From: an uncultured Candidatus Saccharibacteria bacterium | GTDB lineage: Bacteria; Patescibacteriota; Saccharimonadia; Saccharimonadales; Saccharimonadaceae | Reading direction: 5' to 3' | DNA length: 64,000 bases | NCBI GenBank assembly: GCA_963518125.1 | Contig: CAUQHW010000004.1 | Span: 6,790 to 70,789 of the forward strand | Shown here: piece by piece, positions 1 to 64,000 of the stretch | Position numbering within the stretch: the stretch's first letter is position 1 | Layout: the number at the start of each line of letters is the position of its first letter | Translations under genes and position numbers: made by a program | Notes under the pieces: model-generated | What the model was told of the DNA's origin: nothing | Database searches by the model: none | The model's input: only the letters and a program-made list of their open reading frames with translations

Positions 1-118
1 GGAGGTCGGCCAACAATTTGCCGTGACGCGCGAACGAATTCGCCAGATTGAGGCGAAGGCTTTGGCAAAATTGCGGAAGCACAAAGATGCTAAAAAGTTG
101 TATGAGTATTTGAGCTAG
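1..118 (+). CDS. rpoD: RNA polymerase primary sigma factor, C-terminal fragment (region 4.2)
   Basis: Frame from nt 2 reads [26 protein letters not shown]..., the classic sigma70 region 4.2 HTH; stop TAG at 116-118. Confidence 0.92.
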
Positions 119-134
119 ATTGACGGGCGATAAT

Positions 135-166
135 AAAAAGGCCAGGCGGATATGTCTGGCCTTTTT
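135..166. terminator. Bidirectional intrinsic terminator
   Basis: AAAAAGGCCAGGC-ggatat-GTCTGGCCTTTTT between convergent genes. Confidence 0.85.
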
Positions 167-179
167 GATGCGTTGTGAT

Positions 180-767
180 TCAACACTGCTCAGGTGCCTT
201 ACAAAAATGCTCGTGGTGAGTGATGGCCTCCAGCTGCGCATATAGTTCGTCCAGTCCGCGGTCGTTCATCACGAAATAGTCAGCAATGGCGATTGGTCCG
301 CCTTTTTCTAGATTCTCAATTTCCGACCAATCGCGTTGGTCGACTTCGTGTGGCTGCATTGGCCGCTCGGGGCGTTTGGCCATGCGTTGATAGCGCAGGT
401 GTTTTGGTGTGACAACGGCGATGACGGACATCTGACCAGGGAATTCGTGCTTGAGGATTTTATATTCACTCCAGGTGTACAAACCGTCCAGGACGATGAG
501 TTTTTGACCAGCGTCAATCAAGTCATGTGCGGATTTGACGACGCGCTTGACGACGAAATCTTTGCCTTCGCGTCGGCGAATTTCCTCGCGGAATTTTTGT
601 TGATTGTCCCAGGTTGGCTCAATGCCAGCTTCTTCCATGGCTTTGTAGATAACGCCGCCGAAATAAATTTTTGGGAAGCCCTTCTTCGTCAAATACTCGA
701 CAGCTGAACTTTTGCCGCTACCAGCCAGACCGACCAGGGCGATGATTTTTGCGTGTGGTTGTATCAT
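180..767 (-). CDS. P-loop nucleotide kinase, UPF0200/dephospho-CoA kinase-like
   Basis: GLAGSGKS Walker A at N-terminus, LDG motif, R..R lid; start at ATG 767, 6 nt after TGcTATACT. Confidence 0.75.
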   Translation of the reverse strand: MIQPHAKIIALVGLAGSGKSSAVEYLTKKGFPKIYFGGVIYKAMEEAGIEPTWDNQQKFREEIRRREGKDFVVKRVVKSAHDLIDAGQKLIVLDGLYTWSEYKILKHEFPGQMSVIAVVTPKHLRYQRMAKRPERPMQPHEVDQRDWSEIENLEKGGPIAIADYFVMNDRGLDELYAQLEAITHHEHFCKAPEQC

Positions 768-801
768 GTTGTTAGTATAGCAAACCTGATATACTGAGTA
801 C

Positions 802-3336
802 ATGAAACGTTTGGCGGTCATCGACGGAAAATCAGTGTTTTACCGAGGGTATTATGCCATGCCGGGGCTGAGCACGGCGGACGGTACGCCGACGGGCGGG
901 GTGTATGGATTTGTGAGTTTGGCGATTGAGCTGATCAAGAAGCTGGAGCCGGATTATGTGGCGGTGGCGTGGGATAAGCGCGGCACCAATATCCGTAAGC
1001 GCCGGGAACTATATCCAGAGTACAAGGCGGGCCGCAAGCCAGCACCTGATGATTTTTATCAGCAAATTCCGATTTTGATGGAACTGCTGGACGCGTTCGG
1101 CTGGCCGTTGTATGAGCTGGATGATTACGAGGCGGACGACATCATGGGTGCGTTTGCTCGGCAAGCGGAGGCGCGCGGCGTGCAGACGTGTTTACTAACG
1201 TCGGATTTGGATGCGCTGCAATTGGTGTCGCCCCTCACTAAAGTATATGCCATGAAAAACGGCCTGAGGAATATCGAGGAATTTACGGCGGAATATTTTG
1301 AACAAAAATATGGTATTCGGACGGACCAGTTTTTGGATTTGAAGGCGCTGAAGGGCGATTCCAGCGACAATTTGCCAGGTGTACCGGGTGTTGGCGAAAA
1401 GACGGCGGTCAAATTATTGCAAGCATATGACACACTGGATGGAGTGTACGCGCATTTGGACGAGCAAAAAGGCGCTTTGCGGACAAAGCTAGCAAGTGGC
1501 CGCGAGTCGGCATATCTGACCAAGCAGGTGGCAGAAATCTGGACAGATGCACCGGTGGAGCTGGACTGGGAGGTGGCGGATGTTAACGACTGTGACTTTG
1601 CGCGGGTGGCGGAGATTTTGCGAAAATTGGAGTTTCATTCGCTGATTGGGCGATTGCCGCGAACGATGCAGGCAGTGGACGAGGTAGCAGAGACGGTGGA
1701 ACTGGAATTGCCGCGCGTCGAAGATTTACCGGCTGAGCCGCTGTTTGAGGCGGAAAATATTATCTATATTGACCCCTTAGAGCCGGATACGGTGTATATT
1801 AATTCCAAGCCTGGTGTGGCATGGCGCGCAAAGGTTAGTGAAATTGGCTGGTCGGTTTGGCAATTGTTGGCGCAGGGCGTGGTTATCGCGGCGGACGTCA
1901 AGGGGCTGTATCACGCGCTGGATGCTCACGATGTGACGGTGCGGTTTCATGAGGTCTGGGATGTTGGGCAGGCGGCTTTTTTGATCGATCCGCTGAGGCG
2001 CGACCGTAGTTTGATGGCGCTGGCGGGCGATTTTTCTGAGGATAATTCCGCGTCGCGGCAGCTGGCGCGACTACGCCAAATATACCGCCATCAACAGGAT
2101 TATATGGCGACGCATCAGCAGATTGCCCGAGTGCTTCGTGAGTTTGATTTTCCGGTGATTTGGCCGTTGTTTCAGATGGAAAAGCGCGGTATGAAGCTGG
2201 ACACGGCACTCCTTGAACAGATGGGCGAGGAGCTGAGGACGGAGGTGAGTCAGCTTGAACAACAAATGTATGCGATGGCTGGGCGCGAGTTCAATGCTGC
2301 TAGCCCAGCACAGCTGTCTGAGGTGTTATTTACCAAATTGCAACTGCCAACGACCGGTATCAAAAAGGGCAAAACGGGCTATTCGACGGGACAGAAAGAG
2401 CTGGATAAACTGCGTGGGCGACACCCAATCATCGAGCTGATTGAGCGGTACCGGGAGCTGACTAAATTGATCAGCACCTACATTGAAGCGCTGCCAAAGT
2501 TGGTGGCCGAGGACGGGCGGATTCACACTACGTTTAATCAAGACGTCACCAGCACTGGGCGGCTGAGCAGCACAAACCCCAACTTGCAGAATATTCCGGT
2601 ACGGACGGAATTGGGTCGGAAAATTCGCCAGGCGTTTGTGCCGAGCCAGGGTAAGGTATTTGTTGGCGCGGATTATTCACAATTTGAGCTGCGGCTGGCG
2701 GCAGTGTTGGCGGGTGATGAACAGTTAATTAACGATTTTAACAGCGATGTTGATATTCATACCAAGACGGCGGCCGAGACCTACGGCGTGCCGATGGAAC
2801 AGGTGACGAAAGCACAGCGGCGAGCGGCCAAGGTGATTAACTTTGGCGTGCTGTACGGCATGAGTCCGCACAGCTTGGCGGCAGCTACCGGCATGACCTT
2901 TACTGAGGCGAAGCGGTTTATTGAACACTATTTTGCGGTGCGCCAGCCAATCCGCCAATATCTGGATACAATTTTAGTTCAAGCGCGTGAACAAGGATTT
3001 GTCGAGACTTATTTTGGCCGGCGGCGGCCAACGCCCGACGTTAAGTCGAGCAATTTTATGGTGCGTTCAGCGGCCGAGCGGGCAGCGATGAACATGCCAA
3101 TCCAGGGCACGGAAGCGGATTTGATGAAACTGGCGATGATTCGGTTGGAGGACAAGTTGGCTGGACTGGCTGAACCGGTCCTGCAAGTTCACGACTCAAT
3201 TTTAGTGGAGTGCCGGGCAACAGACGCCGAGCGAGTCGGTGAAATGATGCGCGCGGAAATGGAAGGCATTTGTCCGGAACTGCCGATTGCGCTAAAAGTG
3301 GACGTCGGCGTGGGGTTGCACTGGGACGAGGTGTAG
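802..3336 (+). CDS. polA: DNA polymerase I
   Basis: 5'-3' exonuclease (EADD, GDSSDNLPGV) and Pol A motifs (DYSQFELR, KVINFGVLYG, QVHD). Confidence 0.98.
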   Translation: MKRLAVIDGKSVFYRGYYAMPGLSTADGTPTGGVYGFVSLAIELIKKLEPDYVAVAWDKRGTNIRKRRELYPEYKAGRKPAPDDFYQQIPILMELLDAFGWPLYELDDYEADDIMGAFARQAEARGVQTCLLTSDLDALQLVSPLTKVYAMKNGLRNIEEFTAEYFEQKYGIRTDQFLDLKALKGDSSDNLPGVPGVGEKTAVKLLQAYDTLDGVYAHLDEQKGALRTKLASGRESAYLTKQVAEIWTDAPVELDWEVADVNDCDFARVAEILRKLEFHSLIGRLPRTMQAVDEVAETVELELPRVEDLPAEPLFEAENIIYIDPLEPDTVYINSKPGVAWRAKVSEIGWSVWQLLAQGVVIAADVKGLYHALDAHDVTVRFHEVWDVGQAAFLIDPLRRDRSLMALAGDFSEDNSASRQLARLRQIYRHQQDYMATHQQIARVLREFDFPVIWPLFQMEKRGMKLDTALLEQMGEELRTEVSQLEQQMYAMAGREFNAASPAQLSEVLFTKLQLPTTGIKKGKTGYSTGQKELDKLRGRHPIIELIERYRELTKLISTYIEALPKLVAEDGRIHTTFNQDVTSTGRLSSTNPNLQNIPVRTELGRKIRQAFVPSQGKVFVGADYSQFELRLAAVLAGDEQLINDFNSDVDIHTKTAAETYGVPMEQVTKAQRRAAKVINFGVLYGMSPHSLAAATGMTFTEAKRFIEHYFAVRQPIRQYLDTILVQAREQGFVETYFGRRRPTPDVKSSNFMVRSAAERAAMNMPIQGTEADLMKLAMIRLEDKLAGLAEPVLQVHDSILVECRATDAERVGEMMRAEMEGICPELPIALKVDVGVGLHWDEV

Positions 3337-3382
3337 CCGGGGCGGTGAGTGCAAAACTGACAGAATATGGTATAATCAACCC

Positions 3383-4030
3383 ATGAGGCGTACGTATAAT
3401 TCTTTTAATTCCTTTTCCCGGTTTGTGCCGATTTTACTAGTCATTATCATCACCATCGTGACCATTGTTGCGATTATCAGCATCAGCCGGTCAATATTTG
3501 GTGGCAATGAGCAAAAACAGCAGCAGGAGACGACCGAGCAGAAAAAAAGCGACTTGCTACAAACCGACGAGAGCCGAGCGGTCAGGCTGACAGTGCGTGG
3601 CCCGATTGTCGCTAATGAGAAATTCCGTTCGTATCAAATAACTATTGCGCCGTCGTCGCGGGTGATGACGACGTATGAAGGCTATGTCGAGAAGCAGCTG
3701 AACACCAAGCAGCTGAATAATAACGCCAAGGCCTATGAAGAGTTGGTGTACGCACTGGACAAGCGCAAGATGATGGAGGGGCGACAGTTGAGCGATGAAC
3801 AAAATGACCTGCGCGGTATTTGTGCGACAGGCAAGGTGTATAAATTTGAATTGTTGATGAATGGAACATCGATCAAGGCGCTGTGGACGTCGGATTGTAG
3901 TGGTTCTAAAGGCTCGGCGGTTGCCAATGTCGAGGAAATTGTCGATATGTTTATCAAGCAAATCCCTGACGGTAGCAAAATGGCCACCTCTATCGGGCTG
4001 TACCAGCGGGATACGCTGTTCAAGTTTTAG
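3383..4030 (+). CDS. Membrane-anchored hypothetical protein
   Basis: 215-aa ORF with an N-terminal TM helix and a Cys pair; TGgTATAAT 6 nt upstream. Confidence 0.8.
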   Translation: MRRTYNSFNSFSRFVPILLVIIITIVTIVAIISISRSIFGGNEQKQQQETTEQKKSDLLQTDESRAVRLTVRGPIVANEKFRSYQITIAPSSRVMTTYEGYVEKQLNTKQLNNNAKAYEELVYALDKRKMMEGRQLSDEQNDLRGICATGKVYKFELLMNGTSIKALWTSDCSGSKGSAVANVEEIVDMFIKQIPDGSKMATSIGLYQRDTLFKF

Positions 4031-4039
4031 GAGCGTCTT

Positions 4040-5017
4040 ATGCCGGAACTTCCCGAAGTCGAGACGGTTCGCCGCGGATTGGCGGAGCTACTGCCAGGCC
4101 GAGTGGTGGCACGAACGGCGGTGTTTGATTCGCCAAAAAGCTTTCCGAATGCGCCGGCTGATGTTGAACAATTTTTATATGGTGCGCGGGTGACGGCGGT
4201 GCGGCGGCGGGCAAAGGTACTGATGATTGATTTGGATACGCGCTATTCGCTGGTGGTACACTTGAAAATGACGGGGCAGTTGGTGTTTCGCCAAAGCTCT
4301 CGTCATAGCGCTCGGGTATCCCCAAAAAAATCTCGGGGCCCACGTAAAGTTGCCCACAATTTTTCTGCGGATACCGCTCGCGAGATCGACGATTTTGCTG
4401 GCGGCCATCCAAACGACAGCTTAATCGGCGAGCTGCCGGATCGGTCGACGCGGGTACAGATTGATTTTGTGGACGGGTCGCGGCTGTTTTTTAATGATCA
4501 GCGCAAATTCGGCTGGATGAAATTATTACCGACTGATGAAGTGAAAAATTTGCCGTTCATGCAAAAAGTCGGCCCAGAACCGCTTGATCCCGATACGCGC
4601 GCCGAGGATTTCATCCAGCGGATTCGTCGCCGTCAAAACTCGATGATCAAGCCAGCTTTTCTTGACCAGGCAGTGATCGCCGGGGTTGGTAATATTTATG
4701 CTGACGAGGCGTTGTGGGCGGCACGTCTTCATCCGCAAACGCGGGTGAAAAATGTCAGTGATCAGCAGCTGAATACATTATTTACTGAGCTACGGCGCAT
4801 CTTGCAACTCAGTATTGATCAGGGCGGCTCGACGGATAAAAATTATGTTGATGCTGAGGGCCGGAAAGGCAATTATCTGACATTTGCTCGTGTATTTCGC
4901 CGCGAAGGTCAGGCCTGCCATCGCCACCCCGACCAAGAAGTTATCAAGCTAAAAGTCGGCGGCCGCGGTACGCATATTTGTCCGGTGTGCCAGAAGTCAC
5001 TGATATTTGACAAATAG
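4040..5017 (+). CDS. mutM: Formamidopyrimidine-DNA glycosylase (Fpg) with internal insertion
   Basis: N-terminal PELPEVE, HLKMTG, GVGNIYADE H2TH motif, C-terminal zinc finger. Confidence 0.96.
   Translation: MPELPEVETVRRGLAELLPGRVVARTAVFDSPKSFPNAPADVEQFLYGARVTAVRRRAKVLMIDLDTRYSLVVHLKMTGQLVFRQSSRHSARVSPKKSRGPRKVAHNFSADTAREIDDFAGGHPNDSLIGELPDRSTRVQIDFVDGSRLFFNDQRKFGWMKLLPTDEVKNLPFMQKVGPEPLDPDTRAEDFIQRIRRRQNSMIKPAFLDQAVIAGVGNIYADEALWAARLHPQTRVKNVSDQQLNTLFTELRRILQLSIDQGGSTDKNYVDAEGRKGNYLTFARVFRREGQACHRHPDQEVIKLKVGGRGTHICPVCQKSLIFDK
4298..4385. repeat. Imperfect palindromic element inside mutM
   Basis: GGTATCCcCAaAAAAAT (4315-4331) pairs with ATTTTTcTGcGGATACC (4359-4375); outer TCTCG/CGAGA. Confidence 0.65.
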
Positions 5018-5043
5018 TGGTTTATAGTGTAGAATACAATATT

Positions 5044-5921
5044 ATGACAAGAGGAGAGCATCCGCTACATGGTGAATTTGATCGGCCAAGTAGCAACTTA
5101 GATCAAAAGTGGGTAAACTACCTGATAGCACTAGGGGAAGAAGAGCAGTCCCCCGGGCTTAGAGAGGCTAATCTGAGGGTCAATAGCATGCTAGACAAGC
5201 ATGGAGTGGACACAATTTATCGGCCAGGATTGAGCGGAGAAGAGTTGCTTGAGCGAGGGAGGGGTGTTCTTAATAGTGGTCTACGACGCCTAGAAAGTGT
5301 GATTTTAGCATGTTGGATTTATCAGCTTATGAAGGCTATCGCAATGATGATCTAGGGCTGAAGAGGACAATTGCTCGACAAGTGATAATGTATCAAATTC
5401 TTGAGCGTGTTTTTATGGAGAGGTCTGCTATAGGTGTGTCGTTAGTTGAAATGGCTTCTCGTACAATAACAGGTGATACGATTGAACCGATGAAGAAAAT
5501 AGTCGTGATCACAGAGCGTCTGCTTGACCTTAAGGAGACGTCCCGCTCGCCTTGGTTTAAGTTTCTCAATGAAGCACTTGGTGGTGAGGGTGTTTCGTCA
5601 GGACAGGTAGAGAAGGAAATGAATGCTCAAGCTGCCGCCAACAAGACAAGGGATCAGGATGCTAAATTTCTCGAGCTTCTTGACGGTATATTTATGGAAA
5701 CCGGTGGCGGACTCTCCGATGAGCAGATGTTGTCTGTGGCAAGCAGTGTGACCAGCCTTGCGGTAATAGAAGAGAAGGGCGGGCAGCGTGACAAAGAGGG
5801 GTCATTCTACTCAAATTATATGGCGGAGTTGCAAAGAACTGGCTTGTCTAATGAGCAAATAACTACGTTGATAGCTGCATATAAAGAGATTATGCAAAAG
5901 CCGAATAACGCGGAAGAATAA
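5044..5921 (+). pseudogene. Orphan hypothetical gene split by a single-base frameshift (or assembly error)
   Basis: Overlapping ORFs 5044-5355 and 5310-5921; one extra A in GAAAG near 5293-5297 would join them (..LRRLE-KCDFSMLDL..); own promoter TTGACA 5007 / TAGAAT 5030. Confidence 0.55.
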
Positions 5922-5972
5922 GTCAGTATACCGAAAGGCATGGCTTAAGGGGGTATTTGGTATAATTAAGTC

Positions 5973-6878
5973 GTGATCTATCTCCTCTACGGCGACAACG
6001 AATTTAAGAAACGGGCGGCGCTTGCGGCGCTGGTTGGTGATATGGAGGTGGTGCGGCGCGACGGTGAAGAACTGACGGCCACCGAGGTCTGTGAGGTGGT
6101 GATGGGGCAGAGTTTGTTCATGCTAGAGCAGGCAGTGGTCATTACTGATGCGAGTCAGAATGTGGCGCTGTGGCGTGAGTTGCCGGAGCTGCTTGGTGAG
6201 ACGGCGACCACGGTTGTCCTTCTGGAGGCAAAGCTTGATAAGCGCACAAAAACGTATAAGTGGCTGAAAAGTCATGCCGAGGTAAGGGAATGCGCTCATT
6301 TTACTGAACGCCAAAAACCGCAGCTGAGTGCGTGGTGTGTTGAGCGGGCCAAGGTGTATGGGGCAGTGTTGACAGCGGCGCAGGCGACGGCACTGATCGA
6401 TCGGTTGGGGTTTGATCAATCACGGCTTGACCTGGTGTTGCAGCAGTTGGCCCTGGCTGGCGAACTGAATGATGAGTTAATTAATGCACTGGTGCCGCTA
6501 GCTCCGGCTGAAAGTGCGTTTGAGTTGTTTGCGGCAATGCTGGATGGCGACCGGGGGAAAGTGCGCGCGATCATTGCCTATCTCGAGGCGGAGAGCGGTG
6601 ATGATGGGGCGTACCAGACGCTGGGGCTACTGGTTTCACAATTGGTGCAGCTGAACGCGTTGGTGCTATCTGGTGGTGACACGGGGGCGGTGGCTCGTGA
6701 TTTTGCGGCCCATCCGTATGCACTGCGAAAGGTAGCGCCGTATGCAGCGCGGACGACACCAGCGCAGCTCGCGGTAATTAACTCTGCCTTGGCGCAGGCT
6801 GATGAACAGATGAAAACGACTCGTGTGTCGCCGTGGCTGTTGGTCGAGGCAGCGCTGGTTGATATTGCCAGACATTAA
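5973..6878 (+). CDS. holA: DNA polymerase III delta subunit
   Basis: IYLLYG start, LDKRTK motif, HPYALRK and D..MKT C-terminus; adjacent to rpsT. Confidence 0.88.
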   Translation: MIYLLYGDNEFKKRAALAALVGDMEVVRRDGEELTATEVCEVVMGQSLFMLEQAVVITDASQNVALWRELPELLGETATTVVLLEAKLDKRTKTYKWLKSHAEVRECAHFTERQKPQLSAWCVERAKVYGAVLTAAQATALIDRLGFDQSRLDLVLQQLALAGELNDELINALVPLAPAESAFELFAAMLDGDRGKVRAIIAYLEAESGDDGAYQTLGLLVSQLVQLNALVLSGGDTGAVARDFAAHPYALRKVAPYAARTTPAQLAVINSALAQADEQMKTTRVSPWLLVEAALVDIARH

Positions 6879-6886
6879 CATAATAA

Positions 6887-6917
6887 AATACTCCCGCCAA
6901 CCGACGGGAGTATTGTT
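6887..6917. terminator. Bidirectional intrinsic terminator
   Basis: AATACTCCCG-ccaaccga-CGGGAGTATT between convergent holA and rpsT. Confidence 0.8.
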
Positions 6918-6933
6918 GATGCAAACCGAACGG

Positions 6934-7302
6934 CTATTTAGCTTCTTTGGTAGCTGGCTTTTTTGCAGCCGGTTTTTTGGTAGCGGTTGATTTTGCGGTG
7001 GTTTTTGCTGTCGTCTTTGCTGGGACTTTGGCGGCGGGTTTTTTGGTCGCTTCAAGCTTCACGCCGGCCTTTTTAGTGATAGCTGAGAGGGCGCTCTTGC
7101 GCCGGGCAGCAGTATTTTTCTTCAGCAGGTTCTTCTTGACAGCGGTGTCAAGCTCACTATGGGCAGCGGCCAGCGTTGCGGCACTTGGCTCAGCCATGAA
7201 AACCTTGACGGCTGACTTGATGTCGCGCTTGATGTCGATATTGCGCTCGCGGCGCTTTAGGGTTTGTTTGGCCCGTTTGATGGCGGATTTGATGATTGGC
7301 AT
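6934..7302 (-). CDS. rpsT: 30S ribosomal protein S20 with Lys/Ala/Thr-rich tail
   Basis: PIIKSAIKR...KNTAARRKS signature. Confidence 0.95.
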   Translation of the reverse strand: MPIIKSAIKRAKQTLKRRERNIDIKRDIKSAVKVFMAEPSAATLAAAHSELDTAVKKNLLKKNTAARRKSALSAITKKAGVKLEATKKPAAKVPAKTTAKTTAKSTATKKPAAKKPATKEAK

Positions 7303-7472
7303 AGATTTCCTTTACCTCTATAAATTTGTTTCGCTAATCAAGGATGGATTATACAGAAAAACCCAATAAAAGTAAAGAGTGGTCCGTATTGACGATAATC
7401 TATTGACTTTCCTGAAATGCTTATGTATAATGTGACTCAACGGTATAAACAAAAATAAACAGGGACACAACA

Positions 7473-9242
7473 ATGGCGAGCCAGTCACAAAAGCAGCAGA
7501 TCATTCAGAGCATCAAAGATGTGACTAATATCTTGGTGACGGTAAGCGCTGATCCATCGGTGGACGAGCTATCGGCAGCGTTGGGGCTGACAATTTTCCT
7601 AAATAAACTGGGCAAGCACGCCACGGCTGTTTTTAGTGGCAAAGTCCCGCCGGCGATTTCGTTCCTCGAGCCTGACGAGACGTTTGAAACTACAGCGGAT
7701 AGCCTGCGTGATTTTATCATCGCGCTTGATAAGGAAAAAGCCGACCATCTGCGCTACAAGGTGGTTGATGATGCAGTGAAGATTTTTATCACGCCGTACC
7801 GGGCGACAATTACCGAGGCTGATTTAGAGTTTTCGCAGGGCGATTATAACATTGAACTGGTGCTCGCATTGAACGTTGAGAGTCAGGATCATCTCGACAA
7901 GGCGCTGACGGCTCATGGCAAGATTTTGCATGATGCAGTGGTATCGACGGTGACCGCCGGCATGGTGAGGAGTAACCTCGGGACGGTTGATTGGCATGAC
8001 GATAAGGCGTCGGGTGTCAGTGAGATGCTGGTTGACCTGATTGATGAGTTACGAACACCGAAAGTGACCATGGATGAGCAGATCGCAACGGCGCTACTAA
8101 CCGGTGTTGTGGCGGCGACGGAGCGGTTTAGTAACAATTTAACATCGTCGCGGGTGATGACGTTGGCGGCGGAGCTGATGGCGGTTGGCGCGAACCAGCA
8201 ACTGATTGCTACTAAGTTGGCCGAGGGGCAGGCGATTAAAGCCGAGGAACACTCAGAGCTAGAGCAATCAAAGCAAGCAGCCGATGCAGCTGATGATGAG
8301 ACGCACGATAATGACGGCCAGGATGGTGCTAATTTTAAGGTCGAGCGGGGAAAACGCTCAAAGCCAGCTGAGTCAAAAAGAGATGATGGCGCGTTGTCAA
8401 TCAGCCACGAGCGGCGGGGTAGCCTTGATGATGTGGCCAAGCAGACTCGGGCCGAAGAGCAGGATGCAGCGGCTCGTGTGGCCACGGCGCAGCTTGATCG
8501 CCTTCGAGCAGCGTCAGTGACGAGCGGACGGAGCAGTACGCCATCGACATCGCAACCAATCAGTGCGTCGGTGTCGGCTGAGCCAGAAACGGCCACGCCA
8601 CTACTGGGTGGAACGCTGAACGCAACGACGGAGCGGGCGGCTGAGGATAAGCGCCGCGATCTTGACACTGATCAAAACAAGACTATCTTGCATCACGGTA
8701 CCTATGTCGGTGCGTCGCGGCCGGCCCTCGGCGAATCGCCGTTGAATGCCGCCATGGGGAAGTCTGATGAACCGCCGAGCGTTGACCCGTTTGCGACCAC
8801 CAATAAAGACGAAGCGGTCATTGCCGCGCTAAAAGAGGAGACGCAGGCGCTGGCTGACAAGCAGACTCAATCTACCGCGCCGCCATCGCTGCCAGATTCT
8901 GAGCGCGACGCTCGCGCGGCAATTACCGAGGCGCTGGCTGCTGCACCGCCGCTTGAACCTGCAGCTTCGCCCGCTCCAGTAGTTTCATCTTCGCCGCTAC
9001 CGACAGTGTCATCTGCTTCGGCTACGCTCGCTGATATTGAGTCTAATGTGATGCATGGCCTGCCACCGCTGCCTGATTTCTCTGACTTCTCAGGATCAGG
9101 TTTGCCACCGCTACCACCAGCTCCGGTCGGTACTGCAGATGGTGGACTGCCAGCGTTGAGCGCACTGCCTTCAGCACCGTCCGCCCCGGCGCCGCCGCGC
9201 ACCTTTAATCCGTCCCAATTCCAGATCCCGGGGCAAAAATAA
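7473..9242 (+). CDS. Degenerate DHH-phosphoesterase-like protein with a long low-complexity, Pro-rich C-terminus
   Basis: N-terminal ILVTV..DPSVD..SAALGL and IATALLTG..AAT.RF resemble the NrnA/DHH fold; directly upstream of truB. Confidence 0.6.
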   Translation: MASQSQKQQIIQSIKDVTNILVTVSADPSVDELSAALGLTIFLNKLGKHATAVFSGKVPPAISFLEPDETFETTADSLRDFIIALDKEKADHLRYKVVDDAVKIFITPYRATITEADLEFSQGDYNIELVLALNVESQDHLDKALTAHGKILHDAVVSTVTAGMVRSNLGTVDWHDDKASGVSEMLVDLIDELRTPKVTMDEQIATALLTGVVAATERFSNNLTSSRVMTLAAELMAVGANQQLIATKLAEGQAIKAEEHSELEQSKQAADAADDETHDNDGQDGANFKVERGKRSKPAESKRDDGALSISHERRGSLDDVAKQTRAEEQDAAARVATAQLDRLRAASVTSGRSSTPSTSQPISASVSAEPETATPLLGGTLNATTERAAEDKRRDLDTDQNKTILHHGTYVGASRPALGESPLNAAMGKSDEPPSVDPFATTNKDEAVIAALKEETQALADKQTQSTAPPSLPDSERDARAAITEALAAAPPLEPAASPAPVVSSSPLPTVSSASATLADIESNVMHGLPPLPDFSDFSGSGLPPLPPAPVGTADGGLPALSALPSAPSAPAPPRTFNPSQFQIPGQK

Positions 9243-9245
9243 CCC

Positions 9246-9902
9246 ATGGATGAGGTGCTGCTCATTGATAAGCCAGCTGGCATGACAAGTTTCGGGGTAG
9301 TAGCGCGGTTGCGGCGAGTGCTCAGCCAGGCGGCGGGCAAGAAAGTGAAAGTTGGCCATACCGGCACACTTGATCCGTTCGCTACGGGACTGATGATTAT
9401 CGTGACGGGCAAGAAGTGCCGCGAGGCCGATACGTTTACGAAGCTTGATAAGTGGTATGAAGCAGAAATCATGCTTGGCGAGATATCGACGACCGGTGAT
9501 CCTGAGGGTGAACTAACTCGCGTGTCGACGCGGCAGCCATCTCGCAGTGAGATTGAAGTGGTACTCGGTACATTTGTGGGTGAAATTAAACAGCGCCCAC
9601 CGATATTTAGCGCCATCAAGATCAATGGCCGTCGGGCCTATCAGCTGGCGCGTCAGGGTCAGCCGGTCGATATGCCGGAACGCACCGTGTCGATTTATAC
9701 CTTGGAGCTTGTCGCCTATGAGTATCCTCGTCTGGTGATTCGAGCGCATGTTTCGAGCGGTACGTACATTCGGAGCCTAGCGGTTGATATTGGTCAGAAG
9801 CTAGGAACAGGAGCCTACTGCCGCCAGCTGCGCCGCCAGGCTATCGCTGAATATGACGTCGCTCAGGCAAAACCATTAGCGGATTTTGGGATTTTGTCTT
9901 GA
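9246..9902 (+). CDS. truB: tRNA pseudouridine(55) synthase
   Basis: KVGHTGTLDPFATG and SSGTYIRSLA motifs. Confidence 0.96.
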   Translation: MDEVLLIDKPAGMTSFGVVARLRRVLSQAAGKKVKVGHTGTLDPFATGLMIIVTGKKCREADTFTKLDKWYEAEIMLGEISTTGDPEGELTRVSTRQPSRSEIEVVLGTFVGEIKQRPPIFSAIKINGRRAYQLARQGQPVDMPERTVSIYTLELVAYEYPRLVIRAHVSSGTYIRSLAVDIGQKLGTGAYCRQLRRQAIAEYDVAQAKPLADFGILS

Positions 9903-9919
9903 AGTGCTATTATCAAAGC

Positions 9920-10414
9920 ATGGGTAGGCAGACAGGTTTTACAATCGTTGAACTATTAATTGTGATGGTCGTAATCGCGATTTTGGCGGCCATCGGTATT
10001 GTGGCGTATTCAGGCGTGCGCCAGGACGCTACCGATACCAAGATCCGTTCCATTGTCAAGATCGCCGGGGATGCGCTGCAGATATATGACACACAGAAAC
10101 GAACGCTGCCGTCAGGACAGGGGACGTTCAACAACGCTAATAGTGTTGACTCGCTTGTGCCGCAGTATATCCAGCCGGGGTATCGCAAGGGTGTCAGCAG
10201 CAAGAACGCGTCAAATCCAAACGATATTTTTGTTTGGTATCCGTGCAAAGATACCTCTGGCAAGATAACAGGTATTGCGGTATTTGCGGCTCTTAATTCC
10301 GCCAAGCCGCAGGAGTCGGCCCAGGTTAATGCGGTCAAGGCGACCTGCAACATTCCGGGCGCAGCCGTGCCGACCACCGGTAATCCAGCGTATAATTACG
10401 TGCAGACATTTTAG
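9920..10414 (+). CDS. Type IV pilin-like protein (outside the pilus operon)
   Basis: Class III signal G|FTIVELLIVMVVIAILAAI; C-terminal Cys pair. Confidence 0.88.
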   Translation: MGRQTGFTIVELLIVMVVIAILAAIGIVAYSGVRQDATDTKIRSIVKIAGDALQIYDTQKRTLPSGQGTFNNANSVDSLVPQYIQPGYRKGVSSKNASNPNDIFVWYPCKDTSGKITGIAVFAALNSAKPQESAQVNAVKATCNIPGAAVPTTGNPAYNYVQTF

Positions 10415-10466
10415 CAAGTGCGGCTGATTTGCGTTTTTAGCGTAGCATTGGTATAATGACGAGGCT

Positions 10467-10733
10467 ATGATTAGCAAAGACGATAAAGCGAAAGCAATTG
10501 CTTTGACTCAGGTCAACAAGGACGACGTCGGCAGCCCGCAGGCGCAGGTGTCGATCTTGACGGCTCGTATCAAAGAGGTCACAAAGCACCTGAAGGCGAA
10601 TAAGCACGACTTCATGGCACGCCGTGGCTTAATCCAGATGGTTGGCAAGCGTAAGCGCCTGCTCAAATACCTGGAGCGAACTGATTTTGAGAGTTATAAA
10701 GCGGTTGTGGCTGCCCTGGGCCTGCGTAAATAG
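10467..10733 (+). CDS. rpsO: 30S ribosomal protein S15
   Basis: DVGSPQAQV, RRGLIQMVGKRKRLLKYL, LGLRK. Confidence 0.97.
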   Translation: MISKDDKAKAIALTQVNKDDVGSPQAQVSILTARIKEVTKHLKANKHDFMARRGLIQMVGKRKRLLKYLERTDFESYKAVVAALGLRK

Positions 10734-10754
10734 TCGCGCCGGGTAGTTGTACGG

Positions 10755-10789
10755 ATATCCACCTTGATATATCACGAGGTGGGTATTTT
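10755..10789. terminator. Intrinsic terminator after rpsO
   Basis: ATATCCACCTTG...CGAGGTGGGTAT followed by T-tract. Confidence 0.7.
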
Positions 10790-10792
10790 GAT

Positions 10793-11386
10793 TTAACGTG
10801 GCGTGGCTACAAAAACCGTCCGGCCGTCAGCTGCGCCGCCAAGCGTGCATGAATAGAGGGTGAGCTGTGGCTTGTTGGTTCGGTTTTCGATGTGAGCGGC
10901 ATCCGGCTTGACATCAAATAGCCGGGATATGACGTAGGTGTAGCGCTTGCCGCGGTAGTCAATGATTATTTCATCGCCAATGCGCAGCTTATCGATGTTG
11001 TAGAATGGTGATTTTTGAACAGTTTGCTGCGGCGTCAGACCCATGATAAATCGGTGGGCCGACAATACGAAGTTGCCGCCATCAACTGGATTGCCATTCT
11101 CTGGTTGGCGCCACCAGGCACCCCGCTCCATAGTCTCGGCGCCGCCAGTAGCGTACGGCACATTAATATCAATTTTGGGGATGTAGAGACGGTCCTCGGT
11201 GATCTTGGTTTCTGGCGTAGCGGCGAGAAGCCTGGTGGTTTCGTTGCGCGTTGGGTTAATGAGCTGGGCGCGAAAGAATGGGCTAAATGCCGTGATGAGC
11301 GTATAGCCGCCACCAGCGAGCATGATAATAGCCAGACTCATACTGAGCCATCGGCGGCGGTTTTTGGCGTGGGTTATCTGCTTCAC
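10793..11386 (-). CDS. Sortase family transpeptidase
   Basis: N-terminal TM, catalytic His (LSAHR), LTLYSC Cys motif, downstream Arg. Confidence 0.9.
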   Translation of the reverse strand: MKQITHAKNRRRWLSMSLAIIMLAGGGYTLITAFSPFFRAQLINPTRNETTRLLAATPETKITEDRLYIPKIDINVPYATGGAETMERGAWWRQPENGNPVDGGNFVLSAHRFIMGLTPQQTVQKSPFYNIDKLRIGDEIIIDYRGKRYTYVISRLFDVKPDAAHIENRTNKPQLTLYSCTLGGAADGRTVFVATPR

Positions 11387-11509
11387 TTGTTAATTGTAGC
11401 ATGGGCGGGGTCAGCCTAGCAGCATGGGCCGTTGTTTTATCGGGGTGAGCCGATCTGTTCGATGGGGTGCTGATTGACTTTTTATAGTTTTTATGCTAAA
11501 TTACAGAGT

Positions 11510-12130
11510 ATGAATGAATACGCGCCGCGGGCTGATAAATTACCGCCAGATGTGGCTAAACAAGCGGCAAGAGTCAGTGAAGTTGTGGCTGCTGTTAAGA
11601 AGCAGATTGGTCCGGATGGGGGACGATTAAGTGATGGCCCGCTGCATCTTGAGAGGTTGGAAGAGCTGAGTGCTGATGATCATAGCCCAAGGTTTACGAA
11701 TGCGGATGACTTTTGGAAAAACGGTATGGATCCGTCGCAAGCAAATCCGTCACAAGACGGCTCTGATACGTCTGAAAAACTGCCGAGTAGCTTTGTCAAT
11801 AATTTTTGGCAGTACTTTTTTCCGGATAAAATGTTTGAGAAGGATGAGCTGTTGGGCTCGGTTGTGCTAAGCAAACCACCGCGACAACGGTTGAAGCTGG
11901 CGGGAGGAGAACTCCTCACATCGGTTCAGCAGCTGTTTGGGATGTTATTTGAGGATACCAATATTGATAGTCACAAACTTGCTACCCTGGAGTCAGCAGC
12001 TGGCGAAGAGCACCTTACCGATCTTAAGGAGGCAATGTTTATGCTCTATGTGCTGGCACTACATACGGTTACTCAACAAAATGTTATTGAGGCTGAGTGC
12101 TCAAGTGCGCATGAGTATTTGTGCAAATAG
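11510..12130 (+). CDS. Orphan hypothetical protein
   Basis: ~206-aa ORF behind TTGACT (11474)-N17-TAAATT promoter. Confidence 0.65.
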   Translation: MNEYAPRADKLPPDVAKQAARVSEVVAAVKKQIGPDGGRLSDGPLHLERLEELSADDHSPRFTNADDFWKNGMDPSQANPSQDGSDTSEKLPSSFVNNFWQYFFPDKMFEKDELLGSVVLSKPPRQRLKLAGGELLTSVQQLFGMLFEDTNIDSHKLATLESAAGEEHLTDLKEAMFMLYVLALHTVTQQNVIEAECSSAHEYLCK

Positions 12131-12139
12131 GAGTTCGGT

Positions 12140-12931
12140 ATGGTAAGAAATATGAATGCAGAGCCATCAAGGATAAGTCGGCGCGGTCTGTTGTTTGGTG
12201 CGGCTGGAGCAGTGGCGGCTACGGCTGGTGGGCTGCTTATGAACCGTGGCGATGAAAGTCAACGGATACTATCGGTAGAGACGAATGCCTCGAAGCTTGA
12301 CCTTGAAGGGGCGTGTGAGATATATGGTCAAGCCCGTGACATGTTTCGGCGATGTATTGAGGGTGCACCTGTGTTTACGAGCGAAATGCCGCCGATATTA
12401 CCACCACCCGCATCGGTATCTGTCTCTCGAGGCGGAGGTAAGCGCGGTTTTATGACGGGGAGTGCGCTACTGCGTAAGGCCGGTCATTCTGAGCGAGCAG
12501 TGATAGGCACGGGAGTCTCTTCGGATTTGGGTGATGATAGTAGGGTGCGCGTAGCCGTCGCGTTTGAATTGTTGTCAGGTAAGCCCGAAGCTAAGATCGC
12601 TGAGCTGATGGCGGTTTGGGGAGTATCGAGGCGAGGGTTACCGACAGAACGTGCCTTTCGGGATATACTGTATGAAATTGATCCGGAAGAGCTGATGCTA
12701 TCCTTTGTGCCAGTATCTCAGAGGCAACCGACAGCGCCAACTAGTGAGCAGCCGTATGAGTGGACTGCTATGCTGCCGGGAATGGAGAGTTTTAATGTGA
12801 TACAACAAGTCATTGGTGCGGCTGGCGGTAGCTCACCGGAAGTGTTGTTACCAACGCCAAAGGTTTTGGACCGAGTAAGTGAGCAGCTCGCTGCGGTTCG
12901 GGATGCGTTTGGTCGGGCCGGCTTCCTATAA
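12140..12931 (+). CDS. Hypothetical exported/membrane protein with twin-arginine-like N-terminus
   Basis: SRRGLLFGAAGAVAA; AGGAG RBS. Confidence 0.65.
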   Translation: MVRNMNAEPSRISRRGLLFGAAGAVAATAGGLLMNRGDESQRILSVETNASKLDLEGACEIYGQARDMFRRCIEGAPVFTSEMPPILPPPASVSVSRGGGKRGFMTGSALLRKAGHSERAVIGTGVSSDLGDDSRVRVAVAFELLSGKPEAKIAELMAVWGVSRRGLPTERAFRDILYEIDPEELMLSFVPVSQRQPTAPTSEQPYEWTAMLPGMESFNVIQQVIGAAGGSSPEVLLPTPKVLDRVSEQLAAVRDAFGRAGFL

Positions 12932-12973
12932 AGCATGCGGCCCTGTGATATAATAGAAAGTGCGAATATAACC

Positions 12974-13043
12974 CGCAGACGGTGATGGATGTGTGGTGTG
13001 TTGATAGTAAACCAGCACGCATACACCTGTTACTGTCTTTGCG
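12974..13043 (+). promoter_or_regulatory. Long stem-loop in pnp 5' UTR
   Basis: AGACGGTGATGG/CTGTTACTGTCT and GTGTGTTG/CAGCACGC arms, downstream of TATAAT 12949. Confidence 0.7.
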
Positions 13044-13058
13044 AGAAAGAGAGGATCT

Positions 13059-15176
13059 ATGGCAATTATTAACCCGAGCGGCAAGGAGATTTTTAGCGTT
13101 ACCACCGAGCTGTGCGGCCGGCCGCTAACGCTGGAGGTCAACCGTGTTGGTTTTCGGACGACTGGTAGCGTGCTGGTGCGCTATGGCGATACGGTGGTGC
13201 TGGGCAGTGCTCAGGTAGGTAGCCGGCCGGTGCAGCTAGATTATTTCCCACTGTCGATTGATTATGAAGAACGGTTTTATGCGGCGGGTAAAATTTCTGG
13301 CTCGCGGTTTATCAAGCGCGAAGGCCGGCCGAGCGACGAGGCGGTGCTAATCGGCCGGTTGATTGACCGTCCGATTCGGCCGCTGTTCCCGAAAGGATAT
13401 CGCCAAGAAGTGCAAGTGGTGGCGACGGTGCTGAGCATGGATCCGGATTTCCGTCCGGATGTGGTGGCGATGATTGCGGCGTCGAGCGCTTTGATGCTGA
13501 CCGGCACGCCGTTTGACGGACCGGTGGCGGGCTTGCGGGTGGGCCGCGTGAATGGCGAGTTTAAGGCCTTTTTGACGCCCGAGGAACGCGAACAATCTGA
13601 TTTGGATTTGGTGGTGGCGGGTATCGAGAGTGGCATCACCATGGTGGAGGCTGGAGCCAAGGAAGTATCAGAAGAGGTGATCGTCGACGCCATGGCTTGG
13701 GCGCACCAGATGATGCAGCCGGCGATTGCTTTGCAGCAGGAATTGGCAGCCAAAGTTGCGCCAGCCGCGCAAGAATATGAATTGGTTTTGCCGGACGAAA
13801 CAATTCAGCAGACGGCTGATGCGTGGGTTGATGGCAAGCTGGGCGAGAAAATTCGCCGGCCGTATCCGGAGCGCAACGAGGTGGTCAATGAGATTCGCTG
13901 GGCATTCCACGAAGCGATGGCCGAACAGCTGGGCTTGGGCGCTGAGGACTACGAGAATGTACGCGATGAGTACGATGAAGCATTTACCTTGGCGTTGCAT
14001 AACGATGTTCGCCGCGGTATCGTCGAGGACGGCAAGCGCCCGGATGGCCGCGCTTTGACGGAAATCCGGCCTTTAAGCTCAGAGGTTGGTTTGCTGCCGC
14101 GAGCGCACGGTTCGAGCCTGTTTACCCGCGGCGTGACCCAGGGTATGAATATTGTCACCTTGGCACCGCTGAGTTACGCGCAGCTGGTTGATACTATGGA
14201 GGTCAACGACGGCGAGCGGCGCTATATGCATCATTACAATGCGCCAGGTTATACGGTTGGCGAGGTTAAGCGGATGGGCAGTCCAGGCCGGCGCGAAATT
14301 GGTCACGGCTACTTGGCGGAACGAGCCTTGACGCCAGTGCTGCCGAGTGAAGAAGACTTCCCATACGCTATTCGTAGCGTCACTGAAATTATGAGCCAAA
14401 ACGGTTCGACGTCGATGGCAGCGACCTGTTCAAGCTGTCTGGCGCTGATGGATGCTGGCGTGCCCTTGACGGCGCCGGTTAGCGGCATTGCCATGGGTTT
14501 AATGATGGACGGTGATACGCCGTACGTACTGAGTGATATTGCCGATGCCGAGGACTTTGCCGGCGATATGGATTTCAAGGTGACTGGTACAGCCAAGGGT
14601 ATCACGGCGCTGCAGATGGATATGAAAGTGCATGGCTTGCCGGTGGCGGTGCTGCGTCAAGCGATTGAGCAGAGCAAAGCTGGCCGGGCATTTATCCTTG
14701 ACCATATGCTAAGTATTTTGCCAGCGCCGCGTGAAGCACTCAGCCCGTACGCGCCGCGGATTGAAAAGCTAAAAATTGATCCAGATAAAATCGGCGCTGT
14801 GATCGGCAAGGGCGGCGAGGTGATTAACAAGATTACTAGCGAAACTGGTGCTGAGGTTGATATCAAGGAAGACGGCTTGATTACCATAGCCAGTCCGAAC
14901 GGCGAATCAATTGAGAAGGCGCTTACTTGGATTAAGAGCTTGGTCGAAGAGCCAGAAGTTGGCAAAATCTATGAGGGCAAGGTGGTCAGCATCAAAGATT
15001 TTGGAGCGTTTGTGAATATTCTGCCAGGAGTTGACGGGATGGTGCATATTTCTAAGTTGGCCGATCACCGCGTGGCTAAGGTGACTGATGTGGTCAAGGA
15101 AGGACAGATGGTTCGAGTAAAAATTACCGGCATTGATGAGCGGGGCAAGATTAACTTAACGATGATCGGGTTGTAA
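13059..15176 (+). CDS. pnp: Polyribonucleotide nucleotidyltransferase
   Basis: Two RNase PH domains (RLIDRPIRPLF, RREIGHG, GDMDFKVTG), KH and S1 domains. Confidence 0.98.
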   Translation: MAIINPSGKEIFSVTTELCGRPLTLEVNRVGFRTTGSVLVRYGDTVVLGSAQVGSRPVQLDYFPLSIDYEERFYAAGKISGSRFIKREGRPSDEAVLIGRLIDRPIRPLFPKGYRQEVQVVATVLSMDPDFRPDVVAMIAASSALMLTGTPFDGPVAGLRVGRVNGEFKAFLTPEEREQSDLDLVVAGIESGITMVEAGAKEVSEEVIVDAMAWAHQMMQPAIALQQELAAKVAPAAQEYELVLPDETIQQTADAWVDGKLGEKIRRPYPERNEVVNEIRWAFHEAMAEQLGLGAEDYENVRDEYDEAFTLALHNDVRRGIVEDGKRPDGRALTEIRPLSSEVGLLPRAHGSSLFTRGVTQGMNIVTLAPLSYAQLVDTMEVNDGERRYMHHYNAPGYTVGEVKRMGSPGRREIGHGYLAERALTPVLPSEEDFPYAIRSVTEIMSQNGSTSMAATCSSCLALMDAGVPLTAPVSGIAMGLMMDGDTPYVLSDIADAEDFAGDMDFKVTGTAKGITALQMDMKVHGLPVAVLRQAIEQSKAGRAFILDHMLSILPAPREALSPYAPRIEKLKIDPDKIGAVIGKGGEVINKITSETGAEVDIKEDGLITIASPNGESIEKALTWIKSLVEEPEVGKIYEGKVVSIKDFGAFVNILPGVDGMVHISKLADHRVAKVTDVVKEGQMVRVKITGIDERGKINLTMIGL

Positions 15177-15234
15177 CTTTTGCTTTTTAGCAAAATACGA
15201 TACAATGAGAATGTAAGAGTAATTGAGGGGGATT

Positions 15235-16113
15235 ATGGACGACAAGAATAATAAGAACGTACCACAACCGACAGCAACATCGCCCGTGGCGACCGAGCAG
15301 ACTGCTCCGGCGCCCTCGCAGCCAGTACCACCGGTGCCGCAACCACAGCAGCCACTGCAGCAAGGTGTACCGGTGCAGCCCAAGAAAGGGTTGAGCAAGG
15401 GCGCGCTATGGGGTATCATTGGCGGTTCAATAGGTTTGATAGTTATCGTGGTTGGCATTGTGCTGGCTGTTATATTCCTTGGTGGGCCATCAAAAGCCGA
15501 CTACCAAGAAGCTGCTAAGACACTGAAGGAGTTTGACGGTAACAGCCTCAACTCGGCACTCAAGTCGTCGAATGCTGATAACGCAAAGAAGCTGATTGAA
15601 GAGGCGGTGGGACGTGCTGATTTGATGATGAAGAAGCTTGATTCATCGAAGATTATGCGCGACGAGGAGACCAAAAAATCCTTTGACGAGTACAAGACTG
15701 CCTATGAAAAGGTGCGCCCAAATATGCTTGCCATTGCCAGTCTGATAGGAGATATGAAAGACTTCTCCAAGAAGTGTTCACCGAGCTATTTTAGCTATAT
15801 CGGTAAGCCAGCAGATGAAGTTAGGAAGCTCTACGATGAAAAAATGAGTGGCTGCTATCAGTTACTTGATAACATTATCAAATCAGAGCAAAAAGAAGTG
15901 CAGGACTTTGGTAAGCAGATGAAAGAGTATTACAAGGCGTTAGGTGATTTCTTTGTAGCACGCGCCAATAAAGATTACAGTGTTCAGGCACCGCGCCTGT
16001 CGTCAGGCAGGTCAAACCCGCTATCCAATTTTGCCAAGAAAATCCAAGAATCAAATTTGCAGAAGCACGAGAAAGACTTCGTCAACCTGGTGAAAGAAAA
16101 AGCTGAAAAGTAA
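15235..16113 (+). CDS. Membrane-anchored hypothetical protein (Pro/Gln-rich N-terminus, TM, helical ectodomain)
   Basis: ORF composition; GAGGGG RBS; followed by a terminator. Confidence 0.8.
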   Translation: MDDKNNKNVPQPTATSPVATEQTAPAPSQPVPPVPQPQQPLQQGVPVQPKKGLSKGALWGIIGGSIGLIVIVVGIVLAVIFLGGPSKADYQEAAKTLKEFDGNSLNSALKSSNADNAKKLIEEAVGRADLMMKKLDSSKIMRDEETKKSFDEYKTAYEKVRPNMLAIASLIGDMKDFSKKCSPSYFSYIGKPADEVRKLYDEKMSGCYQLLDNIIKSEQKEVQDFGKQMKEYYKALGDFFVARANKDYSVQAPRLSSGRSNPLSNFAKKIQESNLQKHEKDFVNLVKEKAEK

Positions 16114-16133
16114 TTTTCGCTTCAGTATCAAGC

Positions 16134-16163
16134 AAAACACCTCGCATAGTGACGAGGTGTTTT
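16134..16163 (+). terminator. Intrinsic terminator
   Basis: AAAACACCTCG-catagtga-CGAGGTGTTTT. Confidence 0.85.
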
Positions 16164-16176
16164 GTATAATAGAAAT

Positions 16177-16755
16177 ATGGATGAGGCAGCGCGACTGGAG
16201 GTTTTAGCGGCAGAGATTATCGCTGGTGATGTTTGTCATGACTTGGCGCTACAGGCAACGCAGCTGGTGATGGGCGACGGTCGAGCTGACGCGGACATTG
16301 TATTTATCGGTGAAGCACCAGGAAAAAATGAAGACCTTCAGGGCAAACCATTCGTTGGGGCAGCTGGTACATTTCTTGACGAGATGTTAGCCGCAGCCCA
16401 GTTGCACCGTCAAGATGTCTACATTACCAATATCGTTAAGTATCGCCCGCCAAACAACCGTGATCCGCTACCAGAAGAGAAGCGTGCTTTTTGGCCGTAT
16501 CTGATGCGTCAACTGCAAATTATTCAGCCAAAGGTAGTCATCACATTGGGTCGGCATAGCGGCATGGCATTCATTCCTGACTTGGCGATCTCGCGTGATC
16601 ATGGCAATCCGCGCTGGGCGCAGTTCAACGGTTTGAAGTTCTTGGTGATCCCACTGTATCATCCGGCAGCAGCGCTGTATAATGGAGCATTACGGCAGAC
16701 GTTAATTGACGATTTTGTGCGGGCGGCGCAATTGGCCGCCCAGGCGAGCGCCTGA
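16177..16755 (+). CDS. Uracil-DNA glycosylase, family 4-like
   Basis: FIGEAPG, GKPFVGAAG, YHPAAALY motifs. Confidence 0.93.
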   Translation: MDEAARLEVLAAEIIAGDVCHDLALQATQLVMGDGRADADIVFIGEAPGKNEDLQGKPFVGAAGTFLDEMLAAAQLHRQDVYITNIVKYRPPNNRDPLPEEKRAFWPYLMRQLQIIQPKVVITLGRHSGMAFIPDLAISRDHGNPRWAQFNGLKFLVIPLYHPAAALYNGALRQTLIDDFVRAAQLAAQASA

Positions 16756-16898
16756 GCTATTTTTGACAAGAGCTGGCACCCCGTGCTATAATGGACGCAA
16801 TTGTTAGGGGATAGATTTGTCGTACGTTGCCCCCGTGTCTATCGCCTGTCATTCTAATTTTGCAAGGTATTTATTTTTATAAAAGGAGAACAATACGC

Positions 16899-19070
16899 AT
16901 GGGCCAGAGACGACTTGCGACGCCGAAGGGCGATGATCAGTCAAAACGACCAGCTACAAAAAAAAGTAATACGGCGGTGATGAATAGCACCACCACTCGC
17001 AAAGGCGAGGTGTTTCGGGCGCAGCGGCGGACGAGCGAGAATGTCAATCTCAGGGCGTCGCAGCACGTGATCGATATACCGGTTAATAAGTCGGTTTATA
17101 ACGGCTATGGCGGTGAGCAATTTAGTGCCAAAATGCAGCCAAAACGGACTCGTGGCGGCCAGCCAAAACTACGAATTATCCCAATCGGCGGTGTCGGCGA
17201 AATGGGCATCGGTAAAAATATGAACGCCATTGAGTATGACGATGAAATTATCGTTGTGGATATGGGCTTTTTGTTTCCAGGTAGTGATTATCCAGGCATC
17301 AACTACATTACGCCAGACATCACCTGGCTAGAAGAAAATAAGCACAAGATTAAGGCGCATGTGTTTACTCACGGACACCTTGATCACATCGGTTCTTTCC
17401 GGCACTTTATTCACCGGATTCCGGCACCAGTGTATGGGTCAAAGTTCACCATTGGTATGCTCGATAAGTCGATGGCTGATGCGGATACCGATTTTCAGCC
17501 AGACTTTCGAGTAATGGACCCATTGAGCCACGAAGTTGTTCAAGTGTCGAAGCATTTTTCGGTAGAATTGGTGCGGGTGAATCACTCGATTCCAGATTCA
17601 ACGGCGGTGGTGATCCGGACGCCGCTGGGTGTGGTGATTGACTCTGGTGACTGGCGGTTTGAGGAAAGTCCGGTTGACGGCCAAAAGTTTGATCTTGAGC
17701 GTATGACAGAAATCGCCGCCAAAGAGGGCGTGTTGATGTTCATGAACGAATCGACCAACTGTGAATCAGAGGGGACGCACACGCACACCGAGTTTGATAT
17801 TCAATATTCCATCGGTCAGGTGATGGATAAATTTAGTAACAGCCGGGTGATTTTAAGCTGTTTTTCATCACAGGTGCACCGCTTGCAATTGATTTTGGAG
17901 GAAGCGCATAAGCACGGGCGTAAGGTGGCGTTTGCTGGCTTTTCAATGATTCAGAACTTGGAAGTAGCGCTGCGCTCAGGTACTATCAAGATCCCCAAAG
18001 ATACCGTCATGAAGATGGAGGACATCATCAAGCTGCCGGATAGCCAAATCACAGTGGTTTGTACTGGTTCGCAGGGTGAGTTTAATGCCGTGTTGAGCCG
18101 TATGGCGACTGGCGCGCATAAATACATGAAGATCAAGGGCTCTGATGTGGTGGTGTTTAGCTCCAATCCGATTCCGGGCAATGAGAAAAATGTGGTGCGA
18201 ACAGTGGACGGCTTGATGCGTGAAGGTTCTGATGTGATTCAGAACGGCAAGACACACTTGACGGGGATTGGACCGCTGCACTTGTCGGGCCATGGCTACT
18301 ACGATGATCACATTAAGCTGATTAATGCCTTGAACCCGACGTACTATATGCCAATTCACGGCGAGTTCCATATGCTGGTGCATAATGCTCGGTTAGCAGA
18401 GAAAGAGTGCGGTATTCCTAGGAAGAATATCTTTGTGTGTGATGCCGGTGATATTATTGAAATTGATATTGAACGCCAAGCCAAGAAAGCCGGTCGGATT
18501 CAGGTTGGTGGTGTGATGTATGATGATACGGGCGCTATCGTTTCCGAGGTGGTATTGAAAGACCGCATTCACATGTCTCAAGAGGGCATGTTTGTGGTGG
18601 TGTTGACGGTACAGCGTGGCACGGGACGGTTACTGACCAGCCCAGACATTATTTCCCGCGGCTTCATCTATCTGCGTGATTCCGAGGAATTGATGAATAT
18701 GATCCGCCAGTACTTGAAACAGAAGGCAGCACGTAGTTTTGCTGGCAAGTATGACCTTGACGTAGTGAAGAAGGAGATTAAGGACGAAGTCACGCATATT
18801 TTGTATGACCAGACGCGCCGGACGCCAATTGTCATCCCGGTGATTAATGAAGTGGGCGGCTTGAAGACAGTAAAATCGACTGCCACTTCGAATACTTCTA
18901 TCGTAAAGACGCCGCCAGTACGTGGCAAGAAACCTGCGGCTACTTCAGCGGCGGAACCGAAAATGACGCTACCAACTATGCCGCGTCGCCGTTTCCCGCG
19001 TCGCCAAGTGCCAGACACTGAGGCAAATGATACCAAGGCCCGGGAGGTTGGCCGAGTACGCGCGTACTAG
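16899..19070 (+). CDS. rnj: Ribonuclease J with N- and C-terminal extensions
   Basis: THGHLDHIG MBL motif, HSIPD, GSQGE, HLSGH, PIHGE; AAGGAG RBS before ATG 16899. Confidence 0.96.
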   Translation: MGQRRLATPKGDDQSKRPATKKSNTAVMNSTTTRKGEVFRAQRRTSENVNLRASQHVIDIPVNKSVYNGYGGEQFSAKMQPKRTRGGQPKLRIIPIGGVGEMGIGKNMNAIEYDDEIIVVDMGFLFPGSDYPGINYITPDITWLEENKHKIKAHVFTHGHLDHIGSFRHFIHRIPAPVYGSKFTIGMLDKSMADADTDFQPDFRVMDPLSHEVVQVSKHFSVELVRVNHSIPDSTAVVIRTPLGVVIDSGDWRFEESPVDGQKFDLERMTEIAAKEGVLMFMNESTNCESEGTHTHTEFDIQYSIGQVMDKFSNSRVILSCFSSQVHRLQLILEEAHKHGRKVAFAGFSMIQNLEVALRSGTIKIPKDTVMKMEDIIKLPDSQITVVCTGSQGEFNAVLSRMATGAHKYMKIKGSDVVVFSSNPIPGNEKNVVRTVDGLMREGSDVIQNGKTHLTGIGPLHLSGHGYYDDHIKLINALNPTYYMPIHGEFHMLVHNARLAEKECGIPRKNIFVCDAGDIIEIDIERQAKKAGRIQVGGVMYDDTGAIVSEVVLKDRIHMSQEGMFVVVLTVQRGTGRLLTSPDIISRGFIYLRDSEELMNMIRQYLKQKAARSFAGKYDLDVVKKEIKDEVTHILYDQTRRTPIVIPVINEVGGLKTVKSTATSNTSIVKTPPVRGKKPAATSAAEPKMTLPTMPRRRFPRRQVPDTEANDTKAREVGRVRAY

Positions 19071-19141
19071 CTTACGTTTGCTATTTGTTGTAAAATATGC
19101 TACAATGTGAACGTTGGTAAAGTGATATAATAAAAACAGTT

Positions 19142-21361
19142 ATGCCAAAAAAACGAAAACCTACTCGCAAGAAATCAGTTTCCACGGCTCCAAAGCATGA
19201 TGTGCCGAGCGGCTTTTGGGCGCAAGTCGGCGCGGTACTGCTCGTCGTGTTGTCGCTTCTTCTGGTGGTGGCGTGGTTTGGTGTTGGTGGTCCGGTGCTG
19301 GGGTGGCTACACAAAGCGACCATGAGCATGCTTGGTTACGCGATGTATGGGCTACCGATTTTGCTAATATATATTGCTGTGGAGATTTTCCGCGCGGAGA
19401 ATAATCGGTTACCGCTGGCGATGAAATTAGCAGCTATCCTCGAAGTAGTGTGGCTGTCAGGGCTGTTTGGTCTAGTAAAAACACCGGCCCGCCCGGAGGC
19501 TGGTGGTTTCATCGGCGATACGGCTAATCAAGCGATGAGTGCCATGGTCGACCCGGGCATCGCTGCTTTGATATATGTGGTGCTCATCATCATCACGGCG
19601 TTATTTATTACCCAGACGTCGCCGTTTACGGTGATTAAGAAAGTAGCCGAGGCGCTCAAGCGCGACCACTCTGAGGATGACAACAATGCGGCGGTGATGA
19701 AGAAGGCGGCTCGTGAAGATGTGGCCAGCGCCAAATCATCGAGCGACATCAAGTTGAATGCTGGCGTTCCGACCGTCGATCCAGTCACGCCAAAAGACAG
19801 AAGGACGTCACCATTGAGCAGTCTGCGCGGCAGTGTGGCGCGGGATAAGGTCGCCGAAGAGCAAGCAGCGTTGGTGGCGGCGCACGATCCGAACTGGCAG
19901 GCGCCAAGCCTTGATCTGCTGGAGAAAAAGCAAAGTCCGGCTGATGCTGGTGATATTCGGCAAAACGCGCAGATTATTCATGACACCTTGGCAGAGTTTA
20001 ATATCGACGTAGAGATGGAAGATGCAAATATTGGGCCAAAGGTAACGCAGTATACCTTGCGGCCGCCAAGCGGCGTGAAGTTAACGCGTATTACGGCGCT
20101 GGAGACGAATATTGCTTTGAATTTGGCAGCGCAGAGTCTGCGTATCGAGGCGCCGATTCCTGGGCAAAAAGCCGTTGGTATTGAAGTGCCAAACCGCCGG
20201 GCCGCTGATGTGCGACTATACGGCGTTCTGGACTCGAAGCAGTGGAAGAATGCTCGCGAACCATTGAGTTTTGCCATCGGTAAGGATATCTCTGGTGAAG
20301 CGGTGGTTGGTGAGCTCAACAAAATGCCGCACATGCTGATCGCTGGTCAGACCGGTTCTGGTAAGTCGGTGATGATTAATACCTTGCTAACTAGTTTGCT
20401 ATATCGCAACAGCCCGAGCGACATGAAATTGATTTTGGTTGACCCAAAGCAGGTGGAAATGGCACCGTATGAGGATATTCCACATCTGTTAACACCAGTG
20501 ATTACTGAGCCAGAAAAGACTATCTCGGCCTTGAAATGGGCGGTCAATGAGATGGAACGGCGGTATAAGTTGTTGGCCGCCGAGAAGATTCGCGATATCA
20601 AGAGCTATAATCAACGCCTCGCCACGCGAGCTAAAAAAATCCCAGTAGCGGACGCTGATGGCAATATTCAACAGCACGAAGACGGGGCGATGCCGTATAT
20701 TACTATTGTGATTGACGAGCTGGCCGATTTGATGATGGTGGCGGCGCGTGACGTTGAGGCGCTGATCGTTCGCTTGGCGCAGAAAGCCCGAGCGGTGGGT
20801 ATTCACTTGGTCTTGGCAACACAGCGGCCGAGTGTCGACGTGATTACTGGTTTGATCAAGGCGAACGTGCCAGCACGAATTGGTTTTACGGTGGCGTCGC
20901 AAGTTGACTCGCGGACCATTCTTGACCAAATTGGTGCCGAGAAACTACTTGGTCAGGGTGATATGCTACTATACACGCCGAGTATGAGTAAGCCAAAGCG
21001 TATCCAAGGTGCGTGGGTTACCGATGACGAGGTTAATAAAATTACTGACCACCTGAGGATGCAGTCAGCGCCACAGTACAATGATGAGGTAGTAGCGCAG
21101 CCAGTTCAGCTGAATGGCAAGGGTGGTATGGCGGTTGATTTTGGCGGTGGTGGTGAAGATGAAGCATTTATGGACGCGGTGCGAGTGGTGATTGAGGGCG
21201 GTAAGGCCTCTACCAGCTACCTGCAGCGGCGGCTGCGGATAGGTTACGGCAAGGCAGCCCGGCTGATTGAAGAGATGGAAGAGCGTGGCATTGTCGGCCC
21301 AGCGAACGGCTCAAAAGCTCGTGATGTTTTGGTCTCAAGTGTCGATGAGCTAGGGCAATAG
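19142..21361 (+). CDS. ftsK: DNA translocase FtsK
   Basis: N-terminal TMs, GQTGSGKS, IDELAD, ATQRPS, gamma domain (LQRRLRIGYGKAARLI). Confidence 0.97.
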   Translation: MPKKRKPTRKKSVSTAPKHDVPSGFWAQVGAVLLVVLSLLLVVAWFGVGGPVLGWLHKATMSMLGYAMYGLPILLIYIAVEIFRAENNRLPLAMKLAAILEVVWLSGLFGLVKTPARPEAGGFIGDTANQAMSAMVDPGIAALIYVVLIIITALFITQTSPFTVIKKVAEALKRDHSEDDNNAAVMKKAAREDVASAKSSSDIKLNAGVPTVDPVTPKDRRTSPLSSLRGSVARDKVAEEQAALVAAHDPNWQAPSLDLLEKKQSPADAGDIRQNAQIIHDTLAEFNIDVEMEDANIGPKVTQYTLRPPSGVKLTRITALETNIALNLAAQSLRIEAPIPGQKAVGIEVPNRRAADVRLYGVLDSKQWKNAREPLSFAIGKDISGEAVVGELNKMPHMLIAGQTGSGKSVMINTLLTSLLYRNSPSDMKLILVDPKQVEMAPYEDIPHLLTPVITEPEKTISALKWAVNEMERRYKLLAAEKIRDIKSYNQRLATRAKKIPVADADGNIQQHEDGAMPYITIVIDELADLMMVAARDVEALIVRLAQKARAVGIHLVLATQRPSVDVITGLIKANVPARIGFTVASQVDSRTILDQIGAEKLLGQGDMLLYTPSMSKPKRIQGAWVTDDEVNKITDHLRMQSAPQYNDEVVAQPVQLNGKGGMAVDFGGGGEDEAFMDAVRVVIEGGKASTSYLQRRLRIGYGKAARLIEEMEERGIVGPANGSKARDVLVSSVDELGQ

Positions 21362-21436
21362 CTAGCTTGACATAATTATTTTATAGGTTATAATACGCTA
21401 AGTGAGAAGTTGATTTGTATGTGGAAGGATGGCTAC

Positions 21437-22342
21437 ATGGCGCACATAAGTTGTAGAAATAATGGAGAATTATCTCCTGATAGTAAAGGCGACAAGTTAA
21501 GGAAGCTTCTTGTGCTGGGGGTTGCTGCAGTCACGTTAGCCGTATCGGGTATACTTGGGTATAGTCTTGGCCGGTCACACGATGTTCCGCCCGCACCATC
21601 AGTAGAAAATACCGATGGTGGAACATCCAAAGAGTCCAATGATAGTTCGAGAGTGGAAGAAATTACATTTACGCTACCAAACACCGAAGGCCGTCGAGAG
21701 GCAGAGGTCTTTTTAAAGGATCCCAATATAGTCCAGTCTGCGCGCGATGTTGCTGGACGAGTGCTTACTGCTGCAGGGAAGTCGGTTGATAGTAATGCTG
21801 CTCGACTCGTTCGCCAAGATTATTATGATGATCACAATAGGCCTAAACAGCAGTCAATAACAATTACAGATGATAAGGGACACGTGGTATCGGTTGATGT
21901 TGCTCAAGGCGACAAAAGGTTTGGTGGAAGTGAGATCGCAGTAGAAGTTACCACTGATATAATTGAGGTCGGCGCAAAGAGTAGACAGACGGATCGGATA
22001 ACGTGGCGGTTGGATTTTTTGTCTCCAGAACCTGTGGCACATCAGCATATCGAATCTCCAGAAGCACTACTACCGGCTCTAGAAGGCGTGTTACCGACGA
22101 AAGTGGAATGGTCGCACAGACAGACTGCTGATGGTTGGTCGGAGACTAAGGAAATTACAATCGTTTCACCAAAGTCTGTCTCGCCATCGAGACCAGATTA
22201 TGAAAGCATAGCGGCGGTACCGGCTAAGGGAGAGATTAATGGTCGGGCCGTGGAGAGTGCTAAGGTATATGATGCGGCAAAAAGCCTATTTGATCGGCTC
22301 GCGACCGATGGTGATATATCCGATATCTTGCCCTCTCAGTAA
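21437..22342 (+). CDS. Orphan membrane-anchored hypothetical protein
   Basis: TM helix near the N-terminus; promoter TTGACA 21367 / TATAAT 21389. Confidence 0.7.
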   Translation: MAHISCRNNGELSPDSKGDKLRKLLVLGVAAVTLAVSGILGYSLGRSHDVPPAPSVENTDGGTSKESNDSSRVEEITFTLPNTEGRREAEVFLKDPNIVQSARDVAGRVLTAAGKSVDSNAARLVRQDYYDDHNRPKQQSITITDDKGHVVSVDVAQGDKRFGGSEIAVEVTTDIIEVGAKSRQTDRITWRLDFLSPEPVAHQHIESPEALLPALEGVLPTKVEWSHRQTADGWSETKEITIVSPKSVSPSRPDYESIAAVPAKGEINGRAVESAKVYDAAKSLFDRLATDGDISDILPSQ

Positions 22343-22343
22343 A

Positions 22344-23153
22344 CTAACGTGCCGCCAGATATTCACCAAGTAGTGTTATTTTGTGGCCAGTTGAGGTAAT
22401 TTTATTAATGGCGCGATGTAATGACGGGCCAGCAGCGTCAACGGTCATGAAGAATTTATAGTTCCATGGTTGACCGACGATGGGCTGGGACTGGAGGCTG
22501 GTGAGGTTAATGGACTGATCGGCGAATGTGCGGAGTATTTCAAGGAGGCTGCCTGGCTGATGGGCGGTGGTCACCACAAGCGTTGCTCGATCAGCGTCGG
22601 TCGCCGTGGTTATCTGGTCAAGGACCAGGAAACGCGTGATGTTGTCCTGAGCATCTTGGATGTGGTGTTTGAGAATTGGCATATTGTATAGTTGGGCAGC
22701 AGTTTCGCTAGCAATGGCCGCTAGGTGTGGTGAACCCCGTTGCTTGATGAATTCGACAGCGCCAGCGGTATCAAAATATTCAATTTGTGCGGCTTGTGGT
22801 AGGTGTTCTCGGAGAAAATGCTGACACTGTGACAGGGCGACAGGATGTGAATAGACAGCGGTGATGTCTTCAAGTTTTGTGCCTGGATTGGTGATGAGGG
22901 TTTGTTGAATAGCAAGCGTCACTTCACCAACGATGGGAGCACTGCAGGATTCAATGTGACGGTAAGTTTCGTTGATGGTGCCATAAATGGTATTTTCCAC
23001 TGCCACGACAACGGCGTCGGCTTTATTGCGGGCATAGGCTTGAAAGACGTCGCCAAAGGTCATGCACGGAACAACGGTAGCGTCAGGTCCGTACCATTGT
23101 TTTGCTGCTTGTTCATGAAATGATCCAGCTTGTCCTTGAATGGCGATACGCAT
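22344..23153 (-). CDS. pheA: Prephenate dehydratase (PDT + ACT)
   Basis: IAIQG..GSF, EN...G, SHPVAL.QC, DNITRF, C-terminal ACT domain ending LLGEY. Confidence 0.9.
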   Translation of the reverse strand: MRIAIQGQAGSFHEQAAKQWYGPDATVVPCMTFGDVFQAYARNKADAVVVAVENTIYGTINETYRHIESCSAPIVGEVTLAIQQTLITNPGTKLEDITAVYSHPVALSQCQHFLREHLPQAAQIEYFDTAGAVEFIKQRGSPHLAAIASETAAQLYNMPILKHHIQDAQDNITRFLVLDQITTATDADRATLVVTTAHQPGSLLEILRTFADQSINLTSLQSQPIVGQPWNYKFFMTVDAAGPSLHRAINKITSTGHKITLLGEYLAAR

Positions 23154-23289
23154 GAACTCTATTGTAACATGGTCTGGCGGGGTGTATCACTGGACTTTTG
23201 CATCAGATTACCGTATAATACGAGAGAATAATAACCTAAGGTTATGTGCGATAACATAACCATCCGTAATGGATTCCAAAGGAGGAAAC

Positions 23290-23649
23290 ATGAACGAATA
23301 CGAACTGACCGTTCTAGTCCATCCAGATTTGGAAGCAAATCTGGATGCGGCCCTAGACAAGGTCCGGTCGCTCGTCACTACCAATGGTGGCGAAATTACC
23401 AAAGAAGACAATTGGGGCAAGAAAAAACTAGCCTATACAATTCGCCGTGAAGACTTTGCGGTGTATGTTTACTTTGAGGTGAAGTTGCCAAGCAGTGCAC
23501 CGCTCAAGATATCAAATGTTCTGAATATCACCGACGAGGTACTTCGTTATTTGTTGGTTAAGACCGACGAGAAGACACGCCAGGCGCTTGCTGAGCAGAA
23601 AGAGCGCGAAGCCAAGGCCGCTACCGAGGCGGCTGATAAAGAAGCCTAA
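23290..23649 (+). CDS. rpsF: 30S ribosomal protein S6
   Basis: YELTVLVHP, WGKKKLAYTI, EVLRYL; AGGAGG RBS. Confidence 0.97.
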   Translation: MNEYELTVLVHPDLEANLDAALDKVRSLVTTNGGEITKEDNWGKKKLAYTIRREDFAVYVYFEVKLPSSAPLKISNVLNITDEVLRYLLVKTDEKTRQALAEQKEREAKAATEAADKEA

Positions 23650-23686
23650 CATTCAACGCGATACATAATAAAAAAGGAGGGTCATC

Positions 23687-24115
23687 ATGGCACGAAGTAT
23701 TAACCAAGTTATCTTACTGGGACGGTTAACACGCGATCCAGAGCAGCGGACAACGCCATCAGGTCGGACAGTTGTCAGCTTCAGTATTGCAGTTGATCGT
23801 GCCGGACAGGATGATCAGGCTGACTTTTTCGACGTTACCGCGTGGGAAAAATTGGGCGAACTGGTGATGCAGTACCTGTCAAAAGGCCGCCGCGTGTTGG
23901 TGCAGGGTCGGTTGCGACAGGACAGCTGGGATGATAAAGAAACCGGCAAGCGCCGCTCGCGTATTGAAGTGACGGCGACCGACGTAACATTTCTTGATGC
24001 TCCGAGCGGCGATAGCGCGAATACAACTGCACCACGTAATACTAATACCAAGCAGGCTGAGACCGTAGCGGATATTGATGATAAGCCGATCGATCTTAGC
24101 GAGATACCGTTCTAA
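23687..24115 (+). CDS. ssb: Single-stranded DNA-binding protein
   Basis: [26 protein letters not shown]-terminal IPF. Confidence 0.97.
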
Positions 24116-24126
24116 AGGAGAGCAAA

Positions 24127-24330
24127 ATGGCAAAACGATTAAAGAAAGATACCCCAACGGTTTTTGACTACAAGGATGTCAAAACATTAATGCGCTATGT
24201 TAATGCGTATGGTCAAATTGAGCCGATAGCGAAGACGGGTCTCAGTGTCAAGCAGCAGCGTAGCTTGGCAGTGGCAATCAAGCGTGCTCGGCACTTAGCA
24301 TTGCTGCCGTTTGTATCGCAAGGGCAATAA
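24127..24330 (+). CDS. rpsR: 30S ribosomal protein S18 (zinc-free form)
   Basis: [23 protein letters not shown]. Confidence 0.96.
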
Positions 24331-24604
24331 GTATACGTTGAGGGAACTCTCTAATCCCAGACGTATTTAGAGATAAGAGAGAAAGTCGAGTGGTCTGTGC
24401 AGGGTAAGGTGCGGGCCACTGCTGTTTGTGGGCTGCTGTACAGCGTGTTTTTATTTTTGATACAAGATAGTATTATGATGTTACTAAGCCCACTGTGGGG
24501 TGTTTGAGTAAAAAATATGTTCAGTCAGCGAGAAATACTCTACCGTCCGAAAGAATGTTAGAATTAGGTACGGTAGTTTAAAGTTATAGGAAAGGAAAGA
24601 CAAT

Positions 24605-25165
24605 ATGTATCAGCCGACAGATCTTAAAAAAGGTACGGTTTGTCAGATTGACGGTAAGCCATACCGCGTCATTGAATATGGACAGAAGGTTATGGGGCGT
24701 GGAGGTTCTATTGTGAACGTTAAATTGAAAAACTTACTGGATGGAAGTGTCATCCCGAAAACCTTTAAGGGTCAAGACAAAATTGAGCCAGCTGAGGTGA
24801 CTAGCAAGACTGTTCAATATTTATATCATGACGGAGATATGTTCTGCTTCATGGATCCAGAAAGTTTTGAACAATTTGAACTGTCTAATGATGTGGTAGA
24901 TGAGGCAAAAAATTATTTGAAAGAAGGTTGTGAGCTGAATCTCCAGGTGTTTGACGGGCGAGTGATTAATGTTGAATTATCAAAAAATCTTTATCTCGAA
25001 GTTACATATACCGAAGATGTCGTGAAGGGCGATACAACCTCAAGCGTACTTAAGGATGCAACGCTTGAGACGGGCCTTGTTATTAAGGTACCAGCATTCA
25101 TTAAACAGGGCGATATTGTCAGTGTTGACACAGCGACGGGTGAATATCGAGAGCGCAAAAAATGA
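24605..25165 (+). CDS. efp: Elongation factor P
   Basis: QYLY.DG, KGDT, ATLETG...VP.FI..G....VDT..GEY..R. Confidence 0.96.
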   Translation: MYQPTDLKKGTVCQIDGKPYRVIEYGQKVMGRGGSIVNVKLKNLLDGSVIPKTFKGQDKIEPAEVTSKTVQYLYHDGDMFCFMDPESFEQFELSNDVVDEAKNYLKEGCELNLQVFDGRVINVELSKNLYLEVTYTEDVVKGDTTSSVLKDATLETGLVIKVPAFIKQGDIVSVDTATGEYRERKK

Positions 25166-25189
25166 CAAAAGGGTCTTCTTGCCAGAAGC

Positions 25190-25219
25190 GTCGCCCAGGG
25201 TGTTCGGGCGACACTTTTT
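25190..25219 (+). terminator. Intrinsic terminator after efp
   Basis: GTCGCCC...GGGCGAC followed by T-tract. Confidence 0.7.
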
Positions 25220-25609
25220 ATTGTCATAAATACATCAAATAACGACAAAGAATGGAACGAGATTTTAGGTATTGATGCTAAAAATACAACGTAATGTATG
25301 TATAGCTGGTAGGGTGTTTTTGGTGATACATATAATAATTATTTTCATGAAAAATATGAGCCTATTTGCGATAATGGTGAGAGTTTTCTTGGCCACTACA
25401 GGGGTAAATATAACTATTGATGTATAAATTACACTGATGCGTAGTATACAACGTTGTATTTTAGTTAACGTAGAATTAATGATAGAAAAGATCAGCCAAT
25501 AGGTAAAAACAAGAATAGCTATTGATGTATTTATAACAGCATTTATGCTATCGCAGTAGGTCGCTAATGATTGAGAAAAATATGTATTCAGGCTACAATG
25601 AGAAGTGAC

Positions 25610-26329
25610 ATGAAGCAGCGATTAGATAAAATGATACTAGAACGCGGGTTGGTTGAATCGCGTTCAGAAGCAGAGAATTGGATAGGCTTAGGGCAAGTCA
25701 TGGTCAATGGTAGGGTGGCGACGCGTCCCGGATGTTTCGTTAACGAGACAGCAGACATTACATTGCTGACTCGTGAGCGGTACGTTTCGCGTGCAGGACT
25801 CAAGCTAGCGAGTGTGGCGGATAGTTTTCGGTTGAACTTTCAGGGGAAAACAGTGCTGGACATAGGGTCGAGTACGGGTGGATTTACTGATTTTGCGCTG
25901 CGTCATGGCGCCCGACGCGTGTATGCTGTTGATGTGGGCACGAATCAGTTGCACCATCGACTGCGTGACGATCGGCGCATAATATTACACGAAAAGACAG
26001 ACATTCGTGACTTTGAGCTTGATTGTCCACCAGACATTATCGTGGGAGACGTGTCATTTATTAGTCTGCGCGACATTCTACCACACGTTGCAAAACGGCT
26101 GATGGGCAGTGCGACGGTGCTTGTAGCAATGGTAAAACCGCAGTTCGAGGCAGGGCATCATTTGGTACAAAAGGGTGTTGTAAAAAATGCTGCTATACGA
26201 CGAAAGATCCTGACCGATTTTGAGCAATGGGCAAAACAGTATTTTGTAGTTCTTGATAAAAAGGATAGCACCGTCGCTGGTAGTAAGGGTAACGTTGAGC
26301 GCTTTTATAAGCTACAACTGAAAAAATAA
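25610..26329 (+). CDS. tlyA: TlyA-family rRNA 2'-O-methyltransferase (S4 + FtsJ)
   Basis: RLD S4 start, YVSRAGLKL, DIGSSTGGFTD, DVSFIS, KPQFE, GN.E. Confidence 0.93.
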   Translation: MKQRLDKMILERGLVESRSEAENWIGLGQVMVNGRVATRPGCFVNETADITLLTRERYVSRAGLKLASVADSFRLNFQGKTVLDIGSSTGGFTDFALRHGARRVYAVDVGTNQLHHRLRDDRRIILHEKTDIRDFELDCPPDIIVGDVSFISLRDILPHVAKRLMGSATVLVAMVKPQFEAGHHLVQKGVVKNAAIRRKILTDFEQWAKQYFVVLDKKDSTVAGSKGNVERFYKLQLKK

Positions 26330-26398
26330 CAGAGGTAATAACTGTAGTAAAAATAGCATCGTTGTATTTAAGGTAACGTAGTATAATATACAATAAGG

Positions 26399-27478
26399 TT
26401 AGACATTGAACCGAAATTCGACGACATCATTAGGCTGCATGATGTAATTTTTACCCTCAGTGCGTATTTTACCCGCTTCACGGGCCTTAGCTTCTGAACC
26501 TGCGGCAACAAGGTCGTGGTAGCTAATGACTTGCGCGGCGATGAATCCGCGCTCAAAGTCTGAGTGGATGACGCCAGCAGCCTGTGGCGCCGTCCAGCCT
26601 TTATGTATTGTCCATGCTCTAACTTCCTTCTGACCTGCCGTGAGATAGCTCTGTAGACCAAGTGTGTCGTACGCGGCATGGATAAGCTGCGACAATCCAG
26701 TTTCGGAAGCTCCGTAGCTATCAAGCAGTTCCAAAGCGTCATTATTTGATAATTCTCTGAGCTCTTCTTCAAGCTTGGCACAAATAAATAATACTCGAGC
26801 TGGCGCGACGAGTTTGGCAAGTTTTTCCTGTAGGACATGGTCGCCGAGCCCCGCCTCGTCAACATTAAATGTATAAATAATTGGCTTGGCGGTGAGTAAA
26901 TGAAGATCATTAATTATCTCATATTTGATATTTTCTATGGATGCTATTGGTGTACCTGAATTAAGTGATGTCAGGAGCGTTTCAAGATATGTAGCCACCT
27001 GTCGTGCCTCCGGCTTGGCTTTGGCTTCTTTTTGGAGACGAGGCAGACGATGTTCTATAGTTTGGATGTCGGCAAGGATAAGTTCGGTATTGATGATGTC
27101 AATGTCAGCCTGAGGATTAATCGGGGTATTGTCGTGTCGTAATATATCTGAGTTTTCAAAGGCGCGAACGATGTGGATAATGGCGTCGCATTCGCGAATA
27201 TTGTGCAGGAATTTATTGCCAAGCCCTTCTCCTTTTGAGGCGCCAGCTACCAATCCAGCGATGTCGACGAACGTTACGGTCGCGGGGATAATTTTTTGCG
27301 TATCATACAGTTTTGCGAGCACATCGAGCCGCTCATCGGGAACCGGTACGATGCCAGTATTCGGTTCAATGGTGGCAAACGGGTAATTAGCCGCTAGAAT
27401 ATTATTGTTAGTAAGCGCATTAAATATGGTCGACTTACCGACATTTGGCAGGCCGACGATTCCGATTGATAGACTCAT
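26399..27478 (-). CDS. ychF: Ribosome-binding ATPase YchF
   Basis: GIVGLPNVGKST, ANYPFATIEPN, DIAGLV, C-terminal FRFNV. Confidence 0.97.
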   Translation of the reverse strand: MSLSIGIVGLPNVGKSTIFNALTNNNILAANYPFATIEPNTGIVPVPDERLDVLAKLYDTQKIIPATVTFVDIAGLVAGASKGEGLGNKFLHNIRECDAIIHIVRAFENSDILRHDNTPINPQADIDIINTELILADIQTIEHRLPRLQKEAKAKPEARQVATYLETLLTSLNSGTPIASIENIKYEIINDLHLLTAKPIIYTFNVDEAGLGDHVLQEKLAKLVAPARVLFICAKLEEELRELSNNDALELLDSYGASETGLSQLIHAAYDTLGLQSYLTAGQKEVRAWTIHKGWTAPQAAGVIHSDFERGFIAAQVISYHDLVAAGSEAKAREAGKIRTEGKNYIMQPNDVVEFRFNV

Positions 27479-27542
27479 ATCGTGTATTATAACAAATTAT
27501 ACAAACTTGCCTCAGTGTATAATATGTATTAGAATAAGCAGT

Positions 27543-28037
27543 ATGAATAAGGTTATTGTCTCGCGAATATTTATGATAGTGGGTATCATGTTGAGTGCCG
27601 GGGCGATAGTCGCCGTTATCATGATGGTGATGGGGCGATTGCATGTTGGACTAAAAGAGCCGAGCCAAGATATCGCGCCAACCGCTAAGATGATGTGTGG
27701 CGAGGATATGATAAAAGAATATCGGTCAATTATCGCTGCGCCAAATGGGTATGGTCCGACAGCGCTTGAGGGGCTGGTGAAGAAGATCTCAGAGCGTGGT
27801 GGTCCGGGTGACGATGCGGTGTGTCACTATATTGTGCTTCACGATGCATCGCTACGGAATGACCGCCAGCGGATTGATCAGATTCATCAAGGGTTGGTCA
27901 ACTCGATGAAGATGCGTCAGGCGGTCGAGCCGTTTTATCGACTGGGTATTAATCAGGATACGGTAAAAGCACTGGTCGAGATCGGTAAGGCTGATGCGGG
28001 TGCGGGGAATAAGGATGGTACACCGGGTCAGGGTTAG
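27543..28037 (+). CDS. Membrane-anchored hypothetical protein, first gene of the pilus-associated cluster
   Basis: N-terminal TM, Cys pair; TAGAAT 7 nt upstream of ATG. Confidence 0.7.
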   Translation: MNKVIVSRIFMIVGIMLSAGAIVAVIMMVMGRLHVGLKEPSQDIAPTAKMMCGEDMIKEYRSIIAAPNGYGPTALEGLVKKISERGGPGDDAVCHYIVLHDASLRNDRQRIDQIHQGLVNSMKMRQAVEPFYRLGINQDTVKALVEIGKADAGAGNKDGTPGQG

Positions 28038-29673
28038 GGTCGGACTACGGCTTGTTATTGGCTATATGCTGGCACTTGTGGTTGTCGCATCGACGTTGGC
28101 GATTATTGGTGCGGATAGAGCAGAGGCGGTGGACTGTAGCGGTTTGAGCGGCCGACGACGTTTGATGTGTATTAATGCACGCAATGATGGTGAACGGTTT
28201 GCGGTGCAATATATCTGTAAGGGTGGCGGAACGCGGTGCGGTGCGATGTGGATGTCGTCACCTGGGACGTCGTATACGAATGATGTTATTAACACCGTTA
28301 GCTGGAATGCGACGTCATTATCACTTGACTTGAGGGGGTCAGTGAATGGTAATGGTCAGTCGCGAGCACGGGTGTGGGCAACAAATGTAACGGTTAGTCA
28401 GAATGGTCGGACATTACTATCTGGCGGTACGCTTGATCGTGGGACGCATCCATCGGGCGCGTACCACTGGGTTGATGGCGGTAGCAGCATTCGAGTAAAT
28501 GGAATTGACATATCTGGCGTAATTGCACCAGGAAGTTCCGGCCGTATCATTTTGCAGGTGCGGCGCTGTTTCTATAGTAGTCCAGGCGGTAGCGGTGCTT
28601 GTGCGACACAAGATGTCGAGGTATGGATTAAGCGTGAGCAGGCGCCAAACCAATGGACCGTTGAAGGGCAATCGCGAGTGTCAATCAATGGTGGCAGTTT
28701 AGTGCAAAACGCGACCGCTGCGCCAGGACAGCGCGTACGATTTTTTCATTATCTACGGAATAATTCTTCGTACACGATTCCTCCCTATACCCTAAAGCGC
28801 ATAGGAATTAATCAGGATGTTAATGGTACGACAACCCATCATGCGTGGGCGTCGCCGTATACGCGTAGTGCTAGCCCGTGGAATACGTTTTATGAGCCGA
28901 GCGACGTTAAGCCATATAATAATGTCTTTGGGGCTGAGGGGATCGTGACGCAAGATGATGTCGGTAAAACAGTATGTCAAAAGATCTTATGGCTGCCGGG
29001 TGCGTGGAATACTGACGGCTGGGGGGTCTCATCGAATGCCTGTGCATCGGTGCCGTATGATTATGAGTTGCGGCCGGAGGTGCAGGCGCCAGATTATATT
29101 AATGAAGGAACGATTGAGGTGAGTGGCGTGACCGCGCGAATTAATCATACAGGATCGACACGGTCAAATCGGGCAAATTATGCTGTAGTGCGGTTTGTGT
29201 TAAGGGGTGGTGGAAATTATACCGTGCCGGGCGGTGAGGGAGTTGTTGTGCCGTATGATAGACGTTCGCCGGGTAATTTAGTGGGCGATTGGGATTGTTA
29301 TATCGCCAAGAACACGATTAAAAATAGTCGACCGGGTTTGCAGGTGGCAGATTGTACGTCAAATAATTTGGCACGTAATGGCGCGGGAACAATTATCCAG
29401 CGAGGTGGGCTGGAAATTCCGCTTGGCAAGGATAACTTGAGCGGAGTGACGATGACGACTGGCGACCAGTTGTGCTATATGACTATTGTGAGTACATATA
29501 ACCAACATGTGAATACCAGTACGTTTCGCTATGCGGTAGATTGTGCAAGAGTCGCTGGACGGCCAAAAGTTCAGTTCTGGGGGGCGGATGTGCGGGTTGG
29601 TGTCGGGATAGACGGCAGTGCGGGTAATAATAATGCAGAAGTCAGGACATCACTGACGAGGGTGAGGCGATAG
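27994..29673 (+). CDS. Large secreted Cys-containing beta-rich protein (putative pilus adhesin, part 1)
   Basis: Signal peptide (AEA cleavage), many Cys, Gly/Ser/Thr-rich; upstream of pilM; start uncertain (27994 or 28015). Confidence 0.7.
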   Translation: MRVRGIRMVHRVRVRVGLRLVIGYMLALVVVASTLAIIGADRAEAVDCSGLSGRRRLMCINARNDGERFAVQYICKGGGTRCGAMWMSSPGTSYTNDVINTVSWNATSLSLDLRGSVNGNGQSRARVWATNVTVSQNGRTLLSGGTLDRGTHPSGAYHWVDGGSSIRVNGIDISGVIAPGSSGRIILQVRRCFYSSPGGSGACATQDVEVWIKREQAPNQWTVEGQSRVSINGGSLVQNATAAPGQRVRFFHYLRNNSSYTIPPYTLKRIGINQDVNGTTTHHAWASPYTRSASPWNTFYEPSDVKPYNNVFGAEGIVTQDDVGKTVCQKILWLPGAWNTDGWGVSSNACASVPYDYELRPEVQAPDYINEGTIEVSGVTARINHTGSTRSNRANYAVVRFVLRGGGNYTVPGGEGVVVPYDRRSPGNLVGDWDCYIAKNTIKNSRPGLQVADCTSNNLARNGAGTIIQRGGLEIPLGKDNLSGVTMTTGDQLCYMTIVSTYNQHVNTSTFRYAVDCARVAGRPKVQFWGADVRVGVGIDGSAGNNNAEVRTSLTRVRR

Positions 29674-31683
29674 ATGGCGTTGCAGTTAAAAACCCGAAGG
29701 TGGTGGATCGGAGTCGGTGCCGTTGGGCTAGTGGTATTCGGAAGCCTTGGAGTGTATATCTGGCGTCATTATATCAGCGTAACGGCGCAAGTAGCACCTG
29801 ACGTAACTCACGTCGAGAGGGCGGTGCTAGCAGCAAGTACGACAACGCCACCGGGCGGCAGTAGTTATGACCCAGCCACGTCGTATCACATGCCGTGGGA
29901 GAAATATCCGGTTGGCGAGAGAGAGCAGATCGGCGGGACGCCAGAACGGATTAGTAGTTGGCCAACGGCCGGGGATGGTGGATCTGACTGTCGCGTGAAC
30001 GCAAATGCCACGACAGTGGTCGATGGTGTTGGCGGGACATTTAATTATGGTGGGTTTACGATGCTGCCATCACCGATGTCTGGTAATCGGACAGTTGGTC
30101 AGGATAAGTGTAGCGGATCGGTGTCAACATGGACGGCACCGGACGGTGAAAATAGCACATCTTCGGCAACGCCAGCACCGAGTTGGTTTGACGATGTGGT
30201 AGCGGCCAATAGCGGTGGTCTAGCGGGCGGAGCATATGTTAATCCACGAGCGTATGGTGGCTGGGCGACGGATGCTAATGCCACGACGAAAGTACCATTT
30301 GGTGTACCTGCCCAACGATCGGGCGCGGCTGGGGCGGCTGAGTTTGCCGAATGCGGCGGGGTTGCTAAGGAATTAGGAACATCTGCGTGGGCAACTGATG
30401 GAGCGTTTCGGCAGTCGATATATGATCAAGGTGGCCAGTCGAAGCCGCTCTGGGGTGCGCGTTGTAAGGACGAGACAAAGTTGAAAGAGACACTGACCCG
30501 GCGTCACAATGCGCCGCAAACTGATACCAATGGTGAAAATTACGTGAAGTCGTCTGGCGTAACGCTATTTCGGCAGAAATTCCGGCTGACGAGCCAGCAG
30601 CTCGAAGAGATTCGTCAGCTAGATTTGTTGAATGACGGACGATCAGGGCTGTACTTACGTTTGGCGGTTGATGATTATGCTGCGGTGTACATTAATGGCA
30701 AGCCAGTGTTTGCCAATCCGAAAGCGTCGTCTGGTGTCGAGATGAAGAGAATCATCGCAGATTATTTGCGGGCTGGTGATAATGTGATTGCCCTAGAGGT
30801 GCAAGATGCGATTGCTCCAACTAGCCTGGCCAATGCTAATGCGGCTGCTCGCTGGCTGCTCGGTGTGTATGCGCCAAAGGGGTGGCAGCCGGTGCCGGGG
30901 GAGCCGCGGCTGTACGGATCGTGGGCGGAATATGCCGTTAGTGCGCCTGGACAAATTATTTCCTCCTCGGGAGCAGGACTATCATCTACGCCGACAGGGC
31001 GAACGGGGGCGATTGAGGCACGGCAATATAATGATCTGACATTTCAAAACACTAACACCCCGTTTGGTAATTTTCGCGACAAGATGCCGACCGTGCGAAC
31101 GCCTGATGCCTATTTTACGAACACGGGAAATTTGTCTGGGGCGGTGTCTATGAGCGACGTGGCTAGTGGCGTGTATCAGGCTGGCAGCGTGACGATTACT
31201 GGTGGAGAAATTAAGCGTGGCCGGCAAATTGTTATCAAATCGAGCGGCGTGGTGATTATCAAGGGCGATGTAAAGCAGGAGGGCGGTAACTATTCGGCGG
31301 CTCGGGATTTGCCGCAGCTGATTATCAGCGCTCGGCATATTATCATTGAGCCGAATGTGACGCAGCTTGATGCTTGGCTGGTGACCAAGAATGGTACAAT
31401 TAACACCTGTGATACCATAGTTCGTGATAGTCGTCAGTGGCTGTCGGGGCTGGATGCAAAAACCTGCGAAAAACAGCTGCGGATCAACGGTCCGATTATC
31501 GCGAAGCACCTCTTTTTGCGTCGTACCTTTACCAAGGGTGGCGATACCTCTGGCAATAATCCGGGCGAGCCGGCGGAAATATTGAATTTGCGTGCCGATG
31601 CATATTTGTGGGGAAATGAGCGGTCGAAAGAATCGGGGGCTATCAAAACGATGCATTTAAAGGAATTGCCGCCGCGTTTTTAA
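29674..31683 (+). CDS. Large membrane-anchored surface protein (putative pilus adhesin, part 2)
   Basis: N-terminal TM; galactose-binding-like DDYAAVYING...GDNVIALEV segment; C-terminus ..LRADAYLW..ELPPRF. Confidence 0.7.
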   Translation: MALQLKTRRWWIGVGAVGLVVFGSLGVYIWRHYISVTAQVAPDVTHVERAVLAASTTTPPGGSSYDPATSYHMPWEKYPVGEREQIGGTPERISSWPTAGDGGSDCRVNANATTVVDGVGGTFNYGGFTMLPSPMSGNRTVGQDKCSGSVSTWTAPDGENSTSSATPAPSWFDDVVAANSGGLAGGAYVNPRAYGGWATDANATTKVPFGVPAQRSGAAGAAEFAECGGVAKELGTSAWATDGAFRQSIYDQGGQSKPLWGARCKDETKLKETLTRRHNAPQTDTNGENYVKSSGVTLFRQKFRLTSQQLEEIRQLDLLNDGRSGLYLRLAVDDYAAVYINGKPVFANPKASSGVEMKRIIADYLRAGDNVIALEVQDAIAPTSLANANAAARWLLGVYAPKGWQPVPGEPRLYGSWAEYAVSAPGQIISSSGAGLSSTPTGRTGAIEARQYNDLTFQNTNTPFGNFRDKMPTVRTPDAYFTNTGNLSGAVSMSDVASGVYQAGSVTITGGEIKRGRQIVIKSSGVVIIKGDVKQEGGNYSAARDLPQLIISARHIIIEPNVTQLDAWLVTKNGTINTCDTIVRDSRQWLSGLDAKTCEKQLRINGPIIAKHLFLRRTFTKGGDTSGNNPGEPAEILNLRADAYLWGNERSKESGAIKTMHLKELPPRF

Positions 31684-31723
31684 GGGTTTTACATTTTAAA
31701 ATGCTTATGTATAATAGAATAGT

Positions 31724-32770
31724 ATGAAAATAGCAAAAGGGCTGGGCGACTTTTTCGGATTAGACATCGGGACGAATGCGGTGCGTGTAGTTCAGCTGGC
31801 GCGAACGAGCAACGGATGGAATCTGCTGCATTATGGATATGCGCCTGTCGACCCCAAGGTCACAAGTAGCGACTCGCCAGAGGCGCAGCGTAAGCTTGGT
31901 GAAGTGATCATGACCGCTGTCGGACAGAGCGGTATCAAGACGCAAAATGTAGCGATTGGGCTGCCGTCGAGCAAGACCTTTACGGCGATTATTGATGTGC
32001 CAAAAGTGTCAGACCAAGAGCTAAAGGCGACCATGAAATACCAGGTCGATCAGTACATTCCTATGGCGATTGAGGATGCCAAGGTTGATTGGGCGCTGCT
32101 CGGCGACAGTTTGCGTGAGCAAGGTCAGTACGAAGTGTTATTGACGAGTGCAGCGATTAGCTATGTCGAGGAACGACTCGAGTTCATTGAAGGTCTTGGC
32201 TTTAATGTGGTCGCTGAGGAACCGGATCCGATCGCGATGCTTCGGGCATTAGCGCCGACTGATGGAGCAACCGCAAAGCTAGTTTTGGATATGGGCGAAC
32301 ATTCGACTGACTTGGCAGTCATTTATGGCGATATGCCGCGGTTAGTGCGCACGGTGCCGAGCGGATTGCAGGCGTTGGTGCGAGCGGCGGTGCAAAATCT
32401 CAACGTGCAGGATGATCAGGCTCGCCAGTTTATTATCAAGTTTGGCTTGGCACCTGACCGGCTTGAGGGGCAAGTTCTCAGGGCGATTGACGGCGTGCTG
32501 GATAATTTTGCAGCTGAGCTGACCAAATCAATCAAGTTCTTCCAGACGCGCTACCCGAGTATTTCCGTGTCAGGCATTCTGCTGTCGGGCTTTGGCGCGG
32601 CGATACCGATGATGGATAATTACATTGCTAACAAGACTGGTATACCAGCGACTACGGCTGATCCGTGGCAGCATGTCAGTCTTGGGCAGGCCGATCAGCA
32701 AAAATTAGCACCAATTGCCTCGGAGTTTGCGACGGTCGTTGGTTTAGCGCAGCGGAGGAATGGATCGTGA
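31724..32770 (+). CDS. pilM: Type IV pilus assembly protein PilM
   Basis: Actin-like FGLDIG, LDMG, LSG.GA, VGLA.R. Confidence 0.93.
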   Translation: MKIAKGLGDFFGLDIGTNAVRVVQLARTSNGWNLLHYGYAPVDPKVTSSDSPEAQRKLGEVIMTAVGQSGIKTQNVAIGLPSSKTFTAIIDVPKVSDQELKATMKYQVDQYIPMAIEDAKVDWALLGDSLREQGQYEVLLTSAAISYVEERLEFIEGLGFNVVAEEPDPIAMLRALAPTDGATAKLVLDMGEHSTDLAVIYGDMPRLVRTVPSGLQALVRAAVQNLNVQDDQARQFIIKFGLAPDRLEGQVLRAIDGVLDNFAAELTKSIKFFQTRYPSISVSGILLSGFGAAIPMMDNYIANKTGIPATTADPWQHVSLGQADQQKLAPIASEFATVVGLAQRRNGS

Positions 32771-33498
32771 TTGAGATTAACTTGATTCCTGATGTCAAGC
32801 GCGAGTTACTTCGGGCAAAAATGATGCGTAACGCTGTCACCGCGATGTCGATAACCGTCGGCATGATCGCGGTCGGAGTGGCAGTTGCGCTTGGCTTGAT
32901 CTTTGGCGGTCAAGTAGCCCTGGAGGCGCTGCATGATGGGACAATTAAGAGCAAGACACGTGAGCTGACGTCGATTGAAGACCTTGATAAGTTGGTGACC
33001 ATTCAGCATCAGCTGGCAACAATCAACAAACTATCAAGTGAGCGGCAGGCTGATTCGCGGCTATTTGACGTGATGACGGCGGTGAATCCAGTGGCGCCAA
33101 ATAGTATTAAAATCGCAACACTAAAGCTCAAGCCAGAGTCGCGGACAATTACTATTGAGGGCTCAGCCGAAAACGGCTATATTGCACTGGAGATATTTAA
33201 AAAGACGATTACTAATACGACTGTGCAGACAACACAAAATGGGCAAGAGGTTAAACAACCGCTGGCTGAGAATCTGCAGGCGGGTGAGGCCAGCTTTGGT
33301 GAAGATGCCAACGGCAAGAAGGTGTTGCGCTTCTCGTTCACGTTTACCTATCCGGCAGAATTGTTCTCGAAAACGAGCGGCTCAGTGGTGATTGCGACGC
33401 CAAACGGTAAAGTTGATGTGACTGATTCGCGGCTGGGGGTGCCAGAGAGCCTATTTGCCAAGAAGCCAAAAGACGCTTCAAATAAGGAGAAAAACTAA
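32767..33498 (+). CDS. pilN: Type IV pilus assembly protein PilN
   Basis: N-terminal EINLIP motif, TM, ITIEG.A; GTG start after GGAGG. Confidence 0.85.
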   Translation: MIEINLIPDVKRELLRAKMMRNAVTAMSITVGMIAVGVAVALGLIFGGQVALEALHDGTIKSKTRELTSIEDLDKLVTIQHQLATINKLSSERQADSRLFDVMTAVNPVAPNSIKIATLKLKPESRTITIEGSAENGYIALEIFKKTITNTTVQTTQNGQEVKQPLAENLQAGEASFGEDANGKKVLRFSFTFTYPAELFSKTSGSVVIATPNGKVDVTDSRLGVPESLFAKKPKDASNKEKN

Positions 33499-34175
33499 TG
33501 CCTGAAAATAAAGACGTTGCCATCCGTAAGCGCCAGCAGATTGACTCCTCGAAAAAAACCATGTTTCTGTTTGTGGCGGGTGCGGCATTTGTGAGTGGCG
33601 TGGCAATTGTGGTGTCGTTCTTCCTCGTGCGGCAGATTTTGTTTCATGGCGCAGTGGTACTCGCGAAGCAAGACACCATTAATACACTGGAGAATAATAA
33701 AAAGGCGGCCGAGTCGCTCAAAGATAATGTGCGCTCACTAGAAGCGAATGAAGCACTTAACTCAGTGAAGTTAACGGATAGTAGTAGTCCATTGCAGACG
33801 ATTCTTGATGCGCTGCCAGCTAGTGCGAATGCCGATGCGCTTGGTGCATCCATCCAGAAGAAGTTCGTCAATGGCATCGCCGGTCTGTCACTAGAAAGCA
33901 TCTCGGTCCACTATACGGCGAATGAGTCGGGTGCGGAGCAAGAGGACGCTGGTGATGGTCGCTCGGCGGTGAGTTTCACCATAACAGTGAGCGGTACGTC
34001 ATCAAGCCTCAAGGAGCTGTTAACGCGCTTTGAAAAATCAATTCGGGTTATCAATATTACCGAGATTGAGATGCAGGCCAGCGAGGATGGCAAGATGACT
34101 ATGGATATCTCTGGCAAGGCCTATTTTGAGCCGGCGCAAAAAGTTGGATTAGGAAAGAAGGTGATCAAGCCATGA
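33498..34175 (+). CDS. pilO: Type IV pilus assembly protein PilO-like
   Basis: TM plus coiled coil, ALP, FEKSIR; position after pilN. Confidence 0.75.
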   Translation: MPENKDVAIRKRQQIDSSKKTMFLFVAGAAFVSGVAIVVSFFLVRQILFHGAVVLAKQDTINTLENNKKAAESLKDNVRSLEANEALNSVKLTDSSSPLQTILDALPASANADALGASIQKKFVNGIAGLSLESISVHYTANESGAEQEDAGDGRSAVSFTITVSGTSSSLKELLTRFEKSIRVINITEIEMQASEDGKMTMDISGKAYFEPAQKVGLGKKVIKP

Positions 34176-34402
34176 AGAAGAGCGATATAGCGATGATCGT
34201 GTTGATAGCTAGCCTTGGCGTTGTGGTGGCATATTTTGTTGCCAGTAGTATTCCGTTCTTGCGCGTACCATCATCGGGTGTGGAAGTGCAGACGATATCA
34301 AAAATTAGTCCAGATATTGAGCAGCCGGATAAGACAGTATTTAATCGTGAAGCTATTAACCCAACGGTGGAAGCAATTGTTGGCAAAGCGACTGGTAGTT
34401 AG
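34172..34402 (+). CDS. Small membrane protein in the PilP position
   Basis: 76 aa, N-terminal TM, AINPT; ATGA overlap with pilO. Confidence 0.7.
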   Translation: MKKSDIAMIVLIASLGVVVAYFVASSIPFLRVPSSGVEVQTISKISPDIEQPDKTVFNREAINPTVEAIVGKATGS

Positions 34403-34414
34403 CGCGGAGGTGAT

Positions 34415-36178
34415 ATGGCGCTACTGACGGATGATATGCAGGGAAAATTGATTGGCTTGCTGACGAGCGAGGGCTTGATCGAGCGGTCAGTTGTTAAGGA
34501 GGCGCAAAAACGCGCCAGCGAGTCGGGTAAGCCGCTACTGTCGCTGTTGACCGAGGAGCACCTTTTGGAGAATGAATTATTGGTGCATGCGGTGGCGCAA
34601 TTGTCTGGTGTGCCGTATGTTAATCTCGCAAGCAGCGTGATTGAGCAGCACATCTTGAACCTGCTGCCGGAGGATGTTGCCGAGCGATTTATGGCGGTAC
34701 CACTGGCCGAGGTGCAGGGGCGCTTGGCGGTGGCGATGATTGATGCTAATAATGTCCAGGCGGTTGACTACCTAGCAAATCGTATCCAGCGGCCGCTCAA
34801 GGTATTCATGGCCTCCGAAGAAAGCATCCGTCATGTCCTTGGCCAGTACAGAACAGACTTATCATCGGTCAATGAAGCAGCGGAAGACTCGCAGCGCGAA
34901 GCACTGGATGAGTCATCGCAGAACATTGTGACGATCGTTCAAGATTCACCGATCTCGCGGGCGCTTAGTACGATCCTAGAGTATGCAGTAAAGAGCCATG
35001 CCTCGGACGTACACATTGAGCCATTAGAAAAGGCGTTGAAAATTCGCTGTCGTGTTGATGGCGTGTTGCGGGAAATTATGCAGCTACCAAAAAGTATCGA
35101 ACCAGCGCTGGTCAGCCGTATTAAGATTCTATCAAATCTCAAAATTGATGAGCATCGGATTCCGCAGGATGGCCAGTTCGCAGTCAATGTGGCCGGCAAG
35201 GACGTTGACCTGCGTATTGCGATTTCGCCGGTGGTGTGGGGAGAGCAGGTGGTGATTCGTCTGCTTGATAAGACGGGCAACTCGTTTGATTTGACTGATA
35301 TGGGGTATGCTGGGCGGGCACTGAGAGCCATCCAAAAAGGCATCAAGCGGCCAAGTGGAATGATTTTGACGTCTGGGCCGACTGGTTCGGGTAAGTCAAC
35401 TAGCTTGTATGCGCTGATCAAGGAAATCAAGGACGACTCGATCAATATTGTGACGCTGGAGGATCCGGTGGAGTACAAGATTGACGGCGTTAATCAGATC
35501 CAGGTGCATGCTGATGTTGGGCTGACCTTTGCATCGGGCTTACGGTCAATTCTCCGGCAGGATCCCGACGTGGTGATGGTCGGTGAAATCCGCGATACTG
35601 AGACGGCGAATTTGGCGGTGCAAGCGGCATTGACCGGACACTTAGTCTTCTCGACGCTGCACACTAATTCGGCGGCGGGTGTGCTGCCGCGGCTGTTGGA
35701 TATGGGGATTGAACCGTTCTTGATTGCTAGTACCGTAAATACCATCATTGGCCAGCGGCTAGTCAGGCGGGTGGCACCAAAATATGATTCATATCAATCG
35801 TCACCACTTGAAACGGAGACTATTCAGTCAACGGTTGGCCACCTCCTGCCAAAAACCCAGGCTGACATATCGACTGTTTCGCAGGATTTGGGCTACAAGG
35901 CCTTGCCATTATCTGGTCAAGCCGCTTATACTTTAGTCAGGGGCCGCGATATGCCGCAGACGCCGCAAGGTTACTCAGGACGATGTGGTTTGTACGAGGT
36001 GATGGACGTCACTGAGGAAGTTCAAAACCTGATTGTCAAGCGGGCAACGAGCGCCGAGATTCAGCGGCTTGCCATTCAGCAAGGCATGATAACGATGCGT
36101 CAAGATGGTTATCTCAAGGCGCTCAGTGGCGTGACAACATTAGAGGAAGTAAATCGGGTAGCAGCCGATACAGCATAA
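34415..36178 (+). CDS. pilB: Type IV pilus extension ATPase PilB (GspE/PulE family)
   Basis: ASDVHIEP, GPTGSGKS, LEDPVE, LRQDPDVVMVGEIRD, STLHTN. Confidence 0.95.
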   Translation: MALLTDDMQGKLIGLLTSEGLIERSVVKEAQKRASESGKPLLSLLTEEHLLENELLVHAVAQLSGVPYVNLASSVIEQHILNLLPEDVAERFMAVPLAEVQGRLAVAMIDANNVQAVDYLANRIQRPLKVFMASEESIRHVLGQYRTDLSSVNEAAEDSQREALDESSQNIVTIVQDSPISRALSTILEYAVKSHASDVHIEPLEKALKIRCRVDGVLREIMQLPKSIEPALVSRIKILSNLKIDEHRIPQDGQFAVNVAGKDVDLRIAISPVVWGEQVVIRLLDKTGNSFDLTDMGYAGRALRAIQKGIKRPSGMILTSGPTGSGKSTSLYALIKEIKDDSINIVTLEDPVEYKIDGVNQIQVHADVGLTFASGLRSILRQDPDVVMVGEIRDTETANLAVQAALTGHLVFSTLHTNSAAGVLPRLLDMGIEPFLIASTVNTIIGQRLVRRVAPKYDSYQSSPLETETIQSTVGHLLPKTQADISTVSQDLGYKALPLSGQAAYTLVRGRDMPQTPQGYSGRCGLYEVMDVTEEVQNLIVKRATSAEIQRLAIQQGMITMRQDGYLKALSGVTTLEEVNRVAADTA

Positions 36179-36196
36179 AAGAAAAGGGGGACGATT

Positions 36197-37267
36197 ATGA
36201 ATAATCAAGAATTACGCATCGAAATTTTACTCGAAGAGGTGGTCAAGAAGCGAGCCTCAGACCTTCACATTCAAGTGGGCCTGCCACCGATGCTGCGCAT
36301 TGACGGAACATTGGTCGCAGCAACGGGCACGCAGCCGCTTGATGAGGCGACCGTGGAGCGGCTGGTATTTCAGATTCTTGATGAGGATCAGCGGCAAATT
36401 CTGCTCAAAGATAAGGAGTTTGACTTTTCGTTTGCGTTCGGTACACTAGGACGATTCCGGGTAAATGCCTTTCATGAGAGGGGTAACCTGGCGGCGGCGC
36501 TGCGCTTAATTCCAAACGAGATCAAGACTGCGCAGGAGCTGGGCATGCCGCCGATTGTCAATACATTTGCCGATTTCCCACGCGGTTTGGTGTTGGTGAC
36601 GGGGCCGACCGGCTCTGGTAAATCGACGACGCTGGCAGCACTGGTCGACAAAATTAACGCCGAAAAGTCGCAGCACATCATTACTATCGAAGACCCGATT
36701 GAGTTTACGCACAAGTCAAAAAAATCGGTGGTGGTACAGCGCGAGGTTCATTATGACACCTATTCGTTCTCAGCGGCGCTGCGCTCTAGCCTGCGCCAAG
36801 ACCCAGACGTGGTGCTGATCGGCGAGATGCGCGACCTCGAGACAATCTCGGCGGCGATTACCATTGCCGAGACCGGGCACTTGGTGTTTGCGACGCTGCA
36901 CACCAACTCGGCGGCGCAGTCGATAGATCGTATGATTGACGTTTTCCCGCCGCATCAGCAGCCGCAGATTCGTGCGCAGCTCAGCAATATTCTGATGGCA
37001 ATTTGTTCGCAGCGGCTGGTGCCATCTATCGGTGGCGGTCGGGTGGTGGCGGCCGAGATCATGATTGCTAATCCAGCGGTGCGTAACATTATTCGCGAGG
37101 GCAAGAGTCATCAGCTGGATGCTGTCATTCAGACGGGTGCTGATCAGGGTATGCAGACGATGGATCGAACGCTAGTGAATCTGGTACAGAATGGTACGAT
37201 TACGTATGATAGTGCTCGTGAATTTGCGGTTGATCTAGCGGAGTTCGAGCGGCTTATTCGAGGGTAG
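36197..37267 (+). CDS. pilT: Type IV pilus retraction ATPase PilT
   Basis: GPTGSGKSTTLAA, EDPIE, AETGHLVFATLHT, AVRNIIRE. Confidence 0.97.
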   Translation: MNNQELRIEILLEEVVKKRASDLHIQVGLPPMLRIDGTLVAATGTQPLDEATVERLVFQILDEDQRQILLKDKEFDFSFAFGTLGRFRVNAFHERGNLAAALRLIPNEIKTAQELGMPPIVNTFADFPRGLVLVTGPTGSGKSTTLAALVDKINAEKSQHIITIEDPIEFTHKSKKSVVVQREVHYDTYSFSAALRSSLRQDPDVVLIGEMRDLETISAAITIAETGHLVFATLHTNSAAQSIDRMIDVFPPHQQPQIRAQLSNILMAICSQRLVPSIGGGRVVAAEIMIANPAVRNIIREGKSHQLDAVIQTGADQGMQTMDRTLVNLVQNGTITYDSAREFAVDLAEFERLIRG

Positions 37268-37270
37268 CGC

Positions 37271-38482
37271 ATGAAAAAATATCATTATGAGGCCAGGGAT
37301 TCAGCTACGCAAAAGATAACCAAGTCGGTTGTGCAGGCTGAGAGCGAGGTTGCCGCGGCAAAGTTGCTGAATGCTCAAGGCTTCGTGCCGCTGAAAATTG
37401 AGCTGCAGGATGAGCGTGAGGGCTTCTTTCAGCGATTGTCAAATAAAATATCGTCCAAGGACAAGATCGTCTTTACGCGGCAGTTAGCGACGTTGATTGG
37501 TGCGGGGTTGCCGCTGGCGCAGAGCATGCATACGGTGCTGGAGCAAACTCAGAATAAACAGATGCAGAGCATTATTCAGGAGATAATTTCTGATATTGAG
37601 GGCGGTCGGCAACTGTCAAGTGCGTTCGAGAAGCATCCAGAAGTATTTGACAATGTATACGTGGCGTTGGTGGCGGCCGGTGAGGCGTCAGGAACGTTGG
37701 ATGAAGCGCTTAAGCGCATCGCGTCACAGCAAGAAAAAGATACAGCGATGCTTAGCAAGGTGCGTGGCGCCATGGTCTATCCGGCGATTGTGCTGCTGGT
37801 GATCATCGCGGTAGTGGTGTTCATGCTCGTGATGGTAGTGCCGCAGGTCGAAGGACTGTATGGCAGCTTACACAAAGAGCTACCGTTCACAACGAAGGCC
37901 ATGGTCAGCGTCGCTGGTTTTTTGGCGCAGTTTTGGTGGGCGTTGGTGATTTTACTTGGCATCGGTTTATATTTCTTTCAGCAGTATCTCAAAACCGAGG
38001 CTGGTATTCGCGCTAAAGATACGTTCAAGCTGAACATACCAGTGTTCGACGCTATGTTCCGCAAGCTGTACATGGCTCGCTTTACTCGTACCGGTCAAAC
38101 GCTTCTTAATAGCGGGGTAGCGATGCTGGATATGCTGAGCATCACTGCTCGGGCGGTCAATAATTCAGTTATCCGTCAAGGCATTGAGCATGCCAGCGAA
38201 AAGGTGAAGGGCGGCAAGGCGCTGTCGGTGTCCCTAAAAAATGAGGATTATATCTTGCCGATGGTGCCGCAGATGATCAAGATTGGCGAACAGTCGGGTA
38301 AAATCGACGAGATGATGGGCAAGTGCGCGCAGATTTACGAAGAAGAGCTGGATGAGGAGATCAAGGCGATCACGACAACGATTGAACCGGTGCTGATGGT
38401 GGTCTTGGCGGTCGTGGCCGGCGTGATGGTGGGTGCAATAATCTTTCCAATTTATAATCTGGTCGGAGATATTAGCCTCTAG
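37271..38482 (+). CDS. pilC: Type IV pilus platform protein PilC (GspF family)
   Basis: FTRQLATLI.AG, AGE.SG.L, AMVYP, IGEQSG, IEP. Confidence 0.95.
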   Translation: MKKYHYEARDSATQKITKSVVQAESEVAAAKLLNAQGFVPLKIELQDEREGFFQRLSNKISSKDKIVFTRQLATLIGAGLPLAQSMHTVLEQTQNKQMQSIIQEIISDIEGGRQLSSAFEKHPEVFDNVYVALVAAGEASGTLDEALKRIASQQEKDTAMLSKVRGAMVYPAIVLLVIIAVVVFMLVMVVPQVEGLYGSLHKELPFTTKAMVSVAGFLAQFWWALVILLGIGLYFFQQYLKTEAGIRAKDTFKLNIPVFDAMFRKLYMARFTRTGQTLLNSGVAMLDMLSITARAVNNSVIRQGIEHASEKVKGGKALSVSLKNEDYILPMVPQMIKIGEQSGKIDEMMGKCAQIYEEELDEEIKAITTTIEPVLMVVLAVVAGVMVGAIIFPIYNLVGDISL

Positions 38483-38547
38483 ACAATCCATAAGCAGTAC
38501 GGTACAATAACGAAAGAAAGTTAAGTCACAGAAAGGTGGGCAACTTC

Positions 38548-39021
38548 ATGGCTCAGCAAAAAGCAAATAAAGGATTCACAATCATCGAGGTCGTGTTGGT
38601 GCTGGCAATCGCTGGGCTGATATTCTTGATGGTATTCTTGGCATGGCCGGCCCTGCAGCGCAGTCAGCGCGATACACAACGACGGAGCGATGTGACCAGG
38701 TTTGTCTCGCAGGTGAATAGTTACGCGACGAACAACAAGGGAAGTATTCCGAAAACCGATACAGGATCGATTAATAGCTTCCTTGATTCGTATATGAAGC
38801 GTGGCAATGGTGAATTCAAGGACCCGCAGACAGGCAATAATTACAGCGTGGTGACTGGCGTCGCCCAACAAGGTTCGGCAACGACCGAGAAGATGGTCTA
38901 TGCCACGAGCGCTCAATGTGATGGCGAAAATATTGTCGCCAAAAGTGGCTCGCCGCGCTCGTTCGCCGTCAAGGTGCAGCTAGAAGGAAGCGGTGCGTTT
39001 TGTAAAGACAACCAAAACTAA
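38548..39021 (+). CDS. Type IV pilin (probable major pilin)
   Basis: G|FTIIEVVLVLAIAGLI; own promoter (TACAAT 38503), RBS and terminator. Confidence 0.88.
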   Translation: MAQQKANKGFTIIEVVLVLAIAGLIFLMVFLAWPALQRSQRDTQRRSDVTRFVSQVNSYATNNKGSIPKTDTGSINSFLDSYMKRGNGEFKDPQTGNNYSVVTGVAQQGSATTEKMVYATSAQCDGENIVAKSGSPRSFAVKVQLEGSGAFCKDNQN

Positions 39022-39040
39022 CCAGAGACAACGAATTATT

Positions 39041-39073
39041 GGCAGCCTTCTACTATCAGGGGGCTGCTTTTTT
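39041..39073 (+). terminator. Intrinsic terminator after pilin
   Basis: GGCAGCCTTCT-actatc-AGGGGGCTGCT followed by T-tract. Confidence 0.8.
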
Positions 39074-39099
39074 CATGATTTCTTGTTACCATTAACAGT

Positions 39100-39966
39100 A
39101 TGATGGTAGTGACAATACTGGTGGGTGTAGCGATTCTTGGCGCAGTGATGGGAAGTTTTATCGGTGCTCAGGTGTGGCGAGTCCGTGCTCGGCAGCTCGT
39201 TGAAGACAAGCAGGCCGGCGAACCGGTTGATACGCTGGAGCTACGCCGCCTGAAGCCGCTGCTTAAGCCCCTCAAGGACGATCGATCGCAGTGTCTTTCC
39301 TGTGGGCACGAGCTACGCTGGTATGATTTGCTGCCAGTGGTGAGCTGGCTGGCTGCTAGAGGTCGCTGTCGGTACTGCCAGGCGCCGATTGGCTGGATGG
39401 AGCTGGGGCTCGAAGTGGCAATGGCCGGGTTGTTCGTCGCAGTGACGTGGTATGGCATGATAACGTTTACGGCGCCACTAGTGATAACGAAGGTCGCGAT
39501 TATACTGATGGGGCTATCATATCTAGCGTTCCTGTTCGTGTATGACAAGCGGTGGTTTTTGCTCCCGGACGTGGCGAATTGGCCGTTCGTGATGTTGGGG
39601 GCGCTATTTGCCGGGATTCACGTAGCGACTGGCCAGCTGCCGGGCGGAGTGCTGGGGTTGATAGCGGCGGTTGTTATCCTCAGTGGCGTGTACGCATTGC
39701 TCTACGTCGTGTCGAGTGGTCGCTGGATAGGATTTGGTGATGTCAAGCTGACGCTCGGCCTCGCCCTCTTTTTGATGGATTGGCGGCTAGCATTTCTTGC
39801 GCTGTTTCTGGCAAATTTACTCGGCACGCTACTAGTGCTACCGGGGATGCTTCGAGGTACGGTGCAGCGTGGAGCGCGAATCCCATTCGGGCCGCTACTA
39901 ATCGTTGGCTTTCTTATCTCGTGGTTTTTTGGTGCCAGGATCGTGGATTGGCTTATCGTGATTTGA
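39100..39966 (+). CDS. pilD: Prepilin peptidase
   Basis: GSF, RSQCLSC..GRCRYC, LLPD, GFGDVKL, IPFGP. Confidence 0.95.
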   Translation: MMVVTILVGVAILGAVMGSFIGAQVWRVRARQLVEDKQAGEPVDTLELRRLKPLLKPLKDDRSQCLSCGHELRWYDLLPVVSWLAARGRCRYCQAPIGWMELGLEVAMAGLFVAVTWYGMITFTAPLVITKVAIILMGLSYLAFLFVYDKRWFLLPDVANWPFVMLGALFAGIHVATGQLPGGVLGLIAAVVILSGVYALLYVVSSGRWIGFGDVKLTLGLALFLMDWRLAFLALFLANLLGTLLVLPGMLRGTVQRGARIPFGPLLIVGFLISWFFGARIVDWLIVI

Positions 39967-39993
39967 TAGTGCTTATGCTATAATAATGAGCAT

Positions 39994-40731
39994 ATGAAGC
40001 GGTGGCAATCCGGGTTTACAATCGTTGAAGTGGTGTTGTTCTTGGCGATCACTGGCTTGTTGACCGTTGGCTTGTTAGCTGGCGTGAGTGCTGCACTGCG
40101 CCAACAACAATACCATGACGCTGTTCAATCGTTCGCCGGCTTTATTCGTGATCAGTATAGCCGAGTGATTAGTATCGAGAATGATCGGGGCGATCGCGAC
40201 ACGTGTCCTGTTAAGGGTGCAACAAACGACGGAGCTCGGGGCCAGTCGAATTGCGTTGTCGTTGGTCGTTATATCAAGTCAACGAATTCCGAGGCACGTT
40301 CATTTACCGCCTATCCGCTGTACGCTCTGAAACGCTCGGGAGTGTGGACGTATAGTTACAGTGAGAGTGAGGCAAATACCTATACGGTTGGCTGGGGTGC
40401 GCAGGTACGCTCGCTCACGGCAACCAATACCATTGGTAGAGAACTGGCTTTATTAATATACCGCGATCCAGATAGCGGGCAGGTTATCGTACGCACGAAT
40501 GATGCGCCGTATTCACCAGCTAATATTAATAATTTTATTCGCAATATGCAGCCGAATGGCAGTATGTATACGGCCGATTTACAGCTGCGGCAGCGAGAGT
40601 TTTGTATCTATGATACTGGCTGGTCAGTTGGCCAGAGGCTGTCAGTCTTTCTGGGGGCAAAGGCCGGCTCAAGCGAGGCAGTGACGGTCGGTCATGCGAC
40701 AAAGGGGTGCGATAATGAAGCGACGGCATAG
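39994..40731 (+). CDS. Minor pilin (FimT/FimU-like position)
   Basis: G|FTIVEVVLFLAITG. Confidence 0.85.
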   Translation: MKRWQSGFTIVEVVLFLAITGLLTVGLLAGVSAALRQQQYHDAVQSFAGFIRDQYSRVISIENDRGDRDTCPVKGATNDGARGQSNCVVVGRYIKSTNSEARSFTAYPLYALKRSGVWTYSYSESEANTYTVGWGAQVRSLTATNTIGRELALLIYRDPDSGQVIVRTNDAPYSPANINNFIRNMQPNGSMYTADLQLRQREFCIYDTGWSVGQRLSVFLGAKAGSSEAVTVGHATKGCDNEATA

Positions 40732-41275
40732 CGCGCGGGGCGACACGATCATTGAAGTGGTAATGGCGGTAGCAATGTTTAGCATGCTGGCGATCGGTAT
40801 CATGGCACTCATGAACAGCGGTATTGCTATGGCGCAGCGATCATTAGAGTTGACGCTTGTGCGGCAACAGATTGATAGTCAAGCAGAAATGCTGCGCTAC
40901 ATTCACGACAAGTCGTCTCAGGCCGGCAGCTCATTTGCTACCCTCTGGGACGCAATGAAAGGTCGGACCATTGACCACGCCAATTCGCTACTGAATGTTA
41001 ATCGATGTCCAGAGGCAATGCCGAGTGGGGGATTTGCACTAGCGCCCAGCAAAAATACCTTTCAGTTGATTACTAATAAGTATGAATTATCGCCGACATA
41101 TGCCAAGATTTCAACTGCCCGAAATCCAATTTCTTTAGGTATTTCAATTCAGCTGGTGCGTGTTGAAGGTGGCCGCGCCTATGATGCGTACATTCAGGCC
41201 TGCTGGATGAGTGTGGGGACTGATCGGCCAATGACCACGGGGACGATTGTGAGGATGTATGACACAGCGGTATAG
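40715..41275 (+). CDS. Minor pilin (PilV-like) with atypical G|DTIIE site
   Basis: RG|DTIIEVVMAVAMF hydrophobic helix with Glu5. Confidence 0.8.
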   Translation: MKRRHSARGDTIIEVVMAVAMFSMLAIGIMALMNSGIAMAQRSLELTLVRQQIDSQAEMLRYIHDKSSQAGSSFATLWDAMKGRTIDHANSLLNVNRCPEAMPSGGFALAPSKNTFQLITNKYELSPTYAKISTARNPISLGISIQLVRVEGGRAYDAYIQACWMSVGTDRPMTTGTIVRMYDTAV

Positions 41276-41993
41276 ACGATACGGGTTTACCTTGATTGAA
41301 CTGATGCTGGCGATGGCATTTGTGTCGGTGTTGCTGCTGGCGATTGCTACGATAGCAATCCAGGCTGGCAAGCTGTATAATCGAGGTCTCACGCTCAAAA
41401 GTATCAATCAGTCCGGCCGCGAAATTAGCGATAGCTTGCGGCGCGACTTTTTGCAGGCTAATGCCGGCAAGATAAGTGGTAATGCTAGTTCGGCCGTTGT
41501 CATGGTGCAGGCGGGTGGCGCTGATCGGAGTGGCCGACTCTGCCTCGGTGACTATTCATATGTCTGGAATGTGCCAAAAGTTGTCTCTGGAGAAGTGAAG
41601 GCCGGTGCGGGTATTATTACCGAAGTTGGCGGGCCGCATTCTGGTCGTCCGATTAATTTTGCTCGAGTGATTGACCCAGATGGCATGCTGTGCCAAAAAA
41701 ATGAAACAACGGGGGCGTATATGTCAACGGTCGCGACGGATAAAGTGACGCATCTTCTCAAGCCAGCCGGGTCGAATGATGTGGTGCTGGCAATTCATCA
41801 AATGAAGGCAGCGCGAGTGGCGGGTGATAGCGGGGCAGACAGTCTGTATCGTTTGGAATTTGTCCTTGGAACCAGTCAGCTTGAGGCGGTCAATACAGCT
41901 AACGGTACCTGTAAGCCACCGGCGGATAACAGTGAGAATCTCGACTTTTGCGCAATAAATAGCTTTGAGATGATTGTGAGGACAAATGGATAA
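41259..41993 (+). CDS. Minor pilin (PilW-like)
   Basis: G|FTLIELMLAMAF. Confidence 0.85.
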   Translation: MTQRYRRYGFTLIELMLAMAFVSVLLLAIATIAIQAGKLYNRGLTLKSINQSGREISDSLRRDFLQANAGKISGNASSAVVMVQAGGADRSGRLCLGDYSYVWNVPKVVSGEVKAGAGIITEVGGPHSGRPINFARVIDPDGMLCQKNETTGAYMSTVATDKVTHLLKPAGSNDVVLAIHQMKAARVAGDSGADSLYRLEFVLGTSQLEAVNTANGTCKPPADNSENLDFCAINSFEMIVRTNG

Positions 41994-43140
41994 AATAGCG
42001 AGAAATAATCAATTAGGCGCGGTGTCGTTATTTGCAGTGATTTTTGCGACACTGTTACTAACGGTTTTGATGCTCGGCTTCATGCGGCTCATAATGGTTG
42101 ATCAGCGACAAGCCCTGAACAATGAGCTGTCACAAAGTGCGTACGATGCGGCCCTGTCCGGTGTTGAAGACGCCAAGCGAGTCGTGCGTGCCTGCCAAAA
42201 AGGAGATAACGGTGGCAAGGCCTGTGAGCAGTTACGACTGCCTAATGATTGCAAAGTAGTCGCACGCGCAGGTGTCGCTGGCAATGTGGCCGCTAACGAG
42301 ACGCTGATTCAGTCGCGTCGCTCAGGGGATGGTAAAGAGTTCAACCAAGCCTATACCTGTGTCAATATTACGATGGATACGGAAGATTTCCTGGTAAGCA
42401 TACCTGAAGGATCATCTCGTCTCGTACCACTGAAAGCCAAAGCTGAATTTAATAAAATTGTCTTCGAGTGGTTTACTAAAGAGGATGCGAATGGTAACGT
42501 GGCTGCTGGACGAGTAAAAAATGCTGCCTCGGCGTCAACCTCGCTGCCAGCGTACAGTGACTGGGATGAGTCGCCGTCTCGTCCCGCACCCGCGCTATTA
42601 CGCACTCAGATGATTTTTCCAGGCGATACATTCGACCTCGCTAGTCTTGATAGCTCTCGTGTTGCGACGATGTTCCTTTATCCACGGACGCTGAGTGTTC
42701 CCGGGCCGACGAACGGAGGTGTATCGGCAATTAATCTACCGCGAGCGGGCGGCGGTGGGCAATTTAACAATGCTCCGACACCGGTGAGCTGTTCCCCGGA
42801 TTTTGCTAATAGTGGCTATTCGTGCCGAGCCACAATTGATATATCACCTGTTACGGCCGCCGCCAGTGTCAATTCATTCTTGCGTTTGACGCCGCTATAT
42901 CGTATGTCACACGTGCGAATTGCCCTATATAATGGTGCAGAACCGGTCAAGTTTGATGGTGTTCAGCCGGCGGTCGATGCGACTGGTCGTGCCAGTAATG
43001 TGTTTCGACGGGTTGAGGCGCGTCTCCAGATAGGTGACGATTTCCCGTATCCTGAAAATGCTATTGACCTTGAGAACAGCCTCTGTAAAGACTTTTCGGT
43101 GACCGAAGGCAGCGTAACGCCGGGTAACTGTCGGCCGTAG
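41986..43140 (+). CDS. Minor pilin PilX-like
   Basis: G|AVSL without Glu5, SQSAYDAALSGVEDA PilX N-terminal pattern. Confidence 0.8.
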   Translation: MDKIARNNQLGAVSLFAVIFATLLLTVLMLGFMRLIMVDQRQALNNELSQSAYDAALSGVEDAKRVVRACQKGDNGGKACEQLRLPNDCKVVARAGVAGNVAANETLIQSRRSGDGKEFNQAYTCVNITMDTEDFLVSIPEGSSRLVPLKAKAEFNKIVFEWFTKEDANGNVAAGRVKNAASASTSLPAYSDWDESPSRPAPALLRTQMIFPGDTFDLASLDSSRVATMFLYPRTLSVPGPTNGGVSAINLPRAGGGGQFNNAPTPVSCSPDFANSGYSCRATIDISPVTAAASVNSFLRLTPLYRMSHVRIALYNGAEPVKFDGVQPAVDATGRASNVFRRVEARLQIGDDFPYPENAIDLENSLCKDFSVTEGSVTPGNCRP

Positions 43141-43152
43141 TGTCTTAGGGAC

Positions 43153-44073
43153 CTATCTCGTATCACTGTGAAAGCGTTCGTGGACGTCTTTGAGGTGCTG
43201 GTCGGTGACGTGTGTGTAAATCTGGGTCGTGGCGATATTGCTATGACCAAGCATCGATTGTACCGCCCGTAGGTCCGCTCCATTCATCAGAAGGTCGGTG
43301 GCAAAGCTATGACGCATAGTGTGCGGGCTAACGTGCTTGGTGATGCCAGCAAGTCGGGCATAGTGCGATACCATCCGCTGGATCGAGCGAGCACTCAGCC
43401 GACGATAATCGCCAGAGACTGATGGCTTTGCTAGGCGCCTGCTATAGCTGATGAATAGAGCCGGCAGGTTGTCATGCCGCGCGTCAAGGTAATTTTTGAC
43501 GTGCTCGGCAGCGGACATTGAGACAAATACGGGCCGGTCTTTCTGGCCCTTGCCGCGCACCATAAACTCGCGTCGAGCGAGATTGATGTGGTCACGGTTC
43601 AAGCTGACAAGCTCCGACACGCGCAGCCCGCTCGAAAACAAAAGCTCAATGATTGCTCGGTCGCGAAGACCCGGTTCATTGTCCAGGGGGATCTGCTCAA
43701 TTAGTCGTACCACCTCGTCGTAGTGAAGGAATGTGACTTGTTTGCGAACGGTTTTTGGTAGGGTAATCTTGTCGGCGGCTAGCGAAGAGATATCCCGTTG
43801 TGATAAATACGTCAATAATCCTCGTAGGGCGATCAAGTGATAATTTTGTGTAATTAACAACAATTCTTCACCGGTGTTGCTATTTTTATAACGGTTTAGC
43901 CAGAGGCGATACTTACGAATTGTCTCTGATGTTATTTTTGCAACATCAATATCACCAGCAAAATCAATGAAGCGTTCAAGGTATAATTTGTAGTTCTCAA
44001 TGGTGCGAGGACTACGGCCACCCTCAACTTCTAGGTGCTCCAGGAAATCTGCTAATGCTTCGGAGAAATACAT
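43153..44073 (-). CDS. XerC/XerD-family tyrosine recombinase
   Basis: RDRAIIELLFSSGLRVSEL, GKG.K.R, HTMRHSFAT, LGH..IATTQIYT. Confidence 0.93.
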   Translation of the reverse strand: MYFSEALADFLEHLEVEGGRSPRTIENYKLYLERFIDFAGDIDVAKITSETIRKYRLWLNRYKNSNTGEELLLITQNYHLIALRGLLTYLSQRDISSLAADKITLPKTVRKQVTFLHYDEVVRLIEQIPLDNEPGLRDRAIIELLFSSGLRVSELVSLNRDHINLARREFMVRGKGQKDRPVFVSMSAAEHVKNYLDARHDNLPALFISYSRRLAKPSVSGDYRRLSARSIQRMVSHYARLAGITKHVSPHTMRHSFATDLLMNGADLRAVQSMLGHSNIATTQIYTHVTDQHLKDVHERFHSDTR

Positions 44074-44156
44074 AGTTTAATTTTAACAACATCTATACCG
44101 TTTATCAAATGAATACTTTTTGCTATGATGAAGAAAATAATATACGAAGGAGGCGT

Positions 44157-44684
44157 ATGGCTGAGTCAAAAAAGAAGAATATGTGTGGCATTGAGCGAAC
44201 ACTGATTGTGTTCAAGCCTGATGCAGTACAGCGGGGAATCGTCGGTGAAATCTTGCAGCGATTTGAGCGCGTTGGCCTCAAGATTATCGGTGTCAAGATG
44301 GTGGCCCCGGGTCGTGAGCATTACTTTGCGCACTATGAAACGATTGGCAAGATGGTAACACGTCGTGGTGAAGAAATCTTTGGGATGACGCTTGATATGA
44401 TGATGGACGGGCCAGTTATCGCTATGGTCCTTGAGGGGGTTGAGGCGGTCGCCGTGGTGCGTAAAATTGTCGGCCCAACTGAACCGAAATCTGCCGACAT
44501 GGGTACGATTCGTGGTGACTATTCACATGTTAGCTTTGGCTATGCTAACGAATGTCGGAAGGGCGTGCCAAACCTGATCCATGCGTCGGGTGATCCTGAC
44601 GAGGCAGAGCAGGAAGTCGCTCACTGGTTTAAGCCCGAAGAATTGATGGACTATGTTACATTAAACGAAAAGTTTACTCGATAG
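44157..44684 (+). CDS. ndk: Nucleoside diphosphate kinase
   Basis: ERTLIVFKPD, GTIRGD, NLIHAS; AGGAGG RBS. Confidence 0.95.
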   Translation: MAESKKKNMCGIERTLIVFKPDAVQRGIVGEILQRFERVGLKIIGVKMVAPGREHYFAHYETIGKMVTRRGEEIFGMTLDMMMDGPVIAMVLEGVEAVAVVRKIVGPTEPKSADMGTIRGDYSHVSFGYANECRKGVPNLIHASGDPDEAEQEVAHWFKPEELMDYVTLNEKFTR

Positions 44685-44698
44685 CATTCTCGTCACTC

Positions 44699-44735
44699 AA
44701 AACTACCCGTGCTATAATTGACACGGGTAGTTTTT
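44699..44735 (+). terminator. Intrinsic terminator after ndk
   Basis: AAAACTACCCGTG-loop-CACGGGTAGTTTTT. Confidence 0.8.
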
Positions 44736-44741
44736 GTGTAT

Positions 44742-44818
44742 GCCTCGGTAGCTCAACTGGATAGAGCAGATCCGTCCTAAGGATAAGGTTGCAGGTTCGA
44801 CTCCTGCCCGGGGTACCA
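44742..44818 (+). tRNA. tRNA-Arg(CCT)
   Basis: Cloverleaf, anticodon loop GTCCTAA, GGTTCGACTCC T-arm, encoded CCA. Confidence 0.93.
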
Positions 44819-44825
44819 AAGCATT

Positions 44826-45359
44826 ATGACGAAGAAAGCCAAATCAACCAAAGCATTTGATGGTCAGCGCGATGGCGAGGAGCTGTTGTTCGTGTTTCGT
44901 CGGCATATTATTGCCATGCGCAAGGGTTTTTACTTACTGCTCGTTCCGATGACGATTGGCGCGCTACCATATCTTATCTGGCAGGATAATCTCAATCTTT
45001 TATGGGTATTTCTTGGTAGCTTTGTTTTTGGACTCGTTCTGTTTGGTTATCATTTTTTGATGTGGTTTTATACGTATTACATTGTGACAAATCAGCGACT
45101 TCGCCAGATAACGCAGCATGGTTTTTTTGGTAAGGATGTAATTGAACTTAAGCTAGCGAAAGTCCAGAATATCAGCTACGTTGTGCCTGGTTTTACGGGC
45201 GAAATGTTCAAATTTGGTACAATAGTTATTCAGACGTTTGTTGGTGATCTTGTCATCAAAAACGTTGAACATCCAGATAAGATTTATAATAAGCTGCAAG
45301 ATGCGGTGGATCTCGCCGCTGAAAGGAGTGATCGTGCTAAAGAAAACAACGAAGGGTAA
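44826..45359 (+). CDS. Membrane protein with bacterial PH domain
   Basis: Two TMs followed by YIVTNQR...KVQNI...FGTIVIQT. Confidence 0.75.
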   Translation: MTKKAKSTKAFDGQRDGEELLFVFRRHIIAMRKGFYLLLVPMTIGALPYLIWQDNLNLLWVFLGSFVFGLVLFGYHFLMWFYTYYIVTNQRLRQITQHGFFGKDVIELKLAKVQNISYVVPGFTGEMFKFGTIVIQTFVGDLVIKNVEHPDKIYNKLQDAVDLAAERSDRAKENNEG

Positions 45360-46362
45360 AAAAAAGGACAAGCGTTCACTGCCGTCACGGATTACCAATG
45401 ACACGGTCGCGGAGCATCGCGAAAAGGTGCTGGCTGGGGGGCGTAAACACAAATATCCGATACAGTACTCCAAGCATAAGCTAGTCTGGAACACGATTTT
45501 TATTAGCATAGCCGGGCTTGTGACGGTGATTGTTCTGTTATATCTTCAGCTCTATGTTTGGAAGGACACAAGCGATTTAGCATATCGTATTACCAAAATT
45601 TTGCCGCTACCGGCTGGTTCAGTTGAAGGGGAATTTGTGCGCTATAGTGATTATTTACTATATAACCGCGGTAATATGGCGGTGCTTAAGACTCAGGGTC
45701 AAGATCAGGCGGGTGATAAAGTTGCTTTTCAGCGGCAGCGGGCCATGAACCAAGCGGTGCAGGATGCATATGTGCGCAAGTTAGCGAGAGAAAGGGGTAT
45801 ATCAGTTGATGATCGAAAAGTTGATGAAGAGATGGACCGCCAGCAAAAGGATGCCGGCCTGTCAAAAGAAGCCTATCGTTCGGCGGTAAAAGATATGATT
45901 GGCTGGTCGCTTGATGAGGCGCGTGATGGTATCAGGGCATCGCTGCTGCGCTGGGAGGTATCGTTTGCTGTTGATGAAGCGGCGGCCAATCTTGTTAAGG
46001 AAGTCGAAGCGCAGCTCAAGGCCGGTAAATCGTTGACCGATGTCGCAGCGGCGTTAGGTGAACGAGTACAATTAATGCCGGAGACGGTTGTTCCGAAGAC
46101 CAACAAAGATGGTGGCTTGACCGAGGCGGCGATTAGAACCGCAGATGGCACGATCTCTGGGGTTATTAAGCCGCTCGGTGGCGATGGCTACTACTTTGTT
46201 CAGCCACGCTCGCGAGACGATAGTTCGGTCACTTATTCATATCTCAAGATTCCACTGACGACGTTCAAAACTAATTTTGATAAGTTGATCAATGGTAAAA
46301 AAGTCACTTACTATGTCCATCTTGACCAGCCGGCTGAACAAAAGTCAAGTGAGCAGAAATAG
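45334..46362 (+). CDS. SurA/PrsA-like membrane-anchored foldase
   Basis: TM, LPAG.V.G, SurA-N-like helices (LARERGISV); AAGGAG RBS before GTG 45334. Confidence 0.65.
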   Translation: MLKKTTKGKKKDKRSLPSRITNDTVAEHREKVLAGGRKHKYPIQYSKHKLVWNTIFISIAGLVTVIVLLYLQLYVWKDTSDLAYRITKILPLPAGSVEGEFVRYSDYLLYNRGNMAVLKTQGQDQAGDKVAFQRQRAMNQAVQDAYVRKLARERGISVDDRKVDEEMDRQQKDAGLSKEAYRSAVKDMIGWSLDEARDGIRASLLRWEVSFAVDEAAANLVKEVEAQLKAGKSLTDVAAALGERVQLMPETVVPKTNKDGGLTEAAIRTADGTISGVIKPLGGDGYYFVQPRSRDDSSVTYSYLKIPLTTFKTNFDKLINGKKVTYYVHLDQPAEQKSSEQK

Positions 46363-46428
46363 CCTTCTGTTATCCATTGTCATCTTTGCGAAAGCCTTGC
46401 CCATCTGCTATAATCCTTGGGGAGGCAT

Positions 46429-46504
46429 GCCGCTGTAGCTCAGTTGGTAGAGCGGCGCTTTCGTAAAGCGTAGGTCACCGGTTCGAATCCGGTCAGCGGC
46501 TCCA
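46429..46504 (+). tRNA. tRNA-Thr(CGT)
   Basis: Cloverleaf, anticodon loop TTCGTAA, GGTTCGAATCC, ends TCCA. Confidence 0.95.
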
Positions 46505-46511
46505 GAGTAAT

Positions 46512-46889
46512 ATGAAGAAGCATATCACAAGCACATTACGACAGATGATGAAAGATCGCTGGCTGTTTGGTCTCGTCGTTGCTAATGTCTTGTTGGCATT
46601 AGTAATCATTATCTCCTTTGCTATTACTATTAAACCCAAGGAAACTCAGGTCATTGTTCAGCACAGTGCGTTTAGTGTGACGGGGCTGTATCGCGGTCAC
46701 TGGTATTCACTCTGGGCGTACGGCGTGCTGCAGCTTATGATTACGGTTGGGCACATTATGTTGAGTGCCAAGCTTGCTGCGGCCCAGCGTCGTGATTTAG
46801 CATTGGCGTTCCTTTGGTTCACAATTGCTATATCAGTTATGCTAGCACTGTTTGCCTACTCAATAATCGTAATTGCGTCGGTGGTGTAG
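46512..46889 (+). CDS. Hypothetical membrane protein (about 3 TM)
   Basis: 125-aa hydrophobic ORF. Confidence 0.7.
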   Translation: MKKHITSTLRQMMKDRWLFGLVVANVLLALVIIISFAITIKPKETQVIVQHSAFSVTGLYRGHWYSLWAYGVLQLMITVGHIMLSAKLAAAQRRDLALAFLWFTIAISVMLALFAYSIIVIASVV

Positions 46890-46893
46890 GGTT

Positions 46894-48576
46894 ATGGATA
46901 TAGAGATACCACTTGGTAAACGAAAGCCATTCTATCGATTCTTGGAGGTTCTGCCGGGTCTGTTGAGCTATGGCGCAGTTATTCTTCTTGTCGTGCTGTC
47001 GATATTTAGCCCGCTGGTCGCGTCGCTCTATCTGCTCATCATTATTCTGTCGATGATGGTGCGCGTTGTCGGTATCACGTATCATATGGTTGCTGGCCGC
47101 GCCAAAATGGATAAAGCGAGTCTGATTGATTGGCATGCGCGTCTTGAAGATCTTGAAGACGCACAGGCGGTATATGCACATATTCGCGACCAACGACATA
47201 AGGAGGTTGGTTTTGCGCAGCATAAAGAGAACTTACGCCTCATCGCTTCCGCGCAGCCAGGGTTTTTCCCGAAGCCGTCAGAAATTTATAACGCAGTTAT
47301 CATGCCCGCCTATAATGAGAGTATTGAGGTAATTGAACCAGCCATTCAATCGGTAATTGCCACTACGTACGACAAAAAACATATGATTATGGTGTTTGCG
47401 TATGAGGAGCGGGGCGGTAAGGATATCGACACAACCGCCAAGACACTACAAAAACGCTATGGCAAGTATTTTCACGCCTTTCACATTGTCAAGCACCCAA
47501 AAGACATTCCAAATGAAGTGATCGGCAAGGGTGGCAATATTACGCATGCCGGGCGCTGGCTGAAGGGGTGGCTCAAGGAGCAGCATATTCCGTATAGTAA
47601 CGTTATTGTTACGACGATGGATTGTGACAACAAGCCACATGAAACCTACTTTGATTACCTGACATACGAATATATCGTCCGCGAGGACCGTAAGCACTAC
47701 TCATATCAACCAGTGTGTCTATTCACTAGTAACATCTGGGACGTACCGGCGCCGATGCGTGTGGTCGCGACGGGTAACTCATTTTGGAATATTATTAGCT
47801 CAATGCGCCCTCATTCGCTACGTAATTTTGCTTCACATGCTCAGCCGATGGATGCGCTCATTGAGATGGACTTCTGGAGTGTTCGAACGATCGTCGAAGA
47901 TGGCCATCAGTATTGGCGCAGTTATTTCTATTTTGGTGGTAACTACGGGGTCGTGCCGCTCCATGTACCGATTTATCAAGACGCAGTATTGTCAGCCACG
48001 TATATGAAAACGCTCAAAGCGCAGTTTATTCAGCTTCGTCGCTGGGCGTATGGAGCATCTGATATCGCGTATGTTGGCGAACGGGTCTTTACCAAGCAGC
48101 GTAATGTACCATTTTGGGCTGGCTTTTCGCGATTTGTCAGGTTGCTTGATGGACACGTGACGTTAGCCTGTGTTTCAATTCTGATCGCTTTCGGTGGCTG
48201 GGTACCACTTATCATTAATGCCGAGGCCGCCCGTAGTGTCGCCGCGCATCAATTGCCTGATACGGTGAGCACGCTGCAGCAAATTGCGCTAATTGGTATG
48301 GCGATAGCGATTTTTAGTGCCTTCAAGCTTTTACCGTCACGTCCAATTCGCTACACACGCCGCCGGAATATCTGGATGCTCTTGCAGTGGGTGCTGATGC
48401 CAGTGACGGCCATTGTCTATAGCTCCGCCGCAGCATTCACTGCACAGACCCGTCTGTTAGTTGGGCGGTATCTTGATAAGTTTGACGTCACCGAAAAAGC
48501 CACAGCGGCGATTAATGCTCGCCAGAAAGCGACTGCACGTAAACGGTCGAAGGCCTCCCGCGTCGCCGAGAAGTGA
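46894..48576 (+). CDS. Membrane glycosyltransferase family 2 (processive-type)
   Basis: PAYNES, GKGGN, DCD, VEDG, QLRRW motifs and flanking TMs. Confidence 0.88.
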   Translation: MDIEIPLGKRKPFYRFLEVLPGLLSYGAVILLVVLSIFSPLVASLYLLIIILSMMVRVVGITYHMVAGRAKMDKASLIDWHARLEDLEDAQAVYAHIRDQRHKEVGFAQHKENLRLIASAQPGFFPKPSEIYNAVIMPAYNESIEVIEPAIQSVIATTYDKKHMIMVFAYEERGGKDIDTTAKTLQKRYGKYFHAFHIVKHPKDIPNEVIGKGGNITHAGRWLKGWLKEQHIPYSNVIVTTMDCDNKPHETYFDYLTYEYIVREDRKHYSYQPVCLFTSNIWDVPAPMRVVATGNSFWNIISSMRPHSLRNFASHAQPMDALIEMDFWSVRTIVEDGHQYWRSYFYFGGNYGVVPLHVPIYQDAVLSATYMKTLKAQFIQLRRWAYGASDIAYVGERVFTKQRNVPFWAGFSRFVRLLDGHVTLACVSILIAFGGWVPLIINAEAARSVAAHQLPDTVSTLQQIALIGMAIAIFSAFKLLPSRPIRYTRRRNIWMLLQWVLMPVTAIVYSSAAAFTAQTRLLVGRYLDKFDVTEKATAAINARQKATARKRSKASRVAEK

Positions 48577-48976
48577 TGAGTCGGTGCTGGGCGGCGTACT
48601 GGAGTGCTGCTACTGGGTCGTAACGTTGGAGGACTATGTGCGTTATTTGAGCGATGACTTGCGTAGATAGCGGCTTATCTTGCTTGATAATCTGTTCCTG
48701 CACAGTTTGTGCAAGGAAGTAGCTATTATGTGCCGCAACATGCTTATTATGCTGAAAACTACGACTAATGCTTATGATGAGCTTTCCTAGATTGAAAGGG
48801 GTGGTTAACCCGTCGTGTGTTAGCACCATGTGCCCGTCTAGCGTAGCCCGTTCGTATGTCGTAAAGACTGCGCCACATTCTGGACAGGCCCGTCGCCGCC
48901 AGACGCTGGGGTGTTTCGTGTGCTTGCGGGAGTTTTTGGTAGTAGTTTTATCGTGAAAACAATTTATACAAATCAT
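48512..48976 (-). CDS. nrdR: Transcriptional repressor NrdR-like
   Basis: CINC..NSR..RRRACPECG..FTTYE zinc ribbon plus ATP-cone-like region. Confidence 0.85.
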   Translation of the reverse strand: MICINCFHDKTTTKNSRKHTKHPSVWRRRACPECGAVFTTYERATLDGHMVLTHDGLTTPFNLGKLIISISRSFQHNKHVAAHNSYFLAQTVQEQIIKQDKPLSTQVIAQITHIVLQRYDPVAALQYAAQHRLITSRRRGRPSTVYVQSLSGEH

Positions 48977-49050
48977 ATCAATATATTGACATATCGCTAT
49001 AAAAAATACTAGTGGAAAAGTATATGAAAATGTGTAAAATAGAAAAAAAC

Positions 49051-49076
49051 TAAAAACCCTCCGCACCGCGAGGGTT
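49051..49076 (-). terminator. Terminator downstream of tRNA-Val
   Basis: Minus strand AACCCTCGCGGTGCGGAGGGTTTTT. Confidence 0.7.
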
Positions 49077-49087
49077 GTATGCAATGA

Positions 49088-49164
49088 TGGTGGGCAATAG
49101 AGGATTCGAACCTCTCACCTCTTCAACGTCAATGAAGCGCTCTAGCCAAATGAGCTAATCGCCC
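49088..49164 (-). tRNA. tRNA-Val(GAC)
   Basis: Reverse complement GGGCGATTAGCTCA...TTGACGT...GGTTCGAATCC...ACCA. Confidence 0.95.
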
Positions 49165-49330
49165 GACTATTACCAATAATAGCAGGAATTAGTGGTGAAT
49201 GCAATTACCTCTTGCGGAGAGTGTAGGGGCTGGCCGTCACGTCGTTTCTTGGTGTAGTATTACGGATCCGCTACCTAGTCTATGCGTCGTAAGGGTTGCC
49301 CGGAACTTTTAACTATGCTACGGTGAGAGT

Positions 49331-49482
49331 AGCGAAGACAGAGACTAACCACCTCTCGAGCAACGTGAAAGCGGTTGCGGCGCACGGAAACCAGCCGGAG
49401 CAAGAGTCATCGCCAAGGTGGAACCTCCTGGCTTGTCCCCAGGACCGAGGCACGCACGCTATATGCGTTGGGCGTGCTTTTA
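49331..49482 (+). promoter_or_regulatory. Probable T-box riboswitch (Thr specifier) in the thrS leader
   Basis: GG-TGGAACC-TCCTGG..CCAGGA-CC antiterminator (T-box 49417-49425), downstream terminator 49447-49481, ACC codon in a short 5' hairpin. Confidence 0.65.
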
Positions 49483-49504
49483 TAATTACTTTAAAGGAGG
49501 TTTT

Positions 49505-51316
49505 ATGAGTGAAGATAAACTCTATGCAATGCGACACAGCCTGGCGCATATTATGGCGGCGGCCGTGCAGCGATTATGGCCAGATGCCAAATTCGGAGTC
49601 GGTCCGGTTGTTGAACATGGGTTTTATTACGATATTGATCTTGGCGAAACGAAGATCAGTGAGCAGCAGTTTAATAAAATTGAAAAGGTAATGCGACGGA
49701 TCATTGCCGAAAAGCAAGATTTTGTGTGCACAAAATGCCCGATTGACGAAGCAATTCAATGGGCCAAAGACAGCCATCAGCCGTATAAAGAAGAACTCCT
49801 TAATGACCTAAAACGTGCCGGGACAACGGTAGCAAAAGATCTGGACGCTGCAGAAATGGGTACAATTGCTGAAGGTGATAGTGCGCTTGATGAAGTCTCA
49901 TTCTACACAAACGGATCGTTTAAGGACTTGTGCCGTGGACCCCATATTGCAAACACCAGTCAGGTCGGCGCGTTTAAGCTGATGCGGGTTGCAGGCGCCT
50001 ATTGGCGTGGTAATGAAAAAAACCCTCAGGTGCAACGGCTGTACGGTGTGGCTTTTGCCACGCAGGAAGAGCTGGATAAATATTTGGAGAAATTAGAGCT
50101 AGCCAAACAACGTGATCACCGAAAGCTAGGCAGGGAACTTGATCTATATACAACCTCACCGTTAGTGGGTGTAGGTCTGCCGTTATTTACACCTCGTGGA
50201 ACTGTTCTGCGTGATATCGTGGCCCAATACTCAAATCAGCTGCGTCAGAGGTTTGGTTTTGAAAAAGTCTGGACGCCGCATATTACCAAAAAGGACCTGT
50301 ATGAAACGTCAGGCCACTGGGCCAAATTTGGCGAAGAGCTGTTTTTGGTTAAAAGTCAGGAAACCAGTGATGAAATGGCGTTAAAGCCGATGAACTGCCC
50401 GCACCATACGCAGATTTTTGCTTCACAACCTCGTAGCTACCGCGATATGCCGGTGCGCTACTTGGAGACGACCACTGATTATCGTGACGAGAAAACCGGT
50501 GAGCTTGGTGGTCTGAATCGCGTGCGCTCATTAACCCAGGACGATAGTCATGTTTTCTGTCGTCCAGATCAAATTGAGCAAGAGATCAATAATTTGCTGT
50601 CCGCTGCCCAGGAATTGTACGGTACTATTGATATGAAACTGCGGGTTCGACTGAGTTATCGCGATGATTCTGATGCATATTTGGGCGAACGTGAGCTGTG
50701 GGTTTCCGCACAAAATCAGTTGAAATCAGCCGTTGAAAAAGTTGGTTTGGACTATTTTGAGCAGGAAGGTGAGGCCGCCTTTTATGGTCCAAAGATTGAC
50801 TTTATGGCGACTGACGCTATTGGCCGTGAGCACCAAGTTGCGACGGTGCAACTGGACTTCGTGCAGCCGCAACGGTTCGGCTTAGAGTATACCGAGAGTG
50901 ATGGTAATTTTACAACACCTGTGATGATTCACTGTGCGCTGCTCGGGTCGATTGAACGATTCTTGAGTGTCTTCATTGAACACACGGGTGGCTGGTTCCC
51001 GTTTTGGGCGGCGCCAGAACAAGTACGCATTCTAACGATTAATGACACTGTCTCAGACTATGTTGATGAAATTACATCGATTTTATCAGAGGTAACATTA
51101 ATGAAACCAATAAAATACAACGATGTAAGATTTACAATAGATAGTCGTAATGAATCCCTCGGGAAAAAGATTCGTGAAGCGACTGTTGTAAAAATACCAA
51201 TACAGATTATTGTTGGGCCAAAGGATCAGATAGCACGTGTCGTAAGCATCAGGACGCATGCGGGTGAAGAGCAAATTCCGCTTGAACAGCTAGCTGAGTA
51301 TGTACGGGGACTGTAA
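49505..51316 (+). CDS. thrS: Threonine--tRNA ligase (no TGS domain)
   Basis: RHSLAH, DLCRGPH, RDHRKLG, LKPMNCP, AAFYGPKID, GSIERF; AAGGAGG RBS. Confidence 0.97.
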   Translation: MSEDKLYAMRHSLAHIMAAAVQRLWPDAKFGVGPVVEHGFYYDIDLGETKISEQQFNKIEKVMRRIIAEKQDFVCTKCPIDEAIQWAKDSHQPYKEELLNDLKRAGTTVAKDLDAAEMGTIAEGDSALDEVSFYTNGSFKDLCRGPHIANTSQVGAFKLMRVAGAYWRGNEKNPQVQRLYGVAFATQEELDKYLEKLELAKQRDHRKLGRELDLYTTSPLVGVGLPLFTPRGTVLRDIVAQYSNQLRQRFGFEKVWTPHITKKDLYETSGHWAKFGEELFLVKSQETSDEMALKPMNCPHHTQIFASQPRSYRDMPVRYLETTTDYRDEKTGELGGLNRVRSLTQDDSHVFCRPDQIEQEINNLLSAAQELYGTIDMKLRVRLSYRDDSDAYLGERELWVSAQNQLKSAVEKVGLDYFEQEGEAAFYGPKIDFMATDAIGREHQVATVQLDFVQPQRFGLEYTESDGNFTTPVMIHCALLGSIERFLSVFIEHTGGWFPFWAAPEQVRILTINDTVSDYVDEITSILSEVTLMKPIKYNDVRFTIDSRNESLGKKIREATVVKIPIQIIVGPKDQIARVVSIRTHAGEEQIPLEQLAEYVRGL

Positions 51317-51320
51317 TCTT

Positions 51321-51936
51321 GTGCGTAGGCTAAGAATTGCAATTGATATCGACGATGTTCTAGCAGAAAATGCAATCGGGTTTGTGGCGTTTAGCAATGA
51401 ACGGTGGGGCACACGATTGAGTGTTGATGACTATAGCGAACATTGGTCAGAGATGTGGCATGTTGATAGCGAGGAGGCAGAACGGCGTGCTTATGTCTTT
51501 CACGACTCTGGTGTGATAAAGGGATATGCTCATATAGGGGGGGGCGGAGGAGGTGCTTAGAAACATGTCGCAGGTGCATCATCTCATGGTGGCTACTTCG
51601 CGTCGCTTGCAGGTGCAAAGCGATACACTGCTTTGGATCGAGGAGTATTTTCCAGGGATTTTCGCCAGTTCTGCGGTCTACTTCTCTGGCCTATGGGATA
51701 CAGTGCACGAGGGCTCTCATAAACTGACAAAAACAGAGTTAATCACGCAAATTAATGCCGATGTTTTAATTGATGATCAGTTGAAACATTGTTTAGCTGT
51801 TTCCGAGACTGGTCGTAATGCCATCTTATTTGGTGATTATACTTGGAATAGAGCAGATAGTTTGCCGGATAGAGTGGTGCGATGCCATTCGTGGTCAGAA
51901 GTGGAGGTGGAAATTGAGCGAATTGCCAATAGCTAG
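51321..51936 (+). pseudogene. HAD-family 5'(3')-deoxyribonucleotidase (NT5C-like), frameshifted at a G8 tract
   Basis: IAIDIDDVLA motif I in the first frame, TSR and LIDD motifs in the second; G7 at 51537-51544 restores ..HIGGAEEVLRN.. Confidence 0.75.
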
Positions 51937-52237
51937 CTTGCGAGACCGGATCTATATTCTCATGGCGCAGCTACCTGACGACAAGGTGACGACGTACGGT
52001 GACTTGGCAGCACTGTCTGGACACCCGCACGCAGCGCGAATTGTGGGCGGGATAGCGCATGGTGGCCCAGAGAATTTGCCGTGGCATCGCCTAGTGAACG
52101 CGAAAGGTGGCTTGGCGGTAGGTTTTCCGGGTGGGCAAGGTGTGCAAAGGCAGCTACTTGAACAAGATGGTATTTATTGCGATGAGAGGTGGCGGATAAT
52201 TGATTTTGAGGAACGACGATGGCGGCCGAAACTATAA
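51914..52237 (+). CDS. Alkyltransferase-like (ATL/MGMT family) protein
   Basis: TTYGDLA, ARIVG, PWHRL (Trp replaces catalytic Cys); TTG start after GGAGG. Confidence 0.88.
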   Translation: MSELPIASLRDRIYILMAQLPDDKVTTYGDLAALSGHPHAARIVGGIAHGGPENLPWHRLVNAKGGLAVGFPGGQGVQRQLLEQDGIYCDERWRIIDFEERRWRPKL

Positions 52238-53103
52238 AAGCAAAATTACCCCTAGTTGTTATCGCGGGGCCGACTGCTAGTGGTAAGACCTCGCTAGCGA
52301 TTCGCCTGGCAAAACAGTATAATGGCGAAATAATTTGTGCCGATAGCAGAACAATATATCGAGACATGGATATTGGTACGGCAAAGCCGACTATGGCTGA
52401 GCGAGAAGCCGTGCCCCATTGGGGCCTTGATTTGGTCAGCCCGGGCGAGACATTTAGCGCCGCACAGTTTAAGGAGTATGCTCTGCAAAAAATAAGTGAA
52501 ATTCGCTCTCGGGGGCGTTTACCATTTCTTGTTGGCGGCACGGGCCTCTATATCGATGCAGTAATTTTTGATTTTCAATTTGGAGCTCCTCCTGATCCTA
52601 CTTTACGGCATGAGCTAGAAAAAAGGACAGTAGCCGAGTTACAATATTATTGTAGTATACACAACATAAAATTACCAGAAAATGACAAAAATAAACGCCA
52701 TCTTATACGTGCTATTGAACAAAAAAATAAAAATAACAGATATGAATTTATGATTAGAGATAATAATATCGTTGTAGGTATAGCAACAAATAAGGAAATA
52801 TTACGAACAAGAATTGTGCTCAGATCTGAACAATTATTTTTAAATAATGTTGTAAGCGAAGCAATGCTGTTGGCCCGAAAATATGGCTGGGACAATGAGG
52901 CCATGACAGGTAATGTCTACCCGCTGGTCCAAGAATTTTTGAATAAAAATATTACCGAAAATGAATTAAAGCGGCAATTTGTTATAGCTGATTGGCGGTT
53001 GGCGAAGCGACAGATGACGTGGCTGCGGCGTAACCCGTTTATCATGTGGGCGACGCTTGACTCTGCTGAACACTATTTGTCACAACTTTTGGCTCAGGCG
53101 TAA
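52219..53103 (+). CDS. miaA: tRNA dimethylallyltransferase
   Basis: GPTASGKT, ADSR.IY..MDIGTAKP, VGGTGLY, AKRQMTW. Confidence 0.96.
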   Translation: MAAETIKAKLPLVVIAGPTASGKTSLAIRLAKQYNGEIICADSRTIYRDMDIGTAKPTMAEREAVPHWGLDLVSPGETFSAAQFKEYALQKISEIRSRGRLPFLVGGTGLYIDAVIFDFQFGAPPDPTLRHELEKRTVAELQYYCSIHNIKLPENDKNKRHLIRAIEQKNKNNRYEFMIRDNNIVVGIATNKEILRTRIVLRSEQLFLNNVVSEAMLLARKYGWDNEAMTGNVYPLVQEFLNKNITENELKRQFVIADWRLAKRQMTWLRRNPFIMWATLDSAEHYLSQLLAQA

Positions 53104-53127
53104 AATTTATGGTACAATTTTTAATAC

Positions 53128-53718
53128 ATGATTGATGCGCTGTTCGGCTCAAAAACGAGGGTGAAGTTACTACACCTGTTTTTAGCGAACCCTGAAAAAT
53201 CGTTTTATGTTAGAGAGATTACGCGATTGATTGGAGAGCAAATTAACTCGGTGCGGCGTGAATTGTCAAACATGCTCAGAGTCGGAGTCATTGTGTCGAA
53301 TAATTATGACAACAAGTTGTATTATGCTGCGAATCAGCAGTATGCATACTTCACGCCACTAAAGATGATTTTTGCCGATGAACGACCGAGTGAACAGGTT
53401 GACCATAACAAAAAGAACAGTATACCATGGGTGAGCGATATTGCTCGGCTGTCCGGGCTGAAGATCGCTATAGTTGCCGGCGCGTTAGTGCGTGGATCGA
53501 CGAGTCGGGTTGATATACTGTTAGTTGGTCGACTATCGGAGTCGAGAGTTGGTGTCGCCATTAAGAAAATTGAAAAAGCCGAGGGGAGAGAGCTGAATTA
53601 TGCTGTAATGAGCTATGATGATTTTTACTATCGTCTGAGCGTTAGAGATAAGTTTGTGATGGAAATAATGAATAGTAAGCACTCGGTTGTGGTAGACGCA
53701 GAGAGCATACTAGGATAA
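53128..53718 (+). CDS. Winged-helix protein with degenerate nucleotidyltransferase-like domain
   Basis: LFGSKTRVKLL..FYVREI..NSVRREL wHTH; VDILLVG..RELNY C-terminal domain. Confidence 0.7.
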   Translation: MIDALFGSKTRVKLLHLFLANPEKSFYVREITRLIGEQINSVRRELSNMLRVGVIVSNNYDNKLYYAANQQYAYFTPLKMIFADERPSEQVDHNKKNSIPWVSDIARLSGLKIAIVAGALVRGSTSRVDILLVGRLSESRVGVAIKKIEKAEGRELNYAVMSYDDFYYRLSVRDKFVMEIMNSKHSVVVDAESILG

Positions 53719-53728
53719 GGAGACGTAT

Positions 53729-54367
53729 ATGTTTGAAGTAGAATACAAAGGTGCAAATAATGTTATTTTTACAACGAAAATGGTAAAAATTGCGTTTGAT
53801 CCAGCGTTATCGCTGGTTGGTCTTAAGGATAATCTCGGGGGGCAGGATGTTGAGATATTGTCAGAGGATAGATTTGCCGCAAGTAATGTAACACCACGGT
53901 TACTCTTCAGCGGTCCGGGTGAATATGAGGTCGGCGACGTATCTCTGAAAGGGGTGGCAGCCTGGCGACACATTGATACGGAAACTGATGTTAAAAAATC
54001 AACGATTTACCGTTTAGCAATTGGCGGTGTGCGTGTTGTGGTTATAGGTAACGTTGCCCCAAAATTGTCAGAGTCTCAGCTAGAGGAGATTGGTGTCGTT
54101 GATGTTGTTGTGATACCGGTTGGCGGTGGTGGTTACACGCTTGACGCGACATCTGCGGCTCATATGGTACGCCAGCTGGAGCCGAAAGTAGTTATCCCGG
54201 TGCATTATGCTGATGGCGCGCTACACTATGAAGTGCCGCAAGACGACCTGTCAGTGTTTGTTAGCGAAATGGGCGTGGAGACTGTTGACGCTGGGCCAAA
54301 GTGGAAGGTGAAGGGAGTGACATCTTTACCCGAACAACTCTCAATCATTACTGTCGCGCGGAGCTAG
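53729..54367 (+). CDS. MBL-fold metallo-hydrolase-like protein
   Basis: GPGEYEV, VDVVVIPVGG, EPKVVIPVHY. Confidence 0.8.
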   Translation: MFEVEYKGANNVIFTTKMVKIAFDPALSLVGLKDNLGGQDVEILSEDRFAASNVTPRLLFSGPGEYEVGDVSLKGVAAWRHIDTETDVKKSTIYRLAIGGVRVVVIGNVAPKLSESQLEEIGVVDVVVIPVGGGGYTLDATSAAHMVRQLEPKVVIPVHYADGALHYEVPQDDLSVFVSEMGVETVDAGPKWKVKGVTSLPEQLSIITVARS

Positions 54368-54390
54368 GCTGGTCGATACGTTGCACTAAT

Positions 54391-54418
54391 AAACCCCCTC
54401 CTTATTTGGAGGGGGTTC
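54391..54418. terminator. Bidirectional terminator
   Basis: AACCCCCTCC-ttattt-GGAGGGGGTT between convergent genes. Confidence 0.8.
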
Positions 54419-54422
54419 GAGC

Positions 54423-54638
54423 TTAGGCGGTTTTTGTCTGTATCGGGCGTAACAGCCCTTTCTTTTTAAGAGTACGAATTGCTTGAGTACTCAGAACCAA
54501 CGTGACTTTTTGACCATCTACTACAAGAGTTTTCTTCTGTAGGTTTGGCTTAAAAGTGCGCTTGGTGCGGCGAAGGGAAAAGCTAACGTTGTGACCGTGT
54601 TGCTTGCCTTTGCCGGTTAGTTCGCATCGTGATGCCAT
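54423..54638 (-). CDS. rpmB: 50S ribosomal protein L28
   Basis: SRCELTGK...G.NVS...RTKRTFKPNLQ. Confidence 0.95.
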   Translation of the reverse strand: MASRCELTGKGKQHGHNVSFSLRRTKRTFKPNLQKKTLVVDGQKVTLVLSTQAIRTLKKKGLLRPIQTKTA

Positions 54639-54727
54639 TTCCAACCTCGCTTTATATTAATTAACTAAACAATCTATCGTATTGTAGCGGTATTTCTATA
54701 ATTAGTCAAGGTGTTATAATGGTAATT

Positions 54728-55375
54728 ATGGATTTGGCATATTTAGGTATGGTCTTGGTGGTCATTCTCGTCTCAATGACGCTCCACGAGGCGATGCATG
54801 CGTTTATGGGCTATTTCCTTGGAGATGACACAGCCAAGGCGGAGGGGCGGCTGACGTTAAACCCGCTGAAGCATATTGATCCATTCATGACGCTTTTATT
54901 GCCACTATTGCTGGCTGTGTTGGGGCTGCCAATTTTTGGTGGTGCTCGGCCGGTGCCATTTAATCCTCGGCGTGTGCGTCACGGTGAATGGGGTGCAGCG
55001 TTTATAGCGCTCGCTGGGCCACTGACTAATTTGTTTTTAGCGTTTTTAGCGTTTGGCGTGGGTGTCGTCAGCGGGGTTATTACTAGCGGCGGGCTGATTC
55101 AAAATACATTAGTGGGGCAAATCATTAGCCTCGTCGTGTTGGTTAATTTAGGTTTTTTCGTGTTTAATATGTTGCCGCTGCCACCACTTGATGGGTCGCG
55201 GGTGCTGTACGCGCTTGCTCCAGAGGGTGTGCGCCGTGGCATGGAGTGGATTGAGCGCTACGGGGTAATGGTGGTGTTCATTATCATTATGATCGGACAG
55301 GCGGTAATTGGGCGAATTATGACGTTCGCTACGAACGGTATTATCCAATTCTTTTGCGTGATTTTTGGTGTATAA
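54728..55375 (+). CDS. Site-2 protease (peptidase M50)
   Basis: HEAMH, LAGP..N, FNMLPLPPLDG. Confidence 0.92.
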   Translation: MDLAYLGMVLVVILVSMTLHEAMHAFMGYFLGDDTAKAEGRLTLNPLKHIDPFMTLLLPLLLAVLGLPIFGGARPVPFNPRRVRHGEWGAAFIALAGPLTNLFLAFLAFGVGVVSGVITSGGLIQNTLVGQIISLVVLVNLGFFVFNMLPLPPLDGSRVLYALAPEGVRRGMEWIERYGVMVVFIIIMIGQAVIGRIMTFATNGIIQFFCVIFGV

Positions 55376-55382
55376 TAGAGAT

Positions 55383-55524
55383 AGCCCCGGGTAGGCGGGC
55401 GCATATGATTTTCCTAACATCATATGATAGGGAGTCCTAATGGTCAGTCATCGTGGTGACTGGTTGCGGATACCCACCTTGCATTTATGCGGGGGAATAT
55501 CACGCGTTTGCACTGCTTGGGGCT
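55383..55524 (+). ncRNA. ssrS: Probable 6S RNA (short form)
   Basis: Closing stem AGCCCCGGGTAG/CTGCTTGGGGCT, GCGGGCGC/GCGTTTGC, central region, GGGAG..ACCCACC elements; TATAAT 55371. Confidence 0.65.
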
Positions 55525-55546
55525 TTTATGATGTATAATAATAGGG

Positions 55547-55884
55547 CAGCCTACTAAGCGATCGCTTGGCGGTGAAGCCAAGAGGAAAGTCCGGGCAGTA
55601 AAGGACACCGACAGTCGCTAACGGCGACCGGGGGTAACCCTAGGGAAAGTGCCACAGAAACAAAACTACCTTTGTGGCGATAGACACAAAGGAAAAGGTG
55701 AAACGAGTAAGGTAAGAGCTTACAGTCCTCGGTGGTGACACAGAGGAGAGGTAAACCCTGTCGACTGCAAGGAGGCCTACAAATGAGTTGTCCGCTCGTA
55801 GGCCGATAACCGCTTGATTTGCCTGGCAACAGGTAAACTAGATAGATGATCGCTCGCGACAGAACCCGGCTTATCGGTAGGCTG
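55547..55884 (+). ncRNA. rnpB: RNase P RNA (type A)
   Basis: GAGGAAAGTCCGGGC, GAAAGTGCCACAGAAA, GGTGAAAC, GGTAAACCC, ACAGAACCCGGCTTA; P1 CAGCCTAC/GTAGGCTG. Confidence 0.97.
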
Positions 55885-55924
55885 TAAACTAAAACCTTCT
55901 CTCAGCGGAGAAGGTTTTAGTTTA
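55885..55924. terminator. Bidirectional terminator
   Basis: TAAACTAAAACCTTCTC-loop-GAGAAGGTTTTAGTTTA. Confidence 0.85.
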
Positions 55925-55938
55925 CTGAAAGCACTTTC

Positions 55939-56280
55939 TTATAGTGCTGCTTTAACAATTGTGGTAAAGGCCGTAGGTTCGTTAACGGCTAACTCTGCCA
56001 ACACTTTTCGATCAAGCTCAATATTCTTTGCCTTGAGAGCAGCCATGAGCCTACCGTACGTTGTGCCCTCTTGACGAGCGGCTGCGTTAATGCGGGTAAT
56101 CCACAGGCTGCGGAGGTCTCGTTTTTTATTGCGTCGATCACGGTAGGCATATTGCAGAGCTCTAATTACCCCCTGCTTCGCTAAGCGAAAGCTACGAGTT
56201 CGATTGTGCTGCATGCCTTTAGCGGCTTTTAGAATTTTCTTGTGCTTTGCGTGTCCAGGGACGCCTCGTTTCACCCTCAT
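55939..56280 (-). CDS. rplT: 50S ribosomal protein L20
   Basis: RVKRG, YAYRDRR.KKR..R.LWI.RINAA, LDRKVLA. Confidence 0.97.
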
Positions 56281-56283
56281 AAA

Positions 56284-56478
56284 TTAAACTCCCATTGCCC
56301 GTCGGGCATTTTTTGCCATCGAGCCTGTTACCTTTGCTGTTGTATTAATTGCCCGCTTACGGCTTTTTGACTTCTTGGCTAAGAAGTGACCGCCAAATGC
56401 ACGTTGACGAGTTAACTTGCCAGAGCTCGTTAACTTAATGCGCTTCGCGGTACCTTTGTGGGTCTTTAGTTTTGGCAT
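56284..56478 (-). CDS. rpmI: 50S ribosomal protein L35
   Basis: MPKLKTHKGTAKR; position between infC and rplT. Confidence 0.96.
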   Translation of the reverse strand: MPKLKTHKGTAKRIKLTSSGKLTRQRAFGGHFLAKKSKSRKRAINTTAKVTGSMAKNARRAMGV

Positions 56479-56984
56479 TATTTACTCCTTATTACCACAC
56501 TCAGATTGCGACCAGCCATCTGAGGCTTTTGTTCCAGAATTGCTTCCTCCTCAAGCTGATCAGTGATTTTTTGGATCAATTCGTAGCCGATTTCTTTATG
56601 CGCCATCTCGCGACCCTTATAAACGACTTGGATACGGACCTTGTGTCCATTGGCGAGAAAGTCCCGTATTTTGCGCAGCTTGACTTCGAGGTCGCCAGCG
56701 CCAATCTTCAGGCCAAAGCGCATTTGCTTAAGATCGCCGACTTTTGCCGCGCGCTTGTTGCGCTGCTGGTCTTTGATCTTTTGATATTGGAACTTGCCCC
56801 AGTCAATAATCTTGGCGACTGGTGGATTGGCATTTGGTGATATTTCAACGAGATCAAGTCCCGCATCCTCCGCCGCCTGAAGGGCGTCGCGTAGGGGCAT
56901 TATCCCCAGCTGTTCACCATCAGAACCAACAACGCGCAGTTCCCGAGCACGGATCGCTCCGTTGATACGAATTGATTTATTAAT
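56478..56984 (-). CDS. infC: Translation initiation factor IF-3 (ATT start)
   Basis: Frame extends upstream as (ATT)NKSIRINGAIRARELRVV..; LDLVEISPNANPPVAKI; AAGGAG upstream of ATT. Confidence 0.93.
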   Translation of the reverse strand: MNKSIRINGAIRARELRVVGSDGEQLGIMPLRDALQAAEDAGLDLVEISPNANPPVAKIIDWGKFQYQKIKDQQRNKRAAKVGDLKQMRFGLKIGAGDLEVKLRKIRDFLANGHKVRIQVVYKGREMAHKEIGYELIQKITDQLEEEAILEQKPQMAGRNLSVVIRSK

Positions 56985-57062
56985 CTCCTAGCTCTCCTTT
57001 TGAAGCAATTTTAGATTAATTTCACCAGTCATTGTATCAGGTATAGGGGTGGATTTCAAGCA

Positions 57063-58580
57063 CTAGGTCGGGATAATCTGCCGGTATTGTAGGCTTTCGG
57101 CGACATGAGGAATGGTTATTTCTAGTGATGACTCAAGATCAGCGATAGTGCGAGCAACCTTGATAACTTTGAAATAGCCACGAGCGCTTAGGTCAAGCTT
57201 TTTGGCGGCTGCAAGGAGAAATTGCTTAACCTCAGTCGTTAGTACAGTTATTTTATCAACACTACTGCCATCTATATCAGCGTTGTATTTATTACTATTA
57301 CCGTATCTGTTAGTTTGTAGTGTACGAGCTATCTTAATCATATTTTCAAACTGTTTTTGTTGTGGATCCGACGATGAATTACGGGACAATAAATCTTTAT
57401 GTGCGACGCGGGAAACGTTGATAGTTAAATCAATACGATCAAGGAGCGGGCCGGATAATCGCTTCTGATAGTTCAAGATTTGTGTCGATGAGCAACGGCA
57501 ACTTTTTTCTGGATCGCCCAGATAACCACATGGACAAGGGTTCATCGTGGCAACTAACATAAAATTGGCGGGGTAGTAGTATTTACCTTGGGCGCGGGAA
57601 ATTATGATCTGCTTATCCTCAAGCGGCTGACGAAGCGACTCCAATGTAGTTCGTGGATATTCTAATAATTCGTCTAAGAAAAGTGTGCCGTGGTGTGCGA
57701 GACTAATTTCGCCGGGCGTGGCCTTTGCACCACCACCAATCATTGATATGCGGCTTGCGGTGTGGTGTGGTGTGCGAAACGGTCGGTCGGTAACGATATC
57801 ATGACTAACTTGATTGCCGTCAAGATTGTGGAGTTTTGTCACCTCGATAATTTCAGCGTCAGATAGCGGCGGCAGGAGTGAATTGAGTGCGCGTGCTAAC
57901 ATGGTTTTGCCGGATCCTGGTGGTCCGGACAGCAAAATATTGTGCCTACCCGCGACGGCAATGGCGACGGCTCGCTTGGCCTGCTCTTGTCCGCGGATGT
58001 CATCAATGATGATGCCGCGTTTCTTTTGGCGATATTGCTGCTTTGTTTTTACTGCGGGTTGGATGAGTTTTTCTTGTTTGAGGTGGAGGAATAATTCCGT
58101 TAGATTATTGATGGGGATAATAGTAATGTCGGGGATGAGCAGGGCTTGTTTGCTGTTGGAGGCCGGTAGGTATATGGTTGAGACACCGTGTTGTTTGGCG
58201 GTTTCGGCGATGGTGATGGCCGAGCGAATAGGGCGAAGACTACCATCGAGTGCCAATTCACCAGCAAATAGCGCTCCCTCCAGGGCGGTTTGAGGAAGTT
58301 GTTTGCCGAGGCAGAGAATCGCGAGGGCTATTGGTAGGTCGAATTGCGTACCGTCTTTTGGTAGTTCCGCCGGGGCGAGATTGATGGTAATTTTACCTTT
58401 TGGAAAATCAAGTAGCGAGTTCTTGATGGCGCTGCGAACGCGATCACGCGATTCATCAATTGCTTTGTTGCCAAGTCCGACGATTTGTAGTCCAGGTAGT
58501 CCTCGTGATATGTCGCCTTCAATTTCAATAAGCTGACCGTGAAAGCCATATGGCGTTGCTGAAACTACCTTGCTAACCAT
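57063..58580 (-). CDS. comM: ComM/YifB Mg-chelatase-like AAA+ ATPase
   Basis: ITINLAPAELPK, GPPGSGKT, FRTPHH, GEISLAHHG.LFLDE, NPCPCG, LLDRID. Confidence 0.93.
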   Translation of the reverse strand: MVSKVVSATPYGFHGQLIEIEGDISRGLPGLQIVGLGNKAIDESRDRVRSAIKNSLLDFPKGKITINLAPAELPKDGTQFDLPIALAILCLGKQLPQTALEGALFAGELALDGSLRPIRSAITIAETAKQHGVSTIYLPASNSKQALLIPDITIIPINNLTELFLHLKQEKLIQPAVKTKQQYRQKKRGIIIDDIRGQEQAKRAVAIAVAGRHNILLSGPPGSGKTMLARALNSLLPPLSDAEIIEVTKLHNLDGNQVSHDIVTDRPFRTPHHTASRISMIGGGAKATPGEISLAHHGTLFLDELLEYPRTTLESLRQPLEDKQIIISRAQGKYYYPANFMLVATMNPCPCGYLGDPEKSCRCSSTQILNYQKRLSGPLLDRIDLTINVSRVAHKDLLSRNSSSDPQQKQFENMIKIARTLQTNRYGNSNKYNADIDGSSVDKITVLTTEVKQFLLAAAKKLDLSARGYFKVIKVARTIADLESSLEITIPHVAESLQYRQIIPT

Positions 58581-58646
58581 ATACCTAGTAAAGCATAGAT
58601 GGCTAGACTTGAAAAGGGAAGGTTGTTATAATTAAGGTGGATTGAT

Positions 58647-59045
58647 GGGGCTGATATAGCTTTCGACAATTGGACTTTATCAAGGTATTCTGCGGGCCGA
58701 CGATACGCGTAACGTATGTTTTAGTTGCAAAGTCTAAACTTGCAGGTGTATTTGCTAGCTTAAAGAGCGTTTTCACTCCGATGGCTGCTGCACCAGTCGC
58801 TGCTTAATTTAAGCGACCGTCCTTGCTTTGCGGCAACAGGCAAAGCCTAGGGTGTCATATATATGTTGCTGGCTGCATGTTCGGAAGCGGCGGACATGCG
58901 GGACTTTCTCCGCGTAACGAAGCTTGGTTTTTTCGGTTTATTTTTAAGCCGAGCAACGTTATAAAATAAATTAAAAGAACCTATGCTCGTAGACGAATGT
59001 CATGATACCAGTTGGACCCGGGGGCGGTACCCGGCAGCTCCACCA
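58647..59045 (+). ncRNA. ssrA: tmRNA
   Basis: GGGGCTG...TTCGAC 5' end, CAGCTCCACCA 3' end (G3-U70), tag ORF ending GCT GCT TAA at 58807. Confidence 0.95.
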
Positions 59046-59056
59046 TATAGTGATAT

Positions 59057-59084
59057 ATCGACCCAGGGTGGTCGATTATTTTTT
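59057..59084 (+). terminator. Terminator after tmRNA
   Basis: ATCGACC-cagggt-GGTCGAT followed by T-tract. Confidence 0.75.
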
Positions 59085-59128
59085 ATCGTAATCAGTGAGA
59101 ATGCAGCTCGAGCGTGTTGCCAGGAGAC

Positions 59129-59237
59129 GAAAACAACCACCTGCGAGTAGTGGTTGTTTTCAAAAAGTGGAGTTTTACGTGTGCTGTTTATTTTTGGCCC
59201 CTGATAAGTTGTGTATAACTTTTTTATTCAGAAGCTA
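59129..59237 (-). ncRNA. Candidate small RNA (~105 nt)
   Basis: Minus-strand TTGACA-N17-TACTAT promoter (59271-59243) and GAAAACAACCAC/GTGGTTGTTTTC hairpin; no ORF. Confidence 0.45.
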
Positions 59238-59731
59238 CCCCTATAGTAAATGATAAAAATGGTTATGTCAATAATTTTTGAGAAAAAATCTAGGTAAAAA
59301 ATACCACATAATTTAGAGGGTTAGTGAAGCAGTTTGATGAAAAATATAGGTTATTGCCGGACGAGGCGGTCGAACCCTAGCGGTTCCTAGTTGGTGCCCC
59401 GCACGGCCGGTGTTTTACCCGCGAGATGGCGAAGCGGGATACACCGAGGGCCTGGTTGTTTTGGTGTTTTATTTGTATAAGCGTTCAGCGAGCTGGATCA
59501 ATTACTAGATTATCTATTGGATTCATGATGTCGTATGGGGTGACCATGCAAGAACTATGGATTAGCGGACGGTATAGCAAGCATATGTTTATATTACAAT
59601 GTTGTGTATAAAACATTTTATAGAACGTAACAGATGAAAATATATAAAGATTATTACAAAAATGTTATAAATACAACATATTTTTTATGTGAAGTATTGA
59701 CCGATAAACATATACATGATAGTATTAGTGC

Positions 59732-60180
59732 AAGCTTTTAAGAAAATAAAAAGCAAAAATCAGTACAATAATAACAACATTAACAATTTACGTGACCGAA
59801 TTCACAGTAACGCATGTCGTTTGGCGTATAGTCGGCAGCAGTATGAAGCCGGAATAACAAAAGATTATTCCGCCATAGTGTTGCCGATGCTCCGCCGAAC
59901 TCGTGATTATTAACGTGTACGTGTAGTTAATAGTTGCGATGTAACGCGTTGAGCGCGCGTATAATTAGTACCACTGCGCATCCAGTTAATCCTTGTTAGG
60001 CGATTAGCAATGAGACTACTGGATGTGCGGGATGAGGAACGTTGCGCAAGGACATGCTCCGAAATTCGGAGCGGTCAGTTGCCCTGAGCGGCGGACTTTG
60101 AACAGGTGACCGCGCCCTAATAGTTATTGAGTGCGGCGGATGGTTCACTTGATCATATAATGGTTCGTCGCCTGGGCTCC
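59732..60180 (+). ncRNA. Candidate large structured ncRNA of unknown class
   Basis: TTGACC-N17-TAGTAT promoter; at least 8 helices with G-U pairs on the + strand; no credible ORF. Confidence 0.6.
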
Positions 60181-60204
60181 CTTAGTCTATGATATAGTGT
60201 GAGT

Positions 60205-60585
60205 ATGAAGTATCGGTATGTTGCTATGGTCGCGGCGCTGGCTGCGACGGCAGATGTCGTATTGGTGCACACGGTGACGCCAATGAGCGTTGGTCCGTTG
60301 GGCGTCCTAGCGTTTTTCGTGTGTCTGTATGTAGCAACTGCGTCGTGCTGTTATTTAGTGATGGTCGCGGCGCGGCGTGTAGCGATGCGTGTTGTTCGAC
60401 ATAATATGTATCGTGGCCTGGCTTCGGTAACGCCGTTGAAATTATATTATTATGCGAGTATTATCGGGCTGATACCGGTTATCTTGCTTGGTATGCAGTC
60501 AATTGGTGGTGTTACGGCGTGGGATGTCTTGCTCCTGATGCTTTTTTTGGGCCTTGGTTGTTTTTACATACACAAACGATTTTAG
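60205..60585 (+). CDS. Hypothetical membrane protein (about 4 TM)
   Basis: Hydrophobic ORF; TGaTATAGT 6 nt upstream of ATG. Confidence 0.75.
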   Translation: MKYRYVAMVAALAATADVVLVHTVTPMSVGPLGVLAFFVCLYVATASCCYLVMVAARRVAMRVVRHNMYRGLASVTPLKLYYYASIIGLIPVILLGMQSIGGVTAWDVLLLMLFLGLGCFYIHKRF

Positions 60586-60624
60586 AGCGTAGGAACTCTA
60601 TCGGTAACGTGGTACAATATAGGT

Positions 60625-61038
60625 ATGAATCCAGAGTTGCCTCAGGTGCGTCCATCGGTTGAGAGTTTACCGCCTGCTTCAAGCGGTGAGTTTCGGCTGG
60701 ATGGTGATGCAAATCAGGTAGAGGCTGAGAGACGTTCTGCCGAACGCCCAGCGGTAAATGTGGCGAACTCACCGATGCTAGCAACGGTACTACCGACCGT
60801 TCCGGTGCCGGCGCCTCCAGTGGTGCAGGCACCCGCGTCGACGACGACGTCAACTGACGATACGCCGCTGATAGCTGGTGATGATGATTTGATTGAAAAG
60901 GAGTGGGTTGACAAATTGAAACGGATTATTACCTTGACAAGGGATGATCCGTACGAGCGAGCACGGGTAATCGCGCAGTTGCAGGCTGATTATCTCAAAA
61001 AGAGATACAACAGGGAGATGGGCCAATCGAACGGATAG
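60625..61038 (+). CDS. Hypothetical protein (Pro-rich N-terminus, helical C-terminal domain)
   Basis: 137 aa, DLIEKEWV..DDPY..DYLKKRY; TGgTACAAT 6 nt upstream. Confidence 0.8.
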   Translation: MNPELPQVRPSVESLPPASSGEFRLDGDANQVEAERRSAERPAVNVANSPMLATVLPTVPVPAPPVVQAPASTTTSTDDTPLIAGDDDLIEKEWVDKLKRIITLTRDDPYERARVIAQLQADYLKKRYNREMGQSNG

Positions 61039-61042
61039 GAAT

Positions 61043-64000
61043 ATGGATAGCGGGCCGTTAATTACTGGTTTTATCGTCGTCGTAGTGTTGGCGATCGGCG
61101 TAACGATTGTTACACTGCAGTATCGCAAGATGCTACGTGAAGCAAAAAATTATGAGCGTGGGCTAAAAATGGTGCCGCTACTGATTCACTTGCCGCCATC
61201 AAGTGAAGATATTGATGGGGCGAGTCGTGACCAGCGTGATCTAACGGAAGAAATTCTCAGCCAGGCGCAAGTGATGTATAACATTATATCAAGTACGGCA
61301 ACGAAAGGATTTAAGAGTCGACTCTATGGGCAGCGCCATTTGTCGTTTGAGATTATTGCGCGTGGCGGTTTGGTGCATTATTATGCTGTCGTACCGACGG
61401 TGCTGGTTGATGTAATTCGCCAAGCGATTGCGGCAGCCTATCCGGCGGCACGGTTGGAGGAGGTGGCTGATACAAATGTGTTTAGTAAAATTGGCAAGAT
61501 GAGCGGGACAATTGGTGGTGAATTCTCGCTTCGTAAGTCATTCGTCTACCCTATCGCAACCTACCAAGAGTCAAAGCGAGATGCGTCGCGGGCGCTACTG
61601 AATGCCATGTCGGCGGCGACAAAAGACGATGGTATCGGCTTGCAGTTCTTGGTTCGGCCGGCACGGGAAGGCTGGTCGCGTGCCTCAGAAGAGCATGTTG
61701 AGAAAATGAAGAAGAACAAGGGCAAGAAATCAACGAAGGTGGCGGGCGTTGATATCTCAATGGTCGGGGACATTTTTGAGGCGTTGTGGAAACCACCACA
61801 GTCGGCAAAAGAAAAAGAAGGCGAGATCAAGCCCGAGGATAAACAGCTATCGTCACTAGAGCAGGCAGAGGTTGATGCCGTTAGCGAGAAGACGCGTTAT
61901 CCGGCGTATGAGGTATTGGTGCGGGTGGTAATTTCATCAAATACTGCCGCTCGTTCACAGGTGCTACTTAAAAATATTATCGCTGCGTTTGCGATGTTTG
62001 ACTCGCCACGCAATAACGGTTTTCGTTTTTCGCTGACAAATAATATTGAGGAAATGACTACGGCGTATATTATGCGGTTTTTCCCGCAGCATATTCGCAG
62101 TAATATCCTTAATAGTGTCGAGATGGCGACTCTGTTTCACTTGCCGAGCGCAACTGCCATTCCAACTTCACAGGTTAAGCGGCAGATGTCCAAGCAGGTT
62201 GATGGGCCGACTGATGTCTTGGACGAGGGACTATTGATTGGCTACAACGAATTTCGTGGTACGAAAAAGCCAATTCGTATCGGTACGAAAGATCGCCGTC
62301 GCCACGTTTACATCATCGGTCAGACTGGTGTTGGTAAGTCGGTATTGCAGGAAAATATGGCGTATCAAGACATGATGGATGGCCGAGGGTTTGCACTGAT
62401 CGATCCGCATGGTGATTTGGTCGAGTCGCTCATGGGGAAGGTGCCGAAAGAGCGAGTGGAAGATATTATCTATTTCAACCCCGCCGATATGGAAAACCCG
62501 ATTGGCCTTAATATGTTTGAATTCGACAGTCCAGATCAAAAGGACTTTCTGGTGCAGGAGGCGATTAACATGCTGTATGGGCTGTACGATCCGGGGCATA
62601 CCGGTATTGTGGGGCCACGGCTTGAGCATATTTTCCGTAACTGTGCGCTGCTATTAATGGCGGATCCGGCTGGCGGAACATTTATTGATGTACCAAAGTG
62701 TCTCATTGATCCAGAATTTGTGAAGAGCAAGCTGAAGTACGTCACTGATCCGCAGGTGATTGATTTCTGGACGAAGGAATTTCCGGCCTCACAGCGATCA
62801 AATGAGGCCGGTGAGGTGATATCGTGGGTGGTCTCGAAGTTTGGCCCATTTATCTCTAATGATTCGATGCGTAATATCATCGGTCAGACGAAGTCAGGCT
62901 TTAATATCCGTGAGATTATGGATAATAAGAAGATTCTGCTAGTTAATTTGTCGAAAGGTAAGCTTGGTGAGCTGAACGCTAAGCTACTAGGAATTATCTT
63001 TATCATGAAGTTTCAGGCGGCGGCTATGTCGCGGGCTGATATCCCGGAAGAGCAGCGTGAAGACTTTTCACTATATGTTGACGAGGTTCAGAACTTTGCG
63101 ACTGATAGTTTTGAATCAATTTTGTCTGAGGCGCGAAAATATAAGCTGAGTTTGATCATGGGTAACCAGTTTATGACGCAGCTGACGGAGAAGATTCGCG
63201 AGGCTATCATCGGTAACATTGGTACGGTTATCTCGGGGCGTATTGGTATCACCGACGCGGAATTGATGGTCAAGAAGTTTCAGCCGGTGTTTGATATTGA
63301 TGACTTATCAAAGCTACCAAATTTCCAGTCGATCGCTTCGGTGATGATCAATAATGTGCCGTCGGCGCCGTTTAGCATGAACTGGGTGCCACCGATGGGG
63401 CAGGTTAACAATCAGCTTCGCGATGCGTTGGTGCGACTATCGGCAGCAAAGTATGGCAAGCCACGCGCGGTGGTTGAGAAGGAGATATTTGAGCGGCTTG
63501 GTCGCAATAAAAAGCCAGCGGCTTTGTCGACTGGCCCATCACTCAATCGGCCGGCTACAAAGAGCGGTTCGTCTTTCCTGGACGAGTGGTTGTCAAAACG
63601 TCAACAACTTGGTGGTGGCAAGCCGGGGGCTATGGGCGCCGCCGCTCCGGGTGCGGGGCAGTCTCGGTTGGGTACGCTATCGCCACTAGCTTCGCAGCCG
63701 GGGCAGCCAGCTACGTCGCGATTAGTATCGCCGACTCCGGGCTTGGCGGGCACACAACCGCAGTCGGCTTCTATGCGGCCGCCACAGATTGGGCAAGGTG
63801 CTGCGCCACAAGGTATCGCTATGCCCGCCCAGACGGCTGGCCAGATGCCGCAGGGAGTTGGTGCTTCGTTGAACAGGCCATCGGGGCAGCCAGCGAGTGC
63901 GCCTCATGATAGTTTGCGATCGCCAGATCAGCATCCGGTGCCTGCGCCGACAGTGGCTGGCTCAGATGTGGCTGCGCAGACCGCGCCGCTATCAATTGCT
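61043..64000 (+). CDS. VirD4/TraD-like (type IV coupling / HerA-FtsK superfamily) ATPase; 3' end runs off the window
   Basis: Not in the ORF track. ATG 61043, N-terminal TM, HVYIIGQTGVGKS Walker A, DPHGD, LYVDEVQNF Walker B, EARKY; frame checked at start, Walker A and the 3' end, open to nt 64000. Confidence 0.88.
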   Translation, partial: MDSGPLITGFIVVVVLAIGVTIVTLQYRKMLREAKNYERGLKMVPLLIHLPPSSEDIDGASRDQRDLTEEILSQAQVMYNIISSTATKGFKSRLYGQRHLSFEIIARGGLVHYYAVVPTVLVDVIRQAIAAAYPAARLEEVADTNVFSKIGKMSGTIGGEFSLRKSFVYPIATYQESKRDASRALLNAMSAATKDDGIGLQFLVRPAREGWSRASEEHVEKMKKNKGKKSTKVAGVDISMVGDIFEALWKPPQSAKEKEGEIKPEDKQLSSLEQAEVDAVSEKTRYPAYEVLVRVVISSNTAARSQVLLKNIIAAFAMFDSPRNNGFRFSLTNNIEEMTTAYIMRFFPQHIRSNILNSVEMATLFHLPSATAIPTSQVKRQMSKQVDGPTDVLDEGLLIGYNEFRGTKKPIRIGTKDRRRHVYIIGQTGVGKSVLQENMAYQDMMDGRGFALIDPHGDLVESLMGKVPKERVEDIIYFNPADMENPIGLNMFEFDSPDQKDFLVQEAINMLYGLYDPGHTGIVGPRLEHIFRNCALLLMADPAGGTFIDVPKCLIDPEFVKSKLKYVTDPQVIDFWTKEFPASQRSNEAGEVISWVVSKFGPFISNDSMRNIIGQTKSGFNIREIMDNKKILLVNLSKGKLGELNAKLLGIIFIMKFQAAAMSRADIPEEQREDFSLYVDEVQNFATDSFESILSEARKYKLSLIMGNQFMTQLTEKIREAIIGNIGTVISGRIGITDAELMVKKFQPVFDIDDLSKLPNFQSIASVMINNVPSAPFSMNWVPPMGQVNNQLRDALVRLSAAKYGKPRAVVEKEIFERLGRNKKPAALSTGPSLNRPATKSGSSFLDEWLSKRQQLGGGKPGAMGAAAPGAGQSRLGTLSPLASQPGQPATSRLVSPTPGLAGTQPQSASMRPPQIGQGAAPQGIAMPAQTAGQMPQGVGASLNRPSGQPASAPHDSLRSPDQHPVPAPTVAGSDVAAQTAPLSIA

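Follow-up and report, generated by a model that had tools for sequence, protein, structure and literature searches.

Several described bacterial RNAs provide points of comparison for the element reported here. CrcZ and CsrB are decoy RNAs by their mode of action, and SRP RNA and 6S are near-universal stable RNAs. OLE RNA is ~600 nt long with ~25% of its positions highly conserved, the gene most often found downstream of it codes for a membrane protein with four predicted helices, and binding of OapA has been demonstrated (PMC12265935). The raiA motif RNA/ModT has a small core and comes in subtypes with different peripheral stems (PMC12968392).

A new phylum-level orphan ncRNA family of Patescibacteria is represented in the 64,000-nt stretch of Saccharibacteria DNA analysed here (the window) by a predicted ncRNA of ~450 nt at 59732–60180 (+), recognised by its fold (z -6.72), covariation and homologues, with both ends predicted. 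The RNA gene is real and is spread far beyond the source lineage, with a conserved promoter, a covarying structure and no conserved ORF. Like OLE RNA and OapA (PMC12265935), it is a stand-alone structured ncRNA with a four-helix membrane protein usually encoded downstream, a likeness that holds in the class and in family f91 but not in most other out-of-class genomes. It differs from the OLE RNA described there in its size of ~130 to 480 nt, its few conserved letters and the lack of a match to Rfam OLE. The four-helix protein, unlike OapA, has neither OapA similarity nor a known family, and protein binding is here only a candidate property. As with raiA/ModT, this is a phylum-scale orphan RNA with subtypes; however, the raiA structure outlined in PMC12968392 is compact at its core and includes two pseudoknots and a closing P1, whereas the core of the Patescibacteria RNA is a linear set of hairpins. 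The compact Saccharimonadales copies have no 5'-3' closing stem and few conserved nucleotides.

The initial annotation had claimed a near-consensus promoter beginning at 59697, and its sequence elements are present there. This sigma-70-type promoter (59697–59725, +) reads as a -35 TTGACC at 59697, a 17-nt spacer and an extended -10, TG-a-TAGTAT, at 59717–59725. Such a promoter alone stands at chance level in a local scan (6 sites seen vs 5.5 expected). A TTGA(C/T)..TG.TA(G/A)(C/T)AT site is found upstream of the RNA in 21/21 genus loci; 61 of the 63 order-level loci with enough flank fit a looser -35/-10 pattern. The 65-codon ORF at 59716–59913, whose conservation as a protein had been raised as a check, takes its ATG from the extended -10 and is not conserved; it spans 64–65 aa in 3/21 genus loci and is broken, at 3–20 aa, in the other 18; a coding reading was rejected. 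Because no U-tract terminator follows the RNA in the source genome, we can only infer its 3' end, at about 60177–60185. Cover from four contig runs was sparse and too thin to speak for or against expression. Upstream of the promoter, at 59580–59695 and in homologues, lie conserved ACAAC / AACAGAT / TTGTA repeats, possibly the binding sites of some regulator.

Folding of 59730–60185 (456 nt, +) gave -167.4 kcal/mol and z = -6.72, with 0/100 shuffles as stable, vs z = -2.38 for the opposite strand. The sense z is the stronger in 8/8 homologues, two of them nearly tied, which upholds the + polarity first proposed for the RNA; G-U pairs make up 19 of the 139 predicted pairs. Every helix named in the initial annotation was found at its coordinates, although the 14-bp stem (59901–59939, +) and the GCGA tetraloop proved to be lineage-specific inserts. 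Both are missing or changed in most relatives in a 13-sequence alignment, and the stem is an optional insert that is absent or shortened in most of them. This alignment (A6; 13 family sequences, 12 helices, L004 incomplete) also bore out the covariation looked for in relatives. In the family form, 93.7% of cells are paired and 23/63 pairs show a change on both sides. Covariation reached 0.217 vs 0.134 (0/500 shuffles), with slid registers all far lower; the shuffle controls ignore relatedness, so these values are support rather than a probability.

The 5' hairpin P1 (59734–59754, +) bears an A-rich loop that reads AAAACAAAA in most relatives and AAAAUAAAA here. In the 13 sequences 80% of its cells are paired, with partial misalignment, and the A-rich motif recurs in 54/63 order loci. 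Two domains are family-level features: PA/PB (59821–59898, +; 59821–26/59893–98 and 59832–40/59879–87), which has a variable tip, and PD/PE (59957–60047, +; 59957–72/60036–47 and 59978–86/60018–26). Double changes fall on 5/6 pairs of PA, 3/9 of PB, 3/4 of PD and 6/9 of PE. A candidate 4-bp pseudoknot (59889–59954, +), joining GCUC at 59889–92 with GAGC at 59951–54, has all cells paired in these sequences and one double change; it is weak and is broken in some family members. The P3 hairpin with its GAGCGGUCAGU motif (60056–60079, +) is near-invariant in the order, and 27/28 published order loci carry the motif. The long 3' arm, P4 (60081–60177, +), shows covariation of 0.388 vs 0.220 in one set and 0.426 vs 0.222 in another; any invariant letters of these sets are circular because the sets were picked by pattern. 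Its phylum-level core, CC-G-CGCC / AU-rich loop / GGCG-GAU-GG, is a bulged hairpin at 60110–60143. Three elements persist: the consensus promoter, a motif of the unpaired AAACAAAA type and this 3' hairpin. The dense helices and candidate pseudoknot of the family form would accord with a ribozyme, or with an elaborate assembly made of RNA alone in the manner of ROOL, GOLLD or raiA. However, those domains are missing from 135-nt copies and the cross-class P4 set has just 6 invariant columns out of 70, and we regard such a function as very improbable. A protein-binding scaffold or a decoy fits better than a ribozyme or riboswitch, since only two short modules are constant, against a body that varies by more than threefold.

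Large forms contain a further element, an unpaired ACAUUAACAAUUU (59777–59789, +), which resembles a sequence ~80 nt before the 16S rRNA in relatives and closely matches it in four of five (G006, G011, G003, G072). ACNTTAA(C/A) is present in 13/13 rows of A6, and this type of element is not evident in compact copies. We take both the RNA element and its 16S leader counterpart to be boxA. An rrn-type boxA, confined to the large forms, is supported by the match to the rRNA leader and by a genome that encodes NusB, and suggests that the large form is transcribed like a stable RNA.

Rfam 15 yielded no family at or above gathering score at the window locus, as the initial annotation had expected, and on homologues (12, 16 and 14 loci) it matched only the flanking tmRNA, RNase P and tRNA. 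With the stable fold and covariation, this sustains the proposal of a structured ncRNA that stands alone and lies outside all Rfam families. The genome's RNase P and tmRNA lie elsewhere in the window, at 55546–55889 and 58647–59045. SRP RNA was rejected as an identity for lack of the SRP helix-8/domain IV motif and of an Ffh partner, and 6S for lack of an RF00013 match or a rod with a central bubble. The raiA motif (RF03072) gave no match at the locus and just a 9-bit match elsewhere. A T-box or riboswitch leader was set aside as there is no Rfam match and the downstream genes vary outside the class. Pairing with 16S rRNA was also discarded, since three motifs did not outscore their shuffles against any gain on three 16S sequences. 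The C-rich loop seems to resemble RsaE, a likeness that found no Rfam support. More broadly, a base-pairing small RNA would direct C/U-rich loops at purine-rich mRNA sites. Candidates for this task are UCCCCCU loops or ACCUCCUU tracts, unpaired in copies from other orders and classes, and an AAUCCUU bulge near 59988 in the source family. The C/U tracts are, however, absent from compact copies and differ between lineages, and the persisting motifs are A-rich or paired, so this mode of action seems improbable.

BLAST detected the element in 20/24 same-genus genomes and in 0/16 genomes of other families. In the source family, 28 loci were considered, of which 27 were readable in the right orientation (L314 was left out); all 27 hold the RNA upstream of the membrane protein gene, at ~230 to 480 nt. 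L293, L294, L295, L300, L301 and L197 are intermediates that join this large form to a compact one. Loci were also anchored on the small protein at 60625, found in 143/151 genomes (one unpublished); of the 28 published top loci, 27 carry GAGCGGUCA at the same place. Most order copies are compact, consisting of the promoter, P1 with a AAAACAAAA loop, variable stems, P3, a CAGUCA linker, P4 and often a terminator. They measure 128–286 nt with a median of 153 (63 loci with enough flank), and the large, OLE/ROOL-like size once offered as a defining trait is therefore not one.

A pattern scan over 185,579 species genomes gave 80 loci that were scored with model R1, short-flank hits (40) being left out. 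R1 matched 65/80. Of these, four are labelled 'uncultured bacterium' and two bear odd names; the rest are labelled Saccharibacteria or Patescibacteria. One of the two oddly named loci (L082) has the membrane protein adjoining. The 15 loci without a match were all labelled non-Patescibacteria and were rejected. The 34 viral pattern hits, with a best R2 score of 20.5 bits, were likewise taken as chance. Across 150 class genomes R1 matched 34 and the P4 model R3 matched 57; both miss most of the source family although the RNA is present there, so the few R3 matches in the large class families f149 (1/25) and f153 (0/10) and in f159 (0/6) are not proof of absence. Class copies from other orders measure 244–382 nt. 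Outside the class, R2 and R3 identified 16 genomes from 10 families, seven of which had trained R3 and nine of which were new, with an intergenic, strongly folded RNA of 350–500 nt that ends in P4, mostly has a U run and nearly always contains AAACAAAA. R3 matched 31/150 out-of-class genomes at E<=0.1, many of them by chance, and most genomes had no detected RNA; weak phylum hits within genes or tRNA flanks were discarded as chance (6/13 and 7/16). Built without the window sequence, R3 placed its best hit in the 64 kb at 60101–60154 (+, E 0.032), which is weak alone and agrees with the position and the intermediates. The search for homologues suggested at the outset has thus traced them across Saccharimonadales, other class orders and 16 out-of-class genomes. 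In G180, two P4 modules stand 320 nt apart (L238, 1500–1880), as a tandem pair or a double-length RNA.

The usual downstream neighbour of the RNA is a 126-aa hydrophobic membrane protein (60205–60585, +), predicted as four helices (pLDDT 93). Among 29 family members nothing reached the Pfam cut-off and no PDB sequence matched convincingly, Atlas holds only unnamed clusters, and Foldseek returned no match for the fold at E<=0.001; the best VIA match (Z 9.8, rmsd 4.6) is to generic helical bundles. The protein was found in 101/150 phylum genomes. A small protein (60625–61038, +) and a TraG/VirD4-like ATPase (61043 to the window end at 64000, +) follow, as context in Saccharimonadales only. The membrane protein lies 3' of the RNA in 63/64 order loci, in 9/12 other-order loci by pattern with a tenth visible, in 10/12 further class loci (directly next in 8) and, outside the class, in two genomes of family f91 (G287, G196). 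The RNA is always on the same strand as this gene, mostly 30–270 nt upstream. In other orders the RNA stands directly before a ~120-aa membrane protein, without ssrA or the ATPase, between genes that are presumably trpS and pheS/pheT, and the RNA-protein pair is therefore common to two neighbourhoods, ssrA/ATPase vs trpS/pheST. This speaks against the tie to the VirD4-like locus drawn in the initial annotation, which had also called the link to all three downstream genes only positional; that to the membrane protein persists when the neighbourhood changes and is seen again outside the class. In 14/16 out-of-class RNA genomes no membrane protein gene was seen adjoining and other genes follow. 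R1 detected no RNA at 23 loci of the membrane protein from outside the class, and in at least 13 of these the protein precedes pheS. RNA, protein and pheST may represent an ancestral block that moved once, its linkage being partly inertia.

If the RNA acted in cis, as a leader or attenuator of an operon with the membrane protein and, ancestrally, pheST, this would suit the constant strand and close spacing, the U that often follows P4 (31/63 order loci) and the lack of a clear terminator behind the RNA in the source genome. However, the next gene has its own extended -10, as first annotated (TG-a-TATAGT, 60190–60198, +, pattern only; TATAGT at 60193–60198, 6 nt before the ATG), and its mRNA is probably leaderless. 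A separate terminator, a second hairpin with a U tract, intervenes in 40/63 order loci, no T-box or riboswitch matched, and outside the class the downstream genes differ or face the opposite way. A leader role is as improbable as base pairing.

The source genome, which is 97.7% complete, yielded no SRP RNA (RF00169, 0 hits), 6S, raiA or Ffh, and no Hfq or Rho RNA-binding domain was found; it does have NusB and a KhpA/B-type KH protein. Ffh (PF02978) was found in 0/150 phylum genomes, and from these searches Patescibacteria appear to have lost SRP. SRP RNA and 6S thus seem to leave a gap that the Patescibacteria RNA could fill, although it has neither the SRP helix-8 motif nor the 6S rod. A rival reading is a soluble decoy or regulator like 6S or CsrB/CrcZ, titrating RNA polymerase, a Nus factor, a KH protein or the ribosome, with the membrane protein a bystander. 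The unpaired AAACAAAA motif is repeated in some lineages, as in CrcZ/CsrB, and the A/C-rich 5' part gave a weak CrcZ match. The genome without a 6S hit yet with NusB and the KH protein is compatible with such a role, as are the genes following several out-of-class copies, which from their sequence are presumably dksA/lspA/rluD-like. Unlike CrcZ/CsrB, the RNA shows no repeated GGA loops, its CrcZ score of 17 bits is far under the cut-off of 95, and no Hfq was found. The fold lacks the rod with a central bubble, and the recurrent linkage to one membrane protein gene would be left unexplained. We place this reading second and consider it rather unlikely.

Other RNA features lie close by or in relatives. 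A second conserved small RNA runs from 59236 to ~59125 (-) behind a TTGACA-17-TACTAT promoter (59271–59243). It comprises a hairpin, an A-rich linker and a strong terminator (z -4.4), is ~82% identical across the genus, above tmRNA, is recognisable in another genus (L295) and has no Rfam match at cut-off. This promoter accounts for 59245–59272, for which a dif reading was rejected; GC skew shows no switch on the contig. The tmRNA at 58647–59045 matches Rfam and was missed by ARAGORN; it has a GGCGGUA T loop and a long tag region. Between the second small RNA and the main RNA, 59346–59460 is a GC-rich patch, probably folded and conserved in the closest relatives only. Near 27100 (+) of G000:C2, a promoter is followed by GCACCUUA and a CCCCC tract, possibly another non-coding RNA. 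In three genus relatives (L288–L290) a terminator-like hairpin follows the 16S rRNA, which retains the anti-SD CCUCC, and no 23S start occurs in the next ~550 bases, which suggests unlinked rRNA genes. In L291 (G072) the 16S gene passes, close to its 3' end, into unrelated sequence that is probably an intron.

The reading ranked first, tentatively and at somewhat less than an even chance, is that the stand-alone, single-copy RNA is a protein-binding scaffold, possibly held at the membrane with the four-helix protein. A membrane-held complex is preferred because the recurring downstream four-helix protein parallels ole/oapA. The RNA would be transcribed independently, and its function would rest on two short modules. 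The first would be the unpaired AAACAAAA motif, in one to about three copies, and the second the 3' hairpin P4, with a CGCY/RGCG stem, a 2–4-nt bulge and a 15–20-nt AU-rich loop. The sequence between them may grow and shrink like expansion segments, and large forms would add the rRNA-type boxA, loading NusB/S10 during transcription. In the least certain step, the partner would be the neighbouring membrane protein, tethering the RNA to the membrane in the way that OapA holds OLE RNA. There is a slim chance, below that of base pairing or a leader, that RNA and protein form a Patescibacteria-specific membrane ribonucleoprotein replacing an SRP job, one that would use the A-rich motif and P4 to catch ribosomes or mRNAs for docking at the membrane. 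If true, this would be an independently evolved RNA-based targeting route for membrane proteins.

Literature searches, which covered the main texts of four RNA discovery papers (PMC11109978, PMC8040213 and two 2026 language-model preprints), found no description of the RNA. These main texts do not mention Saccharibacteria/TM7; those of the two preprints also lack Patescibacteria/CPR, and that of PMC11109978 lacks Patescibacteria. According to a TM7x transcriptome preprint, no small RNA had been validated in Patescibacteria (10.1101/2022.03.25.485537). Southlakia genes, with orthology assigned by position and length, were scored by Tn-seq as NE/GD/GD (SEML1_0140), GD/ES/ES (SEML1_0141), ES (ATPase) and GD/ES/ES (NusB) in a table that leaves intergenic DNA unscored; the syntenic SEML1_0140 thus has a growth defect and NusB is essential (PMC10633639). 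Patescibacteria make up a large share of bacterial diversity and have stripped-down genomes. A single-copy RNA kept across many lineages in cells with no detectable SRP, 6S, Hfq or Rho likely has a basic role. Its smallest form has just 135 nt, two of its motifs are candidates for function and a partner can be proposed; as Southlakia is a genetically tractable host with syntenic genes, the function of the RNA is directly testable.
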